Shown: positions 1 through 48,111, numbered from the stretch's first letter. The stretch is DNA of 48,111 bases from Opitutales bacterium (GCA_900299415.1 OMJT01000022.1:1-48111); one strand, 5' to 3'. Notes: a model not told the origin generated them from the sequence alone. Made by a program: numbers and translations.

Positions 1-35
1 ATCTTTTCCTCGGTCGTGTGTCGTTTGCCTTTCAT
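1..35 (-). CDS. 5' end of a CDS running out of the window; the N-terminus MKGKRHTTEEK resembles IS3-family transposase OrfA
   Basis: ATG at 35..33 is preceded by AAAGGAAC. The KRHT.EE N-terminal pattern is typical of IS3 OrfA HTH proteins. The fragment is very short. Confidence 0.3.
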   Translation of the reverse strand, partial: MKGKRHTTEEK

Positions 36-103
36 CGTCTGGGTTCCTTTCTATCGGCCCCAGACTGACGCCGCCAGCGGATCAATTCTCGGCGGTCACT
101 TCA
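1..103 (-). mobile_element. Possible terminal ~100 bp of an IS3-family insertion sequence that continues beyond the left window edge
   Basis: The minus strand from nt 103 reads TGAAGTGACCGCCGAGAATTGATCC, a TG-initiated, IS911/IS3-style terminal repeat. About 65 nt later AAAGGAAC-N6-ATG (ATG at 35..33) opens MKGKRHTTEEK-. Nt 104-120 just outside are AT-rich (GGTTAAACTTTAAGCG). Only 11 codons are visible and there is no second end to compare. Confidence 0.3.
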
Positions 104-149
104 GGTTAAACTTTAAGCGTTTTCGGACCAACGTTCGCTCCGCGGTTTT

Positions 150-848
150 TTAAGGTGCTTTCTGCATCACCTCCAACGCCGCGCGGGCCGCCGCTTCCTC
201 GGCGAGCTTCTTTGAGGTGCCGCGGCCGCTTCCGAGGCGGCGGTCGAGCAGGAAGACGGCGACCTCGTAGGTGCGGGCGTGGTCTTCCCCCTCGGCTCTG
301 ACGAGCTCGTAGCGCAGTGCAAAGTTGCCGTGGGCGGGCTGTACGATCTCCTGCAGGCGGCCTTTCGGGTTGTCGCCGGGTTCACTCGCGAGAATGCGGG
401 CCTGGAGGTCCCCGTAGAGCCGCTGCACCACGGCCTGTGCGACGGCGAACCCGCCGTCGAGGTAAACCGCGCCGATGACCGCCTCGAAGGCGTCCTCCAG
501 CGAGGAGGTGCGGTTGCGTCCGCCGGTATTCTCCTCGCTAGTCCCAAGCCGCAGGCAATCGGCAATGCCGGCCTCGCGGGCGAGGGCCGCGAGGAAGGCG
601 CCGTTCGCGAGCACGGCCCGGCGCCGGCTCAGGCCGCCCTCGCGCTCCGTCGGGAAGAGCTGGAAAAGCTCGTGGGAGAGCGCGAGCTGCAGGACGGCGT
701 CCCCCAGAAACTCGAGGCGCTGGTTGTTGCCGTCGAACCCAGGGGTGTCCTGCAGGATGGACGGATGAGTGAGGGCCCGCTCGAGCAGGCGCACGTCACG
801 GAACGCGTGTCCGAGCCGGTCTTGCAGCGCGGCGAGGGTTTCGCTCAT
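150..848 (-). CDS. rnc: Ribonuclease III
   Basis: 232 aa. It has the RNase III signature ERLEFLGDAVL, the downstream EDAFEAVIGAVYLDGG block and a C-terminal dsRBD (GSGRGTSKKLAEEAAARAAL). Its ATG overlaps the stop of the upstream permease (ATGA at 845-848). Confidence 0.95.
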   Translation of the reverse strand: MSETLAALQDRLGHAFRDVRLLERALTHPSILQDTPGFDGNNQRLEFLGDAVLQLALSHELFQLFPTEREGGLSRRRAVLANGAFLAALAREAGIADCLRLGTSEENTGGRNRTSSLEDAFEAVIGAVYLDGGFAVAQAVVQRLYGDLQARILASEPGDNPKGRLQEIVQPAHGNFALRYELVRAEGEDHARTYEVAVFLLDRRLGSGRGTSKKLAEEAAARAALEVMQKAP

Positions 849-1636
849 GACGAGGCTGACGCGTAGCGCCGCAGGCCGCGGTGGAAGGTCCAGACCGCGA
901 CGGTGAACCAGACGGCAGCGGAGCCGGCCAGCCAGAGCGTGAGCGTGGGGTTGAACCCGTGGAGGAGGCTGGACGCCGGCGTGTTACTGACCACGACGAC
1001 CGGGAGGGCGTAGACGAAGAGAGTGCGGGCCACGACGCCACGGAAGGCCTGGCGCGGCAGGCGCGAGAATTCCGTCATGGAGAAGTACCCGCCCTCGACG
1101 CCCTGTGCGCTGGAAAGCCAAAAGACCATGGAGATCGAGAGCACGAGCACGCTGTAGTGGATGACGATCCCGCAGAGCACGAAGAAGGCGTATAGGGCGA
1201 CATCGGCCGGGCCCGGGTGCAGCCCGAGCTGGCGGACCGAGTAGATCACGACGCCGGCGGCGATGGCCGAGTTCATCAGGCCGTCGAGGTCGAGCTTGCG
1301 GGTCGAAGCCATGAACAGGACGTTCCCGGGCTGGGCGAGGGTAAAGTCGAAGTTGCCGGTGCGCACGTTGCGCCCCATCTCGAAGAGGCTGCTCCAGAAG
1401 AAGCCCATGAGGAAGCGCTGGATCAGCATCGAGGTGCCGACGAGCAGCATCATCTCATGCTTCGACCAGCCCGCGACGGAGTCGGTGTGACGGTAGATGA
1501 CGTCGATCGTGAGCAGGTTCACGCCCATCCAGAAGAGCTCGACGAGCGACCAGACGAGGAGGTCACCGCGGAACATCATCGCCCGTGTGATCGAGTAGCG
1601 GGCCGATGCGGCCCAGACCCGGAGATAGTAGGTCAT
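845..1636 (-). CDS. ABC-2 family transporter permease (DUF990-type)
   Basis: 263-aa multi-TM ORF with an ABC-2 family permease-like sequence. It is translationally coupled to rnc and lies 3 nt downstream of a paralogous permease. Confidence 0.75.
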   Translation of the reverse strand: MTYYLRVWAASARYSITRAMMFRGDLLVWSLVELFWMGVNLLTIDVIYRHTDSVAGWSKHEMMLLVGTSMLIQRFLMGFFWSSLFEMGRNVRTGNFDFTLAQPGNVLFMASTRKLDLDGLMNSAIAAGVVIYSVRQLGLHPGPADVALYAFFVLCGIVIHYSVLVLSISMVFWLSSAQGVEGGYFSMTEFSRLPRQAFRGVVARTLFVYALPVVVVSNTPASSLLHGFNPTLTLWLAGSAAVWFTVAVWTFHRGLRRYASASS

Positions 1637-1639
1637 GGT

Positions 1640-2452
1640 TCAGCCTCCCACCGCGGTGTGGCGGCGCAGGCCGCGGACCCAGAGGGCTTTGTTGACGGCG
1701 AGCAGGATCGCGACCCAGATGAGCTGGATCACGAAACCCTGTGCGATCTGGGCTGGATCGCTGAGGCGCCCCGTGAAAATCGCGGCCGGGAAATACATCT
1801 GGTAGTAAAACGGGAGGTATTGCGCCGTCGCGTAGGCCCAGGAGGGGAGCAGGTCGAGGGGAAACATCTGCCCACCGAGTACGGACTCGACCGCCATCGA
1901 GAGGATGACGAAGCCCTGGATGTCGAGGAACCAGAACGTCAGCAGCCCGAAGCAATACGCGATGCTGAACTGCACCATGGCGGAAAGCGCCATCGCCGGC
2001 AGGCCGACCGCGAGTCGCCACGGCTCGGCGGGGAATGCGAGATGGCCCCAGAGGAAGGGCAGGGCGACGAGCAGTGGCACGAGCACGAGCGAACCCGAGA
2101 CGAGCCGGGCAGCGACGAAGATGCTGAAGCGGTAGCCGAAGTAGTTGATCGGCTTGAGGAGGAACTGGTTGATCAGGCCGTTCCGGATGTCCTCGCTGAT
2201 CTGGTAGTCCTCGTTGAACGCGCTGATGAAGAACTGCAGCAGGAGCAGCGTGACGAAGTAGGTGAGCGTCTGGTTGAGCGTGAACCCGCCGAGCCGCTCG
2301 GTGCCGCCGAAGGCCGCGCCCCAGAGGATGAACACGACCGTGAGATGGAAGAGGGAGAAGAAGCCCCGCACCGCAAAGTTCCATCGGTAAATGAGGTTGC
2401 CCTGCAGCCCGATCAGGAAGGCGTGGCGGTACTTGTCGAGAGCGCGTAACAT
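1640..2452 (-). CDS. ABC-2 family transporter permease (DUF990-type)
   Basis: ORF 1640..2560 trimmed to the first ATG (2452), giving MLRALDKYRHAFLIG. It is multi-TM and partners the permease at 845..1636. No ATPase gene is adjacent. Confidence 0.75.
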   Translation of the reverse strand: MLRALDKYRHAFLIGLQGNLIYRWNFAVRGFFSLFHLTVVFILWGAAFGGTERLGGFTLNQTLTYFVTLLLLQFFISAFNEDYQISEDIRNGLINQFLLKPINYFGYRFSIFVAARLVSGSLVLVPLLVALPFLWGHLAFPAEPWRLAVGLPAMALSAMVQFSIAYCFGLLTFWFLDIQGFVILSMAVESVLGGQMFPLDLLPSWAYATAQYLPFYYQMYFPAAIFTGRLSDPAQIAQGFVIQLIWVAILLAVNKALWVRGLRRHTAVGG

Positions 2453-2609
2453 GGGCGGTCCCTCAGAATGGGTACTGCGGCAGGTGAGTTGGCAACTGTT
2501 CTGCTCGATTCTTAGATGTCCGTGAAACGCGAAATAACGAATCGGCGCGCGGCGCCGCATTCGCCTGGCTCAGGTGCCATATTCGGTCCGCTGGATCGGC
2601 AGCCTGCCG

Positions 2610-3392
2610 TCAGTCTTTCAGCCCGAATCGCTTGATCACCTCGGTGGTGAGTGCCGTGTAGGCCTCGGCGCCGAGGCTGTCGGGGTCATAGGCAAAAATC
2701 GGCTTCCCGAAGCTCGGGGCCTCGCTGAGACGGACGGTGCGCGGGATGACGGTGTGGAAGACCTTGTCGGGGAGGTGTTGCTTCACCTCGTCGACGACCT
2801 GCTTGGAGAGGTTGGTGCGGCCGTCGTACATCGTCATGATTACGCCGCCGAGCTCGAGGGCGGGGTTGACGTTGGCGGACTTGAGGCGCTCAACGTTCCG
2901 CAGGATCTGGCCGAGGCCCTCGAGGGCCATGTACTCGCATTGGAGCGTGATCAGCAGCTGGTCGGCGGCGGCGAGGCTGTTCATCGAGAGCATGCCGAGC
3001 GCGGGCGGGCAGTCGATGATGATGGCGCGGAAGCCGGCGGACTGGCGGATCGGGTCGATCACGCCGCGCAGGCGGGCGAGGTAGTTCTCGGTCTGGGCGA
3101 GTTCGATCTCGGCGGCCGCGAGGTCCTCCTCGCTCGGGATGAGTGCGAGGTGCTCGTAGGCCGTCGGCGTGATCATGCTGAAGGCCAACCCCTCGCCGCG
3201 CAGTGGGCCGTAGAGGCTCTTCCCCTCCTGCTTCTCGATGCCGACGGCACTCGTCGCGTTCGCCTGCGGGTCGAGGTCGATGAGCAGGGTGTGGACCTTC
3301 CTGGCCGCAAGGCCGGCCGCGAGGTTGACGGCAGTGGTGGTTTTGCCGACGCCGCCCTTCTGGTTGGCGATGGTGAAGACGGTGGTGGCCAT
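2610..3392 (-). CDS. parA: ParA/Soj-family partition ATPase
   Basis: Deviant Walker A KGGVGKTT and LIDLDPQANAT, with Soj-like sequence throughout. The ORF track starts at TTG 3404; ATG 3392 (MATTVFTIANQKGG) is preferred. No parB is adjacent. Confidence 0.9.
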   Translation of the reverse strand: MATTVFTIANQKGGVGKTTTAVNLAAGLAARKVHTLLIDLDPQANATSAVGIEKQEGKSLYGPLRGEGLAFSMITPTAYEHLALIPSEEDLAAAEIELAQTENYLARLRGVIDPIRQSAGFRAIIIDCPPALGMLSMNSLAAADQLLITLQCEYMALEGLGQILRNVERLKSANVNPALELGGVIMTMYDGRTNLSKQVVDEVKQHLPDKVFHTVIPRTVRLSEAPSFGKPIFAYDPDSLGAEAYTALTTEVIKRFGLKD

Positions 3393-3434
3393 GGGGCGCA
3401 CCAATCAGGAGGGCCACCGGCCCAATGACCAACG

Positions 3435-3457
3435 AAAAAAGGCGCGGCTACCGCGCG
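3435..3457 (-). terminator. Candidate intrinsic terminator of the cytochrome c gene
   Basis: The minus strand reads GCGCGG-UAG-CCGCGC-C-UUUUUU. This is a 6-bp GC stem whose loop is the TAG stop codon at 3448-3450, followed by a U6 run. Confidence 0.45.
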
Positions 3458-4221
3458 GCCGGTGGTGCCGCGGGCGGGGTCACGGGCTGGAACATGCGGT
3501 GATTTGGATTGCCGCCCGAGATGAGGAACGCGAGCAGGTCCGCCACCTCCTCCTCCTTGAGGTCATCGATCAGGCCGGGGGGCATGGGCGAGTCGTGCTC
3601 GGCGTCCTCGACCGAGACGATGTCCTCGGGCTTGATCCGGACCTCGTTGCCGCCGACCCAGGTGAAGGTGTTCGTGGAGGGGTCGAGCGTATAGTTCAGG
3701 ACGAGCAGGACGCCGTTCGTGTCGTTCTCCATCCGGCGGCCTACGACGGTCTCTCCGTCCTTCTTGGTCACGATCTTCTTGCCGAACAAATCGCTGACAT
3801 TCTCGCTCGGGCGGAGGATCTCGGTCAGTAGACCGTCGACTCCCATGCGGCCGCCGACGCCGGAGATGTCGGGCCCGATGCCGCCCGGGCCCTCGCCGAA
3901 GCGGTGGCAGAACGGGCAGGCATGAGTCTCGAAGATGGTCTTGCCGCGCTCGTAATTCCGTCCCCCCCGGAGCGCGCGGTTCATGATGGGCAGCAACTCG
4001 ATGAGCTCGTAATCGCTGGGCTTGCGCGAAACCGCGGGAAAGGAAAACGGCTGCGGAACCGCCGGCGCGGCGGCGACGGCCGGGGCGGCGGGAGCAGCAG
4101 CCGGGGCGGTGCCCGACGAGGCCGAGGAGCACGAGGACAGGACTAGCCCGAGCAGGAGCCCGGACGACGCCGTGGCGGCCCAGAGGACCGGAGAACGGGA
4201 CGAGAAGAGGGTGGGGGGCAT
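3448..4221 (-). CDS. c-type cytochrome lipoprotein (PVC-type heme-binding CxxCH domain)
   Basis: 257 aa. Lipoprotein-like signal (LGLVLSSC), an Ala/Pro linker, the heme motif CPFCH, then GIGPDISGVG ... SPMPPGL ... DLLAFL, typical of the Planctomycete/Verrucomicrobial heme-binding domain. Confidence 0.75.
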   Translation of the reverse strand: MPPTLFSSRSPVLWAATASSGLLLGLVLSSCSSASSGTAPAAAPAAPAVAAAPAVPQPFSFPAVSRKPSDYELIELLPIMNRALRGGRNYERGKTIFETHACPFCHRFGEGPGGIGPDISGVGGRMGVDGLLTEILRPSENVSDLFGKKIVTKKDGETVVGRRMENDTNGVLLVLNYTLDPSTNTFTWVGGNEVRIKPEDIVSVEDAEHDSPMPPGLIDDLKEEEVADLLAFLISGGNPNHRMFQPVTPPAAPPAAR

Positions 4222-4340
4222 GACCGGGAACGGAACGGTACATGGTTAGACGATCCAACCTTCCAAGTGTTGCGAGATTATACGGCACTCCCTGCGAAAT
4301 TACACGCCTGATTGATACTCGGCGGGCCTGGTATGCCCGA

Positions 4341-4375
4341 CTTGAGCGTTGAATGTTGAACCCGGAGCGTTCCCA
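4341..4375 (+). repeat. Tandem heptanucleotide array, 5 units (CTTGAGC GTTGAAT GTTGAAC CCGGAGC GTTCCCA)
   Basis: Read directly from the sequence. It ends 13 nt before the MATE ATG (4389), in the same orientation as the gene. Confidence 0.8.
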
Positions 4376-4388
4376 TTTTGGTTTCCTC

Positions 4389-5807
4389 ATGGCCGCCGAA
4401 CCAGTTCGCGTTGACCCATCGCCGCCTTCCTTCTGGCGGAGCGTCGGGCAGGCGCTGCGCGGGGAGCACCACGACTATACGTCCGAGGCGCTGCCGCGGT
4501 CGGTGCTGCTGCTCGCGGTGCCGATGGTGTTGGAGATGGTCATGGAGTCCCTCTTTGCCGTGGCCGACGTGTACTGGGTCTCGAGCCTCGGCCGCGGGGC
4601 GGTGGCGGTGGTGGGCCTGAACGAGTCGATCATGACCCTGATCTACGCCCTCGCGATCGGTATCTCGATTGCGGGCGCCGCGATGGTGGCGCGCCGGATC
4701 GGCGAGAAGAACCCGGAGGAGGCGGCCCATGCCGCGGCTCAGCTGCTGGTGCTCGGACTGGGGATCTCGCTCGTGCTTGGGGCGGTGCTGGGCAGCGTCG
4801 CGCCTCAGTTGCTGCGGCTAATGGGCGCGGAGCCGGACATCGTGGCGCAAGGGACGAACTTCAGCCGCATCATGCTGGGCGGCAATGCCACGGTTTTCCT
4901 GATTTTCCTGATCAACGCGGTGTTCCGCGGCGCGGGTGACGCCGTGATCGCAATGCGCACGCTCTGGCTCGCCAACGGTCTCAATATAGTGCTCGGGCCA
5001 TGCTTCATCTTCGGGTGGGGACCTTTCCCGGAGCTCGGTTTGGACGGCGCGGCGGTTGCCACCAACCTCGGGCGCGGTTGCGGCGTTATTTACCAGCTCT
5101 GGCACCTCGCCGGGCACCACATTAGAATCAAGGTGCGGCCGTCGCATTTCGTGCCCGACCGGGTGATGCTCGCCACGATCCTGCGGGCCTCGGGCAGTGG
5201 CATTGCCCAGATGCTCATCGCCATGACCAGCTGGATCGGCCTGTTCAAGATCCTCGCTCTTTTTGGCAGCGCGGCACTCGCGGGCTACACGATCGCGGTC
5301 CGGGTCATCATCTTCGCCCTGATGCCCGCCTGGGGTCTGAGCAATGCCGGCGCCACGCTCGTCGGGCAGAACCTCGGGGCGGGCCGACCGGATCGCTCCG
5401 AGGAGGCGGTACGGATTGCCGCCCGCTACAACATGATCTTTCTCGGCATCGTGGGGCTGGTTTTCGTGGTGCTGGCCGGCCCGATCGCCCGGCTTTTTCA
5501 CCCCGACCCCGAGGTCTACGCCTACGCCCGGCGCGCGCTCTGGGTGATCAGCCTCGCATTCCCACTCTACGCCGCGGGCATGTGCTACGGCGGTGCGTTC
5601 AACGGTGCGGGCGACACCTGGACCCCAACCCGGCTGAATTTCTTTTGCTTTTGGCTCTGCGAGATCCCCCTTGCCTGGGTGCTGGCCGGACCCGCCGGCC
5701 TCGGTCCGACCGGCGTCTTCATCGCCATCCCGGCGTCCTTCTCGGTCTACGCGCTCTGGACGATGGCCCTTTTCCGCAAGGGGGCGTGGAAGGCGAAAAA
5801 AATATGA
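4389..5807 (+). CDS. MATE family efflux transporter
   Basis: 12-TM protein. The N-terminal LLLAVPMVLEMVMESLFAVADVYWVSSLG and the internal repeat are typical of NorM/DinF-type MATE transporters. ATG 4389 is preferred over ORF-track start 4353, which lies inside the heptad array. Confidence 0.9.
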   Translation: MAAEPVRVDPSPPSFWRSVGQALRGEHHDYTSEALPRSVLLLAVPMVLEMVMESLFAVADVYWVSSLGRGAVAVVGLNESIMTLIYALAIGISIAGAAMVARRIGEKNPEEAAHAAAQLLVLGLGISLVLGAVLGSVAPQLLRLMGAEPDIVAQGTNFSRIMLGGNATVFLIFLINAVFRGAGDAVIAMRTLWLANGLNIVLGPCFIFGWGPFPELGLDGAAVATNLGRGCGVIYQLWHLAGHHIRIKVRPSHFVPDRVMLATILRASGSGIAQMLIAMTSWIGLFKILALFGSAALAGYTIAVRVIIFALMPAWGLSNAGATLVGQNLGAGRPDRSEEAVRIAARYNMIFLGIVGLVFVVLAGPIARLFHPDPEVYAYARRALWVISLAFPLYAAGMCYGGAFNGAGDTWTPTRLNFFCFWLCEIPLAWVLAGPAGLGPTGVFIAIPASFSVYALWTMALFRKGAWKAKKI

Positions 5808-5830
5808 GTCTGTGAGTTCCCAACCCCACG

Positions 5831-6067
5831 ATGAGTGATCTTTCCCCTCTTCCGACCGATCCCCGGCCCGGCCGCTACCGGCATTACAAGGGCAACGAGT
5901 ACCGCGTGCTTGGGCTGGCCCGGCACTCGGAGACCCTTGAGGTGCTCGTGGTCTACGAGGCCCTCTATGGCGAGCGCGGCTGCTGGGTCCGACCCGCGGC
6001 GATGTTCATCGAAACGATCGAAGCGAAGGGGCGCCGCGTGCCGAGGTTCGAGCGCATCGGTGACTGA
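5831..6067 (+). CDS. DUF1653 domain protein
   Basis: 78 aa. YRHYKGNEYRVLGLARHSETLEVLVVYEALYGERGCWVRP..MF matches the DUF1653 core pattern. Confidence 0.8.
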   Translation: MSDLSPLPTDPRPGRYRHYKGNEYRVLGLARHSETLEVLVVYEALYGERGCWVRPAAMFIETIEAKGRRVPRFERIGD

Positions 6068-6140
6068 TCGGTTTTCCCTAAAGACAAGGCCGGGTCGGCG
6101 GCCCAGCCCGACCATGGGGATAGGGTCCCCCTGCTTGGGC

Positions 6141-6185
6141 GTTGAGCGTTAGGCGTTGAACGTTGAGTGTTTCCCGTTTGTTCCC
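6141..6185 (+). repeat. Tandem heptanucleotide array, 6 units (GTTGAGC GTTAGGC GTTGAAC GTTGAGT GTTTCCC GTTTGTT) plus CCC
   Basis: Read directly from the sequence. It abuts the ATG at 6186 of the metallophosphoesterase gene, in the same orientation. Confidence 0.8.
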
Positions 6186-7013
6186 ATGGCCGAAGGTTTC
6201 ACCAGAATCATCTCCGACCTGCACTACGGGGACCGCGCCAGCCGCGTGAAGCGGCTACGGCAGATCGCGCCGTTGCTCGATGGGCCGGCGCGGCTCGTCG
6301 TGAACGGCGATGCGCTCGACACCCGCCTCGGCGCCCACCCGGCGCGCACGATGGCGCTGCGCGACGAGGTGCTGGACTTCTTCGCCCGGGAATCGCCGCC
6401 GGCGCAGTTGCTCACGGGCAACCACGACAATGACATCTCGTCGCTCCATGCCCTGGACCTGGCGGGCGGCACCGTGTTTGTGACCCACGGCGACGTGCTC
6501 TTCGACGAGATCGTGCCGTGGGGACGCGATGTGCCGATGATCCGCCGGCTCATGGCGGAGGCCTGGGCCCGCCGGCCGGCCGACCAACGTGATTCGCTGG
6601 AGCATCGCCTGCAGGTCATGCGCAGCGTCGCGTCGCGGTTGCCCCAACGTCACCAGGTCGAACCCAATTTGTGGAAATACATCGGCAGTTACCTGTCTGA
6701 CACCCTCTGGCCGCCCGACCGATTCCTGCGCATCCTCCGAACCTGGCGCGCGGCCCCGGCGCGGGCCGCGGCGCTGCTGCAGGCGCACCGGCCGGGGGCG
6801 CGCTTCGCCGTGCTCGGTCATCTGCATCATCCCGGGGTCTGGACCCAGCCCGATGGTTGCGTTGTGATCAACACCGGCTCCTTCTGTCCGCCGCTCGGTG
6901 GTGCGGTGGTCGACGTGTATTCCGACCGCCTGGTCGTGCGGCGCTTCCGCGAGGTGCGGGGCGAGTTTCGGCCTGAGGCCGTGCGGGCGGAGTTTGCGCT
7001 GGCGGCGCCTTGA
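6186..7013 (+). CDS. Calcineurin-like metallophosphoesterase
   Basis: Motifs DLHYGD, NGDALD, GNHDN, THGD and GHLHH occur in canonical order. ATG 6186 (MAEGFTRIISDLHYGD) is preferred over TTG 6156, which lies inside the repeat. Confidence 0.8.
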   Translation: MAEGFTRIISDLHYGDRASRVKRLRQIAPLLDGPARLVVNGDALDTRLGAHPARTMALRDEVLDFFARESPPAQLLTGNHDNDISSLHALDLAGGTVFVTHGDVLFDEIVPWGRDVPMIRRLMAEAWARRPADQRDSLEHRLQVMRSVASRLPQRHQVEPNLWKYIGSYLSDTLWPPDRFLRILRTWRAAPARAAALLQAHRPGARFAVLGHLHHPGVWTQPDGCVVINTGSFCPPLGGAVVDVYSDRLVVRRFREVRGEFRPEAVRAEFALAAP

Positions 7014-7035
7014 ACTTCCGCCACAAGGAACCGTC

Positions 7036-7275
7036 ATGGGCATGGATTTTGGCTGGTGGAACAAGGACCCCGAGGAGGGGAAATACCAGGTGCACGCACG
7101 GTTCCACGGCGGCAACATAGAGTGGCAGCGGAAAAAGGGTCACCACACACCCTGGATCGAACACTCACCGTCCGACGAGGACTGGGATCAGCTGCTTTAC
7201 GAGGCCGGAAAGCGCGTTCCCCGCCGGCTGATGTCGCCGAAGCAGTTCGACGAGTTGAAGGCCCTTCGCCCCTAG
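7036..7275 (+). CDS. Small hypothetical protein (79 aa)
   Basis: ATG 7036 is preceded by AAGGAACCGTC, one of the few SD-like sites in the window. It lies 22 nt after the phosphoesterase stop. The sequence is non-repetitive and protein-like (MGMDFGWWNKDPEEGKYQVHARFHGG). I recognise no family. Confidence 0.5.
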   Translation: MGMDFGWWNKDPEEGKYQVHARFHGGNIEWQRKKGHHTPWIEHSPSDEDWDQLLYEAGKRVPRRLMSPKQFDELKALRP

Positions 7276-7423
7276 TCCCGGGACCGCCGTTTGATCGACG
7301 GTAGGGGCGACCAGCTGGGCCGGCCGGGACCGGAGCTTTGCGGCGGAAGCCCCCAGGCATCGCGCAAGTCCTGCAGGCCCGTGGCCGGCGGACCGGGCTG
7401 GCGCGGTTCCCTTGGCGGGAGAA

Positions 7424-7948
7424 TCATTCCGCCTTTGCCAGCTCGGCGCTGGCCATGAGCCACACCAGACGGAAGGAGATCGCGAACGTGCGGGGTTGGG
7501 ATTTCAGGCGGGCGTTCAGCTCCTCCAGGGTGATCCAGGCGCCGGCCTCGATCTCCTCGGGATGCAGCGTGAACGGTCCATCGTGCTGCAGGCGATATAC
7601 CCAGCAGAACTCCCAGCCGGTCTCCGCGCAGGGCTTGATGCGGAACCAGCGCGCCGGGGGAGCTGGCAGGAAGATGCCCAGCTCCTCGCCCAGTTCGCGC
7701 TGAGCCGCGGGATCGTAGGTCTCACCGGAGTCCACGTGTCCCGAGCACGAAGTCGACCACATGCCGGGCTCGGCATCCTTGGTCATCGATCGCTTCTGCA
7801 GGAAAAGTCGCCCCTGCCGGTCAAAGACCAGGATATGTACCGCCCGGTGCAAAAGCCGCTTCGCGTGCACCTCGGCCCGCGGCGCCCGCCCGATGACTAC
7901 GTCGCGGTCGTTGACGATGTCGAAGTATTCGATGGAAGGAGCGGCCAT
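7424..7948 (-). CDS. NUDIX hydrolase
   Basis: Nudix box GHVDSGETYDPAAQRELGEELGI. ATG 7948 (MAAPSIEYFD) is preferred over ORF start 7969, which lies in the heptad array. Confidence 0.85.
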   Translation of the reverse strand: MAAPSIEYFDIVNDRDVVIGRAPRAEVHAKRLLHRAVHILVFDRQGRLFLQKRSMTKDAEPGMWSTSCSGHVDSGETYDPAAQRELGEELGIFLPAPPARWFRIKPCAETGWEFCWVYRLQHDGPFTLHPEEIEAGAWITLEELNARLKSQPRTFAISFRLVWLMASAELAKAE

Positions 7949-7949
7949 G

Positions 7950-7991
7950 GCCGAACGCTCAGGGTTCAACGCTCAACTCTCAACGCTCAAG
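7950..7991 (-). repeat. Tandem heptanucleotide array, 6 units on the minus strand (CTTGAGC GTTGAGA GTTGAGC GTTGAAC CCTGAGC GTTCGGC)
   Basis: Read directly from the sequence. It ends 1 nt before the NUDIX ATG. Nt 7953-7991 form a 36/39 inverted repeat with 8085-8123. Confidence 0.85.
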
Positions 7992-8084
7992 TAGGACCGG
8001 GGCACCGGCCTCCGCGGTAGGGCTGGGTCGATGCCCCGGTCGGGATGGGCGAGCCAGCCCGTCCCGTGAGGTGATCGCCACGGA

Positions 8085-8126
8085 CTTGAACGTTGAGAGT
8101 TGAGCGTTGAACGTTGAGCGTTCTCC
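8085..8126 (+). repeat. Tandem heptanucleotide array, 6 units (CTTGAAC GTTGAGA GTTGAGC GTTGAAC GTTGAGC GTTCTCC)
   Basis: Read directly from the sequence. It is followed by a 31-nt C/T-rich leader and the ATG at 8158. Confidence 0.85.
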
Positions 8127-8157
8127 AATCTGCCTTTTTCCCCTCGCTCTCCTTCCC

Positions 8158-8595
8158 ATGGCCAAAATTGATGTCAACAAAGTCGCCGAGATCCTGAAGA
8201 AAAACCAACTCGACCCGTCCTTGCTGCGTCGGGTGATCGAAGAAATGAATCTGGCGGTGCAGCCCGAGCCAGGCGAGGAGGAGAAGCCGCCCCCAGTGAA
8301 GAAGCAGTTTGCCGTCCTCCTGAGTGACCCGGAGGGCCGGATGCCGAAGGCCGAGTTTGTCGCCTGGGTGCTGCAGCTCCCGGAGAGCGAGAGCGTGGCG
8401 AGCGTGACCGAACGGGTCTGCCGCGGTGCTTACGACTACAACACCACGAAAAAGGGCCGCCTCTATCCCGCCAAGACCATCGGTGAGGCGATCGAGAACG
8501 TGCCGGCCAAGTTCTTCAAGGAAGCCGACCTCTGGGTGAAGACCAAGACGCCGGTGCTTGTGCTCAAGACCGACAACGAGATCCCGAAGGAGTAG
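8158..8595 (+). CDS. Hypothetical protein (145 aa), Lys/Glu-rich
   Basis: ATG 8158 (MAKIDVNKVAEILKK) follows the heptad array and a pyrimidine leader. The coding-like sequence is non-repetitive. I recognise no family. Confidence 0.6.
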   Translation: MAKIDVNKVAEILKKNQLDPSLLRRVIEEMNLAVQPEPGEEEKPPPVKKQFAVLLSDPEGRMPKAEFVAWVLQLPESESVASVTERVCRGAYDYNTTKKGRLYPAKTIGEAIENVPAKFFKEADLWVKTKTPVLVLKTDNEIPKE

Positions 8596-8636
8596 GGCAG
8601 GCTACGATGCGTACCGAGTGAACGTGGAGCGTGTCT

Positions 8637-9551
8637 TCACGTTTGTTTTCCCGACTCCGGCACCAGCCAGCGCACATCAGCCCGAGCGCCCGCATCCAGC
8701 GCCAGAGTGCCTGCCAGCCATTCGAGCACAGGCCGGGCCTCGTGTTCGAACTGCCATGGCGGGTTGAGAATGACCAAACCGCAGCCGCGCAGGCGCAGGC
8801 CGGAGGATTCACCGGCTACGGCTAGTTCCGCGACGAGCGTGGGCGGTGGCAGCAGGTTCAGCAACTCGGGCGCAAAGGCATCGAGCCGGGCGCGCTCGGT
8901 CAGCGGGTACCAGATCGCGTAGACTCCCGCGGGGAAACGCCGGAGTGCTTCGCTGAGTCCCGACACCAGCCGGGCCCACTCGTCCTGCGCCTCGTAGGGC
9001 GGGTCGATCAGTACCAACGCGCGCTTTTCGGGCGGCGGGAGCATCGCCCGCAGGGCGGTGTAACCGTCGAGCTCATGGACTGAGGCCCGGGCCTCGCCGG
9101 CGAACCCCGCCCGCAGTGCGAGGCTTTCCTCCGGGTGAAGCTCACAGAGCGCCAGCCGGTCCTGCGCCCGGGCCAGGGACCGGGCGATCCAGGGCGACCC
9201 GGGATAAAAGCGCAGGGCGTCCCCGAGGTTGCCTCGAGCCCGGTCAAAAGCGCGCACGGTCGCGAGGTACTCGGCAATCGGTGCCGGCATCTCCGATGCG
9301 TGGCTGCCCTTTGTCGTCGGCCCTCGGCCTGCCGCCATCAGCCGGCCGATCCCTCCGGGGTGTTCTGGCGCACGCTGCAAAGTCTGCCCCGTGGCCGCGG
9401 CGGCGAGATCGTAGCTTCCGCGGCCGGCGTGCGTGTCAAGGATGAGAACCCCCTTGTCCTTCCGGTGCAGCGCCCGGATCAGTTGGCCGAGCAGGACATG
9501 CTTCATCACGTCGGCGAAATTACCGGCGTGGAATTGGTGGCGGTAGTTCAC
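8637..9551 (-). CDS. rlmJ: 23S rRNA (adenine2030-N6)-methyltransferase RlmJ
   Basis: NYRHQFHAGNFADVMKH, LDTHAG, LIDPPYE, YAIWYP and LNPPW match E. coli RlmJ blocks. The GTG start at 9551 overlaps the TGA of the upstream yhcH-like gene (GTGA). The upstream 92 codons of ORF 8637..9827 are an overlap artefact. Confidence 0.85.
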   Translation of the reverse strand: MNYRHQFHAGNFADVMKHVLLGQLIRALHRKDKGVLILDTHAGRGSYDLAAAATGQTLQRAPEHPGGIGRLMAAGRGPTTKGSHASEMPAPIAEYLATVRAFDRARGNLGDALRFYPGSPWIARSLARAQDRLALCELHPEESLALRAGFAGEARASVHELDGYTALRAMLPPPEKRALVLIDPPYEAQDEWARLVSGLSEALRRFPAGVYAIWYPLTERARLDAFAPELLNLLPPPTLVAELAVAGESSGLRLRGCGLVILNPPWQFEHEARPVLEWLAGTLALDAGARADVRWLVPESGKQT

Positions 9552-10048
9552 TGCAGTGCGATTGGGACCTTCACGACCACCTTGCGGACCAGGCCCGGTT
9601 TGCCGATGGCGATGCATCCCAGGTGCGCGTCCGGCGGAAAGTAGATCGCCGCGAGCCCGGGCTTGAGGCGCAACACGGAGCCTTCGTCGAACGGCTGGTA
9701 GAAGATCACGTCCCGGCCCGGGGTGAGATCCTCCTGCACGACCAGGCGCTCCCGGTCGGCGACCTCCATGAGCTCCTCGCCCTCGAGCACCGCCTGTAGG
9801 TCGATGTAGGCCCGGTGGGTTTCCCAACGTCCCTCCGTGCGGCCGCGGCTGACGTAGGCCTGCGGCAAGGCAAAGGCGCCGCCCGTGAGTTCGACGCGCC
9901 CGGTCTCGCCGGCCGGCAGGCCCGCCAACAGCCGGTGGGCCTCGGTACCGGCCCGACGGGCCTCGGCAACGTAGGCAAACGCCGCGGCAAAATGCGCGGC
10001 CTGGGCGACCTGGAGCGGCAGAACATCAAGGGAACCGTAGAGGGCCAT
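9548..10048 (-). CDS. YhcH/YjgK/YiaL (DUF386) family protein
   Basis: 166 aa. THRAYIDLQ..LEGEE and IYFPPDAH motifs belong to the EbgC/YhcH beta-sandwich family. Confidence 0.8.
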   Translation of the reverse strand: MALYGSLDVLPLQVAQAAHFAAAFAYVAEARRAGTEAHRLLAGLPAGETGRVELTGGAFALPQAYVSRGRTEGRWETHRAYIDLQAVLEGEELMEVADRERLVVQEDLTPGRDVIFYQPFDEGSVLRLKPGLAAIYFPPDAHLGCIAIGKPGLVRKVVVKVPIALQ

Positions 10049-10100
10049 CGCGATGAACGGGAAACGCTCACTGCTCGACGATCAACGTTTAACGCTCAGG
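10049..10100 (-). repeat. Tandem heptanucleotide array, 7 units on the minus strand (CCTGAGC GTTAAAC GTTGATC GTCGAGC AGTGAGC GTTTCCC GTTCATC) plus GCG
   Basis: Read directly from the sequence. It runs straight into the ATG at 10048 of the yhcH-like gene. Confidence 0.8.
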
Positions 10101-10167
10101 TCGGATGCGACCACTCCGGTCCCACTTGCCACTTGCCCGGCGCGGGAGGCGCCGGTGAAGTGGCCGG

Positions 10168-11922
10168 ATGCCCGCGCCGTTCAACCTCGCGATCAGCCTC
10201 GATGCCTCCCTGCAGGCCGCCGCCACCGCGGCGGGCCTGGAGACGCCATTCGCCGCCGAGGTGCGCGGGGCTGATCCGCGGCACGGTGATTTCCAGGCCA
10301 ATGGCGTCCTCGGCTACGCCAAGGCGCGCAAGCTCAACCCCCGCGCGGTTGCCCAGCAGCTCGTTGGCGCCCTGCCGGCGGAGGTCACGGCGGCCTACGA
10401 GGTCGCCATCGCCGGCCCGGGCTTTATCAATTTCACCCTCAAGCCCGCTGGCCTGCTCGGCTGGCTGCAGGCGCACGCCCGGGCCGAGCAGCTCGCCGCC
10501 GGGGCGGCCCAGTCCCGCACCGGCGAGGCGTGGATCCTCGACTACAGCTCGCCCAACACCGCCAAGCAGATGCACGTCGGTCACCTGCGCTCGGCGGTGA
10601 TCGGGGAGGCCGTGGCACGGCTGCTGGCCTACAGCGGAGCGAAGGTGACGCGTGACAACCATATCGGCGACTGGGGCACCCAGTTCGGCAAGCTGATCTG
10701 GGCCTACAAGCGCCATGTCGACCAAGCCGCCCTGGCCCGCGACCCGATTGAGGAGTTCGAGCGGCTCTACAAGCTGGGCAACAACGCCGCCGATGCCGAC
10801 GTGGCGGTCATGGACGAGGCCCGGGCCGAGCTCGTGCAGCTCCAGGCCGGCAAGCCGGCCAGCCTCGAGGTCTGGCGCCAGATCAACGAGGCTAGCCTGC
10901 GGGCGTTCCAACAGGTTTACGATCAGCTTGGGATCCGCTTCGACCTCACGCTCGGCGAGAGCTTCTACAACGACAAGGTCGCCCGCGTTTACGAGGAACT
11001 GGCCAAGCTCGGACTCGCCCAGGAGAGCCAGCGCGCGCTGGTCGTATTCCATCCGGAGCATCCGCGCTTCAAGGAGCAGCCTTTCATCATCCGCAAGAGC
11101 GACGGCGCCGCCAACTACGCCTCGACCGACCTCGCCACCATCCTGTATCGCTGCGAGGTGCTTAAGGCCACGGGCATGCTGTACGTCGTGGACAAGCGCC
11201 AGTCCGACCACTTCGAGCAATTGTTCCTTACCGCGCGCAAGTGGTTCGCCGCCACCAACCGTCCGGAGCCCAGGATGGAGCACGTCGACTTCGGCACCGT
11301 GCTTGGCGAGAACAACAAGCCGCTCAAGACCCGCAGTGGAGAGAACATTAAGCTCAAGGACCTCCTCCTCGAGGCCTCCGACCGCGCCTATGCCTTGGTC
11401 TGCACCAAGAATCCCGACCTTCCCGAGGCGGAGAAACGCGTCATTGCGGAGGTTGTCGGCACGGGCTCCGTGCAGTATGCCGACCTCGCCCAGAACCGCT
11501 CCAGCGACTACGTGTTTGCCTGGGACCGGATGATCTCGCTCGAGGGCAACACCGCCGCGTATCTGCTCTACGCCGTGGCCCGCCTCCGCTCGATCTTCCG
11601 CAAGCTCGGTGCCGTGCCCGGCGACACCGCCGGCGAGGCGGCGGCCAGCGGGCTCGAAACAGCCACCGAGCTCGCCCTGGCGCGGAAACTGATGAAGTTT
11701 CCGGAGGCGATCCTACTCGCCGCAGGTCAAATGCGACCGCATTTCCTCTGCCTCTACCTCTATGAGTTGGCGGGGGAATTCAGCGCCTTCTACAACGCCG
11801 ACAAGGTTGCCGTCGACGACCCGTCGGTGCGGGCCCGTCGCCTCCTGCTTTGCGCCCGCACGCTCCTGATCCTCGAGACCGGCCTCCATCTGCTTGGTCT
11901 GCGGACGCTCGAGCGCATGTAA
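10168..11922 (+). CDS. argS: Arginine--tRNA ligase
   Basis: 584 aa. Class I HIGH motif (HVGHLRSAVIG), an ArgRS N-terminal domain and a DALR anticodon-binding C-terminus ending ...LRTLERM. Confidence 0.97.
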   Translation: MPAPFNLAISLDASLQAAATAAGLETPFAAEVRGADPRHGDFQANGVLGYAKARKLNPRAVAQQLVGALPAEVTAAYEVAIAGPGFINFTLKPAGLLGWLQAHARAEQLAAGAAQSRTGEAWILDYSSPNTAKQMHVGHLRSAVIGEAVARLLAYSGAKVTRDNHIGDWGTQFGKLIWAYKRHVDQAALARDPIEEFERLYKLGNNAADADVAVMDEARAELVQLQAGKPASLEVWRQINEASLRAFQQVYDQLGIRFDLTLGESFYNDKVARVYEELAKLGLAQESQRALVVFHPEHPRFKEQPFIIRKSDGAANYASTDLATILYRCEVLKATGMLYVVDKRQSDHFEQLFLTARKWFAATNRPEPRMEHVDFGTVLGENNKPLKTRSGENIKLKDLLLEASDRAYALVCTKNPDLPEAEKRVIAEVVGTGSVQYADLAQNRSSDYVFAWDRMISLEGNTAAYLLYAVARLRSIFRKLGAVPGDTAGEAAASGLETATELALARKLMKFPEAILLAAGQMRPHFLCLYLYELAGEFSAFYNADKVAVDDPSVRARRLLLCARTLLILETGLHLLGLRTLERM

Positions 11923-12063
11923 TTGTGGAGATATCGGGTCCTTTGACCGGCGACCTACGAGCCCCGTTAGTGGGTCAATTTCCGGGGCGTTTGCCCGCCC
12001 TCGGCCGCGGGTTGCGGACTCTGGCGCGGCAGGCTTCGTATCGCTTGCGCGAAGGGTGAAGAC

Positions 12064-12138
12064 TGGAGGCGCGGGCCGGAATTGAACCGGCGCATAGAGG
12101 TTTTGCAGACCTCGGCCTTACCACTTGGCTACCGCGCC
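12064..12138 (-). tRNA. tRNA-Cys (anticodon GCA), CCA encoded
   Basis: The minus strand reads GGCGCGGTAGCCAAGTGGTAAGGCCGAGGTCTGCAAAACCTCTATGCGCCGGTTCAATTCCGGCCCGCGCCTCCA. It has a 7-bp acceptor stem, anticodon stem GAGGT/ACCTC with loop CTGCAAA, T arm GCCGG-TTCAATT-CCGGC and discriminator U73. Confidence 0.9.
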
Positions 12139-12211
12139 TAAATCAGGGGGGCGAACTTGGGCAGCTTGCCGGGGCGGCGCAAGTACTGAAATCGCCCGCC
12201 ACCGGCCACGC

Positions 12212-13039
12212 TCAACGGGCGTAGAACGGGTTGTGCAGCTTTTCCTGGGCCAAGGTCGTCAGGGGGCCGTGGCCGCAGGCAATGACAGTGTCTTTTGGAA
12301 GGGTGAAGATCTTGCTGCGGTTATTGCCAAGCTGCTCGAGGAAGCCGGTCGGGCTGCTGCCTAGCGAGCAGGAGAAGAGGGAGTCGCCGACCACGGCCAG
12401 CGGCCAGCTCAGGCCCTTGACGAAAAAGGTCGTCTGGCCAGGGGAATGCCCGGAGGTGAGGAGCGTCTTGATGGACAGAGCCCCGAGGTGGAAATGCGCG
12501 TTCTCCTTGAATGTCTGGGAGCCGGGGCGGGAAATGGGTTCCAGTTCGCTGGCCCAGACAGCGGCACCCGTAGCGTCCGCGAGGCGGTCGAGATCGGCGA
12601 CGTGGTCCGGGTGCGTGTGGGTGATGAAGATGTGCTGCAGCTTCAGGCCGGCCGTCTCGATCTCGGTCAGCATCCCGGCGCTGTCGGTGCCGGTGTCGAA
12701 CGCCGCGGCCTGTTTCGTCTTCGAGTCCCAGACCAGGTAGCTGTTCACCGTGATGTCCTGCTTGTACGGGGTGTTGAACATCATGAACCCGCGGGGGAAG
12801 TCGGGCTGCACGGGGTACCAGCGCTTGTGGGCCAGTTCCTCGAGGGCGTTCGGGCTCAGCTGGAGGTGGCGGGCGACGCGCCGCAGCACGGCGTCGAGGG
12901 GCCGGCCGGTCTGGATCGCGGCCAGGTTCTCCTGCGTGATGCCCGCGCGCGCGGCGAGCTCCTTGTCCGTGATCTTGTGGCCGCGCTGCGCCTTGCGCAG
13001 CACGTCGGTGTAATCGTCCTCAATAGGAATGCGAGCCAT
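12212..13039 (-). CDS. MBL-fold metallo-hydrolase with N-terminal HTH-like domain
   Basis: HxHxDH motif (THTHPDH), a later SGHSPG and a C-terminal CGHG. The N-terminal ~60 aa (ITDKELAARAGITQENLAAIQTG) look XRE/HTH-like. ATG 13039 is preferred. Confidence 0.85.
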   Translation of the reverse strand: MARIPIEDDYTDVLRKAQRGHKITDKELAARAGITQENLAAIQTGRPLDAVLRRVARHLQLSPNALEELAHKRWYPVQPDFPRGFMMFNTPYKQDITVNSYLVWDSKTKQAAAFDTGTDSAGMLTEIETAGLKLQHIFITHTHPDHVADLDRLADATGAAVWASELEPISRPGSQTFKENAHFHLGALSIKTLLTSGHSPGQTTFFVKGLSWPLAVVGDSLFSCSLGSSPTGFLEQLGNNRSKIFTLPKDTVIACGHGPLTTLAQEKLHNPFYAR

Positions 13040-13227
13040 GGCCGAGCAGAAGGGAGGCAAGGGCTCCGATGCAAGCGCGCTCGGCGAGGAGCGCACGGGG
13101 GGCCCGCCCGGACATGGTTGGCCAAGGGGCCGGATCAGGCATGGTTCGTCCTGACGGATATAAATTACATTAACATCACCAGACCGGCCTTGCTGTCCTT
13201 ATATACTGGCGGCAGCATGTGTCTGCC

Positions 13228-13605
13228 ATGCTAAATGATAAACTAAAGAAACTGGCGGCCGAAAAAGCCCGCCTCGCAAAACTCGAAAAGTCCCTGGAAG
13301 CCGAAACCCGTCGCGAACTGGCTGGGCTCCCGGCCCGGTACGGCTTTGACAACGTCAATACCTTCATCGCGGCCCTCCGTCGGGCGGCGAGGGGCGGCCG
13401 GACCCGCACCAAGGCGAAGTCCGCCGCTGCCAAGTCTGGCAAGCGCAAGGCGCGGGTGGAGATTACGGATGCAATCCGCGCCAAGGTGAAGGCGCTCGCC
13501 GCCGCCGGGAAAACCGGGGGCGAAATCGCGGCCGCCGTCGGCATCTCCCTGCCGAGCGTGCACAATGTGAAAAAGGCCCTGGGCTTGGTGAAGGCGCGCG
13601 GGTAA
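13228..13605 (+). CDS. Small DNA-binding protein: N-terminal coiled coil, basic linker, C-terminal HTH
   Basis: 125 aa from ATG 13228. It contains KLKKLAAEKARLAKLEKSLEAE, a Lys/Arg/Ala linker, then GKTGGEIAAAVGISLPSVHNVKK (HTH). It is preceded by the most AT-rich stretch of the window. Confidence 0.6.
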   Translation: MLNDKLKKLAAEKARLAKLEKSLEAETRRELAGLPARYGFDNVNTFIAALRRAARGGRTRTKAKSAAAKSGKRKARVEITDAIRAKVKALAAAGKTGGEIAAAVGISLPSVHNVKKALGLVKARG

Positions 13606-13625
13606 GGCGCCGGAGACTTCCGTTT

Positions 13626-13653
13626 CTCCCCGGCCCGTGGCTGGGGAGGATTT
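13626..13653 (+). terminator. Candidate intrinsic terminator
   Basis: CTCCCCGGCC-CGT-GGCTGGGGAG forms a 10-bp stem with one G-U pair, followed by GATTTGATATCT. It starts 21 nt after the stop at 13605. Confidence 0.4.
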
Positions 13654-13769
13654 GATATCTGCGCTGGGCGGGAAGCGCGCCTTTGGGATTTTGAATCTCA
13701 AAGTGGGTCTGGCCTGCCATCCTGTGCGAAGGGATTTGCGCTTGGGGTGCCTGATCGCACAGTCCGCGC

Positions 13770-14687
13770 ATGGCCGCCCACTACATCCAAGCCAACACCA
13801 ACGGACGCCTGCATCCCGCCGGCGAGGCTTCGGTGAGTCCGGTCAACCGAGGCTTCCTCTACGGTGACGCCATTTACGAGGTCTGGCGCACCTATGAGGG
13901 CGTGATCTTCGCATGGGAGGGTCACTGGCGGCGGTTGCTCGCTTCCGCTGAGGCGCTGTTCATGGCGGTGCCATTCACCGAGGAGCGGATCCTTGCGGAG
14001 ATCCGGCGGACCGTGGCGGCTTTTCGCCAGGCCGTGCCCGGCGCAGGCGAACTCTACGTGCGGCTGCAGATTACCCGAGGCGAGGGATCGATCGGGCTCG
14101 ATGTTGCCTTGGCCGAGGCACCGGGCTTTGTGGTCCTCATCCAGCCTTGCCCGGTGCTGCCCCCGGCGCAACTGGAGCACGGTCTGCGGCTTTCGGTCGC
14201 GCGCAGCCTGCGACGCAACCCCATCCAGGCGCTCAGCCCCGGGTGGAAGACCGGCAACTACCTCAATAACATCCTCTGCCTGCGCGAGGCCCGGCAGCGC
14301 GGGGCCGACGAGGTGCTGATTCTCAACCTTGCGGGCGAGTTCACCGAGGCCGCCGTGTCGAACATCGCCTTCATCCGTGACGGTGAGGTCCTGACCCCGC
14401 CCGTGGAGGCCGGCATCCTCGCCGGGATCACCCGGGCCCACCTGCTCGAGGCGGTGGCGCCCGCGGCCGGCGTGCGGGTGCGCGAGGGGGCGCTCCGGCC
14501 CGAGGAATTGCCGACGATGTCCGAGTGTTTCCTGCTCTCCACCACCAAGGACCTTGTCCCGGTCGGCGCGATCGACGACGTGCGTTTCCGTACCGGGCCC
14601 GAAACGCTCACGCGAAAGATCAAGGCTGCGTTCGCCCTGCATGCCGCGGCCTACGCCCGGGCGCATCCGGAGCTGCGGCTGTTTTAG
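13770..14687 (+). CDS. Class IV (fold type IV) PLP aminotransferase (BCAT / D-amino-acid AT / ADC lyase family)
   Basis: RGFLYGDAIYEV, a catalytic-Lys region (WKTGNYLNNI), EFTEAAVSNIAFI and GILAGITR. Confidence 0.85.
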   Translation: MAAHYIQANTNGRLHPAGEASVSPVNRGFLYGDAIYEVWRTYEGVIFAWEGHWRRLLASAEALFMAVPFTEERILAEIRRTVAAFRQAVPGAGELYVRLQITRGEGSIGLDVALAEAPGFVVLIQPCPVLPPAQLEHGLRLSVARSLRRNPIQALSPGWKTGNYLNNILCLREARQRGADEVLILNLAGEFTEAAVSNIAFIRDGEVLTPPVEAGILAGITRAHLLEAVAPAAGVRVREGALRPEELPTMSECFLLSTTKDLVPVGAIDDVRFRTGPETLTRKIKAAFALHAAAYARAHPELRLF

Positions 14688-14786
14688 AACGGTTTGTAGG
14701 ATAGACTGACGGATCGAGGGGAAGCGGATTACCCTCAATCAGCGCCGAACGCGTTAAGAGCTACGCGTTCCACCCGGGTTCGATCC

Positions 14787-15962
14787 TCAGTACCTTGGCA
14801 GCGTCGGGTCGATTCGGTCGGACCACGCGCTGATGCCGCCGGCGATGTTGCTGACGGCGGTGAAGCCCTGGGCGCGCAGGTATTCGCTGACATGCCAGCT
14901 GCGGGTACCGACGTGGCAGAGCACAAGGAGATGTCGGTTGCGCGGCAGTTCGGCGAGCCGGGCCGGGATCTGTCGCATGGGAATGAGCTCCGAGCCGGCG
15001 ATCTGGCAGATCGAGGTCTCGTAAGGCTCGCGCACGTCGAGGATCAGGGCGCCGCCGCTTTGCCAGAGGCGCTGCGCCTCGCCGACATCCACTTCGAGCG
15101 GAAAGTCCCCGGCGGGGGCGGCGGCGTCGCCGGTCTCGCCGGCGGGTTGGCAACCCTCGGCATAGCGCGCTGGGTCGAGGGCGGTGATGGTCGGGTTCCG
15201 GCCGCACACTGCGCAATCCGGGTCGCGGTTCACGCGTAACGTGCGGAAGGTTTGGTTGAGGGCGTCGTAGGCAAGGAGCCGGCCGACGAGCGGCTCGCCG
15301 AAGCCGGCGATGAGTTTCATCGCCTCGAGGGCCTGGAGGCTGCCGATGACGCCGCACAGAGCGCCAAGCACACCGGCCTCGCCGCAATTGGGCACTGAAC
15401 CGGCTGGCGGTGGCTCGGGAAAAAGGCACCGATAGCACGGCCCGCCGCGGGCGGGATCGAACACGGCGACCTGGCCCTCGAAACGGAAAATGCTGCCGTG
15501 AACGAGGGGCTTTTTCGCGAGGACCGCGGCGTCGTTCACGAGGTAGCGCGTGGCGAAGGTGTCGCTGCCATCGACGACCACGTCGTACTGGGCCACCAAC
15601 TCGGCGGCATTCCCGGCGGTGACCGCGGCCTCGTGCCCGACGGCATGGACATGAGGATTGACCAGGCGCAAGCGGCGGAGGGCGGAGGCGACCTTGGGCT
15701 GGCCGACGGCGTCGCTGTCGTGCAGCAACTGGCGCTGGAGGTTGTGCTCCTCGACCCGGTCGAAGTCGGCGATTCCGATCGTGCCGACGCCACCCGCGGC
15801 CAAGTAGAGCGCAACCGGGCTGCCCAGGCCACCGGCCCCGATAATCAGGACGCGGCCACCCGCGAGGCGCTGCTGCCCGGCCATCCCGATCTGGTCCAGC
15901 ATCAGGTGCCGGCTGTAGCGGGCCAGTTCGGCAGGGGAGAGGGCGGGGAGCGGACGGCTCAT
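14787..15962 (-). CDS. MoeB/ThiF-type adenylyltransferase fused to a C-terminal rhodanese domain (MoeZ-like)
   Basis: RYSRHL, GAGGLGSP, CxxC pairs (CYRC and CAVC) and a rhodanese active-site loop (CHVGTRS). ATG 15962 (MSRPLPAL) is preferred; the longer ORF 14787..16463 is an upstream read-through. Confidence 0.9.
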   Translation of the reverse strand: MSRPLPALSPAELARYSRHLMLDQIGMAGQQRLAGGRVLIIGAGGLGSPVALYLAAGGVGTIGIADFDRVEEHNLQRQLLHDSDAVGQPKVASALRRLRLVNPHVHAVGHEAAVTAGNAAELVAQYDVVVDGSDTFATRYLVNDAAVLAKKPLVHGSIFRFEGQVAVFDPARGGPCYRCLFPEPPPAGSVPNCGEAGVLGALCGVIGSLQALEAMKLIAGFGEPLVGRLLAYDALNQTFRTLRVNRDPDCAVCGRNPTITALDPARYAEGCQPAGETGDAAAPAGDFPLEVDVGEAQRLWQSGGALILDVREPYETSICQIAGSELIPMRQIPARLAELPRNRHLLVLCHVGTRSWHVSEYLRAQGFTAVSNIAGGISAWSDRIDPTLPRY

Positions 15963-15992
15963 TGGCCGAAAGAGAGCCGCTTCGCGCCGGCT

Positions 15993-16008
15993 CGCAATTG
16001 AAATTGCG
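15993..16008. promoter_or_regulatory. Palindrome CGCAATT-GA-AATTGCG in the divergent moeB-like / guanylyltransferase intergenic region
   Basis: Perfect 7-bp inverted repeat with a 2-nt spacer. It is the only AT-rich element in the 76-nt divergent region. Operator candidate. Confidence 0.3.
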
Positions 16009-16038
16009 CCTGCCGGGGCCGCCCTCTGAATGCGGGGA

Positions 16039-17124
16039 ATGTCCCGCCAATTCGTGGTTATTCTTGCGGGTGGCAAAGGTGAGCGGTTCTGGCCGCTCAG
16101 CCGCCAGTCGCGTCCCAAGCAACTCCTCCCGATCTTGGGTGAAAAGCCCATGCTTGCCCAAACGCTCGACCGGGTGCGGAGGGTGGTGCCCCGGGAAAAC
16201 ATCCTCGTGATCACCAATGCCGTCCAGGCCGCGGCCGTGCGCCGGGCCTGCCCGGGCCTGCCGGCGCGGAACGTCATTGCCGAGCCCGTGGGCCGCGACT
16301 CCGCGCCCGCGGTCGGCGTAGCCGCTGCGCTGGTCGAGCGCCAAGACCCGCGCGGGGTGTTCGCGATCCTCGCGGCGGACCACGTGATCCACGACGAGGC
16401 GGCGTTCCGGCGCGACCTCAAGACCGCCTTCTCCACCGCCGCGGCGGGACCGGTGATGGTCACCCTGGGGATCGTGCCGACCGAACCGGTGACTGGCTAT
16501 GGCTACATCAAGGTCGCGCGGAAGGGACGCCAGACCGCGGGGCGGATCCGTCCGGTCGAGCGCTTCGTAGAGAAACCCGACCTCGCCACCGCCCGGCGCT
16601 ACCTCGCGAGCGGCGACTACCTGTGGAACTCGGGCATGTTTATCTGGAGCGTGCCCGTCGTGCTCGCGGCCTTCGCGGCGCACGCCCCGGCCCTCGCGCG
16701 CGGCCTCGCGACGCTGCGGCGCCAGCTCGCCGCCGGCCGTCCGCTCGCCACGGTGTTGAAGCAGGTCTACCCGAAGCTGGAAAAGATCTCCGTCGACTAC
16801 GCGCTGCTCGAGCACGCGCGCAACGTGGTCGTGCTGCCGGCGTCGTTCGACTGGGATGATGTCGGCGCCTGGCCCGCCGTGGCGCGGCACCGCGCCTGCG
16901 ACTCCGCAGGCAATGTCCAGCGCGGCAACACGCTCGTCGAGCAGGGCAGCGGCAACATCGTGCTGTCCGAGGGCCGCCACCTTGTGACGGTCCTTGGCGC
17001 CGACAATCTCATCGTGGTGCACACCCCGGATGCGACCTTGGTTTGCCCGCGGGACCGCGCCCAGGACATCAAGGCCCTGCTGAAGCGCCTTGCCGCGGAC
17101 CCTGCCGGCTGCCGCCTGCTCTGA
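16039..17124 (+). CDS. Mannose-1-phosphate guanylyltransferase (nucleotidyltransferase family)
   Basis: N-terminal VILAGGKGERFWPLSR and a GYGYI block. Length is ~361 aa with no PMI domain. The start is ATG 16039 or 16030. Confidence 0.85.
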   Translation: MSRQFVVILAGGKGERFWPLSRQSRPKQLLPILGEKPMLAQTLDRVRRVVPRENILVITNAVQAAAVRRACPGLPARNVIAEPVGRDSAPAVGVAAALVERQDPRGVFAILAADHVIHDEAAFRRDLKTAFSTAAAGPVMVTLGIVPTEPVTGYGYIKVARKGRQTAGRIRPVERFVEKPDLATARRYLASGDYLWNSGMFIWSVPVVLAAFAAHAPALARGLATLRRQLAAGRPLATVLKQVYPKLEKISVDYALLEHARNVVVLPASFDWDDVGAWPAVARHRACDSAGNVQRGNTLVEQGSGNIVLSEGRHLVTVLGADNLIVVHTPDATLVCPRDRAQDIKALLKRLAADPAGCRLL

Positions 17125-17138
17125 GCGCGGTCCTGGCC

Positions 17139-17555
17139 ATGCGTTGCCTCGGCATCGATTACGGGACGAGGCGGATCGGCCTCAGTTATGGCGACGAGCT
17201 GGGCGTGGCGACGCCGTTGCCTGCCCTGATCGAGGCCGATCCGGCCAAGCGCCGCGCCGCCCTGGCCGGGGTAGTGCGGGAACGGCGCGTCACGGATCTT
17301 GTGATCGGCCTGCCGTTGAACATGGACGACACCGCCGGGCCCAAGGCCAGGGAGGCCGAGGCGCTCGCCGCCCAGCTCCGCACCGAATTCGGCCTGCCGG
17401 TGCACCTCGTGGACGAGCGCCTCACGAGCTACGAGGCCGAGTCGTCGATCCCGAAGCCCCAGCGCCGGGCGGTGCGCGCCAGCGGCGTGATCGACTCGCG
17501 CGCGGCGACGCTGATCCTGCAGGATTTCCTCAACCAGCGCTTTCCGTCGGAGTGA
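17139..17555 (+). CDS. ruvX: Holliday junction resolvase-like nuclease RuvX (YqgF)
   Basis: MRCLGIDYGTRRIGLSYGD, LVIGLPLNMDD and VDERLTS match the YqgF family. ATG 17139 is preferred. Confidence 0.9.
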   Translation: MRCLGIDYGTRRIGLSYGDELGVATPLPALIEADPAKRRAALAGVVRERRVTDLVIGLPLNMDDTAGPKAREAEALAAQLRTEFGLPVHLVDERLTSYEAESSIPKPQRRAVRASGVIDSRAATLILQDFLNQRFPSE

Positions 17556-17565
17556 GGGCGTCGCG

Positions 17566-18315
17566 ATGAACCCACTCCTGCAGCGCTGGAAGTGCACTTG
17601 CGCCTACGATGGCACCAACTTCGCCGGCTGGCAGAGCCAGGCGGGGGGGCGCGCCGTCCAGGATGTGATCGAAGCCCGGCTGCAGCAGATTTTCGGCGGC
17701 CCCGTGCGCATCCATGGCAGTGGCCGCACCGACGCTGGGGTGCATGCGAAAGGGCAGGTCTTTCATTTCGACGCGGCGTGGCGCCATGGGCCGGAGAAGC
17801 TGCTCGCGGCTTTTCGCACCGGGCTGCCGCCGCAGATCCAAGTGAGTGAGGTCCGGGCGGCGGTGCCGGATTTCCACGCGCGCTTTTCCGCGAAGGGCAA
17901 ACGCTACGTGTACCGCGTCCACTGCGGCGACCCCGATCCCTTCACGCGGCCCTTTTGCTGGCCGGTGCACCGGACGCTCGACCTCGTGGCCATGCGGGCA
18001 GCGGCGAAGGTACTGCAGGGCCGCCACGATTTCCGGGCCTTTACGGCGGTGAACGGCCCGGAACGCGAGGACACTGTGCGGGACCTGACACGGCTCGACG
18101 TCACCCGGCGCGGCCGTGAGATTCGCATCACGGGCGAGGCGGCGGGCTTCCTCTACAAGATGATGCGCAGCCTGGCCGGCGTGCTGGTCCAGGCCGGGGA
18201 GGGGAAGCTTTCCGCGGCCGACGTGAGGTCGATCCTCGCGGCGAAGACGCGCACGGCCGCCGTGCCGACGGCACCGGCCTCCGGGCTCTTCCTGATGAAG
18301 GTGTTCTACCGATGA
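17566..18315 (+). CDS. truA: tRNA pseudouridine(38-40) synthase TruA
   Basis: GSGRTDAGVHA catalytic motif, RYVYRV and FLYKMMRS blocks. The stop overlaps the next ATG (ATGA at 18312-18315). Confidence 0.95.
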   Translation: MNPLLQRWKCTCAYDGTNFAGWQSQAGGRAVQDVIEARLQQIFGGPVRIHGSGRTDAGVHAKGQVFHFDAAWRHGPEKLLAAFRTGLPPQIQVSEVRAAVPDFHARFSAKGKRYVYRVHCGDPDPFTRPFCWPVHRTLDLVAMRAAAKVLQGRHDFRAFTAVNGPEREDTVRDLTRLDVTRRGREIRITGEAAGFLYKMMRSLAGVLVQAGEGKLSAADVRSILAAKTRTAAVPTAPASGLFLMKVFYR

Positions 18316-19046
18316 GCCTGCTCGCCGAGCTTTCCCAAGGGGCCGCCGAGGTGCTGTTTCCGCCTACCTGCGTCGCGTGCCGCGAGCTCGTCGAGCCGGA
18401 GGGCGGGTTCCGCCACCTTTGCGCGGCCTGTGCCCGCGGGATCAACTTCGTGCAGGCGCCGCACTGCGACACCTGCGGGCATCCGTTCTATGGCGATGTC
18501 GAGGGCGACCGCACCTGCGCGCACTGAGTGGGCCTCGACCCGGCCTTCGACCGCGGTTGCACCGCGGTGCTGTTCAAGGGCGCGGCGCGCGCACTGGTGA
18601 TCGAGCTGAAGTACCATCAGGGCGTGCATGTCGTCGCGGACATGACCGAGATCCTGCGCCGGTCGCCCACGTTACTGGACCGGGTGCGTGACGCCGTGCT
18701 CGTGCCGGTGCCGCTGCACCCGCGCAAGTTGCGGGAGCGCGGCTACAACCAGAGCCGGCTGCTGGCGGAAGGGCTGGCCGCGGCGGCGGGTGGGGCGACC
18801 CGCGTGGAGGACCTGCTCGTACGCGAGGTTGACACGGTGACGCAGACCGCGTTCGACCGGGAGAGCCGTCGGGAGAATCTCAAAAATGCCTTTGCACTCG
18901 CCAAGGGCGCACCCCTAAATCCGGCCCAGCATTACGTCCTCGTCGATGATGTCTTCACGACCGGTTCCACCCTCAATGGCTGCGCCCGGGTCCTACGCCG
19001 GGCGGGCAGCCTGAACCTCGACGTCGTGACCTTCGGCCACGGCTGA
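18312..19046 (+). pseudogene. ComF-family protein (double zinc ribbon plus PRTase domain) interrupted by one in-frame TGA at 18525-18527
   Basis: The N-terminal part carries CVAC..CAAC..CDTCGHP..C-A-H-[TGA]. The C-terminal part, in the same frame from 18528, has the ComF/GntX PRTase core ([31 protein letters not shown]). The TGA sits where the 8th zinc-ribbon Cys is expected. Confidence 0.8.
18528..19046 (+). CDS. ComF PRTase-domain portion, if translated independently from GTG 18528
   Basis: GTG lies immediately after the TGA. This is how an automated annotator might call the gene. It would lack the zinc ribbon. Confidence 0.35.
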
Positions 19047-19062
19047 AACCCCCACTTTTCGC

Positions 19063-19944
19063 ATGCATTTCGACAAACCGACCTACTCGGTCCGCCGCAC
19101 CAAGAAGAAGAACATCCCCGAGGGCCTCTGGGTGAAGTGTCCGTCCTCGGGCGAGTCCGTGTTCAAGAAGGAACTCGAGGACAACCAGATGGTCGTGCCC
19201 AAGAGCGGCTATCATTTCCCGATCGGCGCCCGCGAGCGCATCGCGTTCCTCGTCGATCCCGGCACCTTCGAGGAGAAGGATGCCAAGGTCCGCTCGGCCG
19301 ACCCGCTCGGGTTCGTCGATGCCCAGCCGTACACGACGCGCCTCAAGCGCTACGAGAAAGACAGCGGCCTGCCCGAGGCCGTGATCTGCGGCGTGGGCCG
19401 CATCCATGGGATCGAGGTCACCCTCGCGGTGATGGATTTCCGCTTCTGCGGCGGCACTCTCGGCTCGGCGACCGGGGAGAAGATCACGCGCGCGATCGAG
19501 CTCGCCGTCGAGCGCAAGGCGCCCTGCATCGTTTACAGCACCTCGGGCGGCGCCCGCATGCAGGAGGGCATCCTTTCGCTCATGCAGATGGCCAAGACCA
19601 GCGCCGCGCTCGGCCGGCTCGCCGCCGCCGGGCTGCCGTTCATCTCCGTGCTGACAAACCCGACCACGGGCGGCGTCTCCGCCAGCTACGCCACGCTGGG
19701 CGACGTGATCCTCGCCGAGCCCGGTGCGCTGATCGGCTTCGCCGGGCCGCGCGTCATAAAGGAAACCACCAAGCAGACTCTGCCGGCCGGATTCCAGAGC
19801 GCCGAGTTTCTCCTCAAGCACGGCTTGGTCGACCAAATCGTCAGCCGCCTCGAACAGCGCGACCGCCTCCGCGACATCCTCTCGGCCCTGCACGTCCGCA
19901 AGAAGCCGGCCGCCGCCCCGCTGGCGGTGGCCGCGGGGACCTGA
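19063..19944 (+). CDS. accD: Acetyl-CoA carboxylase carboxyltransferase beta subunit
   Basis: Strong match to AccD blocks ([55 protein letters not shown]). Three of the four N-terminal zinc-finger Cys are replaced (KCPSSG..VVPKSG). Confidence 0.95.
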
Positions 19945-19956
19945 GGCAATCCACCC

Positions 19957-20029
19957 GGTAGGGCCGGCCCGCTGGGTCGGCCGGTTCGGCCAACCGTCAT
20001 CGCGGCCGGGCCAGTGGCCAAGCCCTACC
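19957..20029. repeat. GC-rich palindromic REP-like element (outer stem GGTAGGGC / GCCCTACC)
   Basis: An 8-bp outer stem encloses GC-rich, imperfectly self-complementary sequence. It starts 13 nt after the accD stop. It shares CGGTAGGGC...CTGGGTCGG with copies near 7298-7330 and 8016-8040. Confidence 0.5.
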
Positions 20030-20040
20030 TGCGATCAGCC

Positions 20041-21339
20041 ATGCCAACGATGTCTGACTACGCCGCCGTCCAGGACTACCTATTCTCGCTCAAGGCGCGT
20101 GGGCCGAAATTCGGCATCGACCGCATGCGAGGATTTGCCGCCGCGCTCCGACATCCGGAAAAAGCGGTGCCGGTCATCCATGTCGCCGGGACCAACGGCA
20201 AGGGCTCGGTCAGCGCCATGCTCGAGGCGATCCTGCGCGCCGGCGGCCTGCGAACCGGACTCTACACCTCGCCGCATCTCGTGCGCCTCGGCGAGCGCGT
20301 GCAGGTCGACCGCCGCCAGCTCACGCCGGACGAGATCGTCACCTACACGGCCGAGCTGCGGCCCGTCGCGGAACGGGTGTCGGCCGAGGCTCCGGAGGAT
20401 CACCCGAGCTTCTTCGAGTTCATGACGGCGATGGCGTTCCTGCAGTTCGCGCGGCAGAAATGCGATGTCGCGGTCATCGAGGTCGGCATGGGCGGTCGGC
20501 TCGACGCGACGAACATCGTCAACCCGGAGGTCGCCGTGATCACCTCGATCGGCCTCGATCACTGCGAGTTCCTTGGTGACACGCTCGCCAAGATCGCCGC
20601 GGAGAAGGCGGGCATCATCAAGCCGGGCCGGCCGGTCGTGATTGGACGCCTGCCGGCCGAGGCTGAGGCGGTCATTCGCGATATCGCCGCGGAGCGGGGA
20701 GCACCGGTGCACGCCGTGCGCGAGGGTTTCGGTGACGACCTGGCCCGGTGCCCGCTAACCAACCTCGCCGGTGACTACCAGCGTTGGAACGCTGCGACGG
20801 CGCTGCTCGTCACGGAGGTGCTCCCGCCGAACCTGCGGCCCCCGACCGAAGTGGCCAAGGTGGGTATGCAGCAGGTAGACTGGCCGGGCCGCTGGCAGAA
20901 GTTCATCGTGGGCCAGCGCCGGGTCATCCTCGACGCCTCGCACAATGCCGAGGGTGCGACCGTGCTGGACGAGAATCTGGCAAAGCTGAGGGCGCAGGGC
21001 GGACGCCCTCCAGTCATCGTCACCGGTGTCCTGGGCCTGGCTCGCGCTCAGGCGCTGCTGCCCGTGATCGCCCGGCATGCTAGGGAAATCCACCTCGTCG
21101 TCCCGCACCAGGAGCGTGCGTGCAGCCACGAGACCCTGCGCGGTATCCTCGCGCCGGCCTTCGCCGGCCCGGTGGCCCCGGCGACGGTTGAGGCGATCTT
21201 TCCCTCCCCGGGCCGCTGCACTCTCGGCGACCAAGGCGAGACAATCGTCGTGACTGGCTCGATCTACCTGATCGGCGAGGTCCTCGCTCGCCTGGAGCCG
21301 GGCCGCGGAGAGGGCGAGGGACGTCTGCAGGATTTTTGA
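20041..21339 (+). CDS. folC: Bifunctional folylpolyglutamate synthase / dihydrofolate synthase
   Basis: P-loop HVAGTNGKGSV and a Mur-ligase-type middle and C-terminal domain. ATG 20041 or 20050 is preferred; GTG 20014 lies inside the REP-like hairpin. Confidence 0.9.
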   Translation: MPTMSDYAAVQDYLFSLKARGPKFGIDRMRGFAAALRHPEKAVPVIHVAGTNGKGSVSAMLEAILRAGGLRTGLYTSPHLVRLGERVQVDRRQLTPDEIVTYTAELRPVAERVSAEAPEDHPSFFEFMTAMAFLQFARQKCDVAVIEVGMGGRLDATNIVNPEVAVITSIGLDHCEFLGDTLAKIAAEKAGIIKPGRPVVIGRLPAEAEAVIRDIAAERGAPVHAVREGFGDDLARCPLTNLAGDYQRWNAATALLVTEVLPPNLRPPTEVAKVGMQQVDWPGRWQKFIVGQRRVILDASHNAEGATVLDENLAKLRAQGGRPPVIVTGVLGLARAQALLPVIARHAREIHLVVPHQERACSHETLRGILAPAFAGPVAPATVEAIFPSPGRCTLGDQGETIVVTGSIYLIGEVLARLEPGRGEGEGRLQDF

Positions 21340-21364
21340 CCGCCAAAGCGGTACCGGCGGATGC

Positions 21365-23110
21365 TTATTGGGCGAGGTGCGCCAGTCCCGTTCCGGCGGT
21401 GAAGGCGGTCAGGCTCTGGGCGCGGTTTTCCACAGGGGCACCGGAAGCAAAGGTCGCGTCGGCCAGCGGGGCGTAGATCTCGAGGCTGGACTGGAGCAGG
21501 GTGCCGGACTGCAGCGCGGCGACCTCGTCGTCATTGAGGCCGGAGCGGTAAAGCAGGGCGTCGCGCAGGTCGACTGCCGTGCCGCCGAGGCGGAAGGAAT
21601 TCGGCTCGAGGCGCTCGGCCGTGCGGCCGGCGAGCTGGCCGTCGACGTAGAAGAGCGTCTCGCCGCGAGCCGTGTAGTGGCTCACCACGAGGTTGTGCCA
21701 GTTGCCGTCGGCGCGGACCGAGGAGGCGACCGTGGCACCGTTGGCCGCGGTGTAGGTCCAGACGCCGTTCTTCACGCCAACGGTGGCCGTGAAGTTTGCC
21801 GCTGGATTCAGAGCCGTTTCCTCGACCAATCCGCCGCCCGCACCGCCGCCGCGCCCAAAAGTCTGCAGGGAACCGCCGCGGCTGACGGTGGTGACGACCG
21901 GGGCCAGTTGGGCCGCGGTGAGACGGTTTGGACCAGACTGGGTGGCGGCGAGGGCCTCGGCCCGGGCAAGCGCGAGTGCGAGTTCGGCGGCGCCGAGCGC
22001 GGTTACCTTGGCATTGACGGCGGCGCCATCGGTCAGGGAAGCGCGGGTCAGATCGTTCCGGGCGTTGGTCACCACCTGGCCGCCTTCGGGCAGGCGGGCG
22101 TCGAAGGCGTTGATCGCCTCCAATTGCGCGGCGCTGAGCGTGGTCGGCGTCGCAGAGGCGCCGCCGCGTCCGCCGGCTCCGCCGGCCGGGACGAGGTAGT
22201 AGGTTGCAGTGGTTAGAGTGGAGCCGGTAATGGCGGCGACGGCGCCGTCGGCCTGGGCCCGGGCGGAGACGCCGAGGGTGAATGGATGCATCTTCTCCAC
22301 CGGACTGAAGGTCAGGGTGGCGTTATTGCCCGAGGCCCGTGCAAAGGCCGTAGTGGCGACCTTGGCCGGTCGCGGCTTGCCCTTTTCCAGGGCCTCGAAC
22401 AACGACGGGACGAAGGCTGTCGCCATCTCGATGTGACCGGAGAGATTCGGATGGAGCGCGTCGTGAATGAATCCCTTCGCCCATTTGCCGGTGCCGTCGT
22501 CGACCGTGCCGAGGAAATTCACGCTGGGCACGTCCCAGGAGTTGATCAGCAGGTTCATGCGTCGGGTGTAGGCGTACTCCACATCGGTGAAGTCTTGCCG
22601 GGTGTAGCAGTTGGCGACGACGGGAACGATGCGGTTCTCCCGGCTGCGCTGGATGAAGCCAAGGACGCCCGTCTCGAACTGCTTGTAGATCATGTCGCGA
22701 CCGGCGGTGTCGGACTGGTTCTTGATGCCCTCGTTGCCGAGCGAAAGTCCAATGAGCACATAGGCCGGGTTCACCGGGAGCAGGTACTTGGTGTTGGGCT
22801 GCGGCTCGCCAACCGGGGCAAACCGGGGGGCGGCGGTCAGGGTGCTGTCTCCACCGCGCGACTGGTTGAGCACTTCCCAGCCCCGGGGAACGAGCATGGT
22901 GCGGAGTCGCCCGGCATAACCTTCCGTCCCGGTCTCGTCGCCGGTGCCGCTGGCGACCGAGGAACCGAAGATGGCGATGCGGCGGGATTGCGGCACAGAC
23001 GTCTGGGCCGGCAACAGGGCGGCGAGGGCGAGAGCGGCAAGTAGGGCGGCAGGACGGAAGAGCGGGCGGAGAGCCGACTGCGCGGGCGAGGGGGAAAGCA
23101 GGGTTTTCAT
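21365..23110 (-). CDS. Secreted SGNH/GDSL-like hydrolase with C-terminal LamG (concanavalin-like) domain
   Basis: Signal peptide. SGNH blocks (IFGSSVASG, SRGGDS, LGNEG, DALHPN). An Ala/Gly/Thr-rich middle region. A C-terminal LamG-like NWHNLVVSHY..LFYVDGQLAG. Confidence 0.75.
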   Translation of the reverse strand: MKTLLSPSPAQSALRPLFRPAALLAALALAALLPAQTSVPQSRRIAIFGSSVASGTGDETGTEGYAGRLRTMLVPRGWEVLNQSRGGDSTLTAAPRFAPVGEPQPNTKYLLPVNPAYVLIGLSLGNEGIKNQSDTAGRDMIYKQFETGVLGFIQRSRENRIVPVVANCYTRQDFTDVEYAYTRRMNLLINSWDVPSVNFLGTVDDGTGKWAKGFIHDALHPNLSGHIEMATAFVPSLFEALEKGKPRPAKVATTAFARASGNNATLTFSPVEKMHPFTLGVSARAQADGAVAAITGSTLTTATYYLVPAGGAGGRGGASATPTTLSAAQLEAINAFDARLPEGGQVVTNARNDLTRASLTDGAAVNAKVTALGAAELALALARAEALAATQSGPNRLTAAQLAPVVTTVSRGGSLQTFGRGGGAGGGLVEETALNPAANFTATVGVKNGVWTYTAANGATVASSVRADGNWHNLVVSHYTARGETLFYVDGQLAGRTAERLEPNSFRLGGTAVDLRDALLYRSGLNDDEVAALQSGTLLQSSLEIYAPLADATFASGAPVENRAQSLTAFTAGTGLAHLAQ

Positions 23111-23243
23111 GATTCAGGCGATGAATTCAGGGCGGGCCGTTGGGCGGGCCGTGCCGTCGGGGTGACGGACCTATCGCATTCGACTCGGAGGCAGGGTCAA
23201 ATCCGGACTCCGCCCTGTCTGCAATACGGACACTTAATTGAGG

Positions 23244-23259
23244 CCGCAGCCGGCTGCGG
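23244..23259. promoter_or_regulatory. Perfect 16-bp palindrome CCGCAGCCGGCTGCGG in a divergent intergenic region
   Basis: Read directly from the sequence. It lies 65 nt upstream of the IclR-family gene ATG. Confidence 0.3.
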
Positions 23260-23323
23260 ACTTGAGCCGCGAGGTGTCATTGGGTGTGTTCCCAACGTTA
23301 CCGCCGCCTGACCGAACCTAGCG

Positions 23324-24037
23324 ATGAGTCCGCTTTCCCTCGATGATCTGCGCCCCTACAAGCAGCGGGCGGTTGCCACCTCCTTCCTCAAGGGACTGCA
23401 ACTCATGACCCTGCTGGCGCGGAATCCAGGCGGGCTCACCGTGGCCGCGCTGCGGCAGCGACTGAATTTTCCGCGTACCACGATTCTTCGCATGCTCTCG
23501 ACCCTCGAGCTCTTTGGCCTGGCGGCCAAGCAAGGTGCGCTCTGGCGGGCCACGCCTCGATTCTATGACTGGAGCGGTCGGGACACGCATGCGGAGATCC
23601 GCCAGCGCTTCGCGGGCACCCTGCACAAGGCAGTCAAGGCGATCGACGAGATGATCATGCTCGGCGTCGCCGAAGGCGATGGAATCCGTTTTATCGATTA
23701 CGTCCAGTCGACCAACCGCGTGGTAGTGGCTCCGCCGAAGAATAGTCTCTATCCGCTCTCGAAGTCGGCCTGCGGCAAACTGGTTCTAGGGCACCGTCCC
23801 GACCTCTGCGCCGGCATCCGCGACCGCCGCCTGCTGGAGGAGATCGCCCAGGCGCGCCGCACGGGGCTGGCCTGGAACCATGCGGAGACGGATCCCGGTA
23901 TCGACGCCGTGGCGATGTGGGCGGGAAAACCCTCGGTCGAAACGCCGCTGATTGCCATCATCTGGCCCTCTTACCGTTTTACTCCGGCCAACGCGTCCAA
24001 GGCGATTGAGCTGGTGCGGCGGGCTCTGCCGCGCTGA
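23324..24037 (+). CDS. IclR-family transcriptional regulator
   Basis: N-terminal winged HTH (LKGLQLMTLLARNPGGLTVAALRQRLNFPRTTILRMLSTLELFG) and a C-terminal IclR effector-like domain. Confidence 0.75.
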   Translation: MSPLSLDDLRPYKQRAVATSFLKGLQLMTLLARNPGGLTVAALRQRLNFPRTTILRMLSTLELFGLAAKQGALWRATPRFYDWSGRDTHAEIRQRFAGTLHKAVKAIDEMIMLGVAEGDGIRFIDYVQSTNRVVVAPPKNSLYPLSKSACGKLVLGHRPDLCAGIRDRRLLEEIAQARRTGLAWNHAETDPGIDAVAMWAGKPSVETPLIAIIWPSYRFTPANASKAIELVRRALPR

Positions 24038-24046
24038 CCACCGCAC

Positions 24047-25543
24047 TCAGGTGAAGAGGGCCCGCACCGCGGGCTTCGTGACCTTGCCCATCGCATTGCG
24101 GGGCAACTGTTCAACGACCTTCAGGCGCTGCGGAATCTTGTAGGGCGCGAGGCGGGCCTTGCACCACTCGCGCAGGGTCGACAACGCGAGTGCGGACCGG
24201 CCCTTGGGGACGACCACGGCAGTGACCGCCTCGCCCCAGACGTCGTCGGGCAGCCCCAGCACGGCACACTCCTGAATGTCCGGGTGCTCGAGCAGGACGG
24301 CCTCGATCTCTAAGGCGGAAAGCTTGTAGCCGCCGCTCTTGATGATGTCGACCGAGAGCCGACCCATGATGCGGTAGTAGCCCCGTTCGCGCACCGCCAT
24401 GTCGCCGGTGCGGAACCAGCCACCGTCAAACGACTCCGCGGTGGCCTCGGGCCGGTTCCAGTACGCGCGGAACACCGCCGGCCCCCGAACCTGGATCTCG
24501 CCGGGCTCGTCTTCGCCGGCGACGATCGCCCCGGACTCGGCTTTGAGGCGGAGTTCCACCCCGGGCAACGGTACACCGACGGCGCCGGGCCGACGCTCGC
24601 CATGATAGGGGTTGGAGAGGCCCATGCCGATCTCGGTCATGCCATAACGCTCGAGCAGCTTCTGGCTGGTGAGGGCGGTCCATTTTTCGTGAACGCTGGC
24701 CGGCAGTGCGGCCGAGCCTGACACCATCAGGCGCAGGCGCCCGAAGGCTGTCACGATCTCCGCGCGCTCGGCCGGCGCGGCCGCCTCAATCGTCTGGATC
24801 AGCTTCACGTAGATCGTGGGCACGGCCATGAACACGGTGTAGGCATCGGCCTGGATGCGCGCGAGGATGGCGGCGGCGTCAAAGCGGGCGAAGGGCTCGA
24901 CCAAGGCGCCGCTCCAGAGGGCGCAGCTCGTGACATTGATGATGCCGTGGATGTGATGCAGCGGCAGGAAGAGCGGGATGCGGTCGGATGCGGACCACTC
25001 CCAGGCCTGGACCAGGCTCTCGATCTGGGCCTGGATGTTGGCGTGGGTCGTGACCACGCCCTTCGGTTTGCTGGTGGTGCCGCTGGTGTAGAGGATCATG
25101 CCGGCCCGCTCGCTGGTCACGGCCGGCAGCGCCGTCGGTGCGGCGCGGAGATCGATGCGCCCGAGATCCAGCAGCCGCACCCCAAGGCGTGCGCAGAGCG
25201 GGGCGAGCTTGGAGGCCGACTCGGAGTCGGCGACCACGACCGTGGCCTGGGAATCGGTCAGGGTATACTCCCACTCGGTCTCAGTGGCGCTCAGGCACAG
25301 CGGAACCGTGACCCCGCCGGCCCGCCACGTGGCCCACTGGGCGGCGACGTAGTCGAAACCCGCCGGGGCGAGCAACGCGACGCGGGCCTCGCCGAGGTCG
25401 GCCGTGCCCGCCAGCAGCACCGTGGCGAGGCGAGCGGAGGCGTCGAGCAGTTCGCGGTAGCTGCGGGTGCCGTCTAAGGTCCGGAAGGCGACGGCGTCGC
25501 CTTGGCCGCGGGCCCGACTAAACAGGGGAAGTTCGGCGGTCAT
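24047..25543 (-). CDS. matB: Malonyl-CoA synthetase-like AMP-dependent acyl-CoA ligase (MatB-like)
   Basis: AMP-binding motif LYTSGTTSKPKG, ERYGMTE and LPRNAMGKVTK. Overall it resembles rhizobial MatB. Its ATG overlaps the madM stop (TAATG at 25541-25545). Confidence 0.75.
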   Translation of the reverse strand: MTAELPLFSRARGQGDAVAFRTLDGTRSYRELLDASARLATVLLAGTADLGEARVALLAPAGFDYVAAQWATWRAGGVTVPLCLSATETEWEYTLTDSQATVVVADSESASKLAPLCARLGVRLLDLGRIDLRAAPTALPAVTSERAGMILYTSGTTSKPKGVVTTHANIQAQIESLVQAWEWSASDRIPLFLPLHHIHGIINVTSCALWSGALVEPFARFDAAAILARIQADAYTVFMAVPTIYVKLIQTIEAAAPAERAEIVTAFGRLRLMVSGSAALPASVHEKWTALTSQKLLERYGMTEIGMGLSNPYHGERRPGAVGVPLPGVELRLKAESGAIVAGEDEPGEIQVRGPAVFRAYWNRPEATAESFDGGWFRTGDMAVRERGYYRIMGRLSVDIIKSGGYKLSALEIEAVLLEHPDIQECAVLGLPDDVWGEAVTAVVVPKGRSALALSTLREWCKARLAPYKIPQRLKVVEQLPRNAMGKVTKPAVRALFT

Positions 25544-26307
25544 TATGCGAAGATCGCCTTCACGGCGAGAAACAGCACCGACGGCCCCATCAGGCAACCG
25601 AGCCCGGTGTGAAAGGTCGCAACCAGCGCGCCGTAGGGCACGAGGCGGCGGTCCGTGGCCGCGAGCCCGGCGGTGACGCCGCTGACCGTGCCTGCGAGGC
25701 CGCCGAAGACCATTGCGGAGCGGGGTGTCCGCAGGCGCAGGAACCCGGCGGCGGCCGGCGTGAACACCATAACGAGGATCGCCTTGATCACACCGGTCGC
25801 GATGCTAAGCGCCAGCACCTCCGAGCTTGCGCCGATGGCCGTGCCGGTGACGGGGCCGACAATGTAGGTGACCGCGCCGGCCCCAATGGTCGTCAGGCTG
25901 ACGGGATCGGTGTACCCGAATGCCCGGGCCACCAGAACCCCGACCATGAAGGGCAGGACAGTTCCGATCAGCAGGGAGATGGCGCCGATCCAGCCGGCCC
26001 GGCGCGCCTCCGTCGGCTGCACCTCGCAGGCGGTGGCGACAATGGCGAAGTCCCGCAGCATGTTGCCGCCCATCACCCCGATGCCGCTAAAGAAAGCGAT
26101 GTCGGCCAGTCCCTTGGTTCCACCGGTGATCCGCCCGCCGACATAGGCGAGGGCCAGGCCCATCAGAATCGCAATCGCCGAGCCCTGCACGCGGCCGAAG
26201 GTCAGCTTTTTCGAGAGGAATCCCGACAAGAGCATCATCAGGCCGACGACGGCGAAGGCGGTGACGAGGCCGTTGTCCTTGGCGGCTTTTTCGACGATGG
26301 GCCACAT
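25543..26307 (-). CDS. madM: Malonate transporter subunit MadM
   Basis: 254-aa polytopic membrane protein of MadM size and sequence style. It is adjacent to a 129-aa MadL-like gene and coupled to matB. Confidence 0.8.
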   Translation of the reverse strand: MWPIVEKAAKDNGLVTAFAVVGLMMLLSGFLSKKLTFGRVQGSAIAILMGLALAYVGGRITGGTKGLADIAFFSGIGVMGGNMLRDFAIVATACEVQPTEARRAGWIGAISLLIGTVLPFMVGVLVARAFGYTDPVSLTTIGAGAVTYIVGPVTGTAIGASSEVLALSIATGVIKAILVMVFTPAAAGFLRLRTPRSAMVFGGLAGTVSGVTAGLAATDRRLVPYGALVATFHTGLGCLMGPSVLFLAVKAIFA

Positions 26308-26311
26308 GGGA

Positions 26312-26701
26312 TTATTTCTCCGGGGAGGGTTCGGCCGTGGGCGCGTCGGCGGGTTCCATCCGATTGATCGCGGCGACGCAGAGATTGCAGCTGATCACGG
26401 TCAGCACGGCGGCGAGCAGCGCCATGGGTCCGCCCTTCAGCGCCGATACCACGTTTTGCTGCATGGCCATGGCGACCACGACGGGGATGTACAGCGCGCC
26501 CCAGAACAGCTTGCCCTCCTCGGTCTTGGGGTGGAGCCACCCGCGCTTCTGCAACTGAAGGCGGATGGCGATCAGGAGCAGCATCGCCATGCCCACGCCC
26601 CCGACATTGGTGGTCATGCCGAGCGCGCGACCGAGGAGGTCGCCCAGCACGATGCCGAGCAGATGGCAGAGGGCGAGGATGGCGGTTCCGTATATGATCA
26701 T
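26312..26701 (-). CDS. madL: Malonate transporter subunit MadL
   Basis: 129-aa 4-TM protein of MadL length and pattern. It lies 4 nt upstream of madM. Confidence 0.8.
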   Translation of the reverse strand: MIIYGTAILALCHLLGIVLGDLLGRALGMTTNVGGVGMAMLLLIAIRLQLQKRGWLHPKTEEGKLFWGALYIPVVVAMAMQQNVVSALKGGPMALLAAVLTVISCNLCVAAINRMEPADAPTAEPSPEK

Positions 26702-26814
26702 GGGGCGGGTGCTGGAGAGGGCGCTCGATCAAGCCGGTGGCAGGCTGGCGGCGGAGCGTGGGGTAACCTCAGAGTCCCGGGCAAAATCGGCCCGACAAGA
26801 AAAACCGAGCCGGT

Positions 26815-26830
26815 GTCCGTTATCCGGACA
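26815..26830. promoter_or_regulatory. Inverted repeat TGTCCG-TTATC-CGGACA upstream of madL
   Basis: 6-bp arms with a 5-nt AT-rich spacer, ~115 nt upstream of the madL ATG. Candidate operator. Confidence 0.3.
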
Positions 26831-26885
26831 TCTTAATCACCGGGAGATTTCTGCCTGTTTCCGCCCGGGTGGAACCGGAACACGC

Positions 26886-27764
26886 TCAGGTCGCAAGGCC
26901 GGCGGCGAGGGCGAGGGCGCCTTTCGCGCGGTTCAGGATATAGAGGTGGTAGCCGGGGATGCCGTGGCCAAGCAGGTCGCGGATCTGGGTAATGGCCCAG
27001 TCGAGGCCGGCGGCCTCCATGGCCTCGGTATTATCGCCGGCGGACTCGAGCCGCCGGGCCAGGTCGGCGGGCAGGGCGGTGCCGCACATGCCGGTGATGC
27101 GCTGGATCTGTTTGAGCGAGAGCGCGGGCATGATGCCGGGCACAATCGGCACGGCGATGCCGGCCTTTCGACAGCGGTTGACGAAGCGGTAGTAGACCTG
27201 GTTGTCGAAGAAGAGCTGGGTGGTCACGAACGCCGCACCGGCGTCGACCTTGCGCTTCAGGTTCTGCAGGTCGGCCTCGGCGGAGGGCGCCTCGGGGTGG
27301 GTCTCGGGGTAGCCGCCGACGCCGAGGCAGAAGTCGGCATGCCGCGCCTTCAGCAGGGCGACGAGGTCGGTGGCGTAGCGGAGTCCGTCCTGGTACGGCA
27401 CGAACTCGGTCTGGCCCTTCGGCGGGTCGCCGCGGAGGGTCATGATGTTGCGGAAGCCGCCGGCATGAATGCGATCGGCGATCCCGCCAAGCTCGACGCG
27501 GGAATGGCCCACGCAGGTGAGGTGGGGCATGACGGTCAGGCCGAAGTCGCGCCGCAGGAAATCGCAGACCTGGGCGGTGCGCTCTCGGGTACTGCCGCCG
27601 GCGCCGTAGGTGACCGAGACGAAATCCGGCGAGATCCGCTGGAGGGCCTTGGCGGTCTGACGGAGGGCGTCGACGCCGGCGTCGTCCCTGGGCGGGAAGA
27701 ATTCGAGCGAACGGAGCGGTCGGTTCAGCTTGAAGAGGTCGGAGATCGGCCGGTCAGGCGTCAT
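26886..27764 (-). CDS. metF: Methylenetetrahydrofolate reductase
   Basis: LEFFPPR, SVTYGAGGSTR, THPEA and TQLFFD blocks of MetF. ATG 27764 (MTPDRPISD) is preferred. Confidence 0.9.
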   Translation of the reverse strand: MTPDRPISDLFKLNRPLRSLEFFPPRDDAGVDALRQTAKALQRISPDFVSVTYGAGGSTRERTAQVCDFLRRDFGLTVMPHLTCVGHSRVELGGIADRIHAGGFRNIMTLRGDPPKGQTEFVPYQDGLRYATDLVALLKARHADFCLGVGGYPETHPEAPSAEADLQNLKRKVDAGAAFVTTQLFFDNQVYYRFVNRCRKAGIAVPIVPGIMPALSLKQIQRITGMCGTALPADLARRLESAGDNTEAMEAAGLDWAITQIRDLLGHGIPGYHLYILNRAKGALALAAGLAT

Positions 27765-27831
27765 GAGGGGACGACGGAAAGGCAAAGCCCCCGGCCCGTA
27801 AAGCGGGGATTTGGCCCATGACACGTGTACG

Positions 27832-27889
27832 TGTAGGCCGGGCAGACCCTGCCCGGGGATCCCCACGGCCGGGGTCTGCCGGGGCTACA
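27832..27889. repeat. GC-rich palindromic REP-like element (arms TGTAGGCCGGGCAGACCC / GGGTCTGCCGGGGCTACA, 16/18 paired; inner GGGGATCCCC)
   Basis: Read directly from the sequence. It lies 8 nt downstream of the DUF4340 gene stop (27897) on the minus strand. Confidence 0.6.
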
Positions 27890-27896
27890 GCTAGGC

Positions 27897-28985
27897 TCAA
27901 TTCCCGGGCATCCGGAACGACGCGGGGCCGGTGGTGGGAGCGGAGGGCGCCGGTGTCGCGTTCAGGCTGGGAGGGGGCGGGGGCGGGCGGTCGACGAGGT
28001 CATCGATCTTCGCGGGAAGGTTGGTGAAGAGGCTCTCCTGTACGCGGAACGAGCGTTTCTTCATGAGGGTGTTGACCGGGGCGGTCGCGTTCGAATCAAC
28101 CACGGCGAGGTAAACCGGCTGCGGCGGCGGGACGAATTCGCCCTGGTCGGGGGGGGTCTCGACCTTCGGCGCGAGCTTCTGGGAATAGGTGAGCGTGACG
28201 TTCCGGCCGTCGAAGGTGGTGAGCTTGACGGTCCGCGCGCGCGGCTGGGCGGCCTTGGCCCCGGCACTGTCGAGGTCCTCCGTTTCGGAATAGCTGATCG
28301 CCGTGTGCAGGTTGATGAGGTTGTTGATCAGTTCCTGCTTCGGGGTGAAGCCATCGGCGGTGAAGGGATCGGCGGCCTTGGCGCGTGTAACGCGCACGGT
28401 GCGTCCGTTCTCTTCGGGGAAATTGAGTTCCACGGCGGCGATGGACTCGGTCTTGAGGTCCACGAGCTGGTGGTTGGCCCAATTGCCGGCGTTGGCATCG
28501 AGGTAGGCGGTGAAGTTGCCAAGGAAGGCCTTCGCCTCGCCGTTGAACTGGATGAAGGTGCCGCCCTTGTCGGCGAGCTTGCCGAGCTGGAGGTCCCAGA
28601 TCGTCTTGCCGGCGGAGTCGGACATCGTCAGGCGAGTGTCGCCGAAGCCGAGTCGCGCGAGATAGCTCGGGCTCGTGGTCACGACCCGCTCGAGTTTCGC
28701 CTCCTGGAGCGTGTCCACGAGGCGGATGAGCTTCGCCATGTCTGCCGGGAAATCGTAATAGCTGGCGACGTTCCACTGGTCGCCAGTGCCCTTTGTTAGG
28801 TTCACGGCGCCGTCGGGCGTCGTGACGACGAGTTTGGCGGCTTTCTGGAGCACGTCGGCCGGCAGGAGCGTCTGGCCGATCCGCGGGTCGCCCGGCGCCT
28901 CGGGCGCCGGGCGGCGGGCATACCAGGTGGCCGCGGAAAGGACCGCGAGGACGGCGACGACAACGGCAAGGGTCTTCAGCTTCAT
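27897..28985 (-). CDS. DUF4340 domain protein (GldG-associated)
   Basis: N-terminal TM anchor followed by a beta-rich periplasmic region, in the typical position downstream of a GldG-like gene. It has a Pro-rich C-terminus. ATG 28985 is preferred. Confidence 0.65.
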   Translation of the reverse strand: MKLKTLAVVVAVLAVLSAATWYARRPAPEAPGDPRIGQTLLPADVLQKAAKLVVTTPDGAVNLTKGTGDQWNVASYYDFPADMAKLIRLVDTLQEAKLERVVTTSPSYLARLGFGDTRLTMSDSAGKTIWDLQLGKLADKGGTFIQFNGEAKAFLGNFTAYLDANAGNWANHQLVDLKTESIAAVELNFPEENGRTVRVTRAKAADPFTADGFTPKQELINNLINLHTAISYSETEDLDSAGAKAAQPRARTVKLTTFDGRNVTLTYSQKLAPKVETPPDQGEFVPPPQPVYLAVVDSNATAPVNTLMKKRSFRVQESLFTNLPAKIDDLVDRPPPPPPSLNATPAPSAPTTGPASFRMPGN

Positions 28986-29005
28986 CGGGACGGAAACGGG
29001 ATGGA

Positions 29006-30880
29006 TCAGGCGGGCAGGCGGCGGCGGCGGTGGAACCACAGGCCGAAGGCACAAAGCCCGGCGGGGGCGATCACGAGGTTGGTGAGCAGCAGCTTGTCCT
29101 CGAGGGCATCGATGCCCTCGCGGAGGGTGCGGCGGATCTCGCGGACCTGGCTGCGCAGCGTGGCCTGTTCACGGCGGGCCTCGGCGATGGCCTGGGTGGT
29201 CTCGGCGGAGGCGACGAGGCGGACGTTGTCCTGGTTCTTGCCAGCGATCTCGTCGAGGCGCGTCTGGATCTCGGTGAGGCGCTTTTCCAGGCCGGCGGCC
29301 TTGTCCTGGTATTGCCGGTTGGCCTCGACCTCCATGGCCTGCACGACATCGAAGGGCCGGGCGGAGTTGCCCTTGCCGCGGATGTTGATCAGGTCGGACG
29401 AGCCGCCGAGGAACTCCATGACATTGGTGGCGAAGGCGAGATTATCGCCGCGCGGCTGGATGTAGGTCTGGCCGAGAAACGTCTGCTTCTGGACGGCCAC
29501 CGGATCGAGGAACCAGTCGGTGTCCGCCACGATGAACAGGGTGGAGGTGCCGGAGGATTCCTTGAGGGCCGGCACGGTGAGCGCGGGCTTGGGCGCCGGG
29601 TTCGCGGGATCCGCCGGCTCGGCGGGCGCACCGTTGGGGAAGGCCGACGGGAACTTGCCCGTGACGAGGGCGGCGAGGGGCTTCTTGCCGGAGGCCTGCA
29701 GGGCGCGGGTGAGGAGTTCGCCGCTGTTGATCATGAGCAGGTCGCTTTTGATCATGCCGCCGGATTCGGTGGACTGGACGACCGGCGTGAAGGTCAGCTT
29801 GCTGCCGGCGGTGGGGGCGAGGGCACCGGCTTCGATGAGGCGCACCATGTTTACCGGGCCCGCGGGCTGCACGGCCTTGTTGAAATTAGTGCCGTCGAGC
29901 GTGAGCCAGACCGGCGTGCGCACGGGGTTGCCGTTGTTGTCGCGGGTCTGGGTCGCACGGTTCTCGTCGCCGACCACGGAGTCGGCGTCGTACTCGATCC
30001 CGTAGGCCTTGAGCAGCTCGGGCAGGTTGCTGGAGGCGTTGGGCGGGGCGCTGCCGATGGAGACGAGCATCCCGGACTGCTGCTTGTAGTACAGCGAGGA
30101 CGGGTCGACGGCGAGGAAGACGGGGTGCCCCGAGAGCAGGAACTGATCGATCTCGAACTTGAGTGACGCGGTGAGGGCCTGCGGGTGGAGGATAGCGAGG
30201 GCATCGAGGCCCTTGGGCAGGGCGACGGCGCTGGTGTCGACGTTCACGAGCTCGAAGGTGTTGCCCCATTCCTGGGCGATGACCTGGCCCGGATCGCCGC
30301 GGCCCTGCATCACGAGGGCGCGGTTCTGGGTCTCCATGACCGGCAGCGAGGAGAGGATGCCGAGCTTCTTCCGGTCGAGTTGCTGCACGTTGTAGATCAG
30401 CTGCGAGATGTCGTACTCCAGGAACGGCTCGCGCGACGGCGTGAGCGCGGCGATGACCTTCTGCTGGCCGGCCTGGGTGGCGACGAGGCCGATGGAGAGG
30501 CGATCGCCCGAGGGCAGGGCCTGGCCCGCGATGCCGGCGAGGCCGGCGCGTTCCTCCTCGGGGGTGTCAGGCCGCGGATCAACGATGTTCAGCCGGAGCT
30601 TGCCGCCGGCGTTGCGGGCGTACTGGCGGAGCAGTTCCTGCACGCGGTCGGCGTAGTTTTTCGCGGCGATCGGCAGTCCGGTGGCACTGCGGGTGAAGTA
30701 GAAGTCGAGCGTGATCGGCTCCTCTATCTTACCCAGGAGGGACTTGGTCCCGGCGGAAAGCGTGTAGAGCTTGTCACCGGTCAGGTCGAGGCGCCCGGGC
30801 AGGGACGAGGCGAGGTAGTTGACGAGGACGAGCCCGACGAAGAGGAGGAGAACGGCGAGGGTGACGCGGCTGGATTTCAT
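29006..30880 (-). CDS. GldG-family ABC transporter auxiliary protein
   Basis: 624 aa with N- and C-terminal TM helices. The start LPGRLDLTGDKLYTLS..PITLDFYF is typical of GldG/ABC-type uncharacterized transport auxiliary components. Confidence 0.8.
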   Translation of the reverse strand: MKSSRVTLAVLLLFVGLVLVNYLASSLPGRLDLTGDKLYTLSAGTKSLLGKIEEPITLDFYFTRSATGLPIAAKNYADRVQELLRQYARNAGGKLRLNIVDPRPDTPEEERAGLAGIAGQALPSGDRLSIGLVATQAGQQKVIAALTPSREPFLEYDISQLIYNVQQLDRKKLGILSSLPVMETQNRALVMQGRGDPGQVIAQEWGNTFELVNVDTSAVALPKGLDALAILHPQALTASLKFEIDQFLLSGHPVFLAVDPSSLYYKQQSGMLVSIGSAPPNASSNLPELLKAYGIEYDADSVVGDENRATQTRDNNGNPVRTPVWLTLDGTNFNKAVQPAGPVNMVRLIEAGALAPTAGSKLTFTPVVQSTESGGMIKSDLLMINSGELLTRALQASGKKPLAALVTGKFPSAFPNGAPAEPADPANPAPKPALTVPALKESSGTSTLFIVADTDWFLDPVAVQKQTFLGQTYIQPRGDNLAFATNVMEFLGGSSDLINIRGKGNSARPFDVVQAMEVEANRQYQDKAAGLEKRLTEIQTRLDEIAGKNQDNVRLVASAETTQAIAEARREQATLRSQVREIRRTLREGIDALEDKLLLTNLVIAPAGLCAFGLWFHRRRRLPA

Positions 30881-30886
30881 GGTCGG

Positions 30887-31612
30887 TCAGCGGTCAAGGA
30901 CGACGACGTTGAGGAAGATCGTGAAGCCCATCAGTGAGAGGAAGAACACCACGTCGCGGGCGTCGATCACCCCGCGGGTGAATCCCTCGAAGTGGGTCGA
31001 GAAGCTGAAGTTCGCGACGGCATCGGCCGCGGCGACGGGGAGGATGGACTCGAGCGTGGCGGTGAAACCGCTGAACCCGAGGATCAGCAGCGCCGCGCAG
31101 GCGATGAGGCCGAGGACGAAGCTGATGACCTGGTTCTTGGTCAGCGCGGACATCAGCGAGCAGACCCCGAGGTAGCCGCCGGCCATGAGGATGCTGCCGG
31201 CGTAGGTGCTGAGGACGACGCCCCAGTCGGGCTTGCCGAGATACGCGATGGTGAAGGCCATCGTGAGGCTCGAGAGGATCGCGAGGTTGAGGAACGCCCA
31301 GGCGGCGAGAAACTTGCCGATGACGGCCTCGAGGCAGGTGACCGGCAGCGTGAAGAGCAGCTCGATCGTGCCGGTACGGCGCTCCTCGGACCAGAGGCGC
31401 ATGCCGACGGCGGGCACGAGGAAGAGGAAGAGCCACGGGTAAAACGAGAAGTAGACCCGGAGGCTCGCGTCGTTCGACTCGAAGAACCCGCCGAAGGGCG
31501 AGAACGCGAGCGAGACGGAGATGATGACGAAGGCGACGAGGAACACGTAGGCCACCGGGGACCGGAAGTAGCCGAGGAACTCGCGGCGGAAGAGGGGGAC
31601 GATCTGCGACAT
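30887..31612 (-). CDS. ABC-2 type permease (GldF-like)
   Basis: FRREFLGYFRSPVAYVFL and EERRTGTIELLFTLPV motifs of GldF-type permeases. Confidence 0.8.
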   Translation of the reverse strand: MSQIVPLFRREFLGYFRSPVAYVFLVAFVIISVSLAFSPFGGFFESNDASLRVYFSFYPWLFLFLVPAVGMRLWSEERRTGTIELLFTLPVTCLEAVIGKFLAAWAFLNLAILSSLTMAFTIAYLGKPDWGVVLSTYAGSILMAGGYLGVCSLMSALTKNQVISFVLGLIACAALLILGFSGFTATLESILPVAAADAVANFSFSTHFEGFTRGVIDARDVVFFLSLMGFTIFLNVVVLDR

Positions 31613-31624
31613 GGGCGGCGGGGC

Positions 31625-32347
31625 TTAGGCGTCGGAGAGGGTGAGCTGGCGGAAGATCTCGTCGAGGCGCGCGCCGGACTTGCGGGCGTGCATCTTCTCG
31701 GGGGTCTCGTCGGAGACGATCTTGCCCTGCGAGATGATGATGACCCGGTTGCAGATGGCATCGACCTCCTCGAGGATGTGGGTCGAGAGGATGACGGCCT
31801 TCTCGGCGGCCATCCGGCGGATCAGGGTGCGCACCTCGTGCTTCTGGTTCGGGTCGAGGCCGTCGGTGGGTTCGTCGAGCACGAGCACCGGCGGATCATG
31901 GAGCAGCGCCTGGGCGAAGCCGACGCGTTGGCGATAGCCTTTGGAAAGTGTCTCGATCGTCTGCCGGCGCACGGACTCGAGGTGGGTGAGTCCGATGGCG
32001 CGCTCGACCTGGGCGAGGCGGGTGTCCTTCGCGCGGAAGCCGCGGACATCGGCGATGAAGTTGAGGTACTCGGTCACGGTCATCTCGCCATAGGCCGGCG
32101 CACTCTCCGGCAGGTAGCCGATGCGGCGCTTGGTGGCGACGGGGTCCTTGGTCACGTCGATGCCATCGACCGTCACGGAACCCGCGGTGGGCGCGAGGTA
32201 CCCGGTGATGACCTTCATCGTGGTGGACTTGCCGGCGCCGTTGGGTCCGAGGAAGCCGAGGATGTCGCCGCGACGCACGCTGAACGTGACGCCGTCGACG
32301 GCGCGCTTGGTGCCGTAGCTTTTAACGAGACCTTTGACTTCGATCAT
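31625..32347 (-). CDS. ABC transporter ATP-binding protein (GldA-like)
   Basis: Walker A GPNGAGKST, signature LSKGYRQR and Walker B VLVLDEPT. ATG 32347 (MIEVKGL) is preferred; the upstream part of the ORF is the repeat-rich leader. Confidence 0.9.
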   Translation of the reverse strand: MIEVKGLVKSYGTKRAVDGVTFSVRRGDILGFLGPNGAGKSTTMKVITGYLAPTAGSVTVDGIDVTKDPVATKRRIGYLPESAPAYGEMTVTEYLNFIADVRGFRAKDTRLAQVERAIGLTHLESVRRQTIETLSKGYRQRVGFAQALLHDPPVLVLDEPTDGLDPNQKHEVRTLIRRMAAEKAVILSTHILEEVDAICNRVIIISQGKIVSDETPEKMHARKSGARLDEIFRQLTLSDA

Positions 32348-32546
32348 GAGAGCGGGGAACGGGTGCCGCACGGGCGGCGAGGAGAGAACGGGAAAAGGGA
32401 ACGGGGAACTGACGGACGGGAACGCGGAAAGCGACGGGGGGAGGCGTATGAAGAGAAAGGATCCGGGCATTCGTCAAGAAACTCGCGCCGATAAATCCTT
32501 TCGAGGGAATTACATTTATGAAAGCCGTAGGGGTCTGGATGCCATG

Positions 32547-32578
32547 CTGTAGCCCGGGTGACCTCACCCGGGCTACAG
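32547..32578. repeat. Perfect palindromic hairpin CTGTAGCCCGGGTGA-CC-TCACCCGGGCTACAG (REP-like / terminator-like)
   Basis: A 15-bp perfect stem 7 nt downstream of the rlmN stop (32585). There is no U-tract. It shares the CTGTAGCCC..GGGCTACAG ends with the element at 27832-27889. Confidence 0.65.
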
Positions 32579-32584
32579 GGAATA

Positions 32585-33694
32585 TCACCCCGCGGCGCGG
32601 GCCTTCTCCGTCTGGAGCCGGAGCTGTCCGCAGGCGGCGGCGATGTCGTGGCCCTTCTCGCGGCGCAGCGTGACGGGCACGCGCGCCTCGCGCAGGATGT
32701 CGGCAAAGCGCTCCTGCCTCGTGATCGAAGGGCGTTTCCACGGCAGGCCCTCCACCGTGTTGTACGGGATGAGGTTCACATGGGCGTGCAGGTCGGCCGC
32801 GTAGTCCCGGAGGAGCCCGGCCTGCTCGAGCGAGTCGTTCACGTCCTCGATCAGGATGAACTCGAGCGTGACCATGCGCCCATGGCGCTCGGTGAAGGTC
32901 TTCACGGCCGGGATGAGCTCGGCGAGCGGGTAGGCCTTGTTCACCGGCATGATCTTCGTCCGCACCTCGTCGGTCACGCCATGCAGGGAGATGGCGAGGC
33001 GGAAGCCGAGCGGCTCCTCGGCGAGCTTGAGGATCTTCGGCACCAGTCCGCTGGTGGAAACCGTGATGCGGCGGGCGCCGAAGCCGAGGCCCCAGGGTGC
33101 GTTGAGGATGGTGAGGGCGCGGATGAGGGCGTCGTAGTTCGCGAGCGGCTCGCCCATGCCCATGACGACGATGTTGTCGAAGGAGGCGAGTTCGGCCCGG
33201 GCGCGCGGCGTGCGGGCGTCCTCACGGCGGCACACTTGGAGCAGCTGGGCGACGATCTCGCCGGCGCTGAGGTCGCGCTTCAACCCGGCTAGGCCGCTGG
33301 CGCAGAAGACGCAGCCCATCGCACAGCCGACCTGCGTCGAAATACAGATTGTCTTGCGGGAGTGGTCGAGGCCGACGCCCTCCTGGGGGGCTCGGATGAT
33401 CACGGTCTCGATCAGCGAGCGGTCGCGCAATTCGAGGAGAAGCTTGTCGGTCACGTCCGCCGACTGCTGGCTGGCGGCGAACTCGGCGGGCATGAGGTCG
33501 AACGTCTCGTCGAGCCACGCGCGCAACGCGGCGGGGAGGTCGGTCATCTCCGCCCAGGAGGAGACGCGCTTCTTGTAGAGCCAGTCGAGGATCTGCTTCG
33601 CCCGATAGCCCGGCTCGCCGCGTTCGGCGAGCCGGGCCGTGAGGGACTCGAGCGTCTCACCCGTGAGGGGCGCCTTGGCGGGGGTGAATTTCAT
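32585..33694 (-). CDS. rlmN: 23S rRNA/tRNA (adenine-C2)-methyltransferase RlmN (radical SAM)
   Basis: YRAKQILDWLYKK, radical-SAM CAMGCVFCASG, GMGEPLANYD and C-terminal AACGQL. ATG 33694 (MKFTPAK) is preferred; the 702-aa ORF is an artefactual extension through leuA. Confidence 0.9.
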   Translation of the reverse strand: MKFTPAKAPLTGETLESLTARLAERGEPGYRAKQILDWLYKKRVSSWAEMTDLPAALRAWLDETFDLMPAEFAASQQSADVTDKLLLELRDRSLIETVIIRAPQEGVGLDHSRKTICISTQVGCAMGCVFCASGLAGLKRDLSAGEIVAQLLQVCRREDARTPRARAELASFDNIVVMGMGEPLANYDALIRALTILNAPWGLGFGARRITVSTSGLVPKILKLAEEPLGFRLAISLHGVTDEVRTKIMPVNKAYPLAELIPAVKTFTERHGRMVTLEFILIEDVNDSLEQAGLLRDYAADLHAHVNLIPYNTVEGLPWKRPSITRQERFADILREARVPVTLRREKGHDIAAACGQLRLQTEKARAAG

Positions 33695-33714
33695 GTGCGG
33701 TCCCGCCGCCCCGG

Positions 33715-35379
33715 TCACTTGGCCAGCGAGCGGTTGAGCGCGCTGACGATGGCCTTGATCGAGGCGAGCTCGATGTTGGTGTCGATCCCGGCGCCGAAGA
33801 GCGTGCGGGTGCCGCCGACCTTCGCCTGGATGTAGCTGACGGCCTTGGCCTGCGCGCCCTGGCCGAGCGAGTGCTCGGCGTAGGAGAGGATCTCGACCTT
33901 GGGCAGCGTCGTGGCGGCGAGCGCACGCACGAAGGCATCGATCGGGCCATTGCCCTGGCCGGCGACCTTGAGGCGCTTGCCCCGGAAGGTGAACCCGGCC
34001 TCGCACTTCACGAGCTTCTTGGACTCGACGGTCTTGAACTGGGTGAGGGCGAGCGGCGTGGTCCGCTTCAAGTATTCCTTCTGGAACGCGGCGTGGATCT
34101 GGCGCGGCGTGAGCTCGGTGCCCTTCTGGTCGGCGAGGTCGTTGATGATCTTGCCGATCTCCTTGTGCATGAGCTTGGGCAGGGTGAAGCCGTACTCGTT
34201 CTCGAGCACGTAGGCGACGCCGCCCTTGCCGGACTGGCTGTTGATGCGGATGATCGCCTTGTAGCTGCGGCCGATGTCGGCCGGGTCGACCGGGATGTAG
34301 AGCACGTCCCACGGCCGTCCGGGCCGCTGGTGCGGCATGGACTTCTTGATCGCGTCCTGGTGCGAGCCGCTGAACGCGGTGAAGACCAGCTCGCCGGCGT
34401 AGGGCAGGCGGGGCGGCACCTCGAGCTTGGTGCAGCGCTCGTAGACGTCGCGGATGCGGTTGATGTCCGAGAAGTCCAGGCCCGGGTGGATGCCGTGCGT
34501 GTAGAGGTTCAGGGCGACGGTGACGATGTCGAGGTTGCCCGTGCGCTCGCCGTTGCCGAAGAGCGTGCCCTCGACGCGGTCCGCGCCGGCGAGCAGTGCC
34601 AGTTCGGTGGCGGCGACGCCGGTGCCGCGGTCGTTGTGGGTGTGGAGCGAGACGATCGTGCGGTCGCGCCGGGTGAGATGCGTGCACATCCACTCGATCT
34701 GGTCGGCGTGGACGTTGGGCGTGGCGTACTCGACGGTCGCGGGCAGGTTGAGGATGATCGGGTCGGCCGCGGTCGGCTGCCAGACGTCCGTCACGGCCTC
34801 GCAGATCTCGAGGGAGAACTCGAGCTCCGTGCTCGTGAAGCTCTCGGGCGAGTACTCGAGGCGGACCTTGGTCCCGGCGGCGACGAGCGGGCGCATCTGC
34901 GCCTTGAGGAAGCCGACGGCGTGCGTGGCGATGCGGACGATCTCGGACTTGGGCGCGTTGAAGACGTACTCGCGCTGCTTGGGCGAGGTGGAGTTGTACA
35001 GGTGGAAGATCACCTGTTTCGCGCCCCGGAGCGCCTCGAGCGAGCGGGTGATCAGGTCCTCACGGCACTGGCAGAGGATCTGGATGGTGACGTCGGCCGG
35101 GATGCGCTTCTCTTCGATCAGGCGGCGGCAGAAATCGAACTCGATCTGGGAGGCGCTGGGGAAGCCGACCTCGATTTCCTTGAAACCAATGCGGACGAGC
35201 AGGTCGAAGTACTCGAGCTTCTCCTCGACGCTCATCGGCTGGGCGAGGGCCTGGTTGCCGTCGCGGAGGTCGACGCTGCACCAGATCGGGGCGCGGGTCA
35301 GGGTGCGGTTGGGCCACTGTCGACCGGGCAGGTCGACCGGGGGAAACGGACGATACTTGGTAACGGGAGCGGATTGCAT
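33715..35379 (-). CDS. leuA: 2-isopropylmalate synthase (long, actinobacterial-type LeuA)
   Basis: WCSVDLRDGNQAL, HTHNDRGTGVA and a C-terminal LeuA dimerisation/regulatory domain. 554 aa. Confidence 0.95.
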   Translation of the reverse strand: MQSAPVTKYRPFPPVDLPGRQWPNRTLTRAPIWCSVDLRDGNQALAQPMSVEEKLEYFDLLVRIGFKEIEVGFPSASQIEFDFCRRLIEEKRIPADVTIQILCQCREDLITRSLEALRGAKQVIFHLYNSTSPKQREYVFNAPKSEIVRIATHAVGFLKAQMRPLVAAGTKVRLEYSPESFTSTELEFSLEICEAVTDVWQPTAADPIILNLPATVEYATPNVHADQIEWMCTHLTRRDRTIVSLHTHNDRGTGVAATELALLAGADRVEGTLFGNGERTGNLDIVTVALNLYTHGIHPGLDFSDINRIRDVYERCTKLEVPPRLPYAGELVFTAFSGSHQDAIKKSMPHQRPGRPWDVLYIPVDPADIGRSYKAIIRINSQSGKGGVAYVLENEYGFTLPKLMHKEIGKIINDLADQKGTELTPRQIHAAFQKEYLKRTTPLALTQFKTVESKKLVKCEAGFTFRGKRLKVAGQGNGPIDAFVRALAATTLPKVEILSYAEHSLGQGAQAKAVSYIQAKVGGTRTLFGAGIDTNIELASIKAIVSALNRSLAK

Positions 35380-35600
35380 GACGCGGATGCTAAACTGGTT
35401 AGACTAACGAAAGGCGGAAAACGACGGGCAAACGCCGTACGGGACGGCGGCAAAAGTCAGGCCTGCGCTCGACCGGACCGCTGGGCGGCCCGCTCAGAGG
35501 TCGTGCGGCTTCGTAAGTCGAAGGGCCTGGATCAGTTTTCGCATCTCGGGGAGGGCACTCAAGCAGTGCCCCGGGGAGTGTCAAGCGGCCTGCTCATCCC

Positions 35601-35627
35601 GGTAACCAGCCGTTCGCCACCATCGTC
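35601..35627 (+). promoter_or_regulatory. Candidate ECF-type promoter (GGTAAC-N17-CGTC)
   Basis: GGTAAC at 35601-06 and CGTC at 35624-27, ~42 nt upstream of the ECF sigma ATG. This fits the common GGAAC-N16/17-CGT autoregulated architecture. Confidence 0.35.
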
Positions 35628-35668
35628 TTGCATGTTGTGCCTGAGATTGCCTCCATCACCTATAACCT

Positions 35669-36259
35669 ATGGCCGACGACCAGTCGTTCGATCTGGCTGG
35701 CTGTCTCGAGCGCGTCCGCAAACGCGACCAGGCGGCGGCTCGCGAACTTGTGGAACACCTTCACCCGATGGTCATTCGGATCGTGCGGTCGCATTTGCCC
35801 CGGCGTGTTTCCGAAGAGGATCTCACCCAGGAAATCTTCCTGAAAATGTTCACCCGCATCGAACAGTACCAGGGCGCCGTCCCGTTCTCCCACTGGGTCT
35901 CCCGGATCGCGGTGACGACGTGCATCGACCACCTGCGGGCGCAGAAGCGCCGGCCGGAGTTCCGCTGGGCCGACCTCTCCGAGAACGAGGCAGATATGCT
36001 CGACGCGGTCATGACCAACGAGAATGCGGTCGACACCGCCGATGCGCTCGCCGCGCGCGAACTCGTCTACAAGCTCCTCGACCAGCTCCGGCCCGACGAC
36101 CGGATGGTGATCCAGCTGCTCGACCTCGAGCAGAAGACGATCGCCGAGATCAGCGCCCTGACCGGCTGGACCGGATCCCTCGTCAAAGTTCGGGCTTTCC
36201 GGGCCCGGCGTAGACTGCACAAGCTGTTTCAGGAATTGAAGCGAAAGGAAGGCTCATGA
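35669..36259 (+). CDS. ECF (group 4) RNA polymerase sigma factor
   Basis: Region 2 (DLTQEIFLKMF, FSHWVSRIAVTTCIDHLR) and region 4 (QKTIAEISALTGWTGSLVKVRAFRARRRL). 196 aa. Confidence 0.9.
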   Translation: MADDQSFDLAGCLERVRKRDQAAARELVEHLHPMVIRIVRSHLPRRVSEEDLTQEIFLKMFTRIEQYQGAVPFSHWVSRIAVTTCIDHLRAQKRRPEFRWADLSENEADMLDAVMTNENAVDTADALAARELVYKLLDQLRPDDRMVIQLLDLEQKTIAEISALTGWTGSLVKVRAFRARRRLHKLFQELKRKEGS

Positions 36260-36567
36260 ACTCCCACGACACCCGCCAGATCTGGACGCGACTCGCCGCC
36301 TTGGCCCGCCGCGCCCCCGCCGATTCGCGTGACGACTCGGCCCCGCTGGGCTTTGCGACACGCGTCGCCGCCCTCGCGTTCGAGGAGTCGGAGCGCCGCG
36401 TGGCCTCGCTGTTCGAGATGCTCGCCCCGCGCGCCCTGTGGATCGCCGCCGTGCTGGTCGTCGCCAGCGTGCTCGTGAACTATTCGTCCTTCGGCCTCTC
36501 CGCCGGTGCGGAGGATGCCGCGCCGACCGTGGATGACCCGGTCGCGATGCTCTTCGGCCAGTCCTGA
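36256..36567 (+). CDS. Putative anti-sigma factor (single-pass membrane protein)
   Basis: Its ATG overlaps the sigma stop (ATGA). It has one TM helix (ALWIAAVLVVASVLVNY). The call rests on position and topology only. Confidence 0.5.
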   Translation: MNSHDTRQIWTRLAALARRAPADSRDDSAPLGFATRVAALAFEESERRVASLFEMLAPRALWIAAVLVVASVLVNYSSFGLSAGAEDAAPTVDDPVAMLFGQS

Positions 36568-36572
36568 ACCGT

Positions 36573-37193
36573 ATGGGCAACATCTGGAAAGTCGTCGTGG
36601 CCTTCGTCGGCGTATTTATCGCCGGCTCGGTGTTCGGCGGCTTTTTTGCCCTGGGTGTCGGCCAGCGCATGATGGAGGGCCGCCGTCCGGTCCAGTTTAC
36701 CGACCCGGGCCTCCTGCAACGCTATGTCGAGCGCCTGCAGCTCACCGAGGAGCAAAAGACCAAGATCAAGCCGATCCTCGACAAGACCCAGTCGGAAGTG
36801 AACGAGATCCGCCGGCAGGCCACGATCGATACGGCCGCGGTCATCAAGCCGATCGTCGAGAAGGCCGAGACCGACCTGAAGGAGATCCTGACGGCCGAGC
36901 AAAGCGCCAAGTTGGGCGACCTGCAGAAGAACCGCGATCTCAATCCCGATTTCCAGAGCCGCGGTGGCCGGGGCGGCCCCCCAGGCAATTTCCCGAATCG
37001 CGGTGGCGGCTCCGGTGGGCAGGGTTTTGGCGGCGACCGCAGCGGTCGCAGCGGTCCCGGCGGCCAAGGCTTTGGCGGCGGCGAACGTGGCGGTCGCGGG
37101 GGTTTCCCGAGCCCCGGTCCGGATCAGCGTCCCACCACCACAAAGGCTGGAGCGCCAGCGGCTCCCGCAGTGCCGGCGCCGGCCGGCAACTGA
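36573..37193 (+). CDS. Spy/CpxP-like LTXXQ periplasmic protein with Gly/Arg-rich tail
   Basis: Signal-anchor, two LTxxQ motifs (LQLTEEQKTKI, ILTAEQSAKL), then an RGG-rich tail (RGGRGGPPGNFPNRGGGSGGQGFGG...GGQGFGGGERGGRGG). Confidence 0.7.
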   Translation: MGNIWKVVVAFVGVFIAGSVFGGFFALGVGQRMMEGRRPVQFTDPGLLQRYVERLQLTEEQKTKIKPILDKTQSEVNEIRRQATIDTAAVIKPIVEKAETDLKEILTAEQSAKLGDLQKNRDLNPDFQSRGGRGGPPGNFPNRGGGSGGQGFGGDRSGRSGPGGQGFGGGERGGRGGFPSPGPDQRPTTTKAGAPAAPAVPAPAGN

Positions 37194-37227
37194 TTGTGTT
37201 TGCGCCCCGACCCGGGCGCCGCATGTT

Positions 37228-37340
37228 CCGCGCCGGCCAGGTGCCATGCATGGGCAGGCGCGTGAACTCCGCCAGGGCCGGAAGGCAGCAACGGTAACGA
37301 CGTCCTCCCAGTGCCGTGGAGTGCCTGGCCACTTTTTTTC
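37228..37340 (+). ncRNA. ffs: Signal recognition particle RNA (small, 4.5S-type); ends approximate
   Basis: Contains the universal domain IV core GUGAACUCCGCCAGGGCC-GGAA-GGCAGCAACGGUAACG, with a GNAR tetraloop and AGG/AGCA symmetric loop. It sits in a long imperfect hairpin closed by GGCCAGG (37235-41) and CCTGGCC (37324-30), followed by a T7 run. It lies directly upstream of dnaX, a common synteny. Confidence 0.7.
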
Positions 37341-37381
37341 CCGCGAGCGAACCTGAGCGTCGGGACGCGTGACCGGGAGAG

Positions 37382-38614
37382 ATGCCGGCGACCCACGCGG
37401 AAAAAACTCTGGATGACATTTTCCCTCTTGTCGCTTCCGCGCACTTTCCCTCTCACTTTCTCCTTCACTTGAGCGCCCCCTACCAAGTCATCGCCCGCAA
37501 GTGGCGCCCGCAGGGCTTCGCGGATGTCGTGGGGCAGGATCATGTAGTCCGCACGCTGCGCAATGCCATCGCCCGCGGACGCATCGCCCACGCCTATCTC
37601 TTCGTCGGTCCCCGTGGCACGGGAAAAACCTCCACCGCCCGCATCTTCGCCAAGGCCCTGAACTGCACCGGCGGGCCCAAGGCGGACTTCGACCCGCAGG
37701 ACCCGGCCTGCCAGGCCATTGCTGAAGGCACCCACCTCGATGTCATCGAGATCGACGGCGCCTCAAACAACGGCGTCGACCAGGTCCGCGACCTGCGTGA
37801 CACCGTGCGATATGCTCCGGCGCAGGGCCGCTTCAAGATCTACATCATCGACGAGGTGCACATGCTCTCGACTGCGGCCTTCAACGCCCTGCTCAAGACG
37901 CTGGAGGAACCGCCCGAGCACGTGAAGTTCGTGTTTGCCACGACCGATGTACAGAAGGTGCTCCCGACCATCCTCTCGCGCTGCCAGCGCTTCGACCTGC
38001 GGCCGATTCCGTCTGAGCTCATTGCCGGTCGCCTCGCGACCATCGCCAAGGAGGAAAAGATCAAAGCCACCCCCGAGGCGCTCGCCTGCATTGCTCGCCT
38101 CGCCGACGGCGGCATGCGTGACGCCCAGTCGATCCTGGACCAGATGATTTCCTTTTGCGGCTCCACAATCTCCGAGCCCGATGTCCTAGATGTCTACGGC
38201 CTGGTTTCGGGAGAAAAGGTCGCCGCGCTGGCCGCCGCGCTGGCTGCCGCCGACCACCGTCGCATTGTGGCGATCATTGACGAATGCGATGCCGCGGGCC
38301 GCGACCTAGTTCGCCTGCTTAATGATCTCCAGGCTCTGGTGCGGGCGGCGCTGCTCGATTCGATCGCTCGGGCCGGCCGGAGTGCGAACCTCGGCTCCGA
38401 GCTGACCACCGAGCAACTCACCCGCCTGCTCGATGCCCTCCGCGAGGGCGAGGGCGGGGTGAAGCTGGGGCTGGCCGAGCGCGTCAATTTCGAAGTCGTC
38501 CTGCTCAAGGCGGTTGAGGCCAGCCGGGCCCGTGCCCTCGACAGCCTGATCAAGGAGCTTGCGGCCCTTGCCGACGAAGCCCCGGCCGCGGGGGCCGAAA
38601 AAAAAAAGGACTGA
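37382..38614 (+). CDS. dnaX: DNA polymerase III subunit gamma/tau, 0-frame product (gamma-sized)
   Basis: [19 protein letters not shown], Walker [16 protein letters not shown] and SRCQRF. The alternative start TTG 37469 ([14 protein letters not shown]) follows a C/T-rich leader. The frame ends at TGA 38612-14, four codons after an A10 run. Confidence 0.9.
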
Positions 38615-38928
38615 TTGACCGGTTGGAGGAGCGATTGGCCGGAGCCAATGCGATTGCCCCGGTCATATCTGTCCGCGAAGTGATTGCAGCCGATGACGAA
38701 TCCACAGTCTGGCCGGAGGGTTCCACCGCGGTCGTGATTGCGGAGGCCCCTGTGGTCATGCCGGCCACTGGGCAGGCGGTATTGAGCGACGTCTCCGGCG
38801 GACCGCTGCCGGCGCTCGATCTCATGGTCCGGCGCATCCCGCCTTCGGTGCGTGAAGCGCTCGATGACCTGTTTCGGGTGAAATTTACTGCCGTGACCCG
38901 AGTGACGGATCGTGAGCTGAGGAAGTAG
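38602..38928 (+). CDS. dnaX: -1 frame continuation of dnaX (putative tau-specific C-terminal region)
   Basis: The -1 frame is open from the A10 run through 38928. It ends ...[23 protein letters not shown], resembling the conserved C-terminal segment of tau proteins. The ORF track lists it as 38623..38928. Confidence 0.55.
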
Positions 38929-38958
38929 CGCCTGGGCACGCTCACCCGGGGTGACGAA

Positions 38959-39318
38959 TCACAGCTTCCAGGTGGACCCAAGCCGCGGGCGGCCCTCGAG
39001 GCTGCGGTGGTAGAGGTAAGATTGCGCGCGGTGGCTGGCGAAAGGCGGCTCGAGTTGCACGGCTTCGCGAGTATACAGCCCCTCGGCGAGTCCCTCGAGG
39101 CGGTCAAGGTTGCGCAGACAGTCGTCGTCGATTTCCCAAAGCTCTCCGGTCACGCCGGCAGTTACGTCGGCCGCGCGGACCATGCCGGGATACCCAAATA
39201 GTCCATAGAGCACATACCCCGGAACAGTCACGGCCTCGCCGAGAAAACGCTGTCCCTCAAGGTGGGCGTTGTTCTTGGCGCCCCGTTTCAAAGTCCCGTA
39301 GACAAAGATACGCGTCAT
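38959..39318 (-). CDS. Gamma-glutamylcyclotransferase-like (AIG2/GGACT family) protein
   Basis: IFVYGTLKRG N-terminal motif and a catalytic-type Glu context (GELWEID). 119 aa. Its ATG overlaps the PP2C stop (ATGA). Confidence 0.85.
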   Translation of the reverse strand: MTRIFVYGTLKRGAKNNAHLEGQRFLGEAVTVPGYVLYGLFGYPGMVRAADVTAGVTGELWEIDDDCLRNLDRLEGLAEGLYTREAVQLEPPFASHRAQSYLYHRSLEGRPRLGSTWKL

Positions 39319-40163
39319 GGTTCCGGCGAACCGATTTCTATCACCACTGCAGTGCAGTTGTCACGTCCGGAGCTTCCGACCGCTGCGCGCACGAGATGCT
39401 GTGCCACCGAGAGACCTTCGGGGGCGGCGGGCGGGTGGCGGATGAGGTCATCGAGGCCGGCGTCCCACAGGCCGTCATTCAGGCCGTCGGAGCAAATCAG
39501 GAACCGGTCGCCCGCCTGGCAGCCGACCGCGCCGATGTGTGGCTCGACGAACTGGTGCTGGGCGCCGAGGGCCTGATTGAGGGAGTTGCGGCCGGGGTGG
39601 GACCGCGCCTCGCGCTCGTTGAGCTTGCCCCCGCGGCGCAGCCACCCGACGTAGGTGTGGTCGTGGGTCACCTGCGTAATGCCGCCCGCGGCGGGCAGGT
39701 GGTAGATGCGGCTGTCGCCGAGGTGCCCGAAGTAGCACCAGCCGGGCGTGAACCACGCGAGGCTCAACGTGGCGCCCATACCCGAAAGTTCCTCGTAGGA
39801 ATTGCCGAGCTTGAGCATCTCGCGGTGGATGCTGGCGAACAGTTCCTCGAGCACGTCGTTGAAACCGCGGTCGAGTCCCTGGGCCGCGAACTTGAAGCTC
39901 GAGGGAAGCAGGCGGGTGATGCGCGCGACGGTGATCTTGCTCGCGAACTCGCCCGACTTGGCCCCGCCCATGCCATCGCTCACCGCGAAAACGAAGTCCG
40001 CTCCGGCCAACGAGGCCTGCCCAGTCTTGCCGAGGTAGCGCACCTCGCGACCGTCGAAGGTCAGGGCGAGGAACGAGTCCTCGTTGTTCTGGCGCACCCG
40101 GCCGCGATCAGTTTGTGCCGACCAGGCCAGGGTGCCGGGGAGGAAAGGGGACACCGCGCTCAT
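39315..40163 (-). CDS. PP2C-family Ser/Thr protein phosphatase
   Basis: RQNNEDSF, VSDGMGG, LCSDGL and DNCTAV motifs in PP2C order. Its ATG overlaps the upstream gene stop (ATGA). Confidence 0.9.
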   Translation of the reverse strand: MSAVSPFLPGTLAWSAQTDRGRVRQNNEDSFLALTFDGREVRYLGKTGQASLAGADFVFAVSDGMGGAKSGEFASKITVARITRLLPSSFKFAAQGLDRGFNDVLEELFASIHREMLKLGNSYEELSGMGATLSLAWFTPGWCYFGHLGDSRIYHLPAAGGITQVTHDHTYVGWLRRGGKLNEREARSHPGRNSLNQALGAQHQFVEPHIGAVGCQAGDRFLICSDGLNDGLWDAGLDDLIRHPPAAPEGLSVAQHLVRAAVGSSGRDNCTAVVIEIGSPEP

Positions 40164-40567
40164 GCGTCGGGCTTGAGGGAAGGCCGGCCGGGGTCGTCCA
40201 GCAAGGTCGCGAACTCAAAGTCGATGATGCAGAAGCGCCCGTCCGCGACCCGGTAGGTGATGTTGCGAAGGTACGGATCCTCTTGGCGCTCGCCATAACG
40301 CTCCAATTCTGCAAAAAGCTCCTTCTGCCGGTCCTCGCCCAGGTGCTCGACCCGGGAACCGCAGTTCGAGGTGACCATCCGGAGTTCAGCGGGGTCCGAC
40401 TCAAAAAGGCGGGGGACAAACGGGCATCCGCGGGCCTCGAGGTGCTTCAGGACGCGCACCTCGTTGTCGAACCGTTCCTTGGCCCGGCTGCCCCGGAAAA
40501 TCTTGGTCACCCGGCCGTCATAGCCGATGCGGACCAGGGCCCGGACGGTGTCTTTTCCTTCCTGCAT
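40160..40567 (-). CDS. Mini protein-kinase-like protein (135 aa)
   Basis: From ATG 40567 (preceded by the CCCGTTC leader motif). It has a beta3-like VTKIF Lys, an alphaC-like NEVRVLKHL, a catalytic-loop-like QEDPYLRN (D..N retained) and a DFG-like IIDFEF. There is no activation segment or C-lobe. Confidence 0.5.
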   Translation of the reverse strand: MQEGKDTVRALVRIGYDGRVTKIFRGSRAKERFDNEVRVLKHLEARGCPFVPRLFESDPAELRMVTSNCGSRVEHLGEDRQKELFAELERYGERQEDPYLRNITYRVADGRFCIIDFEFATLLDDPGRPSLKPDA

Positions 40568-40677
40568 GAACGGGACAGAGAGGACGCTGGCTCCGGAAGC
40601 AAGCCGAGTTCGGGGGTTTGCCGCATTACAAGTCCGTTTTCTGGAAAAATCCGAATGAATCAAACTTCTGATTGCCT

Positions 40678-40694
40678 CTGGCATGGCAGGTGCT
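40678..40694 (+). promoter_or_regulatory. Candidate sigma-54 promoter (CTGGCATGGCAGGTGCT) for glnII
   Basis: Matches YTGGCACGRNNNTTGCW at 15/17 positions with correct GG/GC spacing. It lies 95 nt upstream of the glutamine synthetase ATG. Confidence 0.45.
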
Positions 40695-40788
40695 CAATTC
40701 CCACCCGGGTTTTCGTCCGTTCCGGACCCGCTTCGTGCGGGTCCAATAGTGTCAAGACCCCCACTTCACGTCCCAAAACCTCCATCCT

Positions 40789-41820
40789 ATGGCCAAATAC
40801 AAACTGGAATACATCTGGCTCGACGGCTACCAGCCCCTCGCCAGCCTCCGCAGCAAGACGCAGATCAAGGAGTTCGCCTCCTTCCCGAAGCTCGCCGAAC
40901 TCCCCGCGTGGGGCTTCGACGGCAGCTCCACCCAGCAGGCGGAGGGCAAGAGTTCGGACGTCGTGCTCAAGCCGGTGGCGGTCTTCCCGGACACCACCCG
41001 CAAGAACGGCGTGCTCGTGATGTGCGAGACGTACCTCCACACCGGCGAGGCTCATCCGTCGAACTCCCGCGCCACGATCCCGGATGATCCGGACACCTGG
41101 TTCGGCTTCGAGCAGGAATACTTCTTTTATAAGGACGGCGCGCCCCTCGGCTTCCCGAAGGACGGTTTCCCGGCCCCGCAGGGCCCGTACTACACCGGCG
41201 TCGGCTACAAGAACGTCGGCTGCGTTGCTCGTGAAATCGTCGAGAAGCACATCGACATCTGCCTCGATGCCGGAATCAACCTTGAGGGCATCAATGCCGA
41301 GGTCGCCAAGGGCCAGTGGGAGTTCCAGATCTTCGGCAAGGGTTCCAAGAACGCCGCCGACCAGATGTGGGTCGCCCGCTACATCCTGGCCCGCCTCTGT
41401 GAAGGCTACGGCATCGACATCGAATGGCGCTGCAAGCCCATCCTCGGGCCGTTCAACGCGCCGCTCGATTGGAACGGCTCGGGCATGCACTCCAACTTCT
41501 CGACCAAGCACATGCGCGAGGTCGGGGGCAAAGCCTACTTCGAAAAGCTCATGGCCGCCTTCAGCAAGAACTGCAACGAGCACATCGCCGTCTACGGCCC
41601 GGAGAATCACCTCCGCCTCACCGGCCTGCACGAGACCCAGTCGATCGACAAGTTCAGCTACGGCGTGGCCGATCGCGGCGCATCCGTGCGCGTCCCGCAC
41701 AGCTTTGTCAACAACGGCTACAAGGGCTACCTTGAGGACCGTCGTCCGAATTCGGCCGCCGACCCGTACTTGGTCGCGGGCCGCATTCTTAAGACGATCC
41801 AGTCCGTCCCGACGACCTGA
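40789..41820 (+). CDS. glnII: Glutamine synthetase type II
   Basis: 343 aa. KLEYIWLDG, GFEQEYF, NAEVAKGQWEFQ, NGSGMHSNFS and a RVP....GYLEDRRP C-terminus are typical of GSII. Confidence 0.95.
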   Translation: MAKYKLEYIWLDGYQPLASLRSKTQIKEFASFPKLAELPAWGFDGSSTQQAEGKSSDVVLKPVAVFPDTTRKNGVLVMCETYLHTGEAHPSNSRATIPDDPDTWFGFEQEYFFYKDGAPLGFPKDGFPAPQGPYYTGVGYKNVGCVAREIVEKHIDICLDAGINLEGINAEVAKGQWEFQIFGKGSKNAADQMWVARYILARLCEGYGIDIEWRCKPILGPFNAPLDWNGSGMHSNFSTKHMREVGGKAYFEKLMAAFSKNCNEHIAVYGPENHLRLTGLHETQSIDKFSYGVADRGASVRVPHSFVNNGYKGYLEDRRPNSAADPYLVAGRILKTIQSVPTT

Positions 41821-41844
41821 GTCGCCCGCGCGTTGTCAGCTTTC

Positions 41845-41877
41845 GCGCCAGCCCTTTCCGGGCTGGCGCTTTTTTTT
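41845..41877 (+). terminator. Rho-independent terminator of glnII
   Basis: GCGCCAGCCC-TTTCC-GGGCTGGCGC forms a perfect 10-bp stem followed by T8. Confidence 0.85.
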
Positions 41878-41931
41878 GGGCTCGGAGCCAGCCGCCCGCG
41901 CCGCCTAGCGTCGCGTACGTTTCGGCAACCC

Positions 41932-42876
41932 ATGGGAACGACGAGCCCTTCTCCCCGTGTCCCTGTTTGGGAATGGATCCATGCCCTGCTGTTAGCCGCG
42001 AGCCTCGCTTGGACCACCCTGTGTCTGGGGGGCTACCGTCCGGAAACGATGACCGTCACGGTTTGGCTCAATGGCCTGCTTTTGGCCTCGGTGCTGCTCT
42101 CGGTCGCCTTGCAGGGCGGCCCCGCCATACACCCGGCCGGCTGGTTATTGCTGCCGTTCTTCGCCTATGCGGCGGCCAACGCCGCGTGGCTCACCCCGGT
42201 CGGCTGGCTGGGCTGGCATGACTGGCTACTCTGGGCTCAAGCCGGTGTGGTGTTCTGGGTCGTGCTGAATGGTGTGCAGTTGCCAGGGCCGCGGAGCTTC
42301 CTGCTCGCCGTTCTTGCCGTGCTCGCGGTGGTGGCCGTGACGCTCGCCGTCTACCAGCGTTTCCTTGACCCGGAGTGGCTGATGCTGGGACGCCGGCAGG
42401 TTTTGCAGTTTTTGGGACGTTCCAGCGGCCCGTTCGGAATTCCCAACAGCCTTGCCGCACTGCTCCTGCTGGTGTTTCCCGCCACGCTGGCGGTCGGCCT
42501 CGGCCGCGGGGTCTCGATTGGATGGCGGGCGCTGGCGCTCGGGTTGACGGGAACGTTCGGTTTCGGACTTTTCCTCACGATCAGTCGCGGTGCTTGGCTT
42601 GGCTTGGCGCTGGCCCTGATTGTGTGGCCGCTGGTTTCGGGCTGGCGAAGCCTGGCCCGACGCCTGGCGGTCTCGACCGGCATTCTTGTCGCGGTGGTCG
42701 TGACCGTGGCGACGATTTATGCCGTGGCCCCAGGTCCCCGCCTTCGGTTGGACCAGCTCGTGGAGTTCAGCGGCGAGCGCACGCGACCGATCATGTGGCG
42801 GATTGGATGGTCGATCTTCCGGGAACATCCGATCACTGGCGGCGGGGCGGGCAGCTACAACGTGTTGCTTGAATAA
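41932..42876 (+). CDS. O-antigen ligase/polymerase family (Wzy_C) membrane protein, truncated by a TAA
   Basis: Multi-TM protein with the Wzy_C core (TISRGAWLGLALAL, HPITGGGAGSYN). Family-typical sequence (FRPENFPDDAQSAHNDYLNTLSDYGFVGF) continues in the same frame right after the TAA at 42874-76. ATG 41932 is preferred because the upstream part overlaps the terminator. Confidence 0.7.
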   Translation: MGTTSPSPRVPVWEWIHALLLAASLAWTTLCLGGYRPETMTVTVWLNGLLLASVLLSVALQGGPAIHPAGWLLLPFFAYAAANAAWLTPVGWLGWHDWLLWAQAGVVFWVVLNGVQLPGPRSFLLAVLAVLAVVAVTLAVYQRFLDPEWLMLGRRQVLQFLGRSSGPFGIPNSLAALLLLVFPATLAVGLGRGVSIGWRALALGLTGTFGFGLFLTISRGAWLGLALALIVWPLVSGWRSLARRLAVSTGILVAVVVTVATIYAVAPGPRLRLDQLVEFSGERTRPIMWRIGWSIFREHPITGGGAGSYNVLLE

Positions 42877-43075
42877 TTTCGACCAGAGAACTTCCCCGAC
42901 GATGCCCAGTCGGCGCACAACGACTATCTCAACACGTTGAGCGACTACGGCTTCGTTGGCTTCGCATTGCTTTTTGGCGCAATGGCCGTGATCGGCTGGC
43001 GTTGCCGGCGCGATTGCCGGCGGCACGATCGGCAACGGGATCGATCACGAGCGCGGCACGCTCTACCGCTCCGAG

Positions 43076-43327
43076 GTGGAGGCGACCAGCGATGTTTTCG
43101 TTGCCCGGCCGCCGGATCTGCCGCCGCCCCCGCGCGAGGTCGTGGTCGTGCGTCCAGCCCCGGATTATGTCTGGATTACGGGTTACTACAGCTACGTCGG
43201 CGTGAACCGCTACGAGTGGGTTCCGGGCCGCTGGGAGGTCCCGCCGCCGAACCGGCGCGCCTTCGTGAGCCCGCACTGGAAACGCACCGGCGGCAGCTAC
43301 GTGTACATTCGCGGCTACTGGCGCTGA
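43076..43327 (+). CDS. WXXGXW/YXWGXW-repeat protein, probably a 5'-truncated remnant
   Basis: YVWITGYY, WVPGRWEVPPP and YIRGYWR repeats. The same frame is open upstream to 42992 and encodes a glycine-zipper-like GVAGAIAGGTIGNGID, but with no start codon or signal peptide. Confidence 0.45.
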   Translation: MEATSDVFVARPPDLPPPPREVVVVRPAPDYVWITGYYSYVGVNRYEWVPGRWEVPPPNRRAFVSPHWKRTGGSYVYIRGYWR

Positions 43328-43345
43328 GCGGCGGGCCGCCCTCGA

Positions 43346-45517
43346 TCAGGACCACTTCAGGTCTTGGTCGACCAAGGGCAGGGTGCGGACGCGCTTGCCG
43401 GTCGCGGCAAAGATGGCGTTGCACAGCGCGGGCGCCGCTGCCGGCAGGCCCGGCTCGCCGAGTCCCGTGGGGGCGGCGGTTGACTTCACGAAGTGCACCG
43501 CCACGGCTGGCGGGGCTTCGTTCATCCGCAGCTGCGGGTATTGCGTGAAATTGGCCTGGGCCGCGCCGCCCTGTTCGATCGTGATCTTCTGGTACCACGC
43601 GGCGCTGATGCCATCGAGCATCGCCCCCTGCACCTGGCCCTCAGCCGAGCTAAGGTTGACGATGATGCCGGCATCCACTGCGGCCGTGAGCCGGTTGATC
43701 CTGAGTGCGCCCTGCGGACTGACCGTCACTTCTGCGACGATCGCGACATGGGCGTTGTTGGTGTGGGTGATTGCCAGGCCGAGGCCCTGGCCGCGCGGTA
43801 GCTTTCGACCCCAGCCGGCCTGCTCGGTCGCGAGCTTCAGCACGGCGGTCATTTTCGCGGGCGAAAATGCGCCGCCGAAGCCCCCGCGGCCGACGCCCGC
43901 GCCCGGGGCGGGGATCGTGGCCAGAAGCCCGAGGGTAAACTCCAGGGGATCGCGCCCAGCAGCGTGGGCCAGCTCGTCCACGAACGACTGCGTCGCCCAG
44001 GTGTTGCCGTTGTCGCCGGGGGCGCGCCAGTAGCCTGTGGGGATGGTGCCGTTGAGTTTGCTCGACTGTACCCGCGAGCCGGGGATGGCGGTGAAGGGGA
44101 AGCCACCGGCGTTCATGTCGCCCGGGCCGCCGAGCATCTTTACGAAGGTGTCCTGCAGATCCGCGACCTTGCCGGTGCCGTCCACGCCGGCCTGGAAATA
44201 GTGCCAGCCGTTCGACCGGTACTGGTCGTGCGTGAAGTCGTGCTCGCGCATCCAGGTCAGCTTCACCGGCGTGCCCTCGAGGCGTTTGGCGATCACGGCG
44301 GTCTCGAGCGCGAACTCATTGCTGCTGCGGCGGCCGAAGCCGCCGCCGAGGCGCGGGACATGCACGATGACGTCCCGGGCGGCCGGGCCGAGCCCTTGCG
44401 TGACCATGCCCTGTGCGCTGCCTGGCATTTGGGTTGGGCTCCACAGTTCCATCACACCGTTCCGGAAAAGCGCGGTGCTGTTCTGCGGCTCGAGAGTGGC
44501 GTGGGCGAGGAAGGGGTAGTGATAGACGGACTCGACGACCTTGACGTCCGCCGGCCAGCGCGGAGCCTGCACGGCCTTCGCGAGGGTCTCGGCCTGCTTC
44601 GCCATTTCGGCGCTGTTCTGGCCTGCGCCGGGACCGAGGTCCCATTGCACCTTGAGCTGCTCGGCGGCCTTGAAGGCCTGCCAGGTCGACGCGGCCACGA
44701 TGGCGATGCCGGGCGTGAGGCCGGTGACGCCGTCGAGCAGGAATGCGTCGCGCACGCCGGGCAGCTTTTTCACCTCGTCGAGGTTGGCGCTGACGGGTTT
44801 GCCGCCGTAGGTGCGGCACTTCACGTAGGCGGCGTAGACCATGCCGGGAAGCTTCTGATCGATGCCGAAGAGCGGCTGGCCCGTGACGATCTTCTGGCTG
44901 TCCACGCCGGGGACGCGGGTGCCCACGAGCTTGAAATCCTTCGGGTCCTTGAGAGCCACGTTGGCCGGGACGGGCAGGGTGGCGGCCTTGGCCGCGAGGG
45001 CGCCGTAGCCGAGGCGGCGGTTGGAGGCGGCGTGCAGGACCTCGCCGTTGGCCGTGGTGCACTCGGCCTCGGCCACGCCCCAGGTCTGGGCGGCGGCTGT
45101 GACCAGCATGGCCCGCGCCGTCGCGCCGGCTTGGCGCAGGGCGGTGAAGTTGCTGGGGGTGGACTGGCTGCCCACGGCCATCTGGCGGCCATAGGCGGGG
45201 TTCAGGTCGCCCTGGGTGACGGTCACACTCGCCCAGGCCACATCCAGTTCCTCCGCGATGATGAGCGGGAGCGCGGTCTTGGCGCCTTGGCCCATTTCGG
45301 AGTTGGGGGCGATCAATGAGACGGCCCCGCTCGGGGCGATGCGGATGAAGGCGTTCGGGGAGAAGTCTGGGCCGCCGGGGGCCGTCTGGGCGGAAGCCGT
45401 GGCGGCGCCGAAGCGCAGGTAGGTTCCGACGAGCAGGCCGCCGCCAGCGAGGGCGGTGACCTTGAGAAAATCGCGGCGATCGAGGCTAGACAGGGACGAG
45501 GGGGCTGGGGTGCTCAT
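43346..45517 (-). CDS. Molybdopterin-binding oxidoreductase large subunit (IorB / aldehyde oxidase beta-subunit family) with Tat signal
   Basis: Tat motif SLDRRDFLKVTALAGGG. ~723 aa with IorB-like blocks. ATG 45517 is preferred. Confidence 0.85.
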   Translation of the reverse strand: MSTPAPSSLSSLDRRDFLKVTALAGGGLLVGTYLRFGAATASAQTAPGGPDFSPNAFIRIAPSGAVSLIAPNSEMGQGAKTALPLIIAEELDVAWASVTVTQGDLNPAYGRQMAVGSQSTPSNFTALRQAGATARAMLVTAAAQTWGVAEAECTTANGEVLHAASNRRLGYGALAAKAATLPVPANVALKDPKDFKLVGTRVPGVDSQKIVTGQPLFGIDQKLPGMVYAAYVKCRTYGGKPVSANLDEVKKLPGVRDAFLLDGVTGLTPGIAIVAASTWQAFKAAEQLKVQWDLGPGAGQNSAEMAKQAETLAKAVQAPRWPADVKVVESVYHYPFLAHATLEPQNSTALFRNGVMELWSPTQMPGSAQGMVTQGLGPAARDVIVHVPRLGGGFGRRSSNEFALETAVIAKRLEGTPVKLTWMREHDFTHDQYRSNGWHYFQAGVDGTGKVADLQDTFVKMLGGPGDMNAGGFPFTAIPGSRVQSSKLNGTIPTGYWRAPGDNGNTWATQSFVDELAHAAGRDPLEFTLGLLATIPAPGAGVGRGGFGGAFSPAKMTAVLKLATEQAGWGRKLPRGQGLGLAITHTNNAHVAIVAEVTVSPQGALRINRLTAAVDAGIIVNLSSAEGQVQGAMLDGISAAWYQKITIEQGGAAQANFTQYPQLRMNEAPPAVAVHFVKSTAAPTGLGEPGLPAAAPALCNAIFAATGKRVRTLPLVDQDLKWS

Positions 45518-45566
45518 GACGGGTCCACTGAGCTTGGGGTAGGATCCCCGGGTTGACCAGTCCGGA

Positions 45567-46739
45567 TCAATCCACCGCGCCGGTGGACCGCCGCCGCAGC
45601 TGGCCGCAGGCGGCGTCGATCTCGGGTCCGCGGGAACGCCGGAAATGGGCCACGACCCCACGGTCGTGGAGCACCGCGGCGAAACGCCCGGCCGTGGCGT
45701 CCGAGGAGGGATGGTACTCGATCCCACGCAGGCTCAGCCCGGTGGGGTTGTAGCGCAGGAGATTCACGTGCATCCGGCGCCCGGCCAGGAGCTCCGCCAG
45801 GTTTTCAGCGTGACCCACGGTGTCGTTCACGCCGGCGAGCAGGCAGTACTGGATCGTCACGGGCCGGCCGCGCCGGGATTGGAAGCGATCGGCGGCCGCG
45901 AGGATGTCGGCGATCGGGAACCTCCGCCCCATCGGCAGGAGTTGCGCCCGCGTCGCGTCGTCGGGGGCATGGAGCGAAACCGCCAGGTGCACGCCTAGGC
46001 CGGAGTCAGCCAGGGCATCGATGCCCGGGACAATCCCGACCGTGGACACGGTGATCTGGCGCCAGCCAAGGCCACCCAGGTCGTTGTCACCGAGGCGGCG
46101 CACAGCGGCGAGGACGGCCTCGAGGTTGAGCATTGGCTCGCCCATGCCCATGAAGACGATGGTCTGGAGGCGCCGGCCAGCGGCATGGGCCTCGCGCCGG
46201 AGGGCGAGGAATTGCTCCACCATTTCCCCGGCGGTGAGATTGCGCTCAAAACCGGATTTGGTGGTGGCGCAGAAGTCGCAGCCCATCGCGCACCCCACCT
46301 GCGAGGAGACGCATCCGGCGGCGCGATCGGCACGGAAATCAGGCATCAGCACGGATTCGACGGTGCGTCCATCGGCGAGCCGCAAGAGCAGCTTCGTCGT
46401 GCCATCCGCTGCTACCTGCCGCCGGGTCAGCGCCGGGCCGGCCCTCCCGCCTTGCAGTCGGGTGGTCAGATTGGCGGGCATGCCCCGGGTGGCGGCCTCG
46501 TCCAGCACGCCCGTAGCGTAGTAGCGCCGCAGCAGCCGCGCGGCGTGGCTGGGCTTAAATCCCCACTGCGCGAAGACCCGGCCTAGGTCGGCTGGTTCGA
46601 ATTCGCTGAGCGGGGGAGTCGGGAGGGACGGTTCCAAGGCGGATGGGTTCCCGCCACGGAAACCGCGGATGCGCCGCGTGGGAAGGTGAATGTGGCAGGG
46701 GCGGCCGTGCTCTGCCGTTGACCCGCGCAACGGGCGCAA
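45567..46739 (-). CDS. Second RlmN/Cfr-family radical SAM methyltransferase
   Basis: CVSSQVGCAMGCDFCATTKSG, FMGMGEPMLN, VSLHAP and AACGQL. No ATG lies near the 5' end. The start is TTG 46739 (ORF track) or TTG 46637 (MEPSLPTPPLSEFEP). Confidence 0.8.
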   Translation of the reverse strand: MRPLRGSTAEHGRPCHIHLPTRRIRGFRGGNPSALEPSLPTPPLSEFEPADLGRVFAQWGFKPSHAARLLRRYYATGVLDEAATRGMPANLTTRLQGGRAGPALTRRQVAADGTTKLLLRLADGRTVESVLMPDFRADRAAGCVSSQVGCAMGCDFCATTKSGFERNLTAGEMVEQFLALRREAHAAGRRLQTIVFMGMGEPMLNLEAVLAAVRRLGDNDLGGLGWRQITVSTVGIVPGIDALADSGLGVHLAVSLHAPDDATRAQLLPMGRRFPIADILAAADRFQSRRGRPVTIQYCLLAGVNDTVGHAENLAELLAGRRMHVNLLRYNPTGLSLRGIEYHPSSDATAGRFAAVLHDRGVVAHFRRSRGPEIDAACGQLRRRSTGAVD

Positions 46740-46752
46740 CTCACCTCAGCGC

Positions 46753-47361
46753 ATGAAGACCCCCGCGCTGACTCCGAGCGATGTCGGCTCCCCCCGTCTG
46801 GCCGGATCCAACCGGGTGGCCGGTAGCGAGGTCATAGTCGTGGCCGGCGGTCGGGACATCTGGGAGACCAGTGATGAATGTCATTTCGCCCATGCCCGGG
46901 TGTCGGGTGATTTTACGCTCACGGCCAATGTGGCCGCGCTGGCGATGGCCGATCTGTACACCAAGGCAGGGCTGATGCTGCGGACCTCACTTGAGGCAGG
47001 TGCCGAGCATGTGTTCCTGCTCTCGTTCGGCGACAACCAGGCGCGTAACCGGAACAACGGCGGAATCGAGTTCCAGTTCCGGACCCAGCCCAATGCCGCC
47101 TGCACGGGCGTCTATCCGCCGCAGCCCCTGCCGGCCCAGCCGGTTTTCCCCGCGAACTTTCCCCGGGTCTGGCTGCGCCTCAGTCGCCAGGGCGACACAT
47201 TCGCCGCGAGCCACAGCAGCGACGGTTGGGCCTGGCGCACCCTCACGGTGCATCGGCAGGCGCTCCCGGCCGCGGCGTATATCGGCCTGGCCGTGACGTC
47301 CCATAACGTCGACCAAACCGTCCGCGCGGTGTTCCGGCAGGTGGAATTGGTCCAGCCTTGA
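46753..47361 (+). CDS. DUF1349-like concanavalin A-type lectin/glucanase-fold protein
   Basis: 202 aa from ATG 46753. SDVGSP.LAGS, AGGRDIW, GDFTLTA and YTKAGLMLR match the pattern of the DUF1349 jelly-roll family. There is no signal peptide. Confidence 0.55.
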   Translation: MKTPALTPSDVGSPRLAGSNRVAGSEVIVVAGGRDIWETSDECHFAHARVSGDFTLTANVAALAMADLYTKAGLMLRTSLEAGAEHVFLLSFGDNQARNRNNGGIEFQFRTQPNAACTGVYPPQPLPAQPVFPANFPRVWLRLSRQGDTFAASHSSDGWAWRTLTVHRQALPAAAYIGLAVTSHNVDQTVRAVFRQVELVQP

Positions 47362-47373
47362 CCGTCCGGAAAC

Positions 47374-48111
47374 TCAGTTCCGGCCGGCGCGCGGGACCTT
47401 GCGGGCCTTGGACTCCGCAAACTCGCGCATTACCTGGAGGCGCTGGCGGGCCCGCTCATCGTCGTCGATCTGCTCGCGGGTGCGCTGCGTGTCCTGCTTG
47501 GCCATGGCGCGGCGCATCTTGGAAAGGGCGAGGTACTCGAGTTGGCGGATGCGCTCCCGCGTGACGTGGAAGCGCTTACCAACCTCTTCGAGTGTGAGTT
47601 CGTCTCGGCCCTCAAAGCCGAAGCGGAGGCGGATAATCTCGGCCTCGCGCTCGTCGAGCGAGTCGACCATGTCCTTCAGGGCCTGGTAGCGGGTGCGCTC
47701 ATTGAGGCTCTCGTGCGGGTCGACGGCGCTCTCGTCGCCGACGAGGTCGCCGAATGTGCCCGAGTCGGAGTCCTCGCCAACCGGCGCATCAAGGGAGGCC
47801 GGGCGGACGGTGACGGACTTCAGGTGGGCGACCTTGCTGGTCGGGATCTGGAGCTCGATCGCCAGCTCCTCATCCGTCGGCTCGCGGCCGAGTTGCTCGG
47901 TGAGCGCCATTGCGGTGCGGCGCATCTTCGAGATCTTGTCCACGAGGTGGACGGGCAGGCGGATGGTCTTCGACTGGTTGGCGAGGGCGCGCTTGATGGA
48001 TTGCTTGATCCACCACGCGGCGTAGGTGGAGAGCTTGCCGCCCTTGCGGGGGTCGAAGCGCTCCACGGCCTTGATCAGGCCGATGTTGCCCTCGCTGATG
48101 AGGTCGAGGAG
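47374..48111 (-). CDS. RNA polymerase sigma-70 family factor (RpoD-like), 5' end outside the window
   Basis: The frame stays open to the window edge ([21 protein letters not shown]). It has region 2.4/3 ([23 protein letters not shown]) and region 4 ([21 protein letters not shown]). Confidence 0.9.

Follow-up and report, generated by a model that had tools for sequence, protein, structure and literature searches.

GTTGARC arrays make up a family of heptanucleotide simple sequence repeats that share a TTGA core and occur widely among bacteria and in phage contigs. With at least three head-to-tail copies at several loci and a mostly intergenic position, they fall into the heptanucleotide repeat class (LSSR/STRR-like), within which they are, by sequence, a new family among the bacterial heptanucleotide repeats already known. 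We infer, tentatively, that this selfish or neutral repeat may serve as a portable promoter.

Heptamer arrays in the Opitutaceae window

The window, the whole 48,111-nt stretch analysed here, comes from an uncultured member of the Opitutaceae (Verrucomicrobiota). All five arrays claimed in the first-pass annotation were present, each with four to six in-phase GTTGARC units followed by a GTTYCC tail; A2 is indeed on the plus strand, but starts at 6134, one unit before the 6141 originally given. All five are intergenic and lie on the strand of the gene they precede, 6–36 nt before a Pfam-supported ATG, with array ends placed 0–31 nt from the ATG; the sense-oriented, start-proximal placement claimed for this window was borne out in five of five arrays, which form a non-random repeat family. 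Searching the window with GTTGARCGTTGARC (up to 2 mismatches) gave 17 matches against 0.94 expected, a count reached in 0 of 100 shuffles, and 16 of the 17 fell in the five arrays; period-7 arrays were detected by TRF. A two-unit match at 2888–2901 lies inside a gene.

A1 units, 4341–4375, plus strand: CTTGAGC GTTGAAT GTTGAAC CCGGAGC GTTCCCA; ATG at 4389
A1 element, 4341–4388, plus strand: four units, GTTCCCA tail and T/C-rich leader, 5′ of MatE; TTGAGC 4342–4347 (−35-like) and GAGCGT 4365–4370 (−10-like), 17 nt between
A2, 6134–6185, plus strand: CTTGGGC GTTGAGC GTTAGGC GTTGAAC GTTGAGT GTTTCCC GTTTGTTCCC; five units plus tail, directly adjoining the metallophosphoesterase ATG at 6186; TTGAGC 6142–6147 and GAGTGT 6165–6170, 17 nt between
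A3, 7949–7991, minus strand: CTTGAGC GTTGAGA GTTGAGC GTTGAAC CCTGAGC GTTCGGCC; five units plus GTTCGGCC, directly adjoining the NUDIX ATG at 7948; TTGAGA 7983–7978 and GAGCGT 7960–7955, the latter only 6 nt from the ATG
A3/A4 spacer, 7992–8084, no strand: 93 nt, GC-rich, between back-to-back arrays
A4 units, 8085–8126, plus strand: CTTGAAC GTTGAGA GTTGAGC GTTGAAC GTTGAGC GTTCTCC; five units plus GTTCTCC; TTGAGA 8093–8098 and GAGCGT 8116–8121
A4 element, 8085–8157, plus strand: array, then a 31-nt pyrimidine-rich stretch; ATG of a 145-aa gene at 8158
A5, 10049–10100, minus strand: CCTGAGC GTTAAAC GTTGATC GTCGAGC AGTGAGC GTTTCCC GTTCATCGCG; five degenerate units, directly adjoining the DUF386/YhcH ATG at 10048; GAGCGT 10069–10064, with only TTAAAC (10092–10087) at the 17-nt position

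Pfam searches supported MatE, metallophosphoesterase, NUDIX and DUF386/YhcH genes downstream of A1, A2, A3 and A5, respectively; the 145-aa product downstream of A4 had no family match in this search, and its gene is conserved. The ATGs following A2–A5 agree with public gene calls. MatE is the sole exception, its public call beginning at ATG 4353, inside A1, instead of ATG 4389; this is the misleading N-terminus to which the first-pass annotation had pointed. Across loci, the array genes (MatE, NUDIX, hemL, rpe, ispD, coaD, nadD) have unrelated housekeeping functions.

A4 is an inverted copy of A3 (93% complementary, 7953–7992 / 8084–8123), and the spacer between them contains a GGGCTGG...CCAGCCC hairpin-like stretch. 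Three further stretches had been listed as degenerate arrays. The one at 8616–8653 is instead a hairpin between convergent genes followed by GTTTGTTTT and looks like a terminator, for which it is a candidate, and those at 23261–23300 and 37344–37364 hold one or two unit-like stretches at most.

All five arrays fall within 6 kb, with none in the remaining 42 kb of the window, a clustering that could reflect iterated DNA sites for a polymerising, Fur-like regulator whose regulon would include the five genes. Fur polymerises along hexamer arrays, GTTSAAC is nearly palindromic, and arrays stay with the same genes through rearrangement, as at DUF386 in the related locus L138. Such a regulator is nevertheless improbable: the genes concerned are unrelated housekeeping genes, copies are also found within coding sequence and across many phyla, successive sites 7 bp apart would lie on different helix faces, and an array-linked regulator gene was present in none of the loci examined.

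Distribution, orientation and persistence

(GTTGARC)3 was found in at least 120 loci from many phyla. Unit number ranged from 3 to 18 per array (median 5). In PVC/Verrucomicrobiota genomes it takes the form of a small polar element, in which the first unit is often CTTGAGC and about five units are followed by a GTTT/GTTC pyrimidine tail. This tail was equally common in in-gene copies (62%) and in others (62%), and is therefore a mark of neither promoters nor start sites. Polarity, with a 5′ end that recurs as (A)CTTGAGC, together with uniform size and a tail of its own even within genes, could indicate a MITE/REP-like non-autonomous mobile element of ~45 nt, inserted whole, as could the mutual complementarity of A3 and A4 and the unit order GAGA-GAGC-GAAC-GAGC common to the window, L093 and L164. 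We consider this very improbable, as array junctions read by eye showed neither terminal inverted repeats nor target-site duplications, repeat searches and junction reading found no flanks common to arrays, no transposase or RAYT gene was seen with the arrays, the number of units varies continuously, and arrays grade into other heptamers.

The arrays had been described as always in gene orientation, which does not hold generally. Among start-adjacent copies in PVC genomes, sense to antisense was 11:1 within 20 nt and 13:2 within 40 nt, or ~13:4 after hand-checking of ORF-spanning cases (19:4 including the window's lineage), a bias we count in favour of the promoter reading. Outside the PVC group there was no bias, nor was there any in tandem contexts (14 ++ vs 11 −− in PVC, 13 vs 13 elsewhere), and L110 carries an anti-oriented copy 13 nt before a start codon; the unbiased tandem contexts and the L110 copy count against a promoter. 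Copies also lie antisense within real genes. After removal of duplicates, 16 of 75 arrays in PVC loci were within ORFs, all 16 antisense, and Pfam confirmed the host coding sequences TGT, UvrA, PSD1, CbiX and RlmJ. The GTTGARC sense strand has TGA every 7 nt, hence in all three frames, while the antisense strand is stop-free, so in-gene copies would survive in antisense only.

The arrays could also be functionless neutral or selfish repeats born by slippage, with stop-free antisense copies absorbed into ORFs and the sense bias near starts only apparent, a product of classification and stop codons. Polymerase slippage favours 7-nt units. Among tandem repeats in the fetched loci, period 7 prevailed (211 of 481, with 69 of period 14 and 21 of period 21) and ~60 other heptamer kinds occurred; the corresponding sites of related species hold other heptamers (CGACTCC, GAGCTAN, CACAGAG), and contigs are broken at long arrays. 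The copies within genes and the lack of orientation bias outside PVC and in tandem contexts point the same way, and heptamer over-representation has already been described, as relayed in PMC4679880 (citing Mrazek 2007) and PMC4692102. We nonetheless rate a purely neutral origin as somewhat unlikely, given that the start-adjacent bias persists after the hand check and that the arrays are uniform in size with a defined tail.

The persistence of the arrays also argues against neutrality. Orthologous regions, whose comparison the first-pass annotation had proposed, retain arrays before the same genes in related species despite saturated synonymous sites; identity at 4-fold degenerate sites in array-keeping relatives was 0.46–0.68, which counts for the promoter reading. 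The window, L131 and L138, which represent different species, differ in how many units they carry and in unit sequence. A sense array precedes hemL in three divergent Verrucomicrobiota, its last GAnnnT 7–8 nt before the start in 3/3, a position also counted for a promoter. Absence or variability between near-identical strains, without expression effects, had been named as a sign of plain selfish repeats. Across nine contigs of 99.9% identity from different samples there were zero array indels or substitutions, and the copy-number polymorphism within a population that marks phase variation was absent from these contigs. At 80 more distant orthologous loci there were 0 arrays, and most of these loci carry CTTTACATTG...CATTCGTGTCCATTCGTG instead, with gene identity still 69–83%; the arrays have taken over from an ancestral upstream element, which again we count for the promoter reading. 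Finally, essential intergenic regions in L131 are almost wholly array. The 93-nt A3/A4 spacer is missing there, the 106-nt region between the divergent NUDIX and 145-aa genes consisting of two back-to-back arrays 11 nt apart, and 38 nt of the 53-nt PfkB-HAD gap is array, so any promoter in these two regions must overlap arrays, a point that we also count for the promoter reading.

Promoter-like geometry and possible transcript-level roles

Of the roles suggested initially, a promoter element and dispersed repeats under orientation selection fit best as candidates. Under our promoter reading, arrays would arise and spread via slippage and local copying and be tolerated where harmless, while start-abutting copies would be retained in sense orientation, because only this orientation could supply the gene's core promoter. 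Three units make 21 bp, which places TTGARC of unit i exactly 17 nt upstream of GARCGT in unit i+3. TTGARC would then be −35-like and GARCGT −10-like (A at position 2, T at position 6), with transcription predicted to start ~7 nt past the last GARCGT, giving either leaderless mRNA (NUDIX) or 8–30-nt pyrimidine-rich leaders without a Shine-Dalgarno sequence. The 6 nt between GAGCGT and ATG at A3 is a candidate leaderless geometry; in Akkermansia, also a verrucomicrobium, leaderless transcripts make up 10% of mapped transcription starts (PMC4782308). Shine-Dalgarno sequences are absent at most genes in the window, including all five array genes, which we count for the promoter reading.

Four of the five arrays (A1–A4) contain TTGAG(C/A)-N17-GAG(C/T)GT. 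This pattern resembles sequences upstream of the window's stable-RNA genes (TTGCGC-N16-CATGTT before SRP RNA, TTGCGC-N17-CAAGTT before a tRNA) and of gene 13770 (TTGCGC-N16-CACAGT-N6-ATG), and this match suggests that sense copies could act as promoters; the local pattern, TTGCGC-N16/17-cAnnTT, was built on three inferred promoters only, which counts against the reading. In decayed arrays (NUDIX in L131, DUF386 in L138, and A1, A2 and A3 in the window) it is the units between the −35 and −10 positions that have decayed, those at the two positions being intact, which counts for the promoter reading; the L131 NUDIX array has TTGAAC-N17-GAACGT, then 7 nt to the ATG. In viral contigs, TTGA-core heptamer arrays were also more numerous (30, 87, 99 and at least 120 loci) than permuted controls (1–4 and 19), likewise in its favour. 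On the other side, a generic sigma-70 scan (TTGACA/TATAAT) found nothing at the arrays, GAGCGT matches TATAAT poorly, and the geometry has exceptions (TTAAAC at the −35 position of A5, GGGCGT at the −10 position of L131 MatE). In phage contigs, (TTGACAR)n arrays are mostly convergent hairpins and the genes that follow (TTGAACC)n arrays have a Shine-Dalgarno sequence, both counted against a promoter.

Alternatively, the array could be transcribed and act as a 5′ UTR cis-element, bound by the ribosome or by an RNA-binding protein (S1, a Csp-like protein, or one of TRAP/HutP type that reads GAG at 7-nt intervals) that would control translation without a Shine-Dalgarno sequence. An RNA-level role of this kind has been proposed for TAACTGA repeats (PMC4679880), a close parallel described below. 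Array orientation follows the gene on both strands within 6 kb, making a transcript-level property plausible, window genes lack Shine-Dalgarno sequences, and one array in L012 has a good, canonical-looking TACATT in its upstream spacer and would there be leader, not promoter. We think this role unlikely, however. Shuffled sequence folds as well as the arrays do (z between −1 and +1), Rfam covariance models at gathering score matched only tRNA and SRP RNA in the window and no array, and there is no promoter space upstream of arrays in L131, or between tRNA and hemL in L077. No function is common to the genes downstream, and no candidate binding protein was found.

Comparison with known heptanucleotide repeats

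The first-pass annotation knew of no described equivalent, yet two heptamer groups are already on record. TAACTGA repeats, described in marine Beggiatoaceae, cyanobacteria and some Bacteroidetes (MacGregor 2015, PMC4679880), run forward, end next to start codons without a ribosome-binding site and are always reversed where they occur in ORFs. GTTGARC arrays are alike in having tandem 7-nt units, 2–6 copies per set and mainly intergenic positions, in running forward and stopping a few nt short of a start codon with no ribosome-binding site, in carrying forward stops in three frames with only reverse copies in ORFs, and in being scattered across phyla with a putative role. They differ in unit sequence, in their Verrucomicrobiota host, in the GTTTYC pyrimidine tail and recurrent first unit of PVC copies, and in the TTG + nAnnnT geometry, which only GTTGARC has; since TAACTGA arrays lack −35/−10-like geometry, a promoter would not serve as one explanation for the two families.

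STRR heptamers of heterocystous cyanobacteria and the GGGAATC and GGGGA(C/T)T heptamers of Xanthomonas and Nostoc (Rehm 2015, PMC4692102) also form intergenic arrays, some of them inverted pairs, but these are G-rich, quadruplex-capable and unrelated in sequence, and neither a sense bias nor a tight association with start codons has been reported for them. Among prokaryotic long simple sequence repeats, heptanucleotides are the most abundant and slippage has been proposed (Mrazek 2007, as relayed in PMC4679880 and PMC4692102); period 7 prevails as in our fetched loci, although this class, as relayed there, is a general statistical category that does not predict the TTGA core, polarity, tail or sense bias at starts. 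Phase-variable promoter repeats, as cited in PMC4679880, include repeats in the −35/−10 spacer and the AGAT leader repeats of Moraxella uspA2. Like GTTGARC arrays they are tandem, lie in a promoter or leader and could set expression level. Phase-variable loci, as cited there, act via copy-number polymorphism, whereas GTTGARC arrays were unchanged in the nine near-identical contigs, and an added 7-bp GTTGARC unit would keep the proposed −35/−10 register.

Heptamer arrays and gene starts in the window

Five in-phase arrays (A1–A5) of a GTTGAGC or GTTGAAC unit, hereafter GTTGARC, precede genes in the window (G+C content 66.8%), and our reading of the sequence placed them as the first-pass annotation had, except that A2 begins one unit sooner, at 6134. 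The opening unit is CTTGAGC, CTTGAAC or CCTGAGC, and the 3' ends read GTTCCC, GTTTCCC, GTTCTCC or GTTCGGCC. Searching the window with two units and allowing at most two mismatches produced 17 matches, where 0.94 were expected (0/100 shuffles), and the period-7 arrays were also recovered by TRF.

Arrays and flanking genes in the window (gene families from Pfam searches)
4341-4375, +, array A1
4389-5807, +, MatE
5831-6067, +, DUF1653
6134-6185, +, array A2
6186-7013, +, metallophosphoesterase
7424-7948, -, NUDIX
7949-7991, -, array A3
8085-8126, +, array A4
8158-8595, +, 145-aa protein, without a Pfam family
8637-9551, -, RlmJ
9548-10048, -, DUF386/YhcH
10049-10100, -, array A5
10168-11922, +, ArgRS

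Each array shares a strand with the gene downstream and heads a transcription unit, four of them in divergent regions and one after a 118-nt gap. A3 and A4 are mutually complementary copies at 93% with a rare GTTGAGA second unit in common, and their unit order is seen again in two loci fetched from elsewhere (L093 and L164). The further degenerate copies listed in the first-pass annotation are not arrays; that at 8616-8653 falls where the 145-aa and RlmJ genes converge and is part of a hairpin (8612-8656, +; GAGUGAACGUGGAG...CUUCACGUUUGUUUUC) with a T-rich run after it. From its sequence this hairpin looks like a candidate intrinsic terminator, and it was not listed by a consensus promoter/terminator scan. 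Separately, the heptamer CCACTTG is repeated 2.3 times at 10122-10137 (+), some 30 nt ahead of the ArgRS start, and contains a -35-like CTTGCC. GC-rich hairpin-like stretches at 8010-8070, 6087-6109 and 6832-6851 have GGGCTGGG/CCCAGCCC motifs in common and may be a separate REP-like repeat, with one falling within the 93-nt insert that separates A3 from A4.

Gene starts match the public gene calls except for MatE, where the public start is an ATG at 4353, inside A1, which adds the stretch 4353-4388 and gives 484 aa instead of 472 aa. Every sense frame of the arrays contains TGA, and the antisense strand is stop-free, so antisense ORFs traverse the arrays and are lengthened; the arrays do mislead gene callers about N-termini, as had been proposed. 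A Shine-Dalgarno sequence is absent from most window genes, and C and T typically dominate the 10-15 nt that precede the ATG (CCGCCCC, CTCCTTCCC, CGTCCCCTC). Of the transcription starts mapped in Akkermansia muciniphila, 10% are leaderless (PMC4782308).

Distribution, orientation and copies inside genes

Exact (GTTGARC)3 occurred at no fewer than 120 loci in a species-representative genome set, where about 2 were expected by chance on our own estimate. Matches listed include Verrucomicrobiota, Kiritimatiellia, Lentisphaeria, Planctomycetota, Acidobacteriota, Gemmatimonadota, Chloroflexota, Armatimonadota, Nitrospirota, Bacteroidales and Burkholderiales, among them the isolates Prevotella koreensis, Limnohabitans, Caballeronia and Geomonas. 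Counts in viral contigs were as follows, with GGTTCRA left out as a control because it is the reverse complement of a related unit.

Loci with tandem heptamer patterns in viral contigs
(GTTGARC)3: 30
(GGTTCRA)3, reverse complement of CTTGAAC: 87
(TTGACAN)3: 99
(TTGAACN)3: at least 120
permuted (AGTCTAN)3: 19
three composition-matched shuffles: 3, 1 and 4

TTGA-core heptamers are thus over-represented several-fold to tens-fold. Period 7 and its multiples make up the bulk of tandem repeats in the fetched loci, which hold some 60 other heptamer kinds. The phage contigs (L345-L424, L173-L252) frequently carry (TTGACAR)n and (TTGAACC)n arrays, several to a contig and often in convergent inverted pairs that make long hairpins; some are 20-40 nt ahead of genes with a Shine-Dalgarno sequence.

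Two things confounded a crude first tally of orientation: a single base separates GTTGAAC from its reverse complement GTTCAAC, which produces double detections, and antisense ORFs cross the arrays. The tally was therefore based on a purpose-built codon-model gene caller, with double detections removed and both sides treated symmetrically; all its counts refer to the matches listed. Start-adjacent copies in PVC genomes showed sense:antisense ratios of 11:1 within 20 nt and 13:2 within 40 nt (p ~0.007). Seven further antisense PVC cases span ORFs, most of them inside genuine genes by sequence and Pfam. A true antisense copy (L110) lies between Ham1 and UbiA genes, 13 nt before the UbiA ATG, and L004 is probably similar; with the ORF-spanning cases checked, the fair PVC tally is therefore about 13:4, or 19:4 when the five window arrays and one before a HAD gene in the relative L131 are added. 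The sense bias near starts is real in PVC genomes, and the claim that arrays stand "always" in gene orientation was too strong.

No orientation bias was seen in tandem gene contexts (14 sense and 11 antisense in PVC, 13 and 13 in other phyla) or at start-adjacent copies outside PVC. These unbiased contexts are what a plain neutral repeat would look like, an explanation that we find rather doubtful when the start-adjacent PVC copies are set beside them.

Copies inside genes lay on the antisense strand in every case among the matches listed (L102 680-715, L119, L109, L094, L010, L018 and L138 4986-5136; sequence and Pfam). Pfam-confirmed host genes are TGT (three loci, same loop), UvrA (between the ABC signature and Walker B), PSD1, CbiX and RlmJ, and the encoded proteins thereby carry array-derived inserts such as NAQRSTLNVQRST. 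Among the matches listed, a GTTT/GTTC pyrimidine tail was present in 62% of in-gene and 62% of start-adjacent PVC copies and was rare in other phyla (0-17%), while array length had a median of 5 units (4-6 in genes). From this tail frequency and uniform length, the PVC form resembles a small polar element; that it is a MITE-like element is highly improbable in our judgement.

Orthologous loci and a tentative promoter reading

The 145-aa protein was found on 17 public contigs, nine of which align gap-free to the window at 99.3-100% identity with no substitutions within arrays, which are therefore not hypervariable. In the DUF386 gene of one otherwise near-identical contig (L129), 17 substitutions cluster at window 9662-9772, which suggests a recombined segment or strain variant. 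Named homologues of the 145-aa protein belong to Opitutaceae or Verrucomicrobia, with a copy in Horticoccus luteus 79% identical. The protein is strongly conserved across Opitutaceae (2560 homologues, 69-97% identity; 64 invariant positions in 20 sequences), and its gene is divergent from a NUDIX gene in most relatives examined.

The relative L131 (protein 97% identical) retains degenerate GTTGARC arrays before the 145-aa and NUDIX genes, a divergent pair separated by 11 nt within the 106 nt between the two genes, and array remnants before MatE and DUF386; a perfect sense array fills 38 nt of its 53-nt PfkB-HAD gap, ending 8 nt before the HAD start. L138 (94%) retains arrays before metallophosphoesterase and DUF386, though the latter has changed position. 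Four-fold degenerate sites are saturated between the window and L131, L138 or L136 (46-68% identical), and arrays still recognisable at this distance therefore imply constraint or continuing homogenisation.

No GTTGARC array was present at these sites in L136, L133, L135 or L137, and other heptamers (CGACTCC, GAGCTAN, CACAGAG, AGTGAGA) occupy them in L136 and L138. Related Opitutaceae are rich in such arrays (CACAGAG, GAGCTAN, AAGTGAG, CGACTCC, CCCAACT; L136 6530-6670 and 9755-10000; L138 440-511, 1424-1590, 3949-4043 and 4606-4790), often as inverted pairs around 40-90-nt cores at gene ends and starts. A further 80 metagenome orthologous loci (69-83% identity) also lacked a GTTGARC array, and most carry instead a conserved CTTTACATTG...CATTCGTGTCCATTCGTG, a direct TTCGTG repeat with a 9-nt period lying some 20-70 nt ahead of the 145-aa gene (L265-L344, e.g. 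L269, L277, L293; variant kept in L138). In the subclade of the window and L131, arrays have taken the place of the ancestral upstream region.

Our tentative reading is that the arrays are a repeat co-opted as a promoter. Three units span 21 bp, so a -35-like TTGARC stands 17 nt upstream of a -10-like GARCGT three units on, and any array of at least four units would carry TTGNNN-N17-nAnnnT. A1-A4 contain TTGAG(C/A)-N17-GAG(C/T)GT, the distance from the last hexamer to the ATG being 18, 15, 6 and 36 nt. In decayed arrays the units at the -35 and -10 positions are intact and those between them decayed, as in L131 NUDIX (TTGAAC-N17-GAACGT, then 7 nt to the ATG), the L131 145-aa gene (TTGATC-N17-GAACGT) and L138 DUF386 (TTGAGA-N17-GAGCGT). 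A sense array precedes hemL in three divergent Verrucomicrobiota (HemL 74-81% identical), with the last GAnnnT 7-8 nt before the start in 3/3, and the array-only intergenic regions of L131 leave no other place for promoters.

Putative promoters elsewhere in the window
12154-12182, -, TTGCGC-N17-CAAGTT before a tRNA
13736-13769, +, TTGCGC-N16-CACAGT-N6-ATG, aminotransferase gene 13770
37200-37234, +, TTGCGC-N16-CATGTT before SRP RNA

From these, the local promoter consensus may be TTGCGC/cAnnnT, and the hexamer 6 nt before the ATG of gene 13770 hints at leaderless transcription.

Several observations count against the promoter reading. The -10-like hexamer is weak; A5 (GAGCGT 15 nt before the ATG, with merely TTAAAC at the -35 position), L131 MatE, L012 and L110 are counter-examples; the pyrimidine tail is intrinsic to the element and not linked to start sites; and phage arrays are often convergent hairpins. 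A generic promoter/terminator scan returned nothing at the arrays, and TTGAxA units fourth from the 3' end (10/167 against ~6 expected) were suggestive and not significant. Among other geometries, that of ECF sigma factors (AAC-N16/17-CGT) was rejected by reading, array spacings being 13 or 20, and Sigma-32 (CTTGAA-N13-15-CCCCAT) was rejected too, since CCCATTT is confined to A1 and wrongly spaced there. Likeness to LacI/cre-like or Fur-like operators is mere resemblance.

The position of the arrays just before start codons would also suit an element of the 5' leader RNA, which seems decidedly unlikely to us: folding z-scores were near 0 in sense and antisense, so a structured leader or attenuator was dropped, and no Rfam family matched at the arrays. 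Tandem units could also act as regulator iterons, a very unlikely explanation by our assessment.

An extension of the promoter reading, itself unlikely, is that TTGA-core arrays are self-contained, slippage-proof portable promoters. Gain or loss of a unit would leave TTGNNN-N17-nAnnnT intact, and such arrays could spread by slippage and copying, displace ancestral promoters, the 145-aa gene of the window being an example, and be the source of leaderless or short-leader mRNAs in Verrucomicrobiota. If true, this would help explain the TTGA-core heptamer excess among bacterial and phage tandem repeats.

Comparison with known heptanucleotide repeats

The origin and function of heptanucleotide repeats are, to our knowledge, still without explanation. 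Our literature search found no paper with the GTTGAGC repeat string and none on heptamer repeats in Verrucomicrobia. Heptanucleotides are the commonest long simple repeats in bacteria, as summarised in PMC4679880 and PMC4692102, and GGGAATC/GGGGAYT heptamer repeats were already known (PMC4692102). The initial view that the arrays have no described equivalent does not hold, since the TAACTGA family (PMC4679880) is the closest described system: both have forward orientation, ends adjoining starts without a ribosome-binding site, stops in all frames and ORF-internal copies in reverse only. TAACTGA arrays, however, do not have the -35/-10 geometry of GTTGARC arrays, which counts against the promoter reading.

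Given this precedent, and with no paper on the string, the arrays count as a known kind of element, represented here by a new sequence family and in a phylum new to it. They add a specific and very widespread TTGA-core unit (Verrucomicrobiota, many other phyla and phage contigs), evidence of arrays displacing a conserved ancestral upstream region, and a concrete, testable mechanism in which the 21-bp register would be promoter geometry; that geometry and the cross-phylum TTGA-core excess would be new if confirmed. After TAACTGA, they are the second independent case of forward arrays adjoining start codons without a Shine-Dalgarno sequence.

Follow-up and report, generated by a model that had tools for sequence, protein, structure and literature searches.

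A conserved A-run divides dnaX at the γ/τ boundary in Opitutaceae and is a probable programmed recoding site

The dnaX gene of an Opitutales bacterium has a reading frame that ends just after a run of ten As, at the boundary between the γ and τ forms of the clamp-loader subunit. Is this a broken gene, or is the run a signal from which both forms are produced, and if so, which machine slips on it? The gene lies in a window of 48,111 nucleotides (GCA_900299415.1, OMJT01000022.1:1-48111), by which we mean the whole stretch of DNA that was analyzed. A sequence-only reading of this window had proposed that dnaX is split at the run and that recoding would make τ, and all of the coordinates that it gave for the split gene proved correct when the sequence was re-read. 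The site is very probably a programmed recoding site that produces both forms, by whichever route, and the pattern of bases in and around the run makes transcriptional slippage a moderately probable main route to τ.

The split dnaX gene and its A-run

The 0-frame dnaX ORF, encoding the γ form with domains I to III, was located at positions 37382..38614 of the plus strand from the ORF list, its translation, and profile matches. Counted from the ATG at 37382, it specifies 410 amino acids and stops at a TGA at 38612-38614, with the 3′ end of the ORF reading GCC GAA AAA AAA AAG GAC TGA. The N-terminal part of the product matches the NCBIfam profile TIGR02397 (dnaX_nterm) at 2.4e-126, and the Pfam domains PF13177, PF22608, and PF12169 are present, in agreement with the earlier proposal that the 0-frame DnaX is γ-sized and comprises domains I to III. 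The real start of dnaX is probably the TTG at 37469 rather than the ATG at 37382, because the N-termini of related proteins begin there; initiation at the TTG would give a γ form of ~381 amino acids and a τ form of ~486 amino acids, compared with 410 and 515 from the ATG. The placement of the break at the γ/τ boundary also held, as did the polarity, which is the reverse of that in Escherichia coli: the 0 frame corresponds to γ and the -1 frame to the longer product.

The A10 run itself occupies positions 38598..38607 of the plus strand. It is the sole homopolymer of at least 10 nucleotides in the 48-kb window, which is 66.8% G+C, and dinucleotide shuffles predict 0.02 runs of A9 or longer per window. 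The heptamer A_AAA_AAG at 38602..38608 on the same strand has the codon phase of a -1 frameshift site (X_XXY_YYZ), and a check of this phase agreed with the earlier statement that it is the one used in E. coli dnaX. Shortly after the run, at 38611..38618 on the plus strand, the octamer CTGATTGA encodes Leu-Ile-Asp in the τ frame and contains a TGA in each of the other two frames, at 38612-38614 in the 0 frame and at 38616-38618 in the +1 frame. With these two TGAs in CTGATTGA, every reading other than that of τ closes within one to three codons.

Related loci were collected by scanning metagenome contigs with the τ C-terminal motif [VL]R[ED][ATV][LIM][DE][DE]L[FY]R, a query that carries no information on the A-run, and 80 loci were obtained. 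Together with the window, three genome loci, and three continuous-protein loci, they form a set of 87 junctions. When genome contigs were scanned with the fused protein in full, matches to the generic AAA+ pattern YIIDEVHM dominated, and only five Opitutales loci were recovered. All 87 loci possess a run of A9 to A11 at this position, the shortest run among these Opitutaceae loci being nine As. An A10 run with τ in the -1 frame is present in 63 of the 87 (typically GAA or CAA AAA AAA AAG GNC TGA), and an A9 run with τ in the -1 frame is found in a further 19, mostly as TCA AAA AAA AAG CCC TGA. Three loci (L081-L083) carry an A11 run with τ in the 0 frame, and two combine an A9 run with τ in the +1 frame, one of them with a probable second indel. 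The alignment of dnaX from the relatives therefore shows both the run and the frame split to be conserved, and the rule that the genomic run plus one A gives τ, which is equivalent to a -1 shift, holds in 82/87 loci.

The exceptions show how the two arrangements are related. The A11 locus L081 is 95% identical to the A10 locus L125, and the A11 loci exhibit stops five to seven codons into both of the other frames. A Puniceicoccaceae locus (L005) has retained A10 and nevertheless has τ in frame (GAA AAA AAA AAC GCG...). As judged from the aligned junctions, the polarity of dnaX flips with a one-base change in the run.

Among 79 unique sequences, the codon preceding the run always ends in A (GAA in 57, TCA in 16, CAA in five, and TTA in one), and the residue encoded there varies between E, Q, S, and L. 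The codon GAG is absent from this position in all 79 sequences; it makes up 80% of the Glu codons in the window. Codon use in the window gives P(GAA|Glu) = 0.20 and P(AAA|Lys) = 0.16, with AAG accounting for 84% of the Lys codons. These codon patterns indicate that the A-run is maintained as nucleotides, against a preference of at least 4:1 for G-ending Glu and Lys codons, and they point to selection for a length of at least nine As. Downstream, the base after the run is G in 78/79 unique relatives, the τ-frame residue at that point being G, A, or D, and strong conservation is seen in the 79 unique sequences at positions +4 to +11 after the run. A 0-frame stop lies no more than two to three codons away in 72 of 74 relatives, and a +1-frame stop within four codons in 60 of the 74. 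The conserved phase and the conserved G represent few independent events, the loci sharing ancestry.

Transcriptional and ribosomal routes to τ

In the mechanism that we propose, faithful transcription and translation of dnaX would yield the short, γ-like clamp-loader subunit ending in ...AEKKKD. RNA polymerase would slip on the A10 run and add one non-templated A in a fraction of the transcripts, and ordinary translation of the resulting A11 mRNA would read through to 38928 and generate the long, τ-like subunit. Transcripts with A9 or A12 would lead ribosomes to the second TGA and would again give γ-like products. Ribosomes on unslipped mRNA may also shift -1 at A_AAA_AAG, from which an identical τ protein would result, and the τ:γ ratio would be set by the slippage rate. 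The sequence-only reading had named both transcriptional and ribosomal slippage without choosing between them. Slippage at the level of transcription is favored by the length of at least nine As, by the A-ending codon before the run, by the flip of polarity with a one-base change, and by the lack of a conserved stimulator. In Thermus, ~50% of the product from the A9 run of dnaX comes from slippage, in most cases by gain of As (PMC1088944; PMC5009743 sections 21 and 30), and a genome that encodes τ minus one A would thus make use of the commonest class of slip.

The search for stimulators covered both sides of the run. Folding predicts a stem-loop 3′ of the run, at 38613..38669 on the plus strand, that is specific to the window sequence and is not kept in relatives. 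This downstream fold begins ~5 nt after the heptamer and has a free energy of -24.7 kcal/mol (z = -2.55). The sequence-only reading had suggested that GACCGG at 38617-38622 pairs with CCGGTC at 38659-38664 around an inner hairpin at 38634-38649; this pairing is indeed part of the minimum-energy fold, but it is not conserved in the relatives. Across the 79 unique sequences, the 60 nt downstream of the run have a mean z of -0.31 and a median of -0.05, close to shuffled sequences, and RNAalifold, applied to 70 in-register sequences, left the 48 nt 3′ of the run without any consensus pair. A conserved downstream stimulator was dropped as a candidate on the basis of the z-scores near those of shuffles and the empty RNAalifold consensus. 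Since it is not conserved in relatives, the stem-loop of the window is unlikely to be a required stimulator. The 36 nt upstream of the run have a mean folding z of -0.42, again near shuffles. There is no GGAGG-like consensus that would correspond to an upstream SD-like element, the 15 nt upstream carrying at most 1.1 bits per position, and the Rfam DnaX frameshift element finds no match in the window even at E ≤ 10.

A nascent-RNA hairpin is said to stimulate transcriptional slippage (reportedly the finding of Penno and colleagues in 2015). Hairpins rich in G+C are present 5′ of the run in the window and in several relatives. In tests over 71-79 unique sequences, such hairpins directly 5′ of the run did not exceed shuffles in strength or placement (p = 0.24 for contact with the run), and they were rejected as a conserved slippage stimulator.

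The heptamer at 38602-38608 is a possible secondary route to τ, and a mixed contribution of the transcriptional and ribosomal routes is plausible. It is more doubtful that the A9/A10-G site is a dual-level signal, with RNA polymerase (+1 A) and the ribosome (-1) both supplying τ. That τ is made mainly by -1 ribosomal frameshifting on A_AAA_AAG in a homogeneous A10 mRNA, with the extra 5′ As being incidental, we consider unlikely. The heptamer is in phase in the 82/87 loci that obey the run-plus-one rule, and in the window the -24.7 kcal/mol structure stands a few nucleotides after it. The G that follows the run in 78 of 79 sequences, although the τ-frame residue varies (G, A, or D), fits the ribosomal route equally well. 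With E. coli ribosomes, the heptamer alone produced ~14-16% frameshifting in vitro (bioRxiv 10.1101/2025.10.02.679949), and ribosomal frameshifting has been considered for some reversed dnaX genes, for example, that of Chlorobium phaeobacteroides (Atkins et al. 2016, PMC5009743 section 21). However, neither the downstream stem-loop nor an upstream SD-like element is conserved, and the Rfam element is unmatched. Six As and a G would suffice for the ribosome, yet the run has at least nine As and the extra positions are A despite the codon bias. The G+C-rich host probably also has a tRNA-Lys(CUU) for AAG, which would lower shiftiness; a search for tRNA-Lys genes in the sequence examined turned up none.

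A different kind of slippage would operate at the DNA level, with replication slippage toggling the run between A10 and A11 in the population and so supplying τ. Such phase variation could draw on the occurrence of A10 and A11 in near-conspecific assemblies (L125 and L081) and on the existence of A9 variants needing +2 (L139), and the run may be polymorphic in length, but this cannot alone account for τ. The A10 consensus is found in >90% of assemblies, and a fixed A10 without recoding would not be viable; we regard this explanation as very improbable. In E. coli, τ is essential in every cell.

The τ-specific extension in the -1 frame

The long product that transcriptional slippage would generate depends on the sequence beyond the run. 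Translation and alignments place the τ-specific C-terminal extension in the -1 frame at 38608..38928 of the plus strand, with 106 amino acids and a stop. As had been proposed, no stop interrupts the -1 frame between the A10 run and a TAG at 38926-38928, and a fusion from the ATG at 37382 has 515 amino acids; the number of codons added had been put at 107, where 106 residues are found. The residues of the extension run from GLIDRLEE to RELRK (GLIDRLEE...RELRK), and its C-terminal part includes ...FRVKFTAVT, from which the peptide given previously differs by one letter. In the alignments, the extension opens with a conserved GLIDRLExRL, continues through a linker that varies and a WP(D/E) motif, and closes with a conserved end.

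Selection on this ORF was assessed in a block of 30 gap-free codons over the conserved C-terminal motif, in 80 unique sequences. In the τ frame, the entropy sums at codon positions 1, 2, and 3 are 19.8, 13.8, and 43.4, respectively. Because third-position entropy is far above that of positions 1 and 2, the codon pattern identifies the τ extension as being under protein-level purifying selection. In L081-L083, the A11 loci, and also in L005, DnaX ends with this C-terminal region without any change of frame. The selected -1 ORF and its fusion in the A11 variants and in L005 bear out the proposal that slippage at A10 is needed for the long, τ-like form.

The likeness of the C-terminus to those of τ proteins, which had been noted from the sequence, is present in the residues that align but is only weakly detectable. 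A Pfam and NCBIfam search of the τ extension gave no match, and hhalign gave a weak similarity to the motif at the C-terminus of DnaX from other Verrucomicrobia (P = 0.0085, probability 4.7%), even though this weak match pairs the expected residues with the Verrucomicrobial ...DPLIQKALEIFKGxIVEVR motif. AlphaFold2 modeled the extension with a mean pLDDT of 59; the linker is disordered in the model, and helices are confident only for residues 70-92. The τ-like subunit would be extended by a flexible linker ending in a conserved, helical C-terminal motif, which presumably tethers the Pol III α subunit and the helicase. In E. coli τ, domain IV binds DnaB and domain V binds Pol III α (PMC11470591). 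A putative binding motif at the end of a flexible linker, as in the modeled extension, fits this picture by analogy.

Gene callers list the extension as a separate "hypothetical protein" of 83-130 amino acids with no Pfam domain, as would be expected of a truly split gene, and in the window a TTG is found at 38623. The two ORFs would in that case be translated into separate polypeptides, with coupling or re-initiation at the second, unless the downstream ORF were a remnant in decay. This explanation is hardly tenable. The TTG at 38623 is a synonymous Leu codon that is CTG or CTC in other loci, and no conserved start codon was found in the extension, 33 of 74 loci having no ATG, GTG, or TTG in the first 15 τ-frame codons. 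The conservation of GLIDRLExRL sets in with the codon immediately behind the run, ahead of every candidate start. A remnant would be at odds with the purifying selection on the ORF, and both the A11 variants and L005 carry the extension as a continuous part of DnaX.

A public protein search was carried out with the fused DnaX as query, and the best 120 matches were examined. The closest matches are from Opitutaceae, Opitutus, and Rariglobus, obtained by many different projects, with 80-100% identity over the aligned part. An EKKKx C-terminus is present in 111 of the best 120, with lengths of 353-413 amino acids; two of the others end in EKKNx, and four are continuous proteins of 505-539 amino acids. 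An error of sequencing or assembly, by which a real A11 run and one continuous τ ORF would have been misread, has next to nothing left in its favor, even though homopolymers are prone to error and some relatives (L081-L083; P0003, P0013, P0017, and P0022) do read A11 with a continuous ORF, because the split is conserved across more than 100 independent assemblies, with the same 410-aa ORF repeated in two independent assemblies of the same species (P0001 and P0002), with the EKKKx ending in 111 of the best 120 proteins, and with 82/87 loci from many studies and assemblers requiring the same shift, and an error does not explain the stops in both non-τ frames.

Known dnaX systems and consequences for the Opitutaceae

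In the cassette of E. coli dnaX, A_AAA_AAG is flanked by an SD-like element on the 5′ side and a stem-loop on the 3′ side. The window shares with it the gene, the position of the site at the end of domain III, and the identical heptamer in the same phase. In E. coli, the shift yields γ, whereas in the window the -1 frame yields the longer product; in addition, the stem-loop and the SD-like element are not conserved in Opitutaceae, where the run has 9-10 As. Because the stimulators are not conserved and the polarity of the products is reversed, the window site is not an E. coli-type cassette.

Transcriptional slippage in dnaX of Thermus thermophilus was reportedly described by Larsen and colleagues in 2000. 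The Thermus gene resembles that of the window in having an A9-A10 run at the γ/τ boundary and nearby stops in both non-τ frames, and in both the number of As in the mRNA would be expected to vary. The difference lies in polarity: in Thermus the templated count gives τ and the slipped count γ, whereas in Opitutaceae the templated count gives γ and one additional A would give τ. Among the relatives, the Thermus polarity occurs only in the A11 variants L081-L083 and in L005. With τ outside the 0 frame, the dnaX of the window is not strictly of the Thermus kind, but it would behave by analogy as that arrangement minus one A. A change of polarity by a single base has been described for sites with an efficiency near 50% (Atkins et al. 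2016, PMC5009743 section 7). Transcriptional slippage that lengthens a protein is also found in Shigella flexneri mxiE, where slippage on a T/U run joins two ORFs (PMC1088944). That gene has in common with dnaX of the window the need for one non-templated nucleotide at a homopolymer for the longer functional protein, but it encodes an unrelated transcription activator, its run is of U and not of A, and it is non-essential.

The closest precedent is the reversed-polarity, two-ORF dnaX described by Antonov et al. in 2013, which comprises 17 genes in 12 genera, nine of them with A10 (PMC3711429), and which forms the GeneTack cluster COF_239165634 (PMC3711429, Suppl. Fig. S3). Its members include genes from Chlorobium, Prosthecochloris, Pelodictyon, Flavobacterium, Cytophaga, Capnocytophaga, and Coraliomargarita akajimensis, the last of which (Verrucomicrobia, Opitutales) is among the nine A10 genes and belongs to the same order as the window (PMC3711429). 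For the A10 two-ORF dnaX genes, transcriptional realignment was proposed by analogy with Thermus (PMC3711429), and the point was repeated by Sharma et al. 2014 (PMC4066793) and by Atkins et al. 2016 (PMC5009743). These genes share with the Opitutaceae loci an ORF for domains I to III that stops just after poly-A, mostly A10 and then G, and a τ C-terminus in the -1 frame. They likewise reach the longer product only by recoding and lack any annotation of it. Among the relatives of the window, the frame changes at a conserved site and in a conserved direction. Opitutus and other Opitutaceae are absent from the species shown in that study (PMC3711429). In Opitutaceae, the run has the phase of A_AAA_AAG and precedes CTGATTGA, whereas the genes of Chlorobium and Coraliomargarita, judged from 30-nt snippets, seem to be in another phase. 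We found no experimental test of a reversed-polarity dnaX in the literature. Runs of A9-A11 at the same γ/τ boundary are widespread in other phyla.

Because the reversed dnaX was already described in 2013, including that of Coraliomargarita, novelty here is limited, and with the architecture known since then (PMC3711429) the conceptual advance is modest. What the present case contributes is the breadth of conservation across the Opitutaceae, together with the "run + 1" rule, the natural series of A9, A10, and A11 runs, and the finding that τ is misannotated throughout the family. In public annotation, these genes appear as a ~385-aa "gamma/tau" protein and a separate hypothetical protein, and full-length DnaX is consequently missing from Opitutaceae proteomes. 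The set of 87 loci, with its A9, A10, and A11 variants, constitutes a natural series on the efficiency and polarity of slippage. If the doubtful dual-level reading were true, the A10/A11 polymorphism would let lineages retune or invert the τ:γ ratio by a single base. Slippage-based production of γ and τ would then, if true, be common and largely unannotated in bacteria, and not an oddity of Thermus. The τ subunit links polymerases, clamp loader, and helicase to one another, and in Opitutaceae it would exist only by virtue of a decoding "error," so that the stoichiometry of the replisome in this family would depend on the rate of slippage.

Locus orthology and the dnaX start codon

The gene order around dnaX in the window (36250-40200) comprises an ECF sigma factor gene, two small ORFs, dnaX, and convergent GGACT-family and PP2C phosphatase genes, and it is kept in the relatives L082 and L083. 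This shared order supports orthology of the compared dnaX loci. Gly and Arg are abundant at the C-terminus of the protein encoded at 36573-37193.

Translation of dnaX from the ATG at 37382 would add 29 N-terminal residues (region 37382-37471) that are missing in almost all relatives, and the TTG at 37469 is therefore the likelier start codon.

Length variation and structure at the A-run in Opitutaceae

An A11 run, which places tau in the 0 frame, was found in at least three separate lineages of Opitutaceae, at 1309-1319 in L081, 2651-2661 in L082, and 2666-2676 in L083. The A11 locus L081 and the A10 locus L125 are 95% identical across 1.6 kb. Either the run genuinely varies in length, or the A11 alleles reflect homopolymer error. 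The L139 run is A9, and two additional A residues would be required there for tau. The L004 locus, from the Opitutaceae MAG DASRSJ010000033.1, has an A10 run together with GGACTGATA in the region of about 3115-3145, and its dnaX frame is interrupted by a TAG two codons 5' of the run (GAGCCC TAG GGC GAA AAA). Tau could not be rescued in L004 by slippage at the run; the TAG may be genuine or may stem from a sequencing error.

In the window, a strong hairpin (GGCCCUUGCC...GGGGGCC) is predicted at 38562-38597, its 3' end one base short of the A10 run, so that the run has predicted structures on both flanks. Neither the upstream nor the downstream structure is kept across the relatives.

A-runs in dnaX outside the Opitutaceae

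Approximately 75 non-Opitutaceae dnaX loci were fetched by a scan of genome contigs, and about 10 of them, belonging to other phyla, contain an A9-A11 run at the same domain III/linker boundary. These are from Puniceicoccaceae, Bacteroidetes, Ignavibacteria, Desulfobacteraceae, Fibrobacteria, Leptospira biflexa, and one G+C-rich member of the Pirellulales. The runs are located at 3612-3621 in the Puniceicoccaceae locus L005, 3622 in L017, 3373 in L020, 3821 in L027, 3678 in L052, 3674 in L053, 3659 in L067, 3365 in L069, 3667 and 3762 in L071, and 3741 in L079. In these loci the 0 frame encodes tau, and the remaining two frames stop after 0 to 9 codons. Several of the run-bearing genomes are A+T-rich, where a run may occur by chance. 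The combination of A9-A11 runs, tau in the 0 frame, and nearby stops in the other frames suggests that Thermus-type slippage, in which slipped mRNAs give gamma, may be far commoner than annotation shows.
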